From NCBI GenBank assembly GCA_951406725.2, contig OX597816.1:60698001-60762000 (forward strand): 64,000 nt of DNA, read 5' to 3'. Positions 1 through 64,000 of this stretch are shown here, piece after piece. Source of the DNA: Octopus vulgaris. Taxonomy: Eukaryota. The notes beneath the pieces were generated by a model. It was not told the origin of the DNA and did no database searches. It was given only the letters and a program-made list of their open reading frames with translations. A program made the translations under genes and the position numbers. Position 1 is the first letter of the stretch, and each line of letters starts with the position of its first letter.

Positions 1-1923
1 AAATATAATAGATACTAATACCTAATAAATACATGAAGTGGGTTAGCAAAAGATTTCGTCTAATCAGAAACAATTAATTTTTATAAGACATGGTAGATAT
101 TAGAAGACTACCGAATTAGAGACACCTTTTTTGGCGATCCTTCGCATTCCAACCGTCAACTCAAAGGAAAATACAAACAGGAACCTGAATAACGGAATTT
201 AATAGGAATACGATCAACTAGAAATAGTAGTCAAATCACAGCATACCGTCATAAAATAAGGAAGGACACTAACTAACGTCGTGCTGGCTTCTCTACATAG
301 ATGAAAAAGACAGGATAGTCACTAGTGGAATGTGTTTTTGATCATAAGCATGCTCGATCAGGGCTGAGGACAAATCACAAGAATGTTATTAAATTTCCTA
401 AAGAGACACAGTTCTTTGAATATGTATTTTTAATAAGGTTTCTTGCGTATAATATGCAATTGTATAAAATATATATTTAACAAAGGTGTTTGATCCAATA
501 TAGTAGTAATTCCATCAGATTTTTTTATAAGCGACAAAACAAGAAACCCTGCATATGACTCTCGAAAACAATCTGCTACAGTCACAACTTTTGATTAATA
601 TGTATTTTATACAATTACATTTTGATACTTTTAAAAAAATATATCAAATTTACATCTTCGAAACGTAACTGTTTGTTTCTTTGGAAAATATAATGTTGAC
701 TGTGTTTGAATTTTATTTTATTATCCTGTTGTATTTTCTCCGGTTTAGTTACGGATGGAAGAGTGGCTCCTTTTTAAGGACCTCCGTGATTGATGAGAGG
801 AAGGGAGGAAGTTATCTTCAAGCAAAGGCTTGGCTTCAATGCTTTAACGAAATCCAAGAACTAAGTGGTGGTGGTGGTGGTGGTGATAGTAAATCGCATT
901 AAGCCAACCACCTACCTGTAATATGAAGGATTGCCCATTATCCGAGGTGTCCTTCTTTTCTAACACGATAGGATGTAATTTTTTGAAAAATTGGTTGTTA
1001 TTTCTAACAGGTCGAGAGACAACGTACAGGCTTCTTCTGAAATGTCATTTTTAATTTTAAAAATAAAAACGAGAGAAAATAAAGTTAACGGAAAAGGTTA
1101 ACAGTCTTTACTTACCTAAGTATAGTTTTCCTACCCCCCGCGGACACAAAAGCTGAAATAACGGATAAATGACGACAAGAGAAGGGGGGAAATGAACGAC
1201 AAATAAATCAAATCGGATTATTTAACTTACTATTTGACATATATTATACACACATCGGGCTTCGTTTACAATTTAGACACAAGATAGTACAAAGTATAAA
1301 CTATCACTAGCTAAATGGCATATATTTCTGTTCTAAATAGCTTTATCACAAAAGTGTTTACATTTCACCCCACTTAAGTCAACACATCTATTACTTAGTA
1401 AAACTGGTAACGGTGAACTATTAACCACTGTATAGGCGCCGGTTCAGTCCCACTGCATGTCACCTTGGGCAAGTGTCTTCCACTATAACATCGGGCCAAC
1501 CAAAGCCTTGTGAGTGGATTTGATAGATGGAAGCTGTAACAAAAACATCTTTAAATGATTATTCCGGAGCATATTCACCATCTACTTCAATTACTGCTTC
1601 CCATTTGCTTGGCAGACAGTCAGACCATCATTTAAAGATGATTTTGTTAAATATTGCAATTGTTTTTGTTGAATAAAATTTGTTGAAAAAAAGCCACAAT
1701 AATTATGCACCAACCCAACAGTTATAGATAAGGAACATATGCACACACACACACACACAAGCATACAAACTCTCTTTTATGGTTATGGATTATATAAGAT
1801 TATTCTTTAGAATTACTATATAATTAAACATTTTTCAGTAAGAGCTGTGAGTTGGCATTTCATCAGGTGGAATGTGATCAAGTGGTGTTGGATTTCTTTG
1901 AGTTCCCTAAAATATACCCAGTC

Positions 1924-3215
1924 TACAAGAGACGTTCAATAAGTAATGCCCCTGACCCACTTCCCATAGCAGTAGAGCAACGAAATTTGGCACAGTTATT
2001 AGTCTTTTTCTATATAGGAACCACCCAGAGTTACGCATTTCTCCCATCGTTTGATGCAACTCTGGAGACCGTTTTTGTAGAAGATCCCAGCTTGGTCCTC
2101 CAACCACGACGTGACTTCAGAAATCAAGGCTGCATCATCTGGGAAACGCTTTCCTTTCAAAAACAACTTTATGGCTGGGAAGAGGTGAAAATCAGAGGGT
2201 GCAAGGTCAGGAGAGTAGGGGGGATGGGGGAGGAGTTCATAGCCGCATGCCTGTGCTTCTGATCTGGCGACACACGAGTTGTGGACCGGAGCGTTGTTCT
2301 GCAGGAGGAGGATATCTTTGTTGATCTTGCCCCGCCTCTTGATTTTGATAGCTTCTCTTAATTTCCTCAAAAGTGAAGCATAATAGGCTCCTGTAATTGT
2401 GGTACCCTTTGCCAGGAAATCTGTCATCACTACTCCATCCTGGTCCCAGAAGACTGTGAGCATGACCTTGCCAGCGGAGGGCTGCACCCTTGCCTTCTTT
2501 GGAGGAGGTGAGTCACGGTGCTTCCACTGCATTGACTGGGCTTTGGTCTCTGGATCATAGTGATGGACCCAGATTTCATCCTGTGTAATCAGTCTTTTGA
2601 AAAATTTTGACTCATCTTCTTGGCACATCTCCAAATTCATCCTCGAGCACTCGACATGTTCTTGCTTCTGGAAAGGTGTAAGCAACCTGGGAATCCATCT
2701 GGCAGACACCTTTTGCATATGCAAATGGTCATGAATGATAGTTTCCACAGACCCAGTACTAATCTTGACCTCATGGGCTATTTGGCAAATAGTTATGCGT
2801 CGATCTTCCAAATTGGCAGCCTCAACTTGACGGACAGATGCCTCATCAATGGCAGAAGTGGGGCGACCAGATCTGGGAGCTGTTTCCACAGAGTTACAAC
2901 CATGTTTGAATTCACGATGCTAGCATTTTACAAGGTCATATGATGGGACATCATCACCATAAGTTACTTTCATTTTATCAAAAGTCTCCGTGGTGTGCGT
3001 CCTTTCAAATACAAAAACCGGATCACTGCTCGACACTCAACAGGCTCCATTTCACACTTGACTCAGTTCAAACACCTGTAAATCAGAAACCACAATTAGT
3101 TCAGAGCTGTAATTTGCCACTTAATCTATAGAGATATAATTGCACATGCAAAATTTCAGCTAGATCAAACAACTGCAAGTGGGTCAGGAGCATTACTTAT
3201 TGAACGTCCCTCGTA
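1924..3215 (-). mobile_element. Full-length (~1.29 kb) mariner DNA transposon, defective
   Basis: ~37-bp imperfect TIRs: CAAGAGACGTTCAATAAGTAATGCCCCTGACCCACTT at 1926-1962 and its inverse at 3177-3213. Each end is flanked by TA (1924-25, 3214-15), and the TIRs enclose a transposase. Confidence 0.93.
1999..3050 (-). pseudogene. Mariner DD34D transposase pseudogene
   Basis: Motifs WIPRLL, ITQDEIW and YSPDLAPSDF. The second catalytic Asp is replaced (LQNNA instead of xDNA), with 34 residues to the third D. The N-terminus (ATG at 3050, MEPVECRAVIRFL) is separated from the 296-aa ORF by a frameshift and a stop. Confidence 0.9.
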
Positions 3216-3344
3216 TTACTCTCCACCAATCAGCTCATTAGATTCTGAGTGGCACTTATTGTTGTGATGACACAAAAACATTTACAAAAGTAATATCACA
3301 ATAATATACCAACAACAATGATACTGACAATAATAAAAATAATA

Positions 3345-3377
<33 letters not shown>

Positions 3378-3772
3378 CACTTGTTAATCTGAGGGGAGGC
3401 AACATAAGTAGCAATTAAAGGAATATTACAAAATCCACAGAAAGATCAAACACATACATATATTCATATATTCATTTATATCTACAGAACAGATATAAAG
3501 TCTGACGTTTAAAAATATAATATAATAATATATAAATAAATAAACATCATATGAAATATATAAATATATAAGAATCAGTGATGCATACAAAACACATTGA
3601 ATTTACGCTTAAAATCATAAAACAATTGGTAAAAATTTGTTGAATTAAAAATTTGGGATAATAAAACATACAAGGACATATTAAAATGACGTATTAAAAT
3701 TCCAGAGAAAATACAGAAAAGATAAATATACAAAATTACAAAAATGTTCGTCTACGGGCCGTTTCAGAGACG
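3378..3772 (-). mobile_element. AT-rich Penelope-like pLTR fragment carrying the 3' half of a hammerhead motif
   Basis: Reverse complement aligns by eye with 63090-63480. It begins GTCTCTGAAACGGCCCGTAGACG (GAA-stem III-GUA-stem I). Both ends lie near (TA)n tracts. Confidence 0.6.
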
Positions 3773-4356
3773 ATGATGATATATGTATACATATATATAT
3801 ATATATATATATACATATATCATCATCATCATTATCATCATCATCACCATCATTATTTAACTTCCGTTAAATATTGTTCATGCTGGCTTCTTACAGAAAC
3901 CTAGCTTATTGAAGCTCAGATTACCAAATGGAGGGATACAGAAAGTTCAAGGTGGCTACAAGAATCTGGGTTGCTTTTGGTCAAGGAAGGTTATGTGGTA
4001 TTGTTAGAAGTAAGATCAGTGACTCTGGAGACTCCATAAAGTTTGGAATGAAACTCCCAACATCAAATGGACCGTTATCAACAGGACTGCACCTTAGTCA
4101 CTCAGATTTAACACTTGCCACTTTTGCCTCCATGAAAGATTGCACATTCTCCACCAACCAGCAATATCTATCAACAAGAAATATGAACTATCTTATTGCT
4201 GCCATCAGAGGTACACCTTCCTGATGAACTTCAAACCCTACTGGCTGCACCTCATCACTGGTCACCTCACAACCAAGGATAGGGTTCCTAATCACCAATG
4301 CCTATACAGACCTCAGGTCGTGCACATGCAAGCAAACACATAAATACATATATGTA

Positions 4357-4397
<41 letters not shown>

Positions 4398-4469
4398 AAT
4401 TAATTTTACTCTGCTATGTATTGAGTACCTTATTTACTGTGGTTAACCCCGAATCAACCCGGGACCTAC

Positions 4470-4500
<31 letters not shown>

Positions 4501-4600
4501 AAGTTAATCCAAACAAGAAAGCACAAAAAAACACAACAACGCGAGGACGTGGAACAAATATAGTATTATTGGACGCTCAGGAAAGAAGGAAAGAAGGAGG

Positions 4601-4635
4601 GTTTAACATTTCGAGCGGAGCTCTTCGTCGGAAAC
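4601..4635 (-). ncRNA. Minimal type I hammerhead ribozyme-like motif (degenerate, U4C)
   Basis: Minus strand reads GTTT-CCGACGA-A-GAGC(TCC)GCTC-GAA-ATGT-T-AAAC. Stem I is GTTT/AAAC and stem II is GAGC/GCTC. Confidence 0.55.
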
Positions 4636-4688
4636 ATAGGAGAAGGAAAGATCCAGAGAAGGGAAGACAGAGGAAAAAAAAAACGCCA

Positions 4689-4741
<53 letters not shown>

Positions 4742-5849
4742 TTCTCGTCTCTTTCTTTCACACACCCCACACCACCAAACTTCAGTCCAACAATGCTGTT
4801 GCAAGTACACTAGCATACATCTGCCAATCCCACACACATAAATACAATAAGTATGCATGCATATGTATACACACACACACACATATATGTTCTTCCAGAC
4901 AAACTTACGCACATTCATACTTTTACATACAAATACAAGAATGTACATACTCACATTCACAAATCCTCTATATGCAAGCACATCAGCATGTGCATCCTGA
5001 ACATGTTGATGTATGTGAAAGTGGACTAACAAAATACAATCTGTTTTACTACATCAGTAACAGTGGATTTTGTCATTACATGTAACTTCCAGTAGATATT
5101 TGCTAATGACAAAGCCCAAAGAGGCTGATATGCCCACTTAGCTATGTCATCACAACTGCTGGACAATTTTCATCTACTACTGTTATATTACTGTGCTTTT
5201 TAGCTCTACACATCCATAAAAAAAACTATCTCAGGATGAATGCTGCAGTAATTCAGGCTTTCAATGATGCACATGCTTTAAATATGATATATACATTACT
5301 ATTTTAAACTAATATTGCTTCTGTCACACATAACAAATATGAATGGCTGTGTGATAAGTAGCTTGCTTACCAGCCACATGGTTCTGGGTTCAGTCCCACT
5401 GCTGCATGGCACCTTGGGTAAGTGTCTTCTACTATAGCCTCAGGCTGGCCAAAGCCTTATGAGTAGATTTGGTATATATGTGCATGTTGTGTGTGTGTGT
5501 CTGTATGTCTGTGTTTGTCCCCCACCCACCATCACTTGACAACCAATGTTGGTCTATTTACATCTCTGTAATGGCAAAAGAGACTGATAGAATAAGTACT
5601 AGACTTACAAAGAATAAGTCCCATGGTCAATCTGTTTGACTAAAGGTGATGCTCCTGCATGGCCACAGTCAAATGACTGAAACAAATAAAAATAAAAAGA
5701 ATATGTATGTTTGCACATTTATGTACAGGCATAAATTGTTGTGCTAAATACTGTTGTACTATTATATACACTTGCAGCGTGGAAGGTGTTTGTAAGCCAT
5801 TTAAGAAACATACAAAAGCCGTTCGATTCACTTCAACATTTAAATTTAA

Positions 5850-5899
5850 TTTGTCAAAATATTTTCGTCACTAAAATCCGCGACCTGTTCACTGACAAA
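5850..5899 (-). ncRNA. Type I hammerhead motif with G3-C8 core (copy 1)
   Basis: TTTGTCA-GTGAACA-G-GTCGC(GGATTTTA)GTGAC-GAA-AATATT-T-TGACAAA on the minus strand. Confidence 0.65.
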
Positions 5900-5918
5900 A
5901 ATCCGTGCAGCACAGATT

Positions 5919-5968
5919 TTTGACAGTGAACAGGTCGCGGATTTTAGCGATGAAAATATTTTGACAAA
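5919..5968 (+). ncRNA. Type I hammerhead motif with G3-C8 core (copy 2)
   Basis: TTTGACA-GTGAACA-G-GTCGC(GGATTTTA)GCGAT-GAA-AATATT-T-TGACAAA, with one stem I mismatch. Confidence 0.6.
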
Positions 5969-6002
5969 TTAAACTTAAATGTTGAAGTGAATCGCACGGA
6001 TT

Positions 6003-6052
6003 TTTGTCAGTGAACAGGTCGCGGATTTTAGCGACGAAAATATTTTGACAAA
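6003..6052 (+). ncRNA. Type I hammerhead motif with G3-C8 core (copy 3, perfect stems)
   Basis: Stem I TTTGTCA/TGACAAA (7 bp), core GTGAACA, stem II GTCGC/GCGAC, GAA, palindromic stem III AATATT, H17 = T6045. Confidence 0.7.
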
Positions 6053-7166
6053 TTAAACTTAAATGTTGAAGTGAATCGAACGGCTTTTGTGTGTTTCTTA
6101 AATGGCTTACAAACACCTTCCACGCTGCAACTGTTTTCATTCCAGCACACGATCTCAGATCAAATCACTTGCTATGCGAGTACATCTCCGTAATTATATA
6201 CACTTTTTCTTGTAAATCATTCAATCATTCAAGTATGTCTAACATGTATTTTCAGTTACATAGACTGCAGCTAAACACAGGCCTTTATAAAGCATGAGCA
6301 AAATGCTCCCTGTCCAATGGATGATGCTGAGCTGTCAAACATTCAAACCAAATTTTCTCAAAACAACTTGTCCGACCATTCCATAGGCCTGAGAAAAAAA
6401 AAATTAAACCAAATTTAAGACACCAGCAAAAGAAGAAATAAAGATGGACTTTTTTTCTATTCCAAAGAATGCTTTATCGATCACATTCTCACCTGGAATC
6501 GATTTTTGTAATTTTTTCAAGACTTATACACACCCTGATACCCTCAGTATCTACATATCAAATTTGAGCGCAATCGGATGGAGGATGCCCGAGATCCTAG
6601 AAGCCACACACACCCACAGACAAACAGAACGGATTTTATATAAGAGATTACTCGAGTGGATGATTTAAAGAGGCTTGTTGAAAGTGATAATACAACCAAA
6701 TCTTTTAGATGAAGTACAGTAAGAACTGATAAAATAGTTTTTCCAGGCAGTTAACCTCACTTATCTTTTAGTAAGCTGTAAAGTTCAAATATTTTAGTCT
6801 CTGTTCACCATTATGCATCTAGTACATATGTTGTCTTAAGGTGAATGTATGAATTGGATGAACTCTTTAGTAGAAACTAGGTATGTGATAGTATCAGATT
6901 AGATATCTGAGGGCTTTATCCTTTTTCTTTTTTCTTTCACTGGTTTCAGTCACTGGACTGTGGCCATACTAAGGTAATGCTTTCGGGGGTTTTGGTCAAC
7001 TATATCAACCACAATACTTGGTACCAATTTACTTATTTATTCAATCTTGGAGTAGAACAAAAGTAAACTAGACATAGGGGCAGGAGGTGGTTAAGCAACC
7101 TACAAGAAACTAATACAGCAAGGTATTTTTGCAGCATACAGCACTTTGCTATCAAAAGCCAATATA

Positions 7167-7174
7167 TCTATCCG

Positions 7175-7234
<60 letters not shown>

Positions 7235-7389
7235 ACTGCCTGCATCTTTCTCTCTTCCTCACTATACACACACACATATGTATATAAATAAATATATATA
7301 TACACACACACACATACATGCATACAGACAGACATTTATCTATATATCTTTATCTATCTATCTATCTTTATCCACGCATACACACACAC

Positions 7390-7488
<99 letters not shown>
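7167..7488. repeat. (ATCT)n and (AGAT)n microsatellites in opposite orientation
   Basis: (TATC)n at ~7167-7233 and (GATA)n at ~7390-7488. Confidence 0.9.
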
Positions 7489-10400
7489 CAGGCAGAGACA
7501 TATGCCTAATGATACACATACATATATTGATACACACATACATATATATATGTGCACACACACATATACACACATATATATATAATCATACATACACATA
7601 CACACACAAATAACACATATACATACATATACATTCAACATGATTCATCTATCTCATTTCCCACAATGGTCAGTTGCTCAGCCTGAGACCAGCTCCTATA
7701 TCAGAGACTTGTTCACAATATCACACAACAGGATCAAATCCATGACTATGTGTCCTGTGAAGCAAACTCCTTAACCATTCCATTATGCCTGTGCAGTTCA
7801 TGATCAGCAGATTTATGTACAGGTCTTGGATTCTTATTATATCATACATATTACATTTATTTCTGGAATAAAGTAATCGACTTTGTCAGTTAGTGCAATT
7901 TACAAAATAGATACCATTACTTTAAGGGAGGAGTTAACATATCAGCAATTGACTTTTTTCTTCCTCTTCATCGATAAGAGATACAAAAATTTTAATATGT
8001 TGTAGTTTGTCAGTTAAATTGTTAAAGAGCCTTAATCACAATAATTTTTTAAGTTGTCACTGTTGTAGATTTTTAAATCCAACCTAGTTTTAACTAAGCA
8101 GACTTATGATTAAAGATGTTCTAACCATGACTAGCCAACCTTCACTTAAACATCATGTATCCAAGACTACATTTTCCAGAGTGTACTCTCTTTTTAATGA
8201 TATGATTTGAGTGTGATTTGGCTACTACTTTCAACGAGTTGGGTAGCCATGTAGAAGCTCTTTGATAGGCTCTTTAGTAAATGTTATATTTGTTAAAAAT
8301 TTTAACAAAATATAGAAAACTGTTGCTTATCCTATTTCATTAATCATATATGCGCACAATAAAATTATAAATAACACTTTTCAAACATTAATATGGATTT
8401 CCTAAGGTGCTAAACTATATTTTTAAAAATCCATGGAGCACATAGATATTCCTTGCAGTACATCAATGAACCTCAATGTACCATTTGAGAAATACAATGA
8501 TAAACAAAAGCAACAGTTAATTAAGTTTTCATTAAGCCTGCCTTAAATCTAAATTAGCATTTGGTAGTGAATGTTTAGCTCTGGTTTGATGTTGTGAAAA
8601 TACACACAATGGAATTGGACTCAGAATCTATATTTCCCTTCTTTCTTTTTCTTATGGTTTTACCTGGAGGAAAGAACATTACCATGGCTAGAAAGTTCAC
8701 TGTAGTTGACAGCCCTCTTAACACCTACAAGCAAAACCGAAAAGACATGGACAGTGTGTGAATTCAGAGTAAGGATTATTGTGCACAGTAGTGAGTCTGG
8801 AGTCCAAATGGAATGGAATGAACACAATATGAATGACAATACTGGCTCCTGTGCTGGTGGCACATAAGAAGCACCCACTACACTCTCAGAGTGGTTGGCG
8901 TTAGGAAAGGCATCAAGCTGTAGAAACTCTGCCAGATCAGATTGGAACCTGGTGCAGCCTCCTGGCTCTCCAGACCTCAGTCAAACCATCTAACCCATGC
9001 CAGCATGGAAAACGGACGTTAAACGATGATGATGGTGGTGGTGGTGGTGGTGGTGGTGGTGGTGGTGGTGGTGGTGGTGGTGGTGGTGATGATACTATGG
9101 ATATATTTTCTCGGTAAACTTTCCTTGCAGTGAACTTTCTTTATGGCGAATTGATGGCAGTGAACTTACCTATAATCCTTTTAAGAGACACATAGCTTTT
9201 AACAACTGCAGTGAAAGTAAATTCATCTATAAACTCTAGTGCCTCTGAATTGCAATCAACCAAACCAGACTGGGCTCTGAGTCTAATAAAACCAACCTCC
9301 ATAATTTAAGAAGGATGCATCTCTTTGGATGAAGAATTGAGTCAAAAATTTAGTGCAGAGTTTGGAAGTGAAAAGCAATAGGAATGGTGATAAGGAAAAA
9401 AAAAACAGAAGGTAACTGTCTTGGGCAGAGGAGGTTTGTAGTTAGCTAAATAAGAGAAAAGAAGGCCATTGTAACAGATTATTCTTCTGAAGACACTAAA
9501 TGGTCTAAAGGTATTAAGTTGAGTATTGTTTTAGATCTATATCTAACCTCCATATAAAAAAAAAGCATGGTCATTGTATTTAGCCTCAGTTCGATGCCAA
9601 CCTAGAAGAGGCATGATTAAAAGCTTCCAAGTAACAGTTATCTTGTATTTTTAGTGAAGTGAAAAAGACAATATCCACTGTGAGTGATATTTTTCTAAGA
9701 TTTCAGGATGTCTTTTGAGGAATATTTTTCTTTTATTTCAAACAAGTTGAGAGACCATATAACAGATTCTTATATGTTTCAAATGGGCCATAGTATAGCA
9801 CTAACATTACAAAGACTGTCTCATTGGATCAGAGTTCACTCTGCGCTGATGGTTATTTGTAATTGTGAACAACCAGATTTTACAGAAGAGCTGGTTGATA
9901 TTAAAGATTAACATTATTTTCATTTGACTGTCATTCATATGAGACAACTCTAGATATGTTTCGACCTTATTCTGATCTTATTAACAAAGAATTAACTTTC
10001 ATACTATTTACCAAAGTAGTGAAGAAAGACTTACTAAAGAAATGTGCAATATTTTATATTTGTTGATGTAGAAAATTAGAATTATTTTTGCCCGACTTCA
10101 GCAATCTAAAATAGTAAAGGTATTTTACCTCGCATAAAAGTTGTTTAACTGCTGGCTAGCTCTGACCAAACAGAGTTATGGTCAATGGCATTTCAGCTGT
10201 AACCATCTCATTTTAATTTCAGGCAATGTATCTAGGACTACATTATCCAGTTGCCCTACCCTTTTTGAAGACAAAAAGATGAAATACGAGGTACTTTTGG
10301 CTTTCATTTCTAGTATATCAACTGACCACCTTGATCAATAGTTCTTTAACTGACAAATATCAGCCTTCCCCCACCCTGACCACTACCATAAAAAAACATA

Positions 10401-10709
10401 AGTGAAACTTTTTGTCCTTCTCCTAAAATTTTATTAATGAAATGCAACTCTTAATAATTGCTGACACAATTAGTTTCTAAGTAAATTCTTCTTTCTTTCC
10501 AGTAGTGTTTAAAATGATGCTGGACAAACTGAAAAAGATGGGAGTACAATATACATGATTTAATTTGACTAAACATGGTAATTTGTCTGCCCCCTTTTTA
10601 ACTCTCATAGAACCTTTATTCCTTTTCAGAAATATTGACCAAGAGGCAAGCTCTTTCATTGGCTCATATATATTATGATAAATAGCAACATATAATCGAA
10701 ATTAAATTT

Positions 10710-11090
10710 GATGACTGGCATCCGTGCTAGTGGAGTGCTAAGAGCACCATCCGAGCATGATCGTTGTCAGAGCAGCTGACTGGCTTCCATGCTGGTGGCA
10801 TGTAAAAAGCACCTTTCAAGCATGATCATTACCAGCGTCATCTTACTGGCACATGAAAAAACATTTGAGCGAGGTCATTGCCAGTGTCGCTGGACTGGCT
10901 CCTGTGCAGGTGGCATGTAAAAGCACCCACTACACTCTCAGAGTGGTTGGTGTTAGGAAGGGCATCAAGCTGTAGAAACTCTGCCAGATCAGATTGGAGC
11001 CTGGTGCAGCCATCTGGTTCACCAGTCCTCAGTCAAATTGTCCAACCCATGCTAGCATGGAAAGTGGACGTTAAACGATGATGATGATGA
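10710..11090 (+). mobile_element. Dispersed retroposon with (GAT)n tail (RTE-tail-like SINE family)
   Basis: Shared 3' end CCAACCCATGCTAGCATGGAAAxxGGACGTTAAACGATGATGAT. Other copies at ~8845-9030, 16852-17002 and 21960-22197 (+), and at 39204-39690, 48272-48490, 49446-49577 and 62566-62765 (-). Confidence 0.75.
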
Positions 11091-12142
11091 TATATAAGGT
11101 AATTCAGTCGACAAAAAACAGCAGCTTATAACAGAGATGGTACCATGTTACCAAGTCAAACAGTATCAATTTTTTTTAGCCCGAGGTCAGGCTTGATTGA
11201 CCAGACCTATTAACAAAGGCTCAAGTAATGATTGCTCTATATTTTACCAGGCATAACTTGTAGGGCACCAGAACACTGTACACAACAAGCTCATTATTAT
11301 TTCATAATATCTCTAGATCTACTTTATTCAAATGTGGTTCTATTTTTTTTAACAATAGGATGTGCTTTGAGGGAGATCTGGTTACTAAATCTAGCAGGGC
11401 AAGCAGACACTCTGAAAGGCTTTTTGATTCCAGATATTAATTCTTTTCTACCATAGGCACAAGGGCGGAAATTTTGATGGTAAGGGTGACAATTAATCAC
11501 ATCAACTCCAGTACTCAACTGGTACTTGTTTTTTTTGACCCCAAAAGAATGAAAGACAAAGCTGACCTCAGCAGAATTTGAACTCAGAACATAAAGCCAG
11601 AAAAGTATCATTAAGCATTTTGTCCAACGAGCTAACAAGTCTGCGAGATATCATTTGACAGAAGTTTAGCTCTAATTCAGCCCTGATAGTTAAACCTATG
11701 ATCAAAGTATTTTAGTCATCACCATCTGGTCTTATTTTTCGTGAAGAGTGAACCACAAACTGCATTAACCAATGTGCTTTTTGCTCTCCTTTTTTTTTTT
11801 AACATTGTAGTGTGTGAATTGAGAGAGATTTGACTGTTGCTTCTGGAAGATAGAGTAAAAATCGTGTGAAGTTCCTACATAGGCTACAATCATAACTGAT
11901 TCTGTGTAGCCCCAGGGCAGCCTACATCAGTCAAAAGACAATCCATCTGTAACAATTTTTTTTTTTTTCCAGACAGAATATATAGACTAAATTGTCCAAT
12001 GTGTCCTTCACATTTTGAAGACAGAAGGCATGGTGTGAGAGCGATTTAGCGACTATTATTTATACAGAACAAAGTGACCACAAATAAGATTCCAGAGAAG
12101 CGACAATAATTTGACTGAAGAAATGGTTCGGTATTAAACAAA

Positions 12143-12481
12143 AACTTGAACACCTTTTCAAACTCTACCTGTCTAACACCCGTGGACATGTTTACAAAGT
12201 CAGAAAACAGCACAGTTCCCATGACTTTCGGAAACATTTTTTCACGCTAAGAGTTGCTGAAGCATGGAACAAACTGCCAGCATCAGTTGTTAGTTGTCAG
12301 AGCACTGCATCCTTCAAAACTTCCATGCTTCCTGAGATTCGCCAACACTACACACGCAAGCATGTATCTGACTCATACACTGTTCGCTTCCCAGACATTT
12401 GTACATTACTGCATATGCTTTATACGCACTTTTGACAAGTTGTGGGGCACCTGATCACTGTATACAATAATTTTATTATAT
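12143..12481 (+). mobile_element. CR1-group LINE 3' fragment
   Basis: Matches the 3' end of the RT ORF and 3' UTR at 24175-24550. Ends in the family motif GCACCTGAxCACTGTATACAATAAT followed by (TTA)n. Confidence 0.85.
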
Positions 12482-14038
12482 ACTAGTAGTATCGCCTGGC
12501 GTTGCTCGGGTTTGTAAGGGAAATAACTATATAAGCATTTTTAGAGAGTTACTTCCCTTATAGATGCCAATTCGGGCTTTCTTAGACATTTCTATTTTGG
12601 TGTCTTCAAGCCATGAAGTTGTTCTAAAAGAAAGCTGGTCTCCTTGACAACGCATTACGACGTTAATTTCTTTACACTCCCTTCCCCACAGCTTCACAAA
12701 GGAGGGAAGAAGGGGGAGAAGCAAACACAGGTGCAGGTGTTTGAGCGTGGACGCCAACTCCGCCGCCATCGACACACGAAAAATTATGCATTAAAATGGA
12801 ATCAAAAAATGATGTTAAATTATTTTTTAAATCGTAGACTCATCGTAGACGCGCGCTAATAGCCAGACGGGCTCGATATTAATCACGACTATAAGATACC
12901 CGAATTTGGTTAAACTGCACCGCAAAATGTGGGAGGAGTTAGGAATCTAAATCGTAGGAGACAGACACTCACACAACTACAGTTTTATATATATATAGAC
13001 TAGCAGTATCGCCCGGCGTTGCTCGGGTTTGTAAGGGAAATAACTATATAAGCATTTTTAGAGAGTTATAGCAAAAAAATGCATTAAAAATGGAATAAAA
13101 AATGATGATAATTTTTTTTTTTAAATCGTTGTCTCAGTGTCTTCAAGCCATCAAGTCGTTGTTCTAAAAGAACGCTGGTCTCCTTGACAACGCATTACGA
13201 CGTTGATTTCCTTACACTCCCTTCCCCACAGCATCACGAGGGAGGGAAGAAGGGGGAGAAGCAAACAGGTGCAGGCGTGAGCGTGGACGCCAACTCCGCC
13301 GCCATCGACACACGATGCATTTTATGCATTAAAATGGAATAAAAAATGATGTTAAATTATTTTTAAAATCGTAGACTCATCGTAGACGCGCGCTAATACT
13401 CAGACGGGCTCGATATGAATCACGACTATAAGATAACCGAATTTGGTTAAACTGCACCGCAAAATGTGGGAGTAGTTAGGAATCTAAATCGAAGGGGACA
13501 GACACTCACACAACTACAGTTTTATATATATAGACTAGCAGTATCGCCCGGCGTTGCTCGGGTTTGTAAGGGAATAACTATATAAGCATTTTTAGAGAGT
13601 TACTTCCCTTATAAATTCGGGCTTTCTTAGCCATTTTTGTTTTGGTGTCTTCAAGCCATGAAGTCGTTGTTCTAAAAGAACGCTGGTTTCCTTCACAACG
13701 CATTACGACGTTGATTTCTTTACACTCCCTTCCCCACAGCTTCACGAGGGAGGGAAGGGGGAGAAGCAAACAGGTGCAGCTGTGAGCGTGGACGCCAACA
13801 CCGCCGCCATCGACACACGATGCATTTTATGCATTAAAATGGAATAAAAAATGATGTTAAATTATTTTTAAAATCGTAGACTCATCGTTGACGCGTGCTA
13901 ATAGTCAGACGGGCTCGATATGAATCACGACTATAAGATACCCGAATTTGGTTAAACTGCACCGCAAAATGTGGGAGGAGTTAGGAATCTAAATCGAAGG
14001 GGACAGACACTCACACAACTAGAGTTTTATATATATAG
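12482..14038 (+). mobile_element. Head-to-tail array of three non-autonomous Helentron/HINE-type elements
   Basis: Units at 12482-12998, 12999-13533 and 13534-14038. Each starts ACTAG..CCCGGCGTTGCTCGGG (5' hairpin) and ends ACAGACACTCACACAACT..TTTTATATATATAG. There are no spacers and no TSD. Confidence 0.75.
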
Positions 14039-15438
14039 ATAGATATATATATAAAGGGAAGTAACTCTATGCGTCTTAGCGCCAGTAAGTTTGTAAATTT
14101 GAAAAAAAAATGGCGGGGATTCAAGTTGTTGAGTTATTGTAGCTGAATACTTTTGTAAGTTGAATATTTTTCGTTCTCGGCTAAATTAAGAACAAGTTAG
14201 TGGACAGCATATTATTATTTCTACTGCTAAGGACTAAGTTATCGTCTAAAGACCTAGTTTTTTTTCTTTTTTAAATTATAATTACTATCTTCCTTTATTC
14301 ATCTTAACGGCTCACCATTTCTTGTCTAGATACAAACTTTTCCTCATTTAATAATAATAATAATAATGAAATTATTGTATACAGTGCTCAGGTGCACCAC
14401 AACTTGTCAAAAGTGCGTATATTTAACGTCCATATTCCATGCTGGTATAAGGTTGGACGGTTTGATAGGAACCGATGTGGTCAAACTCTAGTGTTTGACC
14501 CGAGCAAAAAAATAGTGTATTAGTGTGTAAAACAACTTGCTGTAAACGAATATGAAAAAAAAATGTGCGCTCGCGAACGGGGTCGGGTGGAGGAGAGGAC
14601 TCGGAAAATTCACATCTCGGACCATGACCTTTAAACTCTAGTGTTTGACCCTAGCAAAAAAGAAAAAAAATTTAAATGATGTAATAGATGTACAACAACA
14701 TGTAGCAAACGAATATGAGAAAAAAAATGCGCGCTGGCGAACGGGGGGGGGGGGGGAGAGGACTCGGAAAATCCACACCGGGAATGTTCCGAGTCCTCTC
14801 ACCACTTCCCCGTTCATCGGCGAATTTTTTTTTTTCTTCATATTCGTTTACTACACATTATTTTACACCTAGTACACTATCTTTGGAAAGACTTCCTCCC
14901 CCTCCCCCATTTTTCGCAAATTATTATTATTTTGACAAAAACCCACGTTTTCGGATATGGAGATTCCGGAAAAATTGCCAAAAATCGGAATTTTGAAATT
15001 TCTGCATCCCCCTTCCCCCTTCTGTCGCCCAATGTCTTCATTTTTCACTTTTTCCATAACCCTAAAACCCTAACCTTAACTAGAAACATTTTTGGAAATT
15101 TTTTTCAGAATCATAATGTTCATATTTTTCCACATATTTTGAAAAAGAAAAATTTCTGAAAAAAGTTTAAAATGAAGAATTTAGGGGGTTTTTTGCAGAT
15201 TTGTATTCTTCGTAGCTGAAAACGGGGGTTTGTGAAGAAAAATTTTTTTTTTTTTTAATAAAAGGGGATACCATATTTTTTTTCAATTTTTGTGACTGCA
15301 GGTGGGTGCAAACTCAGATAATTCATACAATCCAGTAACCCCACTTCGACACCCGGTCACATAAATGAAAAAAAATAGTGTAATATGGCCTCTACAATCA
15401 GGAAGTCTTCCTTATGTAATAATTTTCAAGGACAAATC

Positions 15439-15666
15439 TTAACCCTTTTGTTACCGTATTTCTGTTGAGATGCTCTGTGTTTCTTTCAATCACTTTAAAT
15501 ATGACAAAGAATTTAGTAAAATAACTTGGTTATCATTAAGCTAGTGTTAGGAACATAAATTGTGACTAAGGTTTGGTGGAAGATTTTAATTCAAAACTTA
15601 TGAAAACAAGACATTTGTACTCAGAGCCAGAGCTGGTTTCAGCCGGGTTGGTATCAGAAGGGTTAA
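15439..15666. mobile_element. piggyBac-like MITE, copy 1
   Basis: TTAA-CCCTTTTGTTACC...GGTATCAGAAGGG-TTAA; 220 bp between the TTAA sites. Confidence 0.8.
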
Positions 15667-15689
15667 GAATTGTTTCTCTGTTATATATT

Positions 15690-15922
15690 TTAACCTTTTT
15701 GTTACCATATTTCTTCTGTTGAGATACTCTGTGTTTCTTTCAATTAATTTTAAATATGACAAAGAATTTAGTAAAATAACTTGGTTATCATTCAGCTAGT
15801 GTTAGCAACATAAATTGTGACTAAGGTTTGGTGGAAGATTTTAATTCAAAACTTATGAAAACAAGACATTTGTACTACAAAGCCAGAGCCGGTTTCAGCC
15901 AGGTTGGTAATGAAAGGGTTAA
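15690..15922. mobile_element. piggyBac-like MITE, copy 2
   Basis: TTAA-CCTTTTTGTTACC...GGTAATGAAAGGG-TTAA; homologous to copy 1 and in the same orientation. Confidence 0.8.
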
Positions 15923-18900
15923 GGCAATGCTTGAACTTCTATGACAAGTTATATAATTTTTCTGATAAGAAAATATGCCATAATTTCATTGATAATACCC
16001 TCAACCAGCACCCTACTAATTTTCAACTCCAAAATGATGTTTGACAAAAAACAGGTTCATAGCTACACCCACAGCATTTAAATGGGATGCGGATACCCAG
16101 ACAGGATCATGTTTCTTTTGATGCTCATAGACACCTCTCTAGTTGCAGTTCCACATGCCTCTGTCAGTGACAACAGACCACTGTCAGTCACAAGTGAGAG
16201 AACATGAGACAGCAGCCCCCTACGTAATCTTTTGGCCTGCTAGAAATAGCAACCAAATTTACCAGCTTGAAAAGATGGTAAATGTTGTCTTAAATACACT
16301 ATATTGGAGAGAAGTCCTGAATGGTTTTGGCATGGCTCAAAAGTTTTTAATTATACTGACCTTGAACTAAACAGCAAAATAGCATGACATAAACGAAGTA
16401 ACATCAAACAAACAGGGAAGCCTCTATGAAATCGCTCAACTTGCTAGAAATAGCTGCCAAATCTTGCTCAAATCACCCTACTGTCTTCAAAATAAGGAGG
16501 AGATGGTCATAACTTGGAATTCTGGTATTGTGACTCTATCCAGGATAGCAAAATAATTCAAAACTTATAATGATGGAATAGCCAGAAGGCTTGAACTCTT
16601 TAAATCAGAATCTCGTGAAGGCATTCTAGGATTTGGCAATAACTTAAAAAGCAACTACTGGTAATTCCGTCTAAAAGTGAGGGGAATTTGAAACTACAAC
16701 ATACCAAGACTCTCATCTATACTCTTCATGAGACTTGAAAACACATTACATGTTTAAAAATACAGTAATTCCTCACCATATTGTGGTTTATTATTTAAGC
16801 TTAACATCAATTCCTCTGTGGTGTTGTTTTGCATTTATAATAAAATAAGACACTCACGGAGTTAGGAAGGGCATCCAGCTGTAGAAACATTGCCAGATTA
16901 GACTGGAGCCTGGTGCAGCCTTCTGGTTTCCCAGATCCCCGGTCGAACCGTCCAACCCATGCTAGCATGGAGAACGGACGTTAAACGATGATGATGATGA
17001 TGATATGCAAATCATAAAAATAATTTTAAAATATACAGCACCGTACTGTTTCTACTTTGTGCATTTTCTCCTATCATTTGGGGTTTAGGAATGTAACACC
17101 TGCAATAGACAAGAGGTTACTAAGTGTGTGTGGGGGGTTTCTACTTTGGGGTGATGGAGTTCCATCTAATGTCAGGAGGAGATAACATGGATAATTTGAT
17201 GCTAAACTTTAGTCATTAAGTTATTTGACTTTGATTAAAGGTAAATCTGGTTTGAGACTTTGTTCCATTGCATTTAGATGTTATGTCATTAATAAATATT
17301 AATAACTGCAAAATTGTTCTAATCTAGCAGACCTATGGTCAAAGATGTTTGAGCATATGCACAACAGTCAGGAAGGACAGGTGAGGAAAGAGGGTCAGTA
17401 TGGAAGTATGTTTAAAGATTTTTTTACTTTAATCGAACCGGATAAGTATTTTTATATTTGTTGCATTAAGTAACTTCTATAAAATATTACCAGTTTCGAT
17501 ATGTATGTCCATCTTATCAATTATTAAAAATACACAGTCAAGGATTAGAAAATAAGGCAAAATTGGAAAATTAAAATAGTTGTCCTCCATTGCAGTAATC
17601 CTTTGAAGAATGAAAAGACAGTTTGAGATAAGATTAGAGCTGTGATGCAACAAATAATAGCCACTGCGACGTTTTTGCCTCTAATTGAAATTCCTTGTAA
17701 GTAAACAATTTCCTCTTCTGTTCCAACACCAAAACACTCCCTTTCAAAATCATGACAGTCTCCCAAAATCAAGAATCAATACACTGGACAATTCCCTCTG
17801 TTCTACACCAATATTCAATCTTGGTATTACTACTAACACAAAACTAATATCTGTTCCTCAGTAAATTTATTTAAAGTTTTTGGCCCAAAAGACTTAAGGA
17901 TGGCAAGGGATTCCCTTACACTTATTTATATTTACACTGAAGTAAGGGGCCCTCGAAATAAAGGACTATACCAGAGATTATCTCTTATTATTCCTCTTTA
18001 GACTGCGTATATAAGAGAAAAGTGTAGTGGAATTACAGTATTTTTAGTTCAAAAACGAGTTCATGTGGGCCCTATACCTAGCCTTAAAATTTACTGTATT
18101 GCCTATATAAAACTTATCCAAATCTTTAACAATGCATTTATATATTGCATTAATAATCAGACAGAACCGATCAAGGGTTTCTACAATTACATGATCTGCC
18201 AGAGCCATCCCTAACCTTATTACTACTACTACTAATATTACTTGTCTGGTTTCCTACATTCTTTCCTTCACATATCTCATTACTGGGGTTCAATATGACC
18301 GATGGGAGCAAATGGTTTGTATCACTAACCTTAGGCATATTAGAGCTTACCTGCCCAGTACCGGGGTTTCCAGCAGAAGAACGCCTCCAGTGCCCTTGCC
18401 CATTTAACTTGCTTCTATAATTCTAGTATAGGTAGTGGATTGTGATTTTCTTCACTACTTCAGGGAGTGATGACCCTGCCTGACACGAGTCCCAGGCTCA
18501 GCTCGCTCTGGCTGACAGTACCCCGTATGGACCCCTATCCATGGTTACGGAAAGGAGACAACCTTCAAAGAAATCTGGTGTGGAACCCCGTAGGTGGTTT
18601 AGTGTTCGACTCAACATTCTTCCGGCAGCTCCTGCAACCAAGCTGGTGCCAAATGTAATGCTCTGCGCTCCTTTGGACTACGTCAGCAAGGTCGAGAGAG
18701 GAATCCTGACGATTGGGCTACCCAGGATTTTCTTACATCTAGCCCAGGCCTGTGCAAAACTGGAGAGGACATGAAATGCAAAAACCAGACTGGATTAGTT
18801 TATGAACAACCCCATTGTCTCCCGAGACAAAAGGATACCAACGACAACAATTAATAGATGCAATAATGGAGGCCAAATTTGGCATTACTGAGTAAGAGAA

Positions 18901-19645
18901 TTTTTTAAGCAAAGAAACAGGCTAAAATTTACCAAATGTGAAATCAAAGACTACTTCTTAGTAACTTTCAGTTTGATATTGAGAAGTTCATATCCCAGCA
19001 CCAAGTACATCCTTCCTATTGAAAATATACAAACAACATAGTTACCAGTGAGATTTAAACTTATTCTTTCATATAAAAAAAAAAAAACAGCAAAATAATA
19101 GGTTTACTAAGGTCTAATTGTAGAATTTCAGTAGAAAGAAGTATTTGTTCATGTGATGGTAAGGATCAGGGGCACTAAGAACGTGATTGGGAGCCAAGAG
19201 AGCAGCATCCTGATTAAAGTTCGGGAAACACTGGTTTAGATGCTTTATTTATATGTTTAGCTTTGAATATTCTGATGGAAATTTCATCCAAGTGTGTATA
19301 AATATTGATAAACACAGCATGCGATTTATATGTGTGTGTCTAATACCGAGCTAAGAATGTCTGTGAAATGAGGATATAACTTATACATGAGTTTATATGA
19401 TATATGCTGCAATCCGTTTGATTAACTTTGGTAGAAGCAAAGTTATTTCCCTTGACATTCGTAAAGTTGTAAAGCTATTTAGTAACACTTGACATCTAAG
19501 TTGCTTGGCAAAGGATTCTCGTCTCTTGAATCAGACCCTCACCCTATCTACTCTAATGTATCCCAAGGCTCCATTATGTCTCCCACATTCCTCTGTGCAT
19601 TAATGATATTGTTATTTCTTAACCACACGCACTCCTATGTAAATG

Positions 19646-19750
19646 ATAGTCCAGTTCAGGTAATGATTCAGCTATAAGAGCAAGGTCATCAGCATAGAGG
19701 AGCTCCCAGGGACAGCTTGTCTTAAATTCCTCTGTAATTACCTGGAGAAC
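19646..19750 (-). pseudogene. RTE-like reverse transcriptase fragment
   Basis: Translation LQVITEEFKTSCPWELLYADDLALIAES contains the YADD motif. Confidence 0.7.
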
Positions 19751-19767
19751 TAAGATGATCTGACTAA

Positions 19768-19990
19768 GGCGTTGAGCTGGCAGCAACGGTAACACGCCGG
19801 GCGAAATGCTTAGCAGTATTTCATCTGCCATTACGTTCTGAGTTCAAATTCCGCCGACTTTGCCTTTCATCCTTTCAGGGTCAATAAATTAAGTACCAGT
19901 TACGCACTGGGTTTGATGTAATCAACTTAGTCCCTTTGTGTGTCCTTGTTTGTCCCCTCTATGTTTAGCCCCTTGTGGGCAATAAAGAAA
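19768..19990 (+). mobile_element. tRNA-derived SINE with 17-bp TSD
   Basis: B-box-like GAGTTCAAATTCC and A-rich tail. TAAGATGATCTGACTAA at 19751-19767 and 19991-20007. Family copies on the - strand at ~41658-41890 (near-TSD ACATAYTTACCT) and ~11450-11650. Confidence 0.85.
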
Positions 19991-21057
19991 TAAGATGATC
20001 TGACTAAAAAGGAACAATAGTCAGACTTTCTCTTCACTTTCAGTGCTATACCACTCTTCTCTTGCCCCATTTTTAAAAAAAATTTATACTTTTAGCATTT
20101 ATCATTTCTTTTTTACTTCTTAAGTGTCTCTCAGTTATTGACTTGTTATTCAATTTAGGGTCTAAAATGTACGTGCCTGTATAATATTTTAAAATGGAAT
20201 TTGATTAATTGAAATCTTTTGTAGATTTTCTTGACTTGATTATGTTCCATACCTTCATTTAATATTCAAATGATAACTTTGTGAATTTCCATCATTCTTT
20301 GATGTAACAAGTATATAATGTTTGCACAATGCTGCAACTATCAATTTCCATGTTCTTCATTATTCCAAGATAAGTACATTCAGTATACAATGTTCTCTCT
20401 AAAATTTATTCTTCTGTTACACACTTTGTCTAGCAGTAATCTGTAAATTCAGTAAAGCTCTGTTTATTCTTCATCAAAACCCCACTTGACATCCACATGG
20501 TTCCAGCTTTGGACCTTGTAGAGTAAAACTGTGTAAGAGCCCATTGTGTGCATGTGTGTGTGTTTGTGCATCTATATAGATATCTATGCACACACACATA
20601 TATGTCCATAATTGTATTTATATTGTGTCTCTTTATGCCTTGTAACTTAGCAGTTCAACAAAGAACTCAATAAAATAAGTGCTAGGGTTGATGCAATCAA
20701 CTAAAACCTTTGAAGGTGATCCTCCAGCATGGTCACAGTTCAATGACTGAATTAGTAAACGAATAACTCTGACCTCCATACATCTTGGTGCATCTATTCA
20801 TTCTTGCTACCATTCTTTTACTCTTCTACATGTTTCAGTCGTTTGACTGTGACCATGCTGGAGCACCGCCTTTAGTCAAGCAAATCGACCCCAGGACTTA
20901 TTCTTTGTAAGCCTAGTACTTATTCTATCGGCCTCTTTTTGCCGAACCACTAAGTTGCAGGGAAGTATACACACCCGCATCGGTTGTCAAGCGATGTTGG
21001 GGGGATAAAAAGACACACAAACATGTACACACACACATTCATACATATATATATATA

Positions 21058-21480
21058 TTATTATTATTACTATTATTAGTATTAGTATTGTCCCTTTGAT
21101 CCTCGGTCGAAAGTTTGCTTATTATTATTATTATTATTATTACTATTTTCAGCTTCGCCTCGTATTGCATATTATTTCTCCATACAGGGGTTTTTTTCAA
21201 TGGCGGCCCATTTTCGCGGGGTTCCACTATTCCCTTCTCTCTCTCCCTCTTTTACGTTGTCTGCCATCCCCCCTCTTCCTTTCCCCCCTTCCAAAGAGCA
21301 TTTTTAAGCCAGCCCGTCAGTTCAACCTTCGCATATTCCCGTGTCAGGCCGAAGAACGAAATGTTCCCAAGATAAGAGTCTTTCTAATCTAATGTTGTGG
21401 TTGAGCTGTTTATTATTTATTATTATTATTACTATTATTAGTATTAGTATTGTCCCTTTGATCCTCGGTCGAAAGTTTGC

Positions 21481-21514
<34 letters not shown>

Positions 21515-21708
21515 TTTCAGCTTCGCCTCGTATTGCATATTATTTCTCCATACAGGGGTTTTTTTCAATGGCGGCCCATTTTCGCGGGGTTCCACTATTC
21601 CCTTCTCTCTCTCCCTCTTTTACGTTGTCTGCCATCCCCCTCTTCCTTTCCCCCCTTCCAAAGAGCATTTTTAAGCCAGCCCGTCAGTTCAACCTTCGCA
21701 TATTCCCA
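21058..21708 (+). repeat. ~360-bp direct tandem duplication nested in a SINE microsatellite
   Basis: 21058-21340 is repeated at ~21420-21708. It lies between the tail (20810-21035) and head (22237-22403) of one minus-strand SINE. Confidence 0.85.
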
Positions 21709-22194
21709 GTGCACCCGCCCTTGCCCACCCCCACCACCAATACCGGATATCTCTATATTTTTGCTCCATCTATACCGGATGTCGCTTCTCCCACCACCAT
21801 TATAGGTGTCTACTCTTCGAACCCCCCTCTTCAACACGCTATTTCACCATGCATTACCCCTCTCTTGATATCCTACGTTCTACTTGCCTAGAACCTGTCA
21901 TCATTTCTCTGAACCACCCCTCCCCACTGGTGCTCCCCTATATATTTCTGCACCCCGCCCCACATAAAAAGCACCATCCGAACGTGGCCGATGCCAGACC
22001 CCTCTGGCACCTGTGCAGGTGGCACGTAAAAAACACCCACTACACTCGCGGAGTGGTTGGCGTTAGGAAGGGCATCCAGCTGTAGAAACACTGCCAGACT
22101 AGACTGGAGCCTGGGGCAGTCCCTAGCTCCCCAGACCCCGGTCGAAACCGTCCAACCCGTGCTAGCGCGGAAAACGGACGTTAAACGATGATGA

Positions 22195-22235
<41 letters not shown>

Positions 22236-23375
22236 CACGACAGGCTTCTTTCAGTTTCCGTCTACCAAATCCACTCACAAGGCTTAAGTCGGCCCAAGGC
22301 TATAGTAGAAAACACTTGCCCAAGATGCTACACAGTGGGACTGAACCCGGAACCATGTGGTTGGTAAGCAAGCTACTTACCACACAGCCACTCCTACGCC
22401 TATGCACTCATAATTATTAAAACATTTTTCATTATAAACATTGATATTTTTTTTCCACTTCTTCAAAATCCTTTTTTCAAATCTCTCAATGGTGAATTAA
22501 TCAAATTCAGTCTGAAAAAACTGCTTTAAAAGCTTCATATTTCCATATCATTGTTCTCTTCTGTATTTTTCAGTTTGAAAACTTTTCAGTAAAATTGAGT
22601 TTTTTTTTTTTGTTTTGTTTTTCTTTTCTTTAGCTCACTTACATCAAAGCAATTTTATTTCATGTACGTGACCTCATTATTTAACCCATTCTTAGTTTTT
22701 AGTTTCTCCATTTTCTATTTTTTTGTTTTTTCCTTCTGTCTTATTTAAAATTGCGTGATCAATATTTTGAGAGTTGCTCAATAAAATAAATTTCAAACAA
22801 TGAGTACTAGAGATCAAGCAAATTAACTCTCAGTTAAAATGTATGGCTTGATGCAAGTGTAAGAAATCAGTGGGATGAGTAAGTATTGTTAAACTAAATA
22901 TTTTATAGAATTTAGATTTGTTTGTATAGGTTTTATGTTAAAAGCTTACTTCAGTGAACCTTCCATTTCTTTTCTCCAGGATCAATAAACTGAATGTCAG
23001 TAATATACATGTATGTTGATTGGATTGACTATACTCCTTTCTCTGTAGAAATTGTCCTTAAGGTGAATCACTTTACAATCTGTTACTTTGTTACAGTTCC
23101 AAACAATTGCATATTGTCAGTGTGAGGTGATTGTTGCTTCAACATTTAGAAACTCTAGTGAGAAGAACATTACACTAAAGGATCTTTATTATTTAACCAT
23201 TATTTAAAGTGAAAAATAATCACTGAAGTTGTTTCCTTACCTTCTACCCTATTTCTCAATATTTTTGTATGGTGAAGATTGGAGCAAAGTGTGGAACCTC
23301 TCATTCATGAGTAAAGTTGCATCACATCAAAATCTGAAGCTACCCAATGATGAAGTTTATATTTTTATTTATTTA

Positions 23376-23678
23376 TGCGCCCTTTTCAAGCCTAGCCAGG
23401 CTCATGGGCCTGGTTTCCCGGTTTCTATGACGTATGTGTTCCCCTCCAGCTGGACGGGACGCCAGTCCATTGCAGCGTTACTCAAGAAACAGGAAGAAAG
23501 AGTGAGAGAAAGTTGTGGTGAAAGAGTACAACAGGGGTCACCACCACCCCCTGCTGGAGCCTCGTGGAGCTGTAGGTGTTTTTGCTCAATAAACACACAC
23601 AACGCCCGGTCTGGGAATCGAAACCACGATCCTCTGACCACGAGTCCGCTGCCCTAACCACTGGGCCATTGCGCTTCC
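23376..23678 (-). mobile_element. tRNA-derived SINE (second family)
   Basis: Head TGGCCCAGTGG (A box) ... GGTTTCGATTCC (B box). An inverted homologous copy lies at 27052-27355. Confidence 0.8.
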
Positions 23679-23783
23679 ACATGAAGTTTATATAACCCAT
23701 ATTAAAAACAGTTTAGGCCTTAAGACCAAAACATAAGTTACATAGCTAGAATTTGTAAAATTAAAGATTATTTTTTCCTGTAC

Positions 23784-24550
23784 AGATGCATCCTCATGTG
23801 AACGTGACTTGGGTGTTATTGTCGACAGTGATTTGCGTTGGACAAAACACATCGCTAAAATTGTCAAGAAGGCTGAGGGTGTCTTGGCATCACTCACCAA
23901 ATCCTTTGTGAGCCGCTCTCCGGCTATCTATCTGCGGCTTTATATAGCTATGGTAAGACCTCACCTGGAATTTGCATCACCGGTCTGGAACCCCTATCTT
24001 GCCCAGGATATCAATCATCTGGAAGCTGTTCAGCGATGTGCAACCAAAAGAATACCCTCCATCAGGCATTTGCCATATCCTGAACGCCTTACTTTCCTGG
24101 GCATGGACACATTGAAACTCCGACGTCTGGCAGCTGACTTGGCAGATACCCATAAAATTATCAACCATCGTACAAACAATAACTCTGAGCACCTTTTCAA
24201 ACTCCACCCATCTAACACCCTGTGGACATATTTACAAAGTCAGAAAACAGCACAGCTCCCATGACTTCAGGAAATATTTTTTCACGCTGAGAGTTGCTGA
24301 ATCATGGAACAAACTGCCGGCATCAGTTGTTAGTTGTCAGAGCACTGCATCCTTCAAGACTTCCAAGCTTTCTGAGATTCGCCAACACTACACCTGATTT
24401 TCTCCCCTCCATACACACACAAGCATGTATCTGACTCATACATTGTTCGCTTTCCAGACATTTTTACATTACTGCATGTACTTTATATGCACTTTCTGAC
24501 AAGATGTGGTGCACCTGAGCACTGTATACAATAATTTCATTATCATTATA
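23784..24550 (+). mobile_element. 5'-truncated CR1-group LINE
   Basis: Translation DLGVIVDSDLRWTKHI...VRPHLEFASPVWNP is homologous to the C-terminus of ORF 58513-60216; frameshifted; TTA-type tail. Confidence 0.9.
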
Positions 24551-25786
24551 TGTACTTTAGTTTTGCTCCTAGTACCAATGTTGTCCACATCTGCTGTAAA
24601 ATACAACAGAATTCCCAGCAAACTGAATCCATGAGCAGTCTTTAAGCCACTGAGAACACCTGAATTTCTTTAATTCCCTCATAATAAAACCTAAGGCCCT
24701 TATACATAATGTAGATCAATGATATTCATCTTGATTAGCAAAAAATATCACAAACAGACACTAGTTGCTCACTGAATGGATTTAGCTACTTGTAAATCTA
24801 TCAATAAAAATATGTCTAAATTGAAAATATTACCATGGCCTTCTCTTTTTGTTGCAATATTAATTCAGATAGGTGTAAGCATGATTATGTACTTAAGAAG
24901 TTTGCTTTGCAGTCGCATGGTACATGGTTCCTGATCTGTGTGGCATTTGGGGCAAGTAACTTGCATCAAAGCCTGGATTGGCCAGTATCTTGTTGAGTGG
25001 AATTTGGTAAATGAAACTATGGAAGCCAGGTGTGTGTGTGTGTGTGTGTCTGAATGTTCATATGAGCAAATGTATTTTTCATCAATTCAGATTAAGAAAA
25101 TCTAAAAACTTGTTTTGCAACTTGCTTTTTTGTACATATGCTTTATACGCATTTTCGACAAGTTGTGGTGCTCCTGAGCACTGTATACAATAATTTCATT
25201 ATTATTATTTATAAATATAGTCACATGTGATATTTGTTCTGCACTAAGGTGCTGCCAGATGTGCAGTGAACCAGTGGTTGACCCACCCACTGGAAATTTG
25301 AAACCAATGGCTAATACCAACACAGTTCAACTTCTTGAAAAATTTGTTTGGTGTAAACATGTTTGACTACTAATTGTCATGTACTACAAATATTTCGTTG
25401 TGGAAATCCACACAAAGCACTTTACATGATTCATTTAATAAGTGGTTGAAAATTACCTAAGTACCAGTTGAAAATTACCTATGTACCATCATGGTTGAGT
25501 TGTTTTTAACACCTCATGGTGTGAATGATTCAAATGGTTAGATTTTTAGGTCAAGCACAGGCTAGATTTTTAGTTCAATCTTACTGTGTGGCATTTTGGG
25601 AAAACATCTACCATAACCTAAAACCAATGCAAGTAAAACTGGGTTGACAGACAGGGTGAAAGCCTTTCAGATAAGCTTTGTCTATAGTTCAAAAGTCCAA
25701 CCTTCACACATGATGTGATATTGCTTCTGTCTAAAGATTATGTTAATCTTTTTACTGTGGAAAGCAGATATATACATTAGGTGTAG

Positions 25787-26190
25787 GAGTGGCTGTGTGG
25801 TAAGTAGCTTGGTTATGGACCACATGGTTCCGGGTTCAGTCCCACTGCGTGGCACCTTGGGCAAGTGTCTTCTACTATAGCCTCGGGCTGACCAAAGCCT
25901 TGTGAGTGGATTTGGTAGACAGAAAATGAAAGAAGCCCATCATATATATGTATATATATATGTATGTGTGTGTATATGTTTGTGTGTCTGTGTTTGTCCC
26001 CCTAACATCGCTTGACAACCGATGCTGGTGTGTTTATGTCCCTGTAACTTAGCAGTTCGGCAAAAGAGACCAATAGAATAAGTACTAGGCTTACAAAGAA
26101 TAAGTCCTGGGGTCGATTTGCTCAACTAAAGGTGTTGCTCCAGCATGGCCACAGTCAAATGACTGAAACAAGTAAAAGGATAAAGGAGTA
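25787..26190 (+). mobile_element. tRNA-headed CORE-like SINE with internal (TA)/(TG) microsatellite (most abundant family here)
   Basis: GGAGTGGCTGTGTGG...GGTTCAGTCCC...CCTTGGGCAAGTG...CAGTCAAATGACTGAAACAAGTAAA. Other full or partial copies at ~1430, 5340, 20810/22237, 27861, 32976, 46250, 48975, 53863/55430 and 63500. Confidence 0.85.
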
Positions 26191-26374
26191 TTGCCTTTCT
26201 GAGCATAGAAGAAATCAATATATTATTAAATTTCTGTAATAGCTCCCAGAACAACATAGATATACAAACATTATGGCACAATAACATAATACATTAACAA
26301 ACTTATGAATGTAATTTGCTAGATGGTAACTATAAAAGCCTATCTTCTGCCCGCCTGTCTACCTATCTATCTAC

Positions 26375-26406
<32 letters not shown>

Positions 26407-27051
26407 TATCTAGATTATATACAGAATTGTATAGCTATCAAAAACAATGGATGAAACTTGATAAGTTCCTTACTGAAAGACTTTGTACTTAGAATTTAAT
26501 GACAAAATTTTTATCAATAACTTGTAAGTGTGATAGTGCAAGCTACCTGTCAAAAACAATGGGCCATAAAAATGATGGTTTATAACATCTTTTTTTTTTT
26601 TTTTAACTGATTCACTGAATGGTTTTATGGATTGTGAAAATTTAATTAAAAATTATGATACCATGTTTACAAAAATATAACAGTGTTATTTATAAAACAT
26701 TGAAAGATTTACATGTAATTATTATTGTACTGTTTATGTGGATTGTGCTAAAAGGAAAAATTTATGGGCTAAAAATTTCAATAACACCTGAATTTAAACT
26801 TGTAATTGTCTCCCTAACATGTTGAAACAGACTGACATTTAGTTTTACAGTAGACATACAAATAAATTTGCATATAGATTTAAAAATAAAATAACATGTA
26901 GATTATCAATAAATTTACAACACTTACAAATATTACAGTTAAATAATAAATGCTTAATGATTTGGTGAATTTTATTAAGTTTGCAGAGCTTCTTGATAAA
27001 CAAATGATTAGGATTGCTGACACTTGAGCATCCCACATAAAGCTCATTTTG

Positions 27052-27355
27052 TGGAGGCACAATGGCCCAGTGGTTAGGGCAGCGGAGTCGCAGTCAGAGG
27101 ATCGCGGTTTCAATTCCCAGATTGGGTGTTATGTGTGTTTATTGAGCAAAAACACCTAAAAGCTCCACGAGGCTACGGCAGGGGGTGGTGGCGACCCCTG
27201 TTGTATTCTTTCACAGCAACTTTCTCTCACTCTCTCTTCCTGTTTCTTGAGTAACGCTGTGGTGGACTGGCGTCCCGTCCAGCTGGGGGGAACACATATG
27301 CCACAGAAACCTGGAAACCGGGCCCATGAGCTTGGCTAGGCTTGAAAAGGGCGCA
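27052..27355 (+). mobile_element. tRNA-derived SINE (second family, plus-strand copy)
   Basis: Homologous to 23376-23678. Confidence 0.8.
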
Positions 27356-28330
27356 AAACAAAAAATGACTCATTTACCCCATTTTAGACATTTTTTTTTT
27401 AAATTTGGAAATTATCAAATTAGATGTTAGTGTAAGAAAAAATTGATTTGGAATCCAGCAGAAAAAACAAAAACACTAAAAATTATCCAGATATTTTATT
27501 AGCAACCTCACTTACAATTGGGTTAAAACTAAGTAAAAAAATTCTTGAAAAAAAAAAGTATCTCTCGTTTGACAGGTTCTAAACTCTCTCAACTAACAAC
27601 TATGCTGACCGAGTTTATTCCTAAAGGTGATGCAAGAGTACAAAATGATGATGCAATACCTGTCATCTGATTATGTTTCCAAACTTTCTCAACTTCAACA
27701 AAAACTGTGCTGACTTATTTTATTCCTAAAGATGATGCAACAGTATAAAATCATGATACAATACTTGCAACTTAATGATTTCAAACAGAAGTGGTGGGGG
27801 AAAATAACGAGAAATCAGAAATTACTCTCTTTTCCCTGGTTGCTAATTTTGCCAACCCCATAGGCACAGGAGTGGCTGTGTGGTAAGTACCTTGCTTACC
27901 AACCACTTGGTTCCAGGTTCAGTCCCACTGCGTAGCACCATGGGCAAGTGTCTTCTACTATAGCCTCGGGCGAACCAAAGCCTTGTGAATGGATTTGGTA
28001 GACGGAAACTGAAAAGAAGCCCGTCATAGATATATATATATATCTATGTTTGTCCCCCCAACATCGCTTGACAACCGATGCTGGTGTGTTTACGTCCCGT
28101 AACTTAGTGGTTCGGCAAAAAGAGACTGATAGAATAAGTACTAGGCTTACAAAGAATAAGTCCAGGGTCGATTTGCTCGACTAAAAGGCGGTGCTCCAGC
28201 ATGAGCGCAGTCAAATGACTGAAACAAGTAAAAGGGTAAAAGAGTATACCATAATAAAAAACGTGTAAACCTATGATTTAACTTTATTCAATATATATAT
28301 ATATATATATATAAAATTATGTGTGTGTGA

Positions 28331-28650
28331 AGGCGCATGGCTCAGTGGTTAGAGCGTAGAGCTTACGATCGTGAGGTTGTGAGTTCGATTCCCAGACCGG
28401 GCTGTGAGTTGTGTTCTTGAGTAAGACACTTTATTTCACGTTACTCCAGTTCACTCAGCTGTTGAAATGAGTTGCGACATCACTGGTGCCAAGCTGCGTC
28501 AGCCCCTTGGATAACATCAGTGGTGTGGAGAGGGGAGGCCGGTATTCATGGGCGACTGCTAGCCTTCCACAAACAATCTTGCCCGGACTTGTGCCTCGGA
28601 GGGTAACTTTCTAGGTGCAATCCCATGGTCACTCATGACCGAAGGGGGTC
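28331..28650 (+). mobile_element. tRNA-derived SINE (third family)
   Basis: TGGCTCAGTGG A box and GAGTTCGATTCC B box. Second copy at ~56535-56840. Confidence 0.8.
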
Positions 28651-29335
28651 TCCTCCTCCTCTATATATATATATATATATATTGTATAATACTCATTTCT
28701 AAGGCATAAATCCTCACATTTAGTGGGAGAGTTGGCAAGCGATTATATTGGTCTCAATTACTCCGCTGAATTCGGCTGAAATTGAACTAAAAATATAAGG
28801 ACACGTCACTAAATACTACAAACTATTGACTTAGTCGCTCTGATAAGCCATGAAGGATCATGGGCGTGGAACGAAACAGGTCAACGGGGGAGCTTGTACT
28901 AGGTTGTTCAACTTACTAAAAATAGCAGCCAAGTTTCCTTCAAATTATACCTAATGTCTTAACGTTGTGAGAGAATTTAGGTTTAGATATACAAAAAGAC
29001 GAGATGGCCAGTAATAAAAAAACAGATCCCTAAATAAAAATAAAAAAACAGATCCTAAGTCTACTCGATCAGAGCTGAACAAGAGGTAAACAGCAGTTGA
29101 TCAAAATATGATAGTTTCTATAGTTACTGGTTTACGTCAATATCTAAAGTTTTAGAAACCAAATACAAATAGAAAATATTACATTACTACAAAGTTGCTA
29201 ACAACAAAGTACTTCTGTGACCTTTTCCGAACTGTTTATCTTTTTATCGATCATAGGTTACGATAAGAAAGAAACAAAAACGAATCATGACAACACAAGT
29301 TGTTGCATGTTTCCAAGTCGTGTAAACCGAGTCAG

Positions 29336-29390
29336 CCAATCGTCGGTTGGCTGCGCAACTTTATCAATGACGTCATCCGCTGCTATATAA
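29336..29390 (+). promoter_or_regulatory. Pol II promoter: CCAAT, full CRE and TATA box
   Basis: CCAAT at 29336-40, TGACGTCA at 29368-75 and TATATAA at 29384-90, in canonical order at the start of a CpG-rich island in AT-rich DNA. Confidence 0.75.
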
Positions 29391-29413
29391 GGCCGTTGCG
29401 CGATCGGTTCTTC

Positions 29414-29764
29414 GGAGCTCAGCAGCACAGTCTAACTGGTGCGCATTGCAGGGAACCCCCGTCTTCGGCGGTTAAGCCATCGTCCTGTCTTCGTAATGAC
29501 TGACTGGAAGAGGGTTTTGTCTATGACGAAAGTTTTCCCCCACTAACTACGCTTACTTCGTATCTCCCTTGGTGTTCTGACCTTGGGTCCAGTTCCCGGC
29601 CCCCACCGAATCTCAGCGACCCCGCTATCACTGTTCGCAGTGCTCTGGAGATGATTCGGAATCCTGGGGGCCCTTCAGTCCGAAACATGATTGAGCTGTA
29701 TCATTGTATCAATTGGTTCAACATATTTCTGGCAGAAGTGGCCCTTCTGGAAATGTCTTCACGG
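29414..29764 (+). other. Putative first exon, highly structured, product unknown
   Basis: Starts ~30 nt after the TATA box (inferred). Ends at the donor CGG|GTGAGT (GT 29765-66). A candidate 73-nt intron has TTCTAAT as branch site and ends TTCCTTGTTTCTTTCAG at 29837. Many nested hairpins. Confidence 0.6.
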
Positions 29765-30664
29765 GTGAGTGATTTTCTCTTTGGGTTACAATATTCTTTT
29801 TGTTTTATTCGGTTTTCTAATTCCTTGTTTCTTTCAGATAAAATAGATAATTGTTAGTATTTATGTCGTTTTACGTAGAAATAGATTCGTCTCCTGCTTT
29901 TGGATATGTATACGTAATGTATTCTAATTATTCTTTTTCTTGGGGTATTTTAATTGCCAAAGTCTCTAGGAAATTTTCTCGTCTAAAATAGAATACCGTA
30001 AATCCTCGAGTATAACCCGCATTTTTTCCCCAAAATTTAAAGATCAAAATCCCTTGTGCGTACTATATACGAGGTTTAAAATGAAAAATATTGGCGAAGT
30101 TTCGTTTGTCGTAACGACAAGCGAAACATCGCCGCCCTTTGTAAATCTTTCTATGTAGGAGATTCTCTTCTTGTACTTAATTTTACTTTATTAATGGTAC
30201 TGTTACGTTCGTTGTTGAAAAGTTGGTCTTTTTTTGTTTCCCTTCTGCTCATCTCCAAACAATAACCACTGTTAACCCACCAAGGTTCTTGACAATTTCA
30301 AAAACTTTAGATTTCTCCGTTTTTCTTTTCTGCTGGAATATTACGATATTGCGTATGATAGATGTCGGCTATTTTAGCCTAAACTTATTTATACACCATC
30401 CGAAAGATGGGCGTGGCAAGATGACGTCGGAGGCCGGCTTGTAGGTGACAGTGTTAAGAGTCGTGATTTTGTCTAATTGACGCGCTTAGACAGTAATTTA
30501 TATCCGTCTATTGATTGTTGTGAGTAAAGTTGCCTTTGACGTCCATCATGAAGATCGTACTATATGTTGAGAGGAATTAAAAATAGATCTTTCAATTTGT
30601 GATTTCTTTAACGCCTCTTAAGGAAATCATAAACATTCATCTCTCTCTCATTCATTCACTCACT

Positions 30665-30702
<38 letters not shown>

Positions 30703-31378
30703 CTCTCACACACACACACTTGAAGCCATTAGCATATAAATGGTAGATTCTATTATTGAGCTGTCTTGTCTTATAAAAAAATCCCACATACTCATGAAAA
30801 TATATTTAATTTTTATCGAGAAAAAAATCTCAGTGAACAATAATAATCTAACTTGGAAATCGGAGTGTTTAATGATTTTTTTTTTAAGTTATGTCATTCC
30901 TTTATTTTTTCGTTATTAAAAATCTAGCATTACGTCATAGTTTCTAATAACAGTGCGTTGGTACTTGGGACAGCGATCAAGGTTCGAACCCGACATTAAC
31001 AAGGAGCTATACGGTGGTGAGCCTAGTCTCTAGTGTTTGAAAACTTTCGCATAGTCTTTTTCCTTCTCCCAGTCGTCATTATGGAAACGCCTATCAAGAC
31101 ATGGTAACCCTTGGCCAGTACGAACCCACGACCAATTATTGCTGTATTTATTGGTTCAATAAAATGATTGATGCACTAAATATTGTGTTTGTCTCAATAT
31201 TTTTTTTTTTCTTGTTGCTCAATTTATCTTTGCTTAATCTATCTTAATTTTTAATAAGTTACTGAGGTGCTATTTCAGAACAACCAAGCGAGATATCGTT
31301 TGAATAGTAACCTTTACTAAGTCATAAATGTATGACGCAATTCTGTTGACACACTTTGGTGTATCTATATAGAGTGTT

Positions 31379-32162
31379 GGACAAAAGCCCCACGGTTATA
31401 GTTTTCGTTTTGTTTTTTTTTTAAACCTTTGTTTCAGTCATTCGACCGCGGCCATGCTGGAGCATCACCTTGAAGACTTTTTAATCGAATGTATCGACGC
31501 TAGGATTTTAAATTTTTACTTGTTGCAGTTATTAGACTGCGGCCATGCTGGGGCGCCACTCTGAATAATTTTTAGTCGAATGTAACGACCACAGAATTTT
31601 TTTTTATGAGTTTCAGCCAGCGCATGAAGTTAAGCTTAGAAGGTATCTCCATATGCTAGAAATAACAGCCTAATCTCTTGAATATTTTTTTATAACCTCG
31701 TCGGGTTTTTATTATTTTCTAAAAATCTTTTTACTTGTTTCAGTCATTGGACTGCGGCCATGCTGGGGCACCAGCCTGAATTTTTGGTCGCAGAAAGATC
31801 AGCATTTTAATATATACATTTAAAGTCTTTACCTTCTAGGTTTAAATTTATGAGCTGGTTGAAAATTACCTAAAAAAGAATCTAAAAAAATTCGACTAAA
31901 AATTCTTCAAGGCATGTCCAAGAATGGCCGCAGACTAAAACAAGTAAAAAGGAGGAAAAAATGAATAATATCACAAGTGGCTTTCATCAAGTTTTTTAAA
32001 AAATTCTGGGTTCCATACAGACATCTAAAAAATTTTCAACATGGTGCCCTAGCATGGCCGGACGCTATCTAATAACTACAACAAGTAAAAAAAAAAATCT
32101 AGGGTCGATACATTCAACTAAAAATTCTAAAAACGAAAAAGATAACCGTGGGGCTTTTGTCC
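31379..32162. repeat. ~780-bp imperfect foldback built from SINE 3'-tail units
   Basis: Terminal inverted repeats GGACAAAAGCCCCACGGTTAT / ATAACCGTGGGGCTTTTGTCC. Three GCGGCCATGCTGG units on the left and two inverted ones on the right. Confidence 0.7.
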
Positions 32163-32890
32163 GGATCCCATCTATATAAGTATGCCCACCCCACCGACTC
32201 TTGTTTCCCTATAACTTTCAGAAAGATATTTTTTTAATTAAATTTTTCTACAAATATTTTGGATGCTGGAGACATTGGAATTTAATACTGAAAAAAGTGG
32301 GGCGTGCGCAAATATTTAACACACCACATTTTTGTTTTTTGGGGGTTTTTTTTTTTCAAAATCTCAAATTTTATTTTGCAGATATATATATGTAATGTAT
32401 GTCACTACATATGTGTGGGCACGCTCATTTCTTTCTCTCTTTTTTTTTTTTTTTTTTTTTTTTGGCCTACATTAAATTCTGATATAGTCATAATCCCCAC
32501 CTGATGAAAAATATTTGTAGAAAATTTCATTTAAAAAAAAAATACCCTTTTTCTTCTTTCTTCTTTCTGAAATTTCTGCGGAAAGTCGAGGGTGTGGCGC
32601 ATTTGTGTAGGTATGCCGCCGTAATTATATTTAGACACCTTATACTCGGGTGTCGGTAACAGACAGGTCATGACCCATTAGTGGGCCACTGAGTATATTC
32701 TGGACTTCGGACCATTTCTAAGAAATCTCCAGTTTTAATATTTTTGCAGGCTATTGTGTGGTTGATGATTTTAAAGATGAAATTTCATGTCGTCGTTTAA
32801 TTTTTGCTTACATAAGCATTGTAGCAAAGCAAACAGAGGAATATCCCGAGATTTTTTTTTTTTTTTTTTTCATATACGGTAGTATATTTC

Positions 32891-32962
32891 TCCTCGGTAG
32901 TATAGTGGTAAGTATCCCCGCCTGTCACGCGGGAGACCGGGGTTCGATTCCCCGCCGGGGAG
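32891..32962 (+). tRNA. tRNA-Asp-GTC: tRNA-Asp (anticodon GTC)
   Basis: TCCTCGG/CCGGGGA acceptor stem, CCCGC-CTGTCAC-GCGGG anticodon arm, GGTTCGATTCC T arm, discriminator G and TTTT terminator at 32970-73. Near-identical to the canonical metazoan tRNA-Asp. Confidence 0.97.
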
Positions 32963-33688
32963 GCTCATATTTTATAGGCGCAGGAGTGGTTGTGTGGTAA
33001 GTAGATTGCTAACCAACCACATGGTTCCGGGTTCAGTCCCACTGCGTGGCATCTTGGGCAAGTGTCTTCTACTATAGCCTCGGGTTGACCAAAGCCTTGT
33101 GAGTGGATTTGGTAGACGGAAACTGAAAGAAGCCTGTCGTATATATGTATATATATATATGTATGTGTGTGTGTCTGTGTTTGTTCCCCTAGCATTGCTT
33201 GACAACCGATGCTGGTGTGTTTACGTCCCCGTTACTTAGCGGTTCGGCATAAGAGACCGATATAATAAGTACTGGGCTTACAAAAAGAATAAGTCCCGGG
33301 GTCGAGTTGCTCGACTAAAGGCGGTGCTCCAGCATGGCCGCAGTCAAATGACTGAAACAAGTAAATGAGATACGTAAGATGTGAACCATGACAAATATAA
33401 AGAAGACAAACCGATAAGCAGGCGATTACAAAAGGTTGCTGATTCGATTCCTAGCTTTATAGCATTAATTCTTTCACAAAAATAAAACCAGAAACAATGT
33501 AACAACTTTCACAAAGAAAATATTTTAACGGTCTCAGTTGAAGTTACTTGCCATACAATTACACTTTTGAACTTTTTTTCTTTTTTAAGAAAATAGTATA
33601 TGCTCGGGTGTTTTGAATCTACCGTACAACAGGGAGTTCCACAGCGTCGTTTATTACCCTGCTTTACAGAGGCCCGTGTACTCTCCAC

Positions 33689-34040
33689 TTATTGATTGTT
33701 AATACAATATTTCGATTTAACAAACCCAATGCTGTGGTTCACCGTTCTATGCTCAAAATTGTAACCATCAATTTCAGGAATGTGTGCGTACACTCTCCAC
33801 AAATCGCTGAAAATTGCGGTTCCTAGAAGAATCGAGTGACGTATGCATTCTTCCAGTATGTCACGATTCCGATATGACACCGTATAAAGAAAAACCTGTC
33901 TGGTCTCGTGACACACTCCTCCACTGCTCAGGTAGGACTCTTCCTCTGTTGTACTTACATCTTGAAAAGACTGATTCATCGATCTCGCCAATCTTCCCAG
34001 GGCCACCAACTTTAATTGGATGACGGAGCAGGTCTAAATT
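33689..34040 (-). pseudogene. Merlin (IS1016/IS1595-like) transposase fragment
   Basis: Two frames give GGPGKIGEIDESVFSRCKYNRGR and GTAIFSDLWRVY...HRTVNHS, typical DDE_Tnp_IS1595/Merlin motifs; frameshifted. Confidence 0.85.
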
Positions 34041-35511
34041 ACCCAAAATTGCCAAACTTTATTTTAATAGCTAATAACTTTATTGATTTATGGCGAAAGT
34101 GATTTTCATTGCATTGATTAGCCTATAAAAATTATCATTGCAATGAATATGAAATCAATTCGAACAGAAATTGACCTTGGCAGCCAAACAGAAAAAATTC
34201 AATACTGCAGTCAGTCTGTTCGACTAAGCAAAGAAAAATATAGTTATCCTGCTTGGCAACTAGACGAAGCATTGAATAGTTAGTTATCTTCCTTTAATCC
34301 CGAGCTAACGGAGTTTTTACGTGACAACTCGAGCTACGACAAATTAAAACCGGATTCCCTTAAATCACAACTTGTCGTAAGAGCAAAAAATATCAAAGCC
34401 AATATAGTCCTTGGTATATCAAAGAGGCTGCAACTATTTCGTTCATAGATTTTATCAATCAGATGAAAATAACTCGCACTGTATTCATATCCAAGTGACG
34501 TATTTGCTCAACATGGCAGAAATAGCAGCCAAATATCTCTTAATCCAAGCTTTATTGTTTTAAATAAGGAATAGGCATTTTTTATAATGTATTTTCTAGC
34601 TATTCCTCATAATATCGAGACGATCACGGTTGGAATGTTATTGATCATAAGCCTACTCATTAAGTGCTGTGTTGAAAATGGATTTTGTGGAGATGAGATC
34701 AGAGTTTAATATGTATGAATCGAGAGGCATATGGTAGGTTGACAGAATTGGTGGAGCATGTCAGGCAGTATTTAGCTGCGAACCTTTAGGTTTAGAATTG
34801 CAATCGATAAAATAAGGTACAAGCATTTCGAACCCACTGCCAAGCACACTCTACACTGTGTTTAAGGCAGAATTTAATTTCATTAGGTGAAACAGATAAA
34901 TGTTTAAAAGCGCAATATTCATTTAGCAAATTGAAGGATATACGGGAAAAGAAAATTTTCTAAACTTTTACATCAACAAACTTTAGCATCAAATTACTTT
35001 CACATTTGTTCCGTCTAATTAATTTTTTATTTGGGGGCAATTATACAACAGTTCATATGAGAGAAACAAGAAATGCACCACTCCAAACCAACACTAATTC
35101 CTATTCTGCACTTGAGCATAGTGTTGTTATAGAGGGAAATAGATGTGATAGGGGTCGAAACTGGCCTATAGATACGATAGGGGTCGAAACTGACTTGCTC
35201 TACAATTTTTCCTATTTAACATCTAAAATATTGTTTGTGTTGATATACGCACGCAGCTGTCGCAACAGGATATTTCTTTCATCAGCTATGGACTGGACAT
35301 CACAACTGTTTTGGAATCTTCCGACAATACAACATCCCCCAGCGAGGCCAACCAGCATTTATGCTAAAAGGAATCAAGGAGCCTGTTTTCTGTTTTTTTA
35401 ATGTACATAAAACACGATACTTTCTTTCGGTATCTCTATTATCTATGAAGTCACCTAGCAAAACCATGAGTAGTTCTAAACACATTAACATAACGTCTAT
35501 CGCGGTACTGT

Positions 35512-35732
35512 TTAAGAAGAGTGGTCCCGGTGCGCGCACTCGCGGATCAGCACTAGCTAGTCGTGACTATTCGATCCTTACTTTGTGTTTTATTTACTTT
35601 GTTAAAAAAATGATTTACTTTCTGTAAAAAAAATAATTTATTTTGTGTTTTATTTACTTTGCTTGGTAGTCGTAGGATCGACTAGTCACGACTAGCCTGC
35701 GCGAGTGCGTGCACCGGGACCACGCTTCTTAA
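35512..35732. mobile_element. MITE with TTAA flanks and long TIRs (Kolobok-like)
   Basis: TTAA-GAAGAGTGGTCCCGGTGCGCGCACTCGCG ... CGCGAGTGCGTGCACCGGGACCACGCTTC-TTAA. The 5'-RR terminus fits Kolobok rather than piggyBac (inference). Confidence 0.7.
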
Positions 35733-36778
35733 ATATTACCTCCGTCGCTTTAAAACTGGCTAAAGTCGTTTTCTTTTCACATATCTATGCCTTATCCGTG
35801 TTGAGACAGATGCGATACACACACACACACACCGCTGATTTCCAGTGTCCTTAGTTCCAAAGGATGAACTGTTTTGCTGGACCATACGTAGTCACGTAAT
35901 AATAATTCAAAAACACGCCTCTAACCAACTAATCATATATTTAATGCCAAAGATATAAAACAATCAATGAATCAATTGGTAAAATGATTAACAAATTGTC
36001 TAACTATACTGTGTGTGTTTATTATTTGCATATTGATCTCAAGAGATACACCAGAAAAATAGTTAAATCTTTTCGTAGCCTCCATCTTGAAAATAAAGGA
36101 TCCACTGACTTTGATAGGCCTTTCAAGGCTGTTTGTAAAATACCTTCCATCAGACACTGGCAGTATCTACATTCAAGCAATGCCATAAAGTTTCTGAACA
36201 GCCCTACAAGAACATAAAAAGCGTTTCCTACGTGGTAGAATATAGTCATTAGAGATTAACAAGGGTTGCCTCCCTTAGACCAAATTAGTTTTCGTTTGGA
36301 ATTTTTTTTTTTTTTCAGTTTTTCGTAGATTAAGATTTTCTTGCTGTTTTTGTATTTAGTTTTATAACATTTTTTATGTGAACGAGTTAAAACAAATCTT
36401 GTATCTGTGAGCTGTTTGTTTCATCGCGCAAATAATAATAAACACGCATACTGGTTCAATTTCACTCCTTTATCGTTAATCAGTTAGTTATCTAACCTCT
36501 TAAATAATCGATCAAAGCAGACTTGGAGGAGAGAGGTCGCGCCATTGAAAGGAATTTGATAAACAACTGATCAATTGTTTAACCAACAAATAAAACAAAC
36601 GATCAATTAATTAGTTGGTTAGGTAACTAACCAGTCGGTTGAAAATAGAGGAGTGGAATCGAAATACTGTATGTGCTTGTTATACAGGCGTAAAGACCAT
36701 CCTGAGATACAAGATGGATATTTTTGTTTGACCGCTTCTGAGCTGGTGCTAAACAATAACTTGAGACTATATAAATAG

Positions 36779-37294
36779 ACTTAGCAGCATAGCCCGGCAT
36801 TTCCCGGGTATGTAAGAGCCCCTGGAGCAGACATGATGCTCGCTGTGAATTTTTTAAAAATTCCTGCCAATTTGTGAAAGATATTGTTGAAAATATGTCA
36901 TCTTGAATTTGAACGCGATTTCCCAAAATGGCATGAATTTATCGATTTTTCTGATGGTAAGGTATTGCATGGAAAACTAACATCAGAATTAAGTTTCTTA
37001 GGGTAACATTAAGCTTCACCATGAGTTTGGTGAAAATCGATTGCAAGTTGCGAAAACTACAACAGAAAATGTATTGCAAATAAAAAGCTTAGATTCTCGA
37101 CCCCATGTCGAATTTATTGATTTTTTTCAGAACTGGGGGAACTTTTCAAAATTTTCGCTGCGTTAGTTTTGAATTATGACATTGGGCTATGTGTGTGTCA
37201 AGTTTCATCAGAATCGGTTGAAAGCCGTGGTCAGAGTGACGGTACAACCTGACAGACACACAGACAGACAAACTGCCGTTTATATAGAGAGAGA
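36779..37294 (+). mobile_element. Non-autonomous Helentron/HINE-type element (different family)
   Basis: ACTTAGCAG..CCCGGCATTTCCCGGG 5' hairpin; 3' end with (GACA)n then TTTATATAGAGAGAT-like terminus. A similar 3' end lies at ~6600-6647. Confidence 0.6.
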
Positions 37295-37535
37295 TTTGCA
37301 AACCAAACACGGAGACTCCTTTTGTCGCTGGACCTGCTAGAAATAACAGTCGAATACTCGTAAATGATGTCAATGTAATCCGCTACACGCCTCCCCACGA
37401 AATAAGAGACCAAGTCCATAGATAACAGTTATACGTTTGGATCTATTTTTTTTCATTCGCAATATGTGCATTTTTTTTAAAGACAGAAGAAAATCTGAAA
37501 ATAATAAAATTTTCCAATCTATGAAGGTATGATGT

Positions 37536-38613
37536 TGTGGGGGAAAAAGTTACAGAGGTGTTGCGTAGCTGATATCCTCACTGTTTGAGAGATATATTAC
37601 AAATGAACTCGTGTTAGATAACAACCATCTTCGGCTATTTTGACCTTGTTGTGTCCACCGCTCCGATTGGTTGACATTGGCGCAGTTTGTCTCTTGACTT
37701 ATTTCGCGCCAGTGTGTACACCAACCAATCACGGCCTTCGGATAAGGTCCCATGACAGTCTTTTTGGGGTTTCACTGGAGCCCACCTCAGGTTATAAAAA
37801 GGCGCCAGCAAATCACTATTTCTCGTCTTAGGTTCCAGTCCTTCTCAGGACTAACCTCTGGCCACAGAGCGACACAGCCAGTTCAAGTTCCAGTGACAGA
37901 CGTCGCTAACATACACCAGCAACGCAGGACGTTTCCACCACCGACGCCTTTCTCTGCCGTCGCCATCACCATCATCGTCCTTCAACTTTACGCCGTCTCC
38001 ATCTCTGTTGCCTTCATCTCCAGCAACACCAATATGTACACAACAACTCGCTCAGGTTTAGCTTACACGCTGTTGTGATTTTCACCATAGTTAACAGCAC
38101 AGCACTACCTGCAAGAATTCTTGTATCAAAAGACCTGGCACAGCACTGAAGCCCCAACTACTACACGACATGTGTTCAACCGGCATTCTGCCTTGTGACT
38201 CCAAAATCCTGTTACACAACTATTACTATTGTGTAACCTTATTACGAACTGGTAAATTAACTCCATCTTGTCTAAAATACTCTGAGAGACTCTTTCCTAT
38301 GCTCTGTATTTTGTTTTGCCCGCATACACCTTGTTTGTACTTCTGTCGCAAACACGAACACACAGATACAAACACTTGTCGCATGCACACAGACACTCCA
38401 TTTTGCTAGCACCCATACTTTATCCTATTGTACACATCTGTAAATAAAGTCTTCTCTCTAAAACAGTAGAACGGTTGTCGTCCTTATTATTCTTTTTGGC
38501 ACTTATTCATTTATATCATGTATCTGGCTTCTTATTTTGTTAGGGCGACCGTGCAGCGTTAAAAAGGAGACATTTCTGTCACCAACTCCTTACGTGCGGT
38601 CGTTTTCCCTACA
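37536..38613 (+). mobile_element. Probable solo LTR (~1.08 kb)
   Basis: TGTGGGGGAAAA...TTTTCCCTACA termini (TG..CA, imperfect inverted repeat), CCAAT boxes, TATAAAAA at 37793 and AATAAA at 38443. No clear TSD. Confidence 0.6.
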
Positions 38614-39203
38614 CTGGTTTAAAAATCGAAAAAACTGTGTATTTATAGCCAGGAATTTTCTGCATTTAGCAAAGCGTTGTCCACTTTAAAGTTGTACCCT
38701 ATGAAAGGACCTCTTCATTGTAGGTGAAGGCGCAGTTACATCCCCTGAAGGCGGCTGCCTAATTAGTTGGACAATAGACGACATATGCAACACTAAGTTT
38801 CAGATACTCACCTCTTCCTCTTTCTGCATCGGGATGCGAGACAGTGAAGATGTAATCTAGTTGACTCTCTCTCACACCACACGCCAGCTAGCAGAAATGG
38901 AAGCAACGCACAGGAAAAGACCATGGTCTCCACGCATCAAACCATTTCCTTTTATCATTCAGCTTGTGTATATAAGTGTGGCCACATTAAAGATATTTAA
39001 AGTTACCACCTTGTTCCATGTATTTCTTTATACCGTGTTCCTGTCAAATGATATTATAGCCTTCTGAAGAGAGTCATGTTTAGATGGTGTTGAATATTAT
39101 GGCTGTAGATCCATCTAAATAGGTTTCTAAATAAACAGAAATACCTAATAGAATCAACATGTATCATCTTACTGTTTCTTTTGTTTCATTGATTATATGT
39201 TAT

Positions 39204-39690
39204 TCATCATCATCATCATCATTTAACGTCCGCTTTCCATGCTAGCATGGGTTGGACGGTTCAACTGGGGTCTGGGGAGCCCGAAGGCTGCACCAGGCCA
39301 GTCAGATCTGGCAGTGTTTCTACAGCTTGATGCCCTTCCTAACGCCAACCACTCCGAGAGTGTAGTGGGTGATTTTATGTGCCACCGACATAGGTGCCAG
39401 ACGAGGCTGGCAGACGGCCACGCTCGGATGGTGTTTTTATGTGCCACCGACACAGGTGCCAGACGAGGCTGGCAGACGGCCACGCTCGGATGGTGTTTTT
39501 ATGTGCCACCGACACAGGTGCCAGATGAGGCTGGCGAACGGCCACGATCGGATGGTGTTTGTTACGTGCCCACAGCACGGAGGCCAGTCGATGCGGTACT
39601 GGCTACGGCCACGTCCGGATGGTTTTCTTGTGTGCCACCGGCACTGGTACCACAAAGATACAAATTCCATTGATGTTCATCTATTTTGAT
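39204..39690 (-). mobile_element. (CAT)n-tailed retroposon copy with ~60-bp internal tandem repeats
   Basis: Unit TGTGCCACCGACACAGGTGCCAGACGAGGCTGGCAGACGGCCACGCTCGGATGGTGTTTTTA is repeated about 4 times at 39375-39640. Confidence 0.8.
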
Positions 39691-39821
39691 TTGTTTTTAA
39701 ATTTGTAATATTAATATATTTGTCTGCATGTGTTTACTTAATGCATATTTCAGCATTATGATTATCTGTCATGTATTTGTGTACACCATTAATATATAAG
39801 TACTTGCGTGTGTGTATGTGT

Positions 39822-39867
<46 letters not shown>

Positions 39868-40355
39868 AGGGGGCGTCTGTCTCCAAAACTTCTAAGTTGA
39901 GTAACGCTTTCATGCTGGGATTTGTAAAGTACTGGTCAGCAAAGACTACAAATCCTATCTATTTTTGCATGCAGAATTCAAAAATAATGTCAAATTATCT
40001 GTACTAAGTTCACATATTCCATTCACCTTCATAATGCCAAGAAACTGTATAAACATCGCAAACAACTTTGATTAATGTTGACGTTATTACTCAGAAACGG
40101 AATCGAAAAAAAAAAAAAGTAATGCAACGTGTGTAAAAAAAGGTGTGGGGAAACGAATATGAAAGCAAAAATGCGCGGAAAGCAACGGGGTGGGGATTTC
40201 AGAAAATTCAAAATATCCGAGTTTTTCTCTCATAACTTTTAGGAAATAGGTTGTTTTTTTTTAAATGAAATTTTATATAAATATCTTTCAAACGACATAC
40301 ATTACGATTATAACGGCATTTGTGGGTAAAATGTTTTCTGAAGGGGTGGGAAGAG

Positions 40356-41049
40356 GACTTCGGAAAATTCACAAGATCTGATTTTCCCCTCGTAACTTTA
40401 AGGAAAATGGATATCTTTTAATGAAATTGTATATAAAATACCTTTCAAACGAAATGCTTTGCGGATGCCTAACGTGTCGTAAGCCCCTTATTTTTGTCCG
40501 GAAAAAGGAGGTGGGAGGACCGGAATTATTTTTCTTTTTTTCGATGAATGAATTACAGTGATCTAATATGCCACAATCTGCAATCAATATATCCAGTGAT
40601 TTTTAAGAGGTATGTAAAAGATATTTTGTTTTAATATAATTTTACTTAATTCACACACACAAACACTAACGTGGTTTTTATAAGGATTTTATAAGGATTC
40701 TTTCCTACTCGTGTTCACACTTCGTTACCACTAATTTCTATAACTTCAGCTTTTCCACTTATTCTTTTCAAACTTGTCTGAATTTTCAATCTAATGTAAT
40801 CCACACCCTAGAAAACGTATTTCTGCAAAATGTAAAGAAAAGTGGCTAATGCAGTTTCGCATCTCACCTTCAGAAACTCGTTTATTGGAATCAATTCCCT
40901 TTTCCGAACAAAACTAAGTGGTTTGCGGTACATTAGGCATCCGTAATGCATGTCGTTTGAAAGGTATTTATATACAATTTCATTAAAAGATAACCGTTTC
41001 CCTTAAAGTTACTAGAGGAAAAATCGGATCTTGTGAATTTTCCGAAGTC
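40356..41049. mobile_element. MITE-like element with ~125-bp inverted arms
   Basis: 40356-40479 is the inverse of 40926-41049 (GACTTCGGAAAATTCACAAGATC.../...GATCTTGTGAATTTTCCGAAGTC). Confidence 0.7.
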
Positions 41050-42143
41050 AACATTAACCACAACTTTTGCTATAAATGAAAAATATGTAAAATATTGAGA
41101 CAATTGGCGAAAAATATCTATAATAAAATTCTAATTGATAACTATAAATTTTTATTAAAACAAGACACGCGGGTGAAGTAAATCTCGTGGTGTGAAGAAT
41201 CAAGATAATGTGCGGTTATCATGGTAACAAGCTGTTAATGTTTCACTGTTTGTTGATTGGCTAAAATTACCCAAATTTCCCAACTTTAATTCCAAATAAC
41301 ATCAGATTCTTTAATTTACGAGATAAAGTAATTAGTTGATCGTAATCGAAATTCAGAGTTGCATCGATACACCAAAATTGAAAGCAATCTGAGCAAAAAT
41401 TAAAGGGTGCTCATTTTGCGAATGAAAAAGACTAACTGGTTTATAACGAGGGAAACTATCGGAGTAATCGTATTCTGAAAGCTAGTTTCGAACAGCAAAG
41501 GAAGCCGGTTGATTTCACATTTGTTGTTATTACCAAAGGGATGTGTATCAGGGTTAGGAATTCCCTAAAATAGTGAACACCAAACTTAACTACATTACCT
41601 TATACAAGTTACTGGGGATGTTACTTAAACTGCGAGAAATAACAGACATATTTACCTATTTCTTTATTACCCACAAAGGGCTAAACATAGAGGGGACAAA
41701 CAAGGACAGACATAGGTATTATATCGATTACATCGACCCCAGTGCGTAACTGGTACTTAATTTATCGACCCCGAAAGGATGAAAGGCAAAGTCGACCTCG
41801 GCGGAATTTGAACTCACAACGTAACGGCAGACGAAGTACCGGAAAGCATTTCGCCCGGTGTGCTAACGCTTCTGCCAGCTCACCGCCCTAACATACTTAC
41901 CTCAGATACGTTCAGTAGTCTTGAAGCGGGGAGCGATACATTGAATTAAATTTTAAAACATCTTCAATCTTTCGTGTTACAGCTCGGCTGGTAGGCTTAA
42001 TCCGTCGCGCAGCTTAACATCACCACTTGGTCTTAGAGTGATGTTACAAGCATTGGTGCCAGACCTCCGTTTGAAAATAACTTCTCTTCCTCCCATCAGT
42101 CATCGAGGTCCTAAAGAAAATATAAGTTTGTAGGGTTAAACGA

Positions 42144-42838
42144 CCATGAGAGTTTCGGACCCCAGTAATGAACTGATTTGCGTACAACCAATTAGAGCAG
42201 AGCTATCTTTATCCTTTCTTCATTTCAAGTCAGTTCCGTGCATTCCTTACTCTTTCCCTCTCTACTGGCAGACAACAACCTTCTTATCACTATCGAAAAA
42301 AAAATTCGCTATCACTACAAGTACTACAGTCTCTCTAACTACCTGTCGGGCAAACGAATAAATATATGTAAATGATATTCCTTCCTTCTTGGTGTTGATC
42401 CTTCGATGTTCACTGGTTACTCCGACGTTGGCACAATAATATATTCGCCCAAACTAAATTGCTGTTTTTAAACCTTTATAACATTTTAAAAATCATTTTT
42501 CTGGAAAAAAAAATGAAATAACTCCAGCAATTCAATTTGGGCAAGTGTATTATTATGCCAACGTCAGAGTTACCATTGAACAACGAAGGATCAACACCAA
42601 GAAGGAAGAAATATTATTTACATATATCTATTTGTTTGTCCGACAGGTAGTTAGAGAGACAGTAGTACTTGTGGTGATAGCAATTTTTTTTTTTCGATAG
42701 TGATAAAAAGGTTGTTGTCTGCCAGTAGAGAGGGAAAGAGTAAGGGATGCACGGTACTGACTAGAAAGGATAAAGATAGCTCTGCTCTGATTGGCTGTAT
42801 GCAAATGAGTTCATTACTGGGGTCCGGAACTCTCGTGG
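42144..42838. repeat. Long foldback palindrome (~315-bp arms, ~62-bp spacer)
   Basis: 42144-42463 is the inverse of 42526-42838. Confidence 0.85.
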
Positions 42839-43657
42839 AAAACATTACGCTGCTGGGTGAAGAGTAATGTTTCGGAAAGACTTGCCCCCCCCCCCTCATT
42901 TTCTCTCAAATTTGTTTATTTTTGTAAATTTTTTTTTTTACCCAAAATCCCCGTTTTCGGATACGGAGGTTCCGGAAAATTGCCAAAAGTCGGCTTTGTG
43001 AAATTTTCTGAAGCTACATCCCCATATAATTTTATTTCCGAATCACCACTGTATTCGAGCATGTTTCTGGTCAACTGCATTGCAGCTGTGACTACCCTGC
43101 CTTTTGTAACCGTGCGAATGTCAACGTGTCCTTTTTCTATTTTAACATTGTACACTGTAATTTCCCCGACACAATTGCTTACTATGCACAACGGACATAC
43201 TTGTATTATACGTCATAGATCTGGTTCGTGATTTTATTTACATTTGGGTTTACGATCGGAATGAGAAGGGTTACCAACAAAACAAATAGGTTTCGAATTT
43301 GTAGTCTTCCAGTATCTATCAAGTCTTATAAACCTGTTTGGTTGTATATGAACCGACGAAATCACTTGTTTACTCACTTCATATAGTATTTATCATACTT
43401 GCTGCTTTGTAAGTTAACTTCCTTTACATTTTAATTACCTATTGGTATTGTTAACCGATTTGGCCAACCATGTCCCCGTCTCACAAAAACAGTATTCACT
43501 ATCTCCATAAACTTACCATCAGAATTTCAATTTTACTTTCGCTGATATTTTCTCTGATCTTTAGCTTTTCATTTGTTAGGATCCCCAGCCGTGTTCTGAA
43601 ATTATTTTATGGATTCGTAATTCCATAACAGGAATCATCATCATCATCATCATTATT

Positions 43658-44648
43658 GGATCTTTTCCTTTTGATCGGCAGGTCGATAAATTCATGTTCT
43701 ATATGACACATTCTACCAGTATCCGAAGTTTGAAAGTGTTTACTTACAAATTATGGATCTTTTCCTTTTTTCGTTACAAATTATGGATCTTTTCCTTTTG
43801 ATCGGCAGGTCGATAAATTCATGTTCTATATGACACATTCTACCAGTATCCGAAGTTTGAAAGTGTTTACTTACAAATTATGGATCTTTTCCTTTTTCGT
43901 TACAAATTATGGATCTTTTCCTTTTGATCGGTAGGTCGATAAATTAATTCTTTTTAGCTAAACAAAAATAAATTTTTAAGTTTGAAAGTGTTTAGTTAAG
44001 CACTCAGGTGTTTAGTTGGTTGGCTGGAGGGTACACTAGTTGGCTAGGAGGGTGGTTTGTTTGCCTTTCCTGTGGGGTGGCTCTGCACCCTCTTTAAGTT
44101 TAACTTAATCGCTTCGGCCATTTGCTCATGGAATTGCCGCCTCGCAATAGTATAAGAGAAACGATAAGTTTAAAAACATACGGCTGCCAGGTGCCGTATA
44201 AGCTGATGGCTTGCGGGCTAGAAACGGGGCCTGCATGTCAGGTTGAGTGTGTTGCCCCCCACCCACGTTCGGCCGCTTCTTTACCTTCCCCTGCAGTGGA
44301 CAACAGGCCATCTTCACCGCATGGTACATTTAGTGGCCCTTAGAATAGTGACGTAACAGATGTCGCATATTGTGCCCGAATTATTCCCGGATTTGACAGG
44401 ACCTATCTAGTGTAATATATCCTACCCACACCCTGGTAGTGAAGGGCTTTTAACTCGCGCCGTACCTAGTATAGGACACCTCCTCCATGACGTCCACTCT
44501 CTTTTTTTAGAAGTGGACCGAGAATAGGTTTATTAGGGACCTCATCCATGACGTCCACTTACTTTGTCTTTTTTTTTTAGACCGGGAAGAGCGAGGGTAT
44601 CCAGCCTCACTCCGGCTGGGAGTGAACTTTCGTTGCCAATTCCCTGCG

Positions 44649-44705
<57 letters not shown>

Positions 44706-45275
44706 TGTGTACAGTGCTCAGGTGCACTACAACTCATCTAAAGTGTATATATAATCAGGTGTAGTTTCGGCGGATTTCGGAAAGCATGAGGGCCTTAAAG
44801 GATGCAGTGTCATGGCAGTCAACAACTGACGCAGGCAGTTTATTCCATGCTTCAGCAACTCTAGTGAAGTAGCTACCGGGGGAGTGTTAGAGATAGGGTA
44901 TTCAGATGGGTTAAATTTTCAACCTAGATTGTGTCCTATTATAAAAGGAAATATAAAAAGAACGCCGGCTGTGGCTTCAAGCGATACCGTTTCCCTTGGA
45001 ATATTATATCTAGCTTTTATTGTTTTATTTTTTTTTTAATATTGTCTGGGACAGTGGGATCGCCCTGGCTTTTGAGGTGAGCCTTACGTTTAGTGCGCGT
45101 TGCTAAGACGAGACATATCGTGGGACCACCCACGTTAAATAAATAAAAATTTAACCAAACAAAAATTAATTTTTAAGGCTGAAAGTGTTTAGTTAAAAAT
45201 TACTTTTTGTTTAGTTAAAAAAATGTAATTTATCGATCTGCCGATCAAAAGGAAAAGATCCATAATTTGTAACGA
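43658..45275. mobile_element. TIR-bounded element with a tandemly amplified left end and a nested LINE tail
   Basis: 50-bp inverted repeats at 43897-43946 and 45226-45275. The left-end unit (~125 bp) is repeated at 43658-43946. A CR1-group 3' end sits at 44651-44862 (-). Confidence 0.6.
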
Positions 45276-45779
45276 TCCTTTATTTGTAACGAGGAAACGA
45301 AGTCATTTCTTTGTTTACCTCAAAGGCATACACATGCCTATCGCATCTATGCCCCTTTAAACACAACATTTAGCATTGACCACTACGAACATCTACGTTG
45401 ACCTGTGGAAAAATAATAAACAAAATTAGTCTGCGACAGGAAGGAGGGGAGAAAGACATTTGCACGAGGGAAGGCTAACCGGGACCACAACTAACGCTTT
45501 CACGTTCGCAAACTTTAGTTTTCCTGTTCCCAACTCTTAGTTTTCTTTTCAGGTTTTTTAATAATAATAATAACAATAATAACAAAAACAACAATAATAA
45601 TAATAATAATAATAATAATAATCAATAATAATATTTCTTTATTAATTACAAAGGGTTTACATTTAGAAAAACATTATGCACAGCACAGGACAAAACAATG
45701 TGTGTGTGTGTGTGTGTGTGCATGAATGCTTGTTGTGAGGGTTTTGCGTTTAAATAATATTAGTCGGAGTAGCTAGATG

Positions 45780-46158
45780 GCTTTCTGTTGCAAAAAGATC
45801 AAGTTCCTATATTCGAGATACTTTTGATTTTGTGACTAAAATCAACAACTTTTTTAAGCACCGAGGCCATGTCGAAAACTGTTTTTTGGTAACCATGGAT
45901 GTTTCTTCCTTATATCCTAATATTGACCACGATGAAGGGGTAGAAGCATGCATGAATGCCTTCGAAAAACAGTCAAACAAAAGTATTCCATCTGATTTTC
46001 TCTGCACGTTATTGAGGTTTATGTTACAAAGTAATACAATGAAGTTTGGATAAAAATTTTACCACCAGACGAGGGGTTGCGTCATGGGTACCCCCACGGC
46101 AGTTAATCTCGTTAATATCTTCATGATGCAAATTCGAGACACAGTTACTGAAGACATT

Positions 46159-46160
<2 letters not shown>
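45780..46160 (+). pseudogene. Penelope-like element reverse transcriptase fragment
   Basis: LVTMDVSSLYPNIDHDEG (RT motif A of PLEs) and ...MGTPTAVNLVNIFM (motif B), with a stop and a frameshift. Ends in (TA)n. Confidence 0.8.
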
Positions 46161-46238
<78 letters not shown>

Positions 46239-46481
46239 TATACATATCTACGACGGGCTTCTTTCAGTTTCTGGCTACCAAATCCACTCACAAGATTTTT
46301 GGTTGGCCCAAGGCTAGTAGAAGACACCTGCCCAAAGTGGAACTGAACCCAGAACCATGTCGCTGGTAAGCAAGCTACTTACCACACAGCCACTCCTGTG
46401 CCTATGTCTATTTACCTCTGTGAAGAGTTACGTCAATTCTTTTAAAATATAATAACAATAATAATATTATTATTATTAATG

Positions 46482-46529
<48 letters not shown>

Positions 46530-47000
46530 TTGTCTTCTTTAAATTTTGCTTCCATTTCTTATTGAGTATCTTTTCAATACCTAGAGCAAAGAAACTCACT
46601 ATATACATTGGTAGGCCACCAAAATTACCACACCAGATTGTTCATTTACAAAGTCATGTGATAGAAAAAGGAGAAGAAAGACAGAGAGAAAAGGGGGAAA
46701 AGGAAAAATGTTAAACAAGAAAAAGTAATTAAAAGGAGGAAAGAAAATTCAGGGTGACACTGCTCTTCTCAATATGTGTGACCAGTTACAGTTAAGACAA
46801 TCATTTGTAATTCCTGCATGGATGATAAGCCAGAGATCATCCTCAGATAACGTTCAGTTCCTTTTTTGATCATTCCAAATGCTCCTATTATCGTTATTAT
46901 TATTTAATGTAAACTCTCGTCTTATTTTGCTGGCTATGATGGAAAGTGTCAGCTGTCCACAGCCAGCAGACTAAGGTGACACTTGTTTACCGGTCATGCT

Positions 47001-48250
47001 TCAAGAACCCTGTGAAGAATTCTTGCAGTTCCAAGCAATGCTGATTTTTGTTGGTGTTCTTACCGTTACATTTGTGCCGACCTTTTTGAGCCATGTTGGT
47101 AGTTGAGCGCTGATACTTCCAAGTGCACCCTTTACTATTGCATAACATCTAATCTCCACATTGATCACAATCTTCATATTTCTCATTTCAAATCGTCATA
47201 GTTGTTCAGTTTTTCTTCTCTCTCTTTGATCCTGTTGTCACTAAACATGCTATGCCAATTATCATGCATGTTCTTTCTTCCTTTTTTTTTTTTTCACCAC
47301 TACAATGTCCAGACTCCGGTGCCTGGTTGAGTGACCTCACTGAATCATTGCATTACACAGGATTTTGCAATTTTCATTCTCGGTGACTCCTTCTGGGGTT
47401 TTCTCATACCACATCTTTGCTCTTTGTAGGCCGTGATTTACACAGAGCTCCCAGTGAATTATTCTTGCCACATTGTCGTGTCGTCTTTTGTATTTGCGTT
47501 GTACCAATTTTGAGCATTGATAATGATGTGCCATACCATTTCACTCCTTTCACTACACATCCTGCTTTTATCACTATCAGTAGCGGCAATTCTGCACTTC
47601 ACATAGTTAGTCCTTAATGCTTGTTCTTGTGCTGTGCATATAAGTGCTTCTGTATCTATCTTCAGGTTACTCCTCCTCATCTATAACCACTAGTCTTCTG
47701 TATCTGTCTTGGCATTTGTATCTCTTGCAAACTGACTGTACATTTTCTCTCCTTCCTGGGGTTATTTTTTTACTTCCTTTTCCTTCTTAAGTTTTTATTT
47801 CTAAACACAATTATCAGTTTTAATGGTGCCAACCTTCTTCACATGTTTCAACAATGGTTCCACAGTATTTTTTTTACATACCACTTTAAGATATTTTCTT
47901 CTGCTTCAATAAAATTCTGGCAACTGATCAAACCTCTCCCTCCCGTTCTTCTGCACAAATACAGCATATTGGCATCACTCTTAAGGTGGAAGGCTCTGTG
48001 CACTGTCAACATTTTTCTTGTCTTCGTATTGTTCTTCAGTTCTTTCTTTTGCCAGTTTGTGACACCAACTCCATACTGAAGTGATGCTATCGCCCATGAA
48101 CTGCTTGGATTTCATTCCATCTGGTCAATTTTGAGTGCAACACCAATCTTAGACTTCAGAAATATTCCATCTTCAGTTGCTCTTTCATTTCCATCTCCAT
48201 TATTTCTTTCAACTCTAGTATGCGAAGATATTTACAGCCTTCCTTTACAA
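47001..48250 (-). pseudogene. R4/Dong-like (RLE-type) non-LTR retrotransposon C-terminal fragment
   Basis: Broken frames give TEALICTAQEQALRTN, YKRRHDNVARIIHWELC and IVKGALGSI, matching the zinc-knuckle/RHD/RLE region of R4-type elements. Confidence 0.7.
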
Positions 48251-48602
48251 TATGTTTAATCAGTTCTCTATTCATCATCATCATCATTTAACATCCGTTT
48301 TCCATGCTAGCATGGGTTGGACAGTTCAACCGGGGTCTGGGAAGCCAGAGGGCTGCACCAGGCTTCAGTGTGATCTGACAGTGTTTCTACAGCTGGATAC
48401 CCTTCCTAACGCCAACCACTCCGTGAGTGTAGTGGGTGCTTTTACGAGGCAACAGCACAGGGGCCAGAAGAGGCTGGCAACGGCCAATTAGGTATTTCTA
48501 TCCCTGTGTGTGTGTATGTGTGAGCATGTGCATGTGTGTGTGTGTGTATGTGCACACACAGGCATGTGTAGCAGTAACACTCTCCTAGAAGTTTGAGCAA
48601 TA

Positions 48603-48689
<87 letters not shown>

Positions 48690-48690
<1 letters not shown>

Positions 48691-48950
48691 ATACTTTATT
48701 ATTAAAGCTGCAAAAACATCACAAAATTATCACAAAAATCTGCTACTCAGAGTTTCACGTTCCCATTCATCAGGCAGTTGTCATCACATTCTTGATCACA
48801 ACTGTCCAATGAATGGGAACGTGAAACTGAGTAGTAGTTTTTTGTGATAATTTTGTGATGTTTTTTCAGCTTTGATAATAAAGTATATTACCTCCAGTAT
48901 TTGAGTACTATTTTTTCCCACCTTGTTTCACATTTATGTTCTTACTCACG
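48690..48950. mobile_element. Penelope-style inverted repeat in (TA)n with two hammerhead motifs
   Basis: Arms at ~48691-48781 and ~48798-48886, then a unique tail, then (TA)n. Confidence 0.7.
48740..48777 (-). ncRNA. Type I hammerhead motif, canonical core
   Basis: CTGC-CTGATGA-ATG(GGAA)CGT-GAA-ACTC(T)GAGT-A-GCAG with a GUA site. The degenerate plus-strand mate is at 48802-48837. Confidence 0.7.
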
Positions 48951-49229
48951 CATATATATATATATATATATACCATAGGCTCTCTCAGTTTCCATGTGTC
49001 AAATCCCCTCACAAGGCTTTCGTCAGTCCAAGGCTACAGTAGAAGACACTGCCCAAGGTGCCACACAGTAGGGCTGAACCAGAGACTATGTGGTTGGGAA
49101 GCAAACTTCTTACATTAAATTTAAAACCTGACAACTACCCTAGCTTCCACCTGTGATACAAAGAATGTTGCAACACCTCAATAGGAAACCACTAACACAG
49201 ATTTTCAGCTCCTGGTCATGTGTCTATAA

Positions 49230-49577
49230 TTGTGACACCAACTCCATACTGAAGTGATGCTATCGCCCATGAACTGCTTGGATTTCATTCCATCTGGTCA
49301 ATTTTGAGTGCAACACCAATCTTAGACTTCAGAAATATTCCATCTTCAGTTGCTCTTTCATTTCCATCTCCATTATTTCTTTCAACTCTAGTATGCGAAG
49401 ATATTTGCAGCCTTCCTTTACAATATGTTTAATCAGTTCTCTATTCATCATCATCATCATTTAACATCCGTTTTCCATGCTAGCATGGGTTGGACGGTTC
49501 AACCGGGGTCTGGGAAGCCAGGGGGCTGCACCAGGCTTCAGTCTGATCTGACAGTGTTTCTACAGCTGGATACCCTT
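49230..49577 (+). repeat. 348-bp direct duplication of 48057-48404
   Basis: Near-identical copy that spans the R4-fragment/SINE junction. Confidence 0.9.
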
Positions 49578-50098
49578 AACTTGGTCCGTTAATTTGATAC
49601 CTCTGCAGCCAGCCCTCTAGGGCATCTCCTTTACCCTTGTAGCAGTTGGTGATGTGACTGTTAGGCCAGTTATTGGGTTCACATATACAACCTGATTGAT
49701 TATGAGAGTGACTAGCATATGAGTTGCTTCACCAGTTATCACTCTACCAGTGAATGTTCCTAATGGCTCAGCTGTCTTCTCCACTTTCTTATCTTTAGTT
49801 TTGTTTTCACAAATACAGCTGTCAACTTCAATGGTTGGTCCTTTTGTTGGGTCTACTTGCAACACACCCTTTTTGTTCCAGGCATTCTCTTCATTTAGTA
49901 AACGTTGAGGTAGCATTTCCATATCTCTTTTTCCAGTGTCAAGACATGTACATTACTATCATTCTACTACATACAATTCACAAGGCTTACTGACATTTTC
50001 TCTCTTTTATACTGTTCAGTCATTTGAAACACATATGATTACAGATATTTTCTATTCAGGTAACACATATTTGAAATTTTATTGCTTTTAGGCTAACT

Positions 50099-50585
50099 AT
50101 GAAGATATTAGGATTAGAGTTTGCTCCAGTCTTCATTCCTCTTGAAAGACGTATACAGACAGCTTTTGTCTTTCTATGGACACTGTGTTTCATATGTTTG
50201 GGCTTTGGAAGTCTTGCCTTCTTCATCTACCTCTTATTCACTGAATACTATTTCATACCTCTGGCTTATTTAATATGGTACATCTATGACTTCAACAAAT
50301 GTGAGCAAGGAGGCCGTCGTCTTCTGTGGCAATTTAACAATCCTGTTTGGAAATACTTTGCTGATTACTTTCCTATAAAGCTCATCAAGACAGCAGAGCT
50401 TGATCCATCCAAAAACTATATAGTTGGTTTCCATCCACATGGAGTCATGTGTGCTGGTGCCTTTGCAAACTTTGCAACAAATGGAACAGGTTTCAGCCAA
50501 ATTTTCTCAAATATGCATCAATATTTGTGTATCCTAAAAGGACAGTTTCACTTTCCATTCTACAGAGATCTTCTGATGACTACTG
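50099..50585 (+). CDS. MOGAT2: DGAT2/MOGAT-family acyltransferase, first coding exon
   Basis: MKILGLEFAPVFIPLERRIQT..., a TM segment, YFP and the catalytic HPHG motif. Acceptor TTTTAG at 50091 implies an upstream UTR exon. Donor G|GTGAGT, phase 1. The paralog assignment is only approximate. Confidence 0.93.
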
Positions 50586-53070
50586 GTGAGTACCTTTACT
50601 ATTTTTCTCTTTTTTTTTTTTTTTGATGCATGGGAGAATTGAAAAAAAATCCATGTTAAATCCTTATAAATGTATTAATATTGGTTAAGGTAATTGACAT
50701 TTCATTAAAAAATACATTTTTATAGCAAATTAGAGGAAGAATATCACCACCCATAATCTTTCTCAGGGCCTCCAAGATTAGTGGCAGGAAAATATACGAA
50801 GAAACTGGAAATCTGGTTTGAATTATTGCAACAGAGTCGAACTTTACTAAAAGTACCTAAAAGCTAGAAATAGAATTAAGCCAGTAGATAGATTAAGTTT
50901 TTACCCAGTTAATTTTCCTGGTATACAGAACAAAAATAATTGCTTTGGTTCTAAAAAGACTACCTGTAGTTTAAGGAATGTTGAATTGTAATTAAACATA
51001 TGTATGACCAAAAATATAACATAAAGACCTAGTTTTTGGTGATGCAGCTGCACTAATAAAAATGTAACTTTAAAATGTAAGGTTTATGGCTTTATAGCTT
51101 TTTTCTGGAGATACTCATACAAATAATCTACAACACTGTATGGCAAGATAAGAGCAAGAGTACCAAGCCACACTGAACCTATGAACCATTCCCAGGAATC
51201 TATGGATCATAACCTGCAAGCTGAGTATTAGCCACATCAGCCTCATCTGTATCTGAAAGGGCCTGAAATGGATGACACCTACAAACAACTTACTTGGTGG
51301 CTTTTACCCACCAGTGCAATATCTGCAAAACTACTTTTGGAAAATCAAAATGTTTCTTTGTGCATAGTATAAACAAGCTTCCACTGCAGTGGAGCCTACT
51401 AGTCTTTGCAAAGAGAGTTTCTACTAACTTTTCAGAAGCCTTTTAACTACCATTCCTCAACCAAGAGGGCTGAAAAAGCTTCCATGTTAACCTTGTACTT
51501 CACCAACTCAGCACTGTATCAGCTCTATAAAACTACTCCATTGTATCAGACTTGTCACATTTGCAATTTCTACATATGAAACACTCTCTGATTACTTTAA
51601 CCCTGTAAATGATGTCCTTTTCATTACCTTCAAAAGTGCTCAAGAACATTGTTTTATCCTTGGTAAACTCTTCAATTTATCTGACAGGGACCTATCCTAA
51701 TTTTTGTAAAGGGGCTACAATGTGTCCCTATACTCATGCCTCTTCTCCCTGATCAGCAGCCTCTGCCAAATGCACATAAACTGACATCTTACAAGTCATA
51801 GAAACAATTGTTACAATCAATCCTTCCATTTGCTTGTCTCTCTCTCCATTTTTCAGAGACCGCTGGAATATCGTAGAACCAGAGTTATTCAATGAGCTTT
51901 TGGCTTTATACCTTTTTATTCTCACCCTTGAGAACTTTAGTGAAAGCAGTGCTATTACAGCTGTAATTAAAGCTTCTGGACTTGTATGGCATGAGATCTT
52001 CAAGCACAGTTGCTCACCTATGCACTACACTTGTCACATATCTCTAGAATTGGAGGCTTTCTGACAAATTGCATTATTGTCTTGTGTGCCAGGAGGGATT
52101 TCCCTGAGTCAAACTCTGGTGTAGACCAGTGATTCACCATTCTTAATTCTGTGCATTTATGATTTAGTTGCAATCAATTCTAAACAAAATACTCTGCTGT
52201 GCAGATGATACTATCATTTCTTAACTTTTTCGCATAAGCATTATCTCCATGCAACCTAAATGCTTTGTGCCAGAATTGCTCTGACTTTATAAGCAGAAAT
52301 TTTGGGAGCAATCTTCAAAAAGGAAATGAAATAGCACTGTACAAACTACAAGCTTTCCCACCTCCAGTATTACAGCAGAACCTATATGTCTTTACAAAGA
52401 GGATTTCTGCTAACTTTTCAAAATCCTTCTAACCATCATCCATCAACCAAAAGGAATGATTCTTAAAAGCACAAAGACATGGTTTTTATGGATACCAAGT
52501 GAACAAATTTGTACTTTGCCCTTTCAGCACTTGAATGACACCTAACCATGAGAGATCAATGAAGATCTCTCATGGTGACTTCATATATCCAAGTTTGCCA
52601 AAATTGCTTCATAAAGACCAGATTTTCTGTTCAGAGCCAGATAATACTTCAGCCTATATTTTTAAATATTTGTAGAAGTTGATCAGAAAATGTAAGGTGG
52701 TGCCCATAACATTTGTAACCAGTCTCAGACTTGTGAAACGGATGCAGTAGATGTTCAGTTTGAACATTTATAGGTCAATGCTTGCAAGAAAAGTATGTAT
52801 AAGGAAGTGGATTCCAAATTGATGCAGTCCTGCTCCTGGAGTTGTGGGACTGGGAGAAGTGTTTAATGTAGGGTTGGGAAGAAGAGACAAAATATGTGTG
52901 CAAGATGGGATGGAGAAAAATAGAAAAGTACAAAAAAAAACAACAATATTATTTAAATCTTTCAAACCCTACTCCACATCAAGCAAGTCCATGTGTGTGA
53001 GAGTGAGAGAAAAATCATTATTTACATTATTAATATTTGACAGATATTTGTCCTCATTTTGTTTGTTGTT

Positions 53071-53116
53071 AACACAACATTTCAGCTGATATACTCTCCT
53101 TCCTTCATCAGGTGTC
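53071..53116 (-). ncRNA. Minimal type I hammerhead motif (degenerate copy)
   Basis: GACAC-CTGATGA-A-GGAAG..CAGCT-GAA-ATGT-T-GTGTT. Confidence 0.55.
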
Positions 53117-53325
53117 TTGGGGAAATTTTGAATCTGGGTTCTCATTCCTAAGGTATTTTTCGATGTTATTATTATTATTACTATTCAGGTCACTGACAGG
53201 AATTGAACTCAGAATCTTGGGGTTGGTAGCCCACTCTCTTAACCACCATGCCATATGTCCGTGGCATAGTGGTTAAGAGCACGGGCTACTAACCCCAAGA
53301 TTCCGAGTTCAATTCAAGGCAGCGG

Positions 53326-53375
<50 letters not shown>

Positions 53376-53446
53376 GTAATAATAATAATAATAATATCAT
53401 CGAAAAATACTTTAGGAATGAGAACCCATGTTCGAAATTTCCCCAA

Positions 53447-53492
53447 GACACCTGATGAAGGCTGGAGAATATATCTGCTGAAACGTTGTGTT
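53447..53492 (+). ncRNA. Minimal type I hammerhead motif
   Basis: GACAC-CTGATGA-A-GGCTG(GAGAATATAT)CTGCT-GAA-ACGT-T-GTGTT. The consensus of the two copies restores stem II as GGCTG/CAGCT. Stem III is the palindrome ACGT. Confidence 0.68.
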
Positions 53493-54011
53493 AACAAACA
53501 AAATGAGGACAAATATCTGTCAAATGTAAATAATGTAAATAATGTATATAATTCATTCCTCATCTTTCAAATATGGAACTGAGAAAAATCATATTTACTA
53601 ACAGAAAAGTATGCTATTAAAATAAATCATCTTTTACATATATTTTTTGAATCACTCTCTCACCTTAATTAAACCCCTTACACACATACATACACACAGA
53701 CACTGACAAACACACACACACACACTCAGTGTGAGTGATATACTTTTAAAGAGGGTGAGAAAGTTTACCATGAGAAAATGAAAGAGATAGACAAATAGAG
53801 AGAAAGAGGCCTTTTCAGTTGCTATCACAGATTCTAAAATTTTAAAATTAAGTGAAAATTGTGATTGTGTGGTAAGTAGCTTGCTTACAAACTACATGGT
53901 TCCGAGTTCAGTCCCACTGCATGGCACCTTGAGCAAGTATCTTCTACTATAGCCTCAGGCCAACCAAAGCCTTGTGAGTGGATTTGGTAGACAGAAACTG
54001 AAAGGAGCCCG

Positions 54012-54058
<47 letters not shown>

Positions 54059-54300
54059 AGATAAGAAAATGGAGAAATACATCTAAATCAAATATCAATT
54101 ACCAGATAATACTCAATCACATACTTTATTAAACCACCACATAAGAGACTAGGGTTAAACATGAAAAAGCAGAACAAATCAGTGTACATAAAGGAATGTA
54201 CATAAAAAAGTGTACATAAAAGAGTAATGTTGTATAATAAGTAGAATATATATAAAAAAGAGAATATAAATATAAGTAAATATAAATATATGTATATATT

Positions 54301-54431
54301 ACATCTTACAGCTGTTTCGGCCATGTAGATAAGTATGTCTCATTTTACCAATATTAGCCTTTTATGGTAGGTCAATATATAGATATAAATGAGACATTTA
54401 CAAAAATATCATAAGGCCTCTTCGGAGATAT
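54301..54431 (-). ncRNA. Type I hammerhead motif with extended stem II (U4C)
   Basis: ATATCT-CCGAAGA-GGCC...GGCC-GAA-ACAGCTGT-A-AGATGT. Confidence 0.62.
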
Positions 54432-54785
54432 ACATATACATATGAGTGCATAACCCGGACATACATATGTGCCACTTTGGATCCTAATGTAAGCGTTATT
54501 AATAATATTATGAATGATAATAATGGTAGCATTAATGGTATTGACAACGATAATGATGCTAACTTTAATGACACTTTGGAAATTAGTAGAAAGTAATATA
54601 ATGTACTATTGACTATGTATATTTGCATCTAGGTACTAATATGTGTATATTTATTATCACAATATTAAGTTGAAAAACTGAAACATTGAATGTGGAACAT
54701 ATATATGTTTACTAATTTATATTATTTATTTACATCATTATGTATATGTATAGGAGTGTGAGTATATGCACTCATATGTATATGC

Positions 54786-54916
54786 ATATTTCCGAAGAGG
54801 CCTTATGATATTTTTGTATATGTCTCATTTATATCTATATATTGACCTACCCTAAAAGGCTAATATTGGTAAAATGAGACATACTTATCTACATGGCCGA
54901 AACAGCTGTAAGATGT
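54786..54916 (+). ncRNA. Type I hammerhead motif with extended stem II (U4C)
   Basis: ATATTT-CCGAAGA-GGCC(~92 nt including TGTCTCATTT/AAATGAGACA)GGCC-GAA-ACAGCTGT-A-AGATGT. Confidence 0.62.
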
Positions 54917-55328
54917 AATCTATACATATATTTATATTTACTTATATTTATATTCTCTTTTTTATATATATTCTACTTATTATACAACATTACTCTTTTA
55001 TGTACACTTTTTTATGTACATTCCTTTATGTACACTGATTTGTTCTGCTTTTTTATGTTTAACCCTACAGTCTCTTATGTGGTGGTTTAATAAAGTATGT
55101 GATTGAGTATTATCTAGTAATTGATATTTGATTTAGATGTATTTCTCCATTTTCTTATCTTGTATTAGTAATTTGTGGTAAATCATTTTACCTTTGCCCA
55201 TATAATACAGTAAATGAATTGATTGCATTGCAATCCTTAACATTTATGTATTAACTTTGTTGGGTACTTCACTAGCAGTATATTGGATATATGTTATCCC
55301 ATGGAGGGTTGCATTTACAACCCTATCT

Positions 55329-55409
<81 letters not shown>

Positions 55410-56070
55410 TGTGTGTATGTATGTGTGTGTGTGTTTGTCCTCCCAACATCACTTGACCACTGATGCTGGTGTGTTTATGTCCCCGTAACTTAGCAGTTTG
55501 GCAAAAGAGACCGATAGAATAAGTACTAGGCTTACAAAGAATAAGTCTTGGGATTGATTTGCTTGACTAAAGGTGGTACTCCAGCATGGCCACAGTCAAA
55601 TGACTGAAACAAGTAAAAGAGTAAAGAGTAGAGAGTTGATGGTGATAAATAGAGATTTAGTGATCTAAAAGTTGAGTCATTTCTTTTATCAAATTATATT
55701 TTTGTATTACTATTTATGGAAAACATTGTTGTTGGGATGCAGATTTTGAAAATGAATTTCATTCTTCTCAATGCTGCACCATTTCAGAGCCTTTTAGGGT
55801 AAAACACATATACATAACCATATGCACTTGTATTTATATAGCAGAAGAGATGGATGGATGGATGGATTTGACTGACAGACTGATGGATGGGCATGCAGGC
55901 ATGTAAGCAGACAGACAGAGTGATTTTTAAAGATTTTAGGGTGTGATTTGAGAAAGATTTGCCTGCTATTTCTTCCACATACTTGTAAGGATACTGATAA
56001 AGATGACAACTCTCTAAACTCATTTCAAACTTTCATTGCTCTAATTAATCTTGATTTCTGTTAATCTCAG

Positions 56071-56245
56071 GTTGTTGTTCAGTGTCAAAGAACAGTCTGA
56101 ACTGGCTTCTAAATCAAAAGGAAAAAGGTAAATTTATTACTATTGTCATCGGAGGAGCAGTAGAAGCCCTCAAAGCAAACCCAGGCAGCTTCAAACTAAA
56201 AATCAAAAGCCGGAAAGGATTTATCAAGCTAGCTCTCCAGCATGG
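56071..56245 (+). CDS. MOGAT2: DGAT2/MOGAT-family acyltransferase, second coding exon
   Basis: CTCAG| then GCCSVSKNSLNWLL...IVIGGAVEAL...RKGFIKLALQHG |GTGAGT. Phases 1 and 2 match the neighbouring exons. Confidence 0.95.
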
Positions 56246-58437
56246 GTGAGTCCATATTTTAATTTAATAGAGCGTAATGGTTTGATGTACAAATAAGATT
56301 GCCAGAAAAGGACAGGCTGTGCTCTTAGTTCAGAGTGGATGTTGTTGTTTAGATCAGCACTGATCTAGGACACTTGGGATTAACAGCATTCCTGTCACAA
56401 TGATTCTGTCTTTTATACAGGACTACCTTATTTAATATGTTCTCTCTCTCTCTCTCTGTATTTCTTATGGGAAATTTTTAAAATGATGTTTTTAGAAAAA
56501 AGAAACATAGAAAACTATTGATTACTTCATTAGAACATCAAGCTTACAATCATGAGGTTGTGAGTTCAAATCCCGGACCAGGCTGCGTGTTGTGTTCTTG
56601 AGCAAGACACTTTATTTCACGTTGTTCCAGTTCACTCAGCTGTAGAAATGAGTTGTGACGTCACAGGTGCCAAGCTGTATCGGCCTATGCCATTCCCTTG
56701 GATAATATCAGTGGTGTGGAAAGGGGAGGCCAGTATGTATGGGCGACTGCTGGTCTTCCATAAACAACCTTGCTCGGACTTGTGCCTGGGAGGGTAATTT
56801 CTAGGTGCAATCCTACGGTCAATCATGACCGAAGGGATCTCAGATATTATAACAAAATTGTGTATAATAAATTTGTTTGGACACTCAAGTATTAGTATAG
56901 ATTTTATAAAGCCTTAAATTATATTTATAAAACTTCACAGCACATCTAGACATTCCTCGAGGTGCATTGTTTGAAACCATTTCAGTAGGGAGTGAGTTCA
57001 TGGATATTTGGCTGTTCTTAACAGATGTGGGGAAACTGTTTTTGTTTTAAGCTGTCTAAGAAATTGTAGAAGCATATCTATGATGATAAAAATTATTTAA
57101 CCTAACTTTAACCAATTTATGAGTATGCAACATGCATAAACTACTGTTTTGGTATTAAGGCTTAAACAATTTTTCCTATATAGCTTTTTATAGGTTTCAT
57201 CAGTGAACAGTTTCAAATTTGAATGTGGGTAAAATTTCAGCTGCATTTAGAGGTTCATATATCAGCTTGAATGACATAGTTGAAAGTAATGAGAGATAGT
57301 AAAAGCATTCAAAAGGGCTGGAAGCTATAACAAAACGCCTTCCTACACATAAAGCATTTGTGGGATGAATGTAAGCATGAAACACTAGATGTCAAACAGT
57401 TAAAAGGTAATTACTAACGTTGTTGTTGGCCTTTAAAACCAGGATCCATCTTTTGGGCTGTATAGGACAGCATTATTTAATGTGTCCTTTACAATTCTAA
57501 GGTGGTGGGATATGATTAAAGATAGATTTGACTGTTATTTCTAGCTGTTCAAAAAATCACCCTGAGTTCTCTCTTTAGTTTGTATTGATAAGTATTAAAT
57601 ATTTGGAAACACAATATTATGCAGTTGTACATATTTTAAACATGAAAACTATTTGATTAGGATAGTCACTAATTTTTTTAATTTCACATACAATGCATCT
57701 GGGACCATATTATTCAATATGGTCGATCAAATTATCTGATATGAAAAGTCGTTTTCACTATGACTCCGCCAAAAATTTCATGCCAGTTGTGCTAATATTA
57801 TTTTCAGCTTTTCAAAATATTTTCTCATCCTTCAGATCCCAATCCTAGATTCCCAAACTAATGTTACTTGGATTTGAAATAATGGAAAAGATTTGATTTG
57901 GACACAAGTTAATAATAACAATCAAGTGTTCTTCCCTTTTCAAGACTGTAGAATGAATGGTTTATGTGAGATTCAGATGCTATTTCTACCAGGCTCCTTC
58001 TGTCTATTGGCTAGAAAACTGACTGATTGGTCAGTTGTGTTTTATTGTTTCATTAATGACTGATTAGCAATATCTCGTAATAAAGTATTATTTCGAGATA
58101 AATACCAAGGACATAAGCCAGAAGACAATATCTCTATGATATCATCTACAGTCGCTTAGGATGATATAGACATACAAAAGCAAGGACTGGATATGGGTGA
58201 AACACTTTTGTATACAGGTCTGTTTGACCGAGGCAGACCTCTGGCTAAACAGATCAAGAGAACCTCGGGTTAAACAACAACAGCATTCCATTGTTAACCT
58301 ATCGACATTATTGCGAACTTGTCACAAATTTTACTTTAGTAATGTTTAAAGTTGTCTCCCTTGAAACAATTTTTTTTACTTCGTCGGGATTTTTTTCCAA
58401 TGTTTCACTCAACTATCACCAAATACTTCGTTCTCTT

Positions 58438-60250
58438 TAAATAATAATAATAATAATAAACATTGTGTACAGTGCTCAGGTGCACTACAACTCATCGAAA
58501 GTGTATATATAATCAGGTGTAGTTTCGACGGATTTCGGGAAGCATGAGGGCCTTAAAGGATGCAGTGTCATGGCAGTCAACAACTGACGCAGGCAGTTTA
58601 TTCCATGCTTCAGCAACTCTGAGTGTGAAGAAATGTTTCCGAAAGTCATGGGAGCTGTGTTGTTTTCTGACTTTGTGGGCATGTCCACGTGTGTTAGACA
58701 CATGGAGATCAAAAAGGTGTTCAGTGTTGTTATTGGTGAGGTGGTTGACAACTTTGTGGGTGTTTACCAAGTCCGTCGCCAGACGCCGGAGCTTCAGTGA
58801 ATCCATGCCCAGGGAAACAAGGCGCTCAGAATATGGTAGGTGTCTGATGGAGGGTATGCGTTTGGTTGCACGTCTCTGAACAGATTCCAGGAGGTCAATG
58901 TTCTGAGCAAGATAGGGGTTCCAAACTGATGATGCGAATTCCAAGTGTGGTCGTACCATAGCTGTATACAGTTTTAAATAGATGGCTGGAGAGCGGCTAA
59001 CAAAAGTCTTGCTGAGTGATGCCAAGACACCCTCGGCCTTCTTGACAATTTTAGAGATATGCTTTGTCCAACGCAAATCACTGCTGACAGTGATGCCTAG
59101 GTCACGCTCGCAAGAGGATTTCTTGATATCAGTGTTGTGGAGGGAGTATGTGGACGCAGGGTTTTTTCTCCCAAAATGCATGGTGGTACACTTGTCCACA
59201 GCCAGTTTCAGTTGCCAGTCTGTGATCCATTGCTGCATTGTGTCCAAGTCTGATTGCAGGAAAGAGCTGTAGACAACAGGATATGTCCTCTTGATTTCAA
59301 GGTACAGCTTGATGTCGTCTGCATATTTTAATACTGTGGCATTCTTTAAATTTGCCTCTATGTCATTAATGTATGCCACAAACAAGAGGGGACCAAGAAC
59401 AGATCCCTGTGGTACACCCGATGACATCTCATATGGTGTAGAATGCTGTCCTAGAACTGTGACTACCTCCTTTTGGTTGAGAATGAAGGACTTCAACCAG
59501 TTAAAAAGGTCATCCCTCACACCCATTGCAGAGAGTTTCACCATAAGCCTTTTGTGTGGCACAGAGTTGAAAGCCTTAGCAAAGTCAAGGTAGACAACAT
59601 CCACCCATGAGCCACTGTCAGTGATCTGAGTAATGTCCTCAAGGAACTCGACAAGCTGATCACTGCAGCTGGAGTTAGGGACAAATCCATATTGTGAGGG
59701 TCGGATGAGACTGTGTGAGCTCCAGAAGTTCCAAAGTGTTTCTCTGACACACGATTCCATCAGTTTTGCAATACAGCTAGTGAGACTGACTGGGCGATAG
59801 TTGACAGGTGATGTACGGTCGCCCTTCTTGAACAGAGGAATGACACTGGCAGTTTTCCACTGTTCCGGAGTAGCACCATTGTTGAGACAGTACTGGAAGA
59901 AAGTAGAGAGCTGGTGTAAAAGGAAGTACCTGCCACGTTTGAGAAGCAGGTATGTAACTCCATCAAGACCAGGGGAGGCATAGTTGCGCTTATTTTGAAG
60001 GTGACGTCGCAGCATTGCAGGTGTAAATTCCATAGTTGTTATGGAATTTGCTGTTAGAGATGGCGAAGATGGCACATTTTGACTTTCAACAGTGAATATG
60101 TTTGCATAGCACTCGGCAATGAGTTCTGCGCATTCCTTGGGGTCGTCAGTGATCTGGTTTGTGTGAGGGTTGCGAAGAGGGCCCACTGGAGAGTGAGGTC
60201 TCTGCTTCGAATGCACATATTTCCAGAAAACCTTGCTGTCAGGATTGGCT
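58438..60250 (-). mobile_element. 5'-truncated young CR1-group LINE, antisense in a MOGAT intron
   Basis: Uninterrupted RT ORF, short 3' UTR and (TTA)n tail at 58438-58459. Confidence 0.93.
58513..60216 (-). CDS. LINE ORF2 remnant (reverse transcriptase domain, no endonuclease)
   Basis: [37 protein letters not shown] and C-terminal TRGH...FFTLRVAEAWNKLP. Confidence 0.9.
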   Translation of the reverse strand: MHSKQRPHSPVGPLRNPHTNQITDDPKECAELIAECYANIFTVESQNVPSSPSLTANSITTMEFTPAMLRRHLQNKRNYASPGLDGVTYLLLKRGRYFLLHQLSTFFQYCLNNGATPEQWKTASVIPLFKKGDRTSPVNYRPVSLTSCIAKLMESCVRETLWNFWSSHSLIRPSQYGFVPNSSCSDQLVEFLEDITQITDSGSWVDVVYLDFAKAFNSVPHKRLMVKLSAMGVRDDLFNWLKSFILNQKEVVTVLGQHSTPYEMSSGVPQGSVLGPLLFVAYINDIEANLKNATVLKYADDIKLYLEIKRTYPVVYSSFLQSDLDTMQQWITDWQLKLAVDKCTTMHFGRKNPASTYSLHNTDIKKSSCERDLGITVSSDLRWTKHISKIVKKAEGVLASLSKTFVSRSPAIYLKLYTAMVRPHLEFASSVWNPYLAQNIDLLESVQRRATKRIPSIRHLPYSERLVSLGMDSLKLRRLATDLVNTHKVVNHLTNNNTEHLFDLHVSNTRGHAHKVRKQHSSHDFRKHFFTLRVAEAWNKLPASVVDCHDTASFKALMLPEIRRNYT

Positions 60251-60507
60251 GCTATGCACTTTGCTTACGTTTCTTTACATTCTCAGTTCAAGTCTTTTCG
60301 AGTCGCCAACGTCTTTTTCCAATATCACCGTGTGATACTTTGGATAAGTATTTTTAATCTTAGCATTGAGTCATTTAATGCTTTGTGAGTGAAATTTGCT
60401 ACATGAAAACTGTTCAGTAGCCTGCAAGGATCGTTCATGTCGCGGAGTAATGAACTTAATCTGTTGTCTAGTTTAACAAGAAGGCAGCGAATTGATAACC
60501 TTTAGAG

Positions 60508-61790
60508 CATAGCTTCCCAAAGTGGGTGATATCGCCCAGCAATGGGTGATTTCAACTTAGAGGTGGGCGAATGGCTAATTTCTAGAAAAGGTGGGCGATC
60601 TGAACATTTTGTAGGTGACAACGAATTTTAGAAAGTAAGTCTGCATTTGCTTATATCTAGGTATACCTAGAATAAGGATGCACTTACATCGATTTGACTA
60701 CTCGGATGAGATGTCGGTTTGTATTAAAAAAGCGGACTTGTTTATTGAATATTTTTGTTGCAGTCATTGAGACGGTTGTCATGTGTACTAAAAATAGCAG
60801 CCAAATAGGCCTAAGCTTTAAATCACATTCTACTACAATTTTTTTTTTTTTTGCATAATCGTATGAAATCCGGCATATAGAATTCAAATTCACAAGCATT
60901 TTCTGAAAACTCTGAAAAATAAAAAAAGTTATGAGGGGTTACAGGCCGTGCATAATTCTGTAGTTTCATATCAAAACACAAGTGCTGTTTTCAGGATGTT
61001 GACAAAATGTGCAGCCACATACAAAACGACAACTTTGAAATTGTGCTTCTTGACTGGGTGAAAATGATCAAACTTCAAACCTCTATAACTTTTTAATAAA
61101 ACATTTTTCTAGAAAAAGTTGAATAATTCAAGCAATTTAGCTTGGAAAGCTATATTAATATGCCAAACTTTAACATTTTTGATAAACTTCAATTTTTGAA
61201 ATGCTGGCAGTCAAACGAACTAGATCTGTATTTGCTCCAGTAGAGACGTGTCATCCAACTCTATTGTCATCCAACTCTATTGTGTTGGATTCTCTTTGGG
61301 AATACCATACTGCCTTTCCAATGCTGCTTGCAGAAATTCGTTTTCACATTTTTCAGTTTACTGATGCCTCCAGTCAAGAAAATTTGTCAACAGTGCAATA
61401 GTGATTATTTATTGTTTGGATTTATTCCCTCTCCTCAGAACTGTCAGTTACCAATGTGCCTTCTTTGCTATCAAACATTGACCAATGAAGCGATGAAACC
61501 TTCACGCTTGAAGTATCACTTTGGTGCAAAGCATTCTGACAAGAAGGACAAGCCGTTATCACACTTTTTGCATCTGAGCTCCTCTTTCAAAAAGCAAATA
61601 CAAACATTCAACACACTACCCCAGGAAACTAGGAAACAGGAAAATGATGGGTTGATTGCATCGTACAACATTGCATTGCTTGTTGCTAAGTCTGGGAAGT
61701 CTCATATAATTGGAGAAACGTTACTTTGCCCAGTTTTGAAGAGGTTTTGTCAACCATTATGCACAAAAAACTCAATAACATTATGAAGAC
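60508..61790 (+). mobile_element. hAT (Buster/Charlie-type) transposon 5' remnant
   Basis: 61365-61786 encodes YLLFGF...PMCLLC...EAMKPSRLKYHF..KH and ASYNIALLVAKSGKSHIIGE, the Buster/ZBED5-like N-terminus. Candidate left end CATAGCTTCCCAAAGTGGG at 60508. Other repeats are nested inside. Confidence 0.8.
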
Positions 61791-62276
61791 AGAAAGAACC
61801 ATGTTAACACTGACAGCATTGAGTAAATAAGGCAGGAATGTACTTCTGCCAAATGCTGAGTAAAAGAGAGGAAGAATTCTGTTAGAGTTTTGTACGTATA
61901 ATAATTTTCTAGCTAAAGTAAGTCAGGAGAATTAGGTATGTATATATGTATGTATGTATATATGTATGTATGTGTGTATTTATGTTTGTGTGTGTGCGAG
62001 TGTGTATGCATGCATGCATGGATATGTTTATCCATGTTTGTGTATACCAGAATAAATATGTTGTTGAGATTTTCAGTTCATGGGCAGGAGGTAACTCTAA
62101 AGAGATGTAAACCATGTAGTATCAGATTAAGTGATAAGGTTAACATAATTAAATAAACCTTTTAATAGTAGTGCAATGTGTGAGCCTTGTTACAGGACGA
62201 CTGGGCCAAGGAAGATGTTAAAAAAATAAACCTGTACCATTCAAAAATTATGTTTTCCTGTTTCTCTTTTAAACAG

Positions 62277-62476
62277 AACCCCTCTGATCCCAGTATACTC
62301 TTTTGGAGAGAATGATCTTTTTCTGCAGCTGAGTTTTGAGAAACTACAGTGGCTGAAGTGGCTTCAAGTGAAATTCACAAGATATACTGGTATTGCACCA
62401 GTAATCTTCCATGGAAGGGGTATTTTTAACTACACATTTGGAATTGTGCCTTTCCGGAAACCTGTTAATACTGTTG
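62277..62476 (+). CDS. MOGAT2: DGAT2/MOGAT-family acyltransferase, third coding exon
   Basis: AAACAG| then TPLIPVYSFGENDLF...FHGRGIFNYTFGIVPFRKPVNTV |GTAATT. 200 nt, phases 2 and 1. Not present in the supplied ORF track. Confidence 0.95.
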
Positions 62477-63032
62477 GTAATTATTAACCCTCTTCCGCCT
62501 CTTTCCTTCATGATAGCCATCACATCTTTTTCCACACACAGTGTATTTAGGCTGCATTATTTAATCAGGCTCCAGTCTGATCTGGCAGTGTTTCTACAGC
62601 TGGATGCCCTTCCTAACGCCAACCACTCCATGAGTGTATTGGATGCTTTTTACGTGCCACCAGCACAGAAGCCAGTCAAGGCGGTGCTGGCATCGGCCAC
62701 GTTCGGATGGTGCTTTTTACGTGCCACCAGCACTGATACCACAACTACAATTTCCATTTGATACTTATTTTGATATATATATATATATATATATAAAACA
62801 GCACTCACCAACATGACCACAGTTAATGTCCTAGACCTGAAAATAAGCAAGTACTACCCTTATAGGTAGCCCTAGAAAGAAACTGTGCATCCACAGATTT
62901 AATTTTCAAAATCTGCATTCCAACAACAAGGTTTTGGTTATTAGTACAATTACATACCAGCTATGTGCAAGAGAACACCTGGCATGTAATTGTACATTTG
63001 TTTCCAGGTATTATGTATTGTGTATAAAAAAA

Positions 63033-63114
63033 CATCCTGATGAGGAGAGTGTCAGTTTCGAATATATGAAATGTTTCATATTAATTGGCGCGTCTCCGAA
63101 ACGGCCCATAGATG
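63033..63114 (+). ncRNA. Type I hammerhead motif with long stem II, canonical core
   Basis: CATC-CTGATGA-GGAGA/TCTCC (extended by GTGTCAGTT/AATTGGCGC and ATATGAAA/TTTCATAT)-GAA-ACGGCCCAT-A-GATG. The homolog at 3749-3772 has the paired ACG/CGT stem III and a GUA site. Confidence 0.7.
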
Positions 63115-63817
63115 AACAATTTTGTAATTTTTGTATTTTTATTTTTTCTATCTTTTCTGTATTTTTTCTGGAATTTTAATACGTCATCTTAATATGTCCT
63201 TTATATGTTTTATTATCCCAAGTTTTTAATTTACCAAATGTTTTATGATTTTAAGCGTAAATTCACTGTGTTTTGTATTGCAACACTGATTCTTATATAT
63301 TTATATATTTTATATGATGTTTATTTATTTGTATATTATTATATTATATTTTTAAACGTCGAACTTTATATCTGTTCTGTAGATATAAATGAATATATGT
63401 ATGTATTTGATCTTTCTGTGTGGATTTTAGTAATGTTCCTTTAGTTACTGCTCGCATTGCTTCCGCTCAGATTAAGAAGTGGTATACATATATATATGTA
63501 TGTGTGTGAGTATATGTTTGTGTGTCTGTGTTTGTCCTCCCAACATCACTTGACAACCGATGTCGGAATGTGTTTACGTACCCGTAACTTAGCAGTTCGG
63601 CAAAAGAGTCCGATAGAATAAGTATTAGGCTTACAAAGAATAAGTCCTGGGATCGATTTGTTCGACTAAAGGCGATGCTCCAGCATGGCCACATTCAAAT
63701 CACTGAAACAAGTAAAAGATTATGTTACATTCTGATGTGAAAAGCTGTGAAATGCTGACACTTCAGGTCACCAGATATGTTAATGATTTAAAAAGAACTG
63801 AAATGAATGGAATGAAT

Positions 63818-64000
63818 AGCATTCTACACCATATGAGATGTCATCGGGTGTACCACAGGGATCTGTCCTTGGTCCCCTCTTGTTTGTGGCATACATTAAT
63901 GACATAGATGCAAATTTAAAGAATGCCACAGTATTAAAATATGCAGACGACATCAAGCTGTACCTTGAAATCAAGAGGACAGATCCTGTTGTCTACAGCT
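63818..64000 (+). mobile_element. CR1-group LINE fragment running off the window end
   Basis: Inverse of 59265-59447 with 3 mismatches in 183 bp by my count. Confidence 0.92.

Follow-up and report, generated by a model that had tools for sequence, protein, structure and literature searches.

At positions 5774-6192 the window (the whole 64,000-nucleotide stretch of Octopus vulgaris DNA that was analysed) contains the end repeat (pLTR) of a Neptune-type Penelope-like retrotransposon (PLE), inserted in truncated and inverted form. As an insertion it is dead and unremarkable, and its features are as follows.

5761..5773, no strand: left 13-bp target-site duplication, direct repeat with 6193-6205
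5774..5908, minus strand: inverted, tail-less pLTR copy; an inverted repeat whose arm pairing (5768-5908) overlaps the duplication
5850..5899, minus strand: hammerhead copy 3, with its G3-C8 core at 5892-5886 and a single G·U in stem II; cleavage predicted 3' of 5857
5910..5993, plus strand: pLTR start, duplicated over 84 bp; the junction is found nowhere else in the genome, and the ends show microhomology
5919..5968, plus strand: hammerhead copy 1, with damage in stem I (A·A) and at G10.1·U11.1; cleavage predicted 3' of 5961
5994..6192, plus strand: pLTR including tail of the Neptune-type Penelope-like element, 199-bp unit
6003..6052, plus strand: hammerhead copy 2, intact family type; predicted cut after U17 at 6045
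6003-6009/6046-6052, plus strand: stem I of copy 2, 7 bp
6010-6016, plus strand: core of copy 2, followed by an extra G at 6017
6018-6022/6031-6035, plus strand: stem II of copy 2, 5 bp, closed by G10.1-C11.1
6036-6038, 6039-6044 and 6045, plus strand: GAA, palindrome (6 nt) and U17 of copy 2
6102..6192, plus strand: first 30 codons of the RT-endonuclease ORF, continued in frame at loci L185, L186 and L197
6193..6205, no strand: right 13-bp target-site duplication, direct repeat with 5761-5773

The 13-bp target-site duplication had already been noted, and non-microsatellite target duplications of 6-14 bp were found at other copies of the family. The inverted repeat spans 141 bp (5768-5908 / 5994-6134) at 97% identity, and the two same-strand hammerhead copies, previously described as lying 84 bp apart, indeed belong to an 84-bp direct repeat (5910-5993 / 5994-6077) of 96% identity. 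Both of the preferred 3' ends, at about 6130-6136 and 6189-6192, fall within the last 91 nucleotides of the insertion (6102-6192), the inverted arm ending at the former and the direct arm at the latter. Elsewhere in the window, a presumably SINE-like repeat occurs just upstream of the insertion (about 5340-5700), and open frames are present at 1999-2919 and 58513-60264 on the minus strand and at 23746-24264, 61244-61786 and 50075-50626 on the plus strand; we take these frames to resemble a mariner transposase, LINE RT fragments, a DNA-transposon remnant and an acyltransferase (DGAT/MOGAT-like) exon.

A first look for the 199-bp unit 5994-6192 returned 2,142 candidates in the 2.8-Gb genome. Among the best 30 of these 2,142 loci the 3' end is fixed and the 5' end variable, and many carry an inverted partial copy; (TA)n targets were also seen among the copies. 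Upstream, longer copies cross about 1 kb of sequence rich in microsatellites before reaching an ORF; other copies extend past the downstream end of the unit and enter the ORF start in frame. The 3' ends cluster at about +30 and +90 of the ORF. PLEs have a single ORF that combines a telomerase-like RT with a C-terminal GIY-YIG endonuclease; the ORF upstream of the same pLTR fits this, being represented by long frames of 839 and 1,025 codons with YVDD and GIY-YIG; the Pfam match to GIY-YIG had an E of 1.4e-4 (22.5 bits against a cut-off of 22.6) and that to RVT_1 was weak on the ORF fragment (E 0.07). It also carries a C-x3-C-x2-C linker between RT and endonuclease, and this linker, read against the CX2-5CxxC zinc-finger-like motif as defined in PMC8557442, points to a place in the Neptune clade. 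A pLTR, 5' truncation, an inverted 5' copy and an optional tail were all found, matching the variable 5' ends, inverted copies, pLTR and tail by which PLEs have been described (PMC8557442; PMC11167929) and for which two internal RT start sites account (PMC11167929). The tail is about 55-60 bp in this family, compared with 30-40 bp in published elements. The original prediction of a special tandem hammerhead had overlooked this identity; the motif occupies the standard pLTR ribozyme position of a Penelope-like retrotransposon.

All three copies of the core GTGAACA are where they had been placed, at 5926-5932 and 6010-6016 on the plus strand and at 5886-5892 on the minus strand, the third being the inverted arm of the same insertion. 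The GAA, the palindromic AATATT and U17 at 5961 and 6045 were likewise recovered. The proposed 7-bp stem I and 5-bp stem II hold in full for copy 2 and fall short in the others, copy 1 being mismatched and copy 3 having one G·U, and the extra G between A9 and G10.1 had been missed. Copies 1 and 2 differ at three positions, two of them in helices, and the fold z-scores were -3.4 for copy 2, -2.7 for copy 3 and -1.1 for copy 1. The type I hammerhead features found are three helices, U4 G5 A6, A9, G12 A13 A14, A15.1-U16.1 and H17, whereas the consensus C3 and G8 are G3 and C8 in the window family. Helix III (6039-6044) is palindromic, as in most relatives, and would permit dimers.

That the likeness to a hammerhead is a chance arrangement within a repeat seems highly improbable. 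The heptamer GTGAACA by itself is at chance level (12 in the window against 10.9 expected), and an Rfam scan of the window region matched no hammerhead family. A helix-aware descriptor, in comparison, matched copies 2 and 3 in the window, while 60 simulated windows gave 3 matches with a Watson-Crick 3-8 pair. Four related loci whose minimal hammerheads have C3-G8 or U3-A8 likewise gave no Rfam match, and the miss at the window is thus uninformative on the swap. Chance is largely refuted by related elements, which carry canonical hammerheads of the same build at an equivalent place, and by four compensatory pair changes in a sister family.

Exact 21-base patterns counted across the genome gave 6,133 matches for G3-C8, 213 for G3·G8, 45 for G3·A8, 19 for C3·C8 and none for C3-G8. 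This answers the call for a genome-wide count: G3-C8 belongs to the whole family and not to the window locus alone. The predicted covariation at 3-8 among related families was also found, with C-G in six, U-A in one and G-C here. Twelve related ORFs were identified in metagenome contigs and the DNA 3' of the ORF was examined for ten of them; C3-G8 was found in five (L106, L107, L111, L113 and L116) and U3-A8 in one (L110), and no clear hammerhead was seen in the other 4/10. The intact C3-G8 motif of L116 lies on the minus strand, upstream of the ORF. Among these Neptune-like metagenome elements, the U3-A8 core is at L110:1239, and L107:4973 apparently has U15.1-A16.1.

The closest comparison comes from a sister family in the same genome, which is young and has an intact 1,312-codon ORF, 59% identical over the aligned part. 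Its motif, present in both pLTRs of locus L179, has C3-G8, an A9C change, the same extra G and U17. Relative to the window family there are compensatory changes at 3-8, in stem I, in stem II and in stem III (15.2-16.2). Stem III is non-palindromic in the sister family (L178-L183, e.g. L179:1637 and 6225). In a quick protein tree (midpoint root, one very long branch) the two families are sisters (SH-aLRT 97) among C3-G8 lineages; because the pair nests there, G3-C8 appears to be the derived state. The sequence comparisons thus support the motif as a homologue of the type I hammerhead with a natural, derived G3-C8 pair, and U17 is likely to be ancestral in the window family.

Within the family, G3-C8 or a state derived from it by simple decay is found both in the oldest copies (terminal branches of 7-10%) and in the youngest, and among further old copies the core is retained in 5/6, with C8 in all five. 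Of 8 loop II positions, 4 show subfamily-fixed changes, as do 0-1 of the 42 positions in core and helices; against non-helical non-coding positions the Fisher p was 0.003-0.03, in a test that spans only about 10% divergence and in which loop changes may be non-independent. As a separate observation, an unrelated Penelope-type RT fragment (L051:3269-3841) adjoins a copy of the family and has a canonical-core hammerhead nearby (L051:6045, plus strand).

At 213 copies, G3·G8 outnumbers C3, its strand-equivalent counterpart at position 3, by a factor of 11, and flanks are unrelated among the G8 copies examined. For both reasons G3·G8 likely spread by transposition. Within one mid-old subfamily the G8 copies are scattered, with weak branch support (71/181 copies were long enough); a figure of 17/35 obtained with a G8 query is biased by that query. 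G3·G8 as a surviving ancestral intermediate was considered and found unsupported, the oldest copies having C8 or T8. An older subfamily (L118-L147) includes many G3·G8 copies and some with C11.1G, 21/30 of its loci being on one contig (C16), and at L121 both arms of a single insertion differ at position 8. The single mutant C3G, which is equivalent to G3·G8, abolished cleavage in a PLE hammerhead (PMC11167929). Since 213 copies at unrelated sites carry an allele that was inactive when made in the laboratory, cleavage appears to be dispensable.

The 5' ends of the copies bear on the same question. Directly before the fixed start motif, 1,195 matches have G and 198 have A; a further 1,458 have C/T, which is mostly templated. 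All of the 20 sampled G copies (L248-L267) begin exactly there with unrelated DNA upstream, although in 9/20 the G could derive from the inverted arm. RTs are known to copy caps, and the extra G would be a copied cap at a transcription start located 23 nt before G3. An intron end at the pLTR start was also considered: branch-point/acceptor-like sequence lies upstream, and splicing may occur there, but this candidate was rejected as 20/20 copies share one G and no exon. At unit positions 52, 53 and 54 the start counts are 23, 54 and 27, so that at most 54 copies begin at the predicted cut. Among 25 cut-site starts examined, 7 proved to be false ends and about 5 could be traced to stem I microhomology; such microhomology or internal mutation explains part of the excess. 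The counts at positions 55 and 56, 226 and 119, could not serve as controls; all 6 position-55 examples examined carry a propagated 2-nt insertion. With about 1,200 starts at the probable cap site against at most 54 at the cut, integrated cDNA seems to have been made mostly from uncleaved RNA. In one insertion (L236/L237, on contig C7) both arms start exactly at the predicted cut, with short repeats of the cut-site start between the arms, and it possibly came from cleaved RNA.

Such observations lend some weight to the proposal that the motif has lost its catalytic activity and survives as a relic or a protein-binding fold, in which the helices and the 3-8 pair are kept for RNA folding and not for chemistry. 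The spread of G3·G8, a main copy source of uncleaved and probably capped RNA, and the lack of a clear excess of ends at the cut site are all in its favour, as is the sister family, whose core is also broken (A9C). Moreover, cleavage was dispensable in vitro in a studied PLE, with no RNA-seq ends at the site in the examined part of that report (PMC11167929). Against it, the 3-8 pair forms solely in the active fold and is nevertheless Watson-Crick in all three natural combinations. G3-C8 is found in the oldest as well as the youngest copies, G3·G8 remained the less common allele of a single mid-old subfamily, and almost no change in core and helices became subfamily-fixed. A dead relic is therefore a possible but doubtful reading.

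The tandem pair at the window was originally thought able to fold as an intramolecular dimer through the palindromic stem III, and the analysis speaks against this in several ways. The junction occurs once in 2.8 Gb and joins two near-identical 6-mers. For positions 5915-6060 the dimer fold has -20.9 kcal/mol against -27.6 kcal/mol for the best fold (6.7 above it), with a stem III probability of about 0.01; when the RNA spans the entire insertion, the dimer fold has -165 against -251, a cost of 86 kcal/mol imposed by the 141-bp hairpin. These fold models leave out tertiary contacts and Mg, so the isolated 146-mer may still cleave weakly in vitro. A selected intramolecular double hammerhead (5919-6052) for processing a host or element transcript has a feasible topology, with stem III at 6 bp, and dimers of minimal PLE hammerheads do cleave weakly in vitro (PMC4209133). 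It is nonetheless very unlikely here, given the unique junction, the position of copy 1 as the most damaged copy, the low stem III probability and the hairpin that wins in read-through RNA. A functional role of the tandem at this locus is thus unlikely, and the 84-bp tandem was likely produced by a template slip, as an accident of insertion. Propagating tandem units with a complete hammerhead in each, as in a retrozyme, were not found at this locus, where the junction is single and copy 1 damaged. Two other loci contain arrays. One (L053:904-3594, contig C28) has 16 tandem units of about 170 bp with a G3-C8 hammerhead in each; it is retrozyme- or satellite-like and has a C-to-T change in stem I in 8/16 units. 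L202 has a similar array.

Taken together, we consider it reasonably probable that the locus is a truncated, inverted pLTR insertion whose family-wide, derived G3-C8 hammerhead is likely to cut no more than weakly, in dimeric form or assisted by protein, and is not required at every jump. Transcripts would start, capped, 23 nt upstream of G3. The motif would then belong to the 5' UTR, where cleavage after U17 would strip the cap from the ORF message. Reverse transcription would have two starting points within the ORF's first 90 nt and would copy uncleaved RNA for the most part, and template switches at the cDNA end probably made both the inverted arm and the 84-bp duplication. U17, likely ancestral, would have permitted G3 without a G3-C17 trap. 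A G3-C8 variant was found to be more active with G17 than with C17 (PMC3884650), a result that suggests why U17 may matter. Two points speak against strong activity: the folding model pairs G3 with U17 at a probability of 0.6, and the extra base is G, compared with H in the published consensus.

A bolder version of this reading, which we put forward only tentatively, is that the motif is a working natural G3-C8 hammerhead, reached via a non-cutting mismatch stage that still retrotransposed and was allowed by the ancestral U17. Situated 59 nt behind the capped start, it would cleave slowly, removing the cap from the RT message of the element itself and so acting as a brake, not maturing the transposition template. 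If this were true, thousands of dated copies (G3-C8, G3·G8 and cap-marked 5' ends) would record what PLE hammerheads are for.

Whichever reading holds, the family represents a real, family-wide core variant of a known ribozyme class in a known retrotransposon class, as judged from its sequences. The G3-C8 family bears on the role of hammerheads in PLEs and supplies natural wild-type, mismatch and canonical relatives. It also shows that core-motif searches undercount natural ribozymes; they would overlook the A9C core of the sister family as well. As had been anticipated, the swap would escape searches based on CUGANGA: a descriptor of the type given in PMC4209133 and PMC8557442 would miss G3-C8.

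The pLTRs of metazoan PLEs carry minimal type I hammerheads (Cervera and de la Peña 2014, PMC4209133), with which the window family shares the pLTR location, the extra nucleotide between 9 and 10.1, G10.1-C11.1, a palindromic helix III and the occurrence mostly as single truncated copies and opposite-strand pairs. A palindromic stem III and dimer action have already been described for these ribozymes (PMC4209133). The differences lie in the core, which is G3-C8 here and only CUGA and UUGA (C3-G8 and U3-A8) in the 56-motif alignment of the supplement, and in the extra base, G here against H in the consensus of the same supplement. Natural U3-A8 covariants are known (Perreault et al. 2011, PMC3088659; PMC4209133) and represent a compensatory 3-8 change like the one reported here, L110 being one further case; U3-A8 requires two transitions via a wobble, whereas G3-C8 requires two transversions via a mismatch. 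G3-C8 is not reported in the examined text of PMC3088659 and PMC4209133, and a search of the main text of an octopus repeat paper for hammerhead terms returned no mention (PMC13282606). A wider literature search for a natural G3-C8 pair found only engineered cases and U3-A8.

Lünse and colleagues are said to have described many small PLE hammerhead variants, and their 2017 paper could already report a natural G3-C8. Non-LTR retrozymes (PMC7229834; bioRxiv 10.64898/2026.07.22.740005) consist of tandem pLTR-derived units, to which the 16-unit array may be compared; they propagate such units, whereas the 84-bp pair at the window is a one-off within an inverted insertion.

The nearest experimental counterpart is the anole Poseidon element PAc (Frangieh et al. 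2024, PMC11167929). It resembles the window family in having two internal RT start sites at the ORF start, which produce the tail, and uncleaved RNA as the main substrate. In the PLE hammerhead studied there, the engineered C3G/G8C double change partly restores cleavage, and cleavage was not required for insertion in vitro (PMC11167929). The swap is thus the same in both, as a laboratory rescue mutant in PAc and as a natural state in more than 6,000 copies here. The spread of the mismatch allele, together with the starts at the cap site, suggests that the genomic record of this family fits the in vitro dispensability of cleavage for insertion (PMC11167929).
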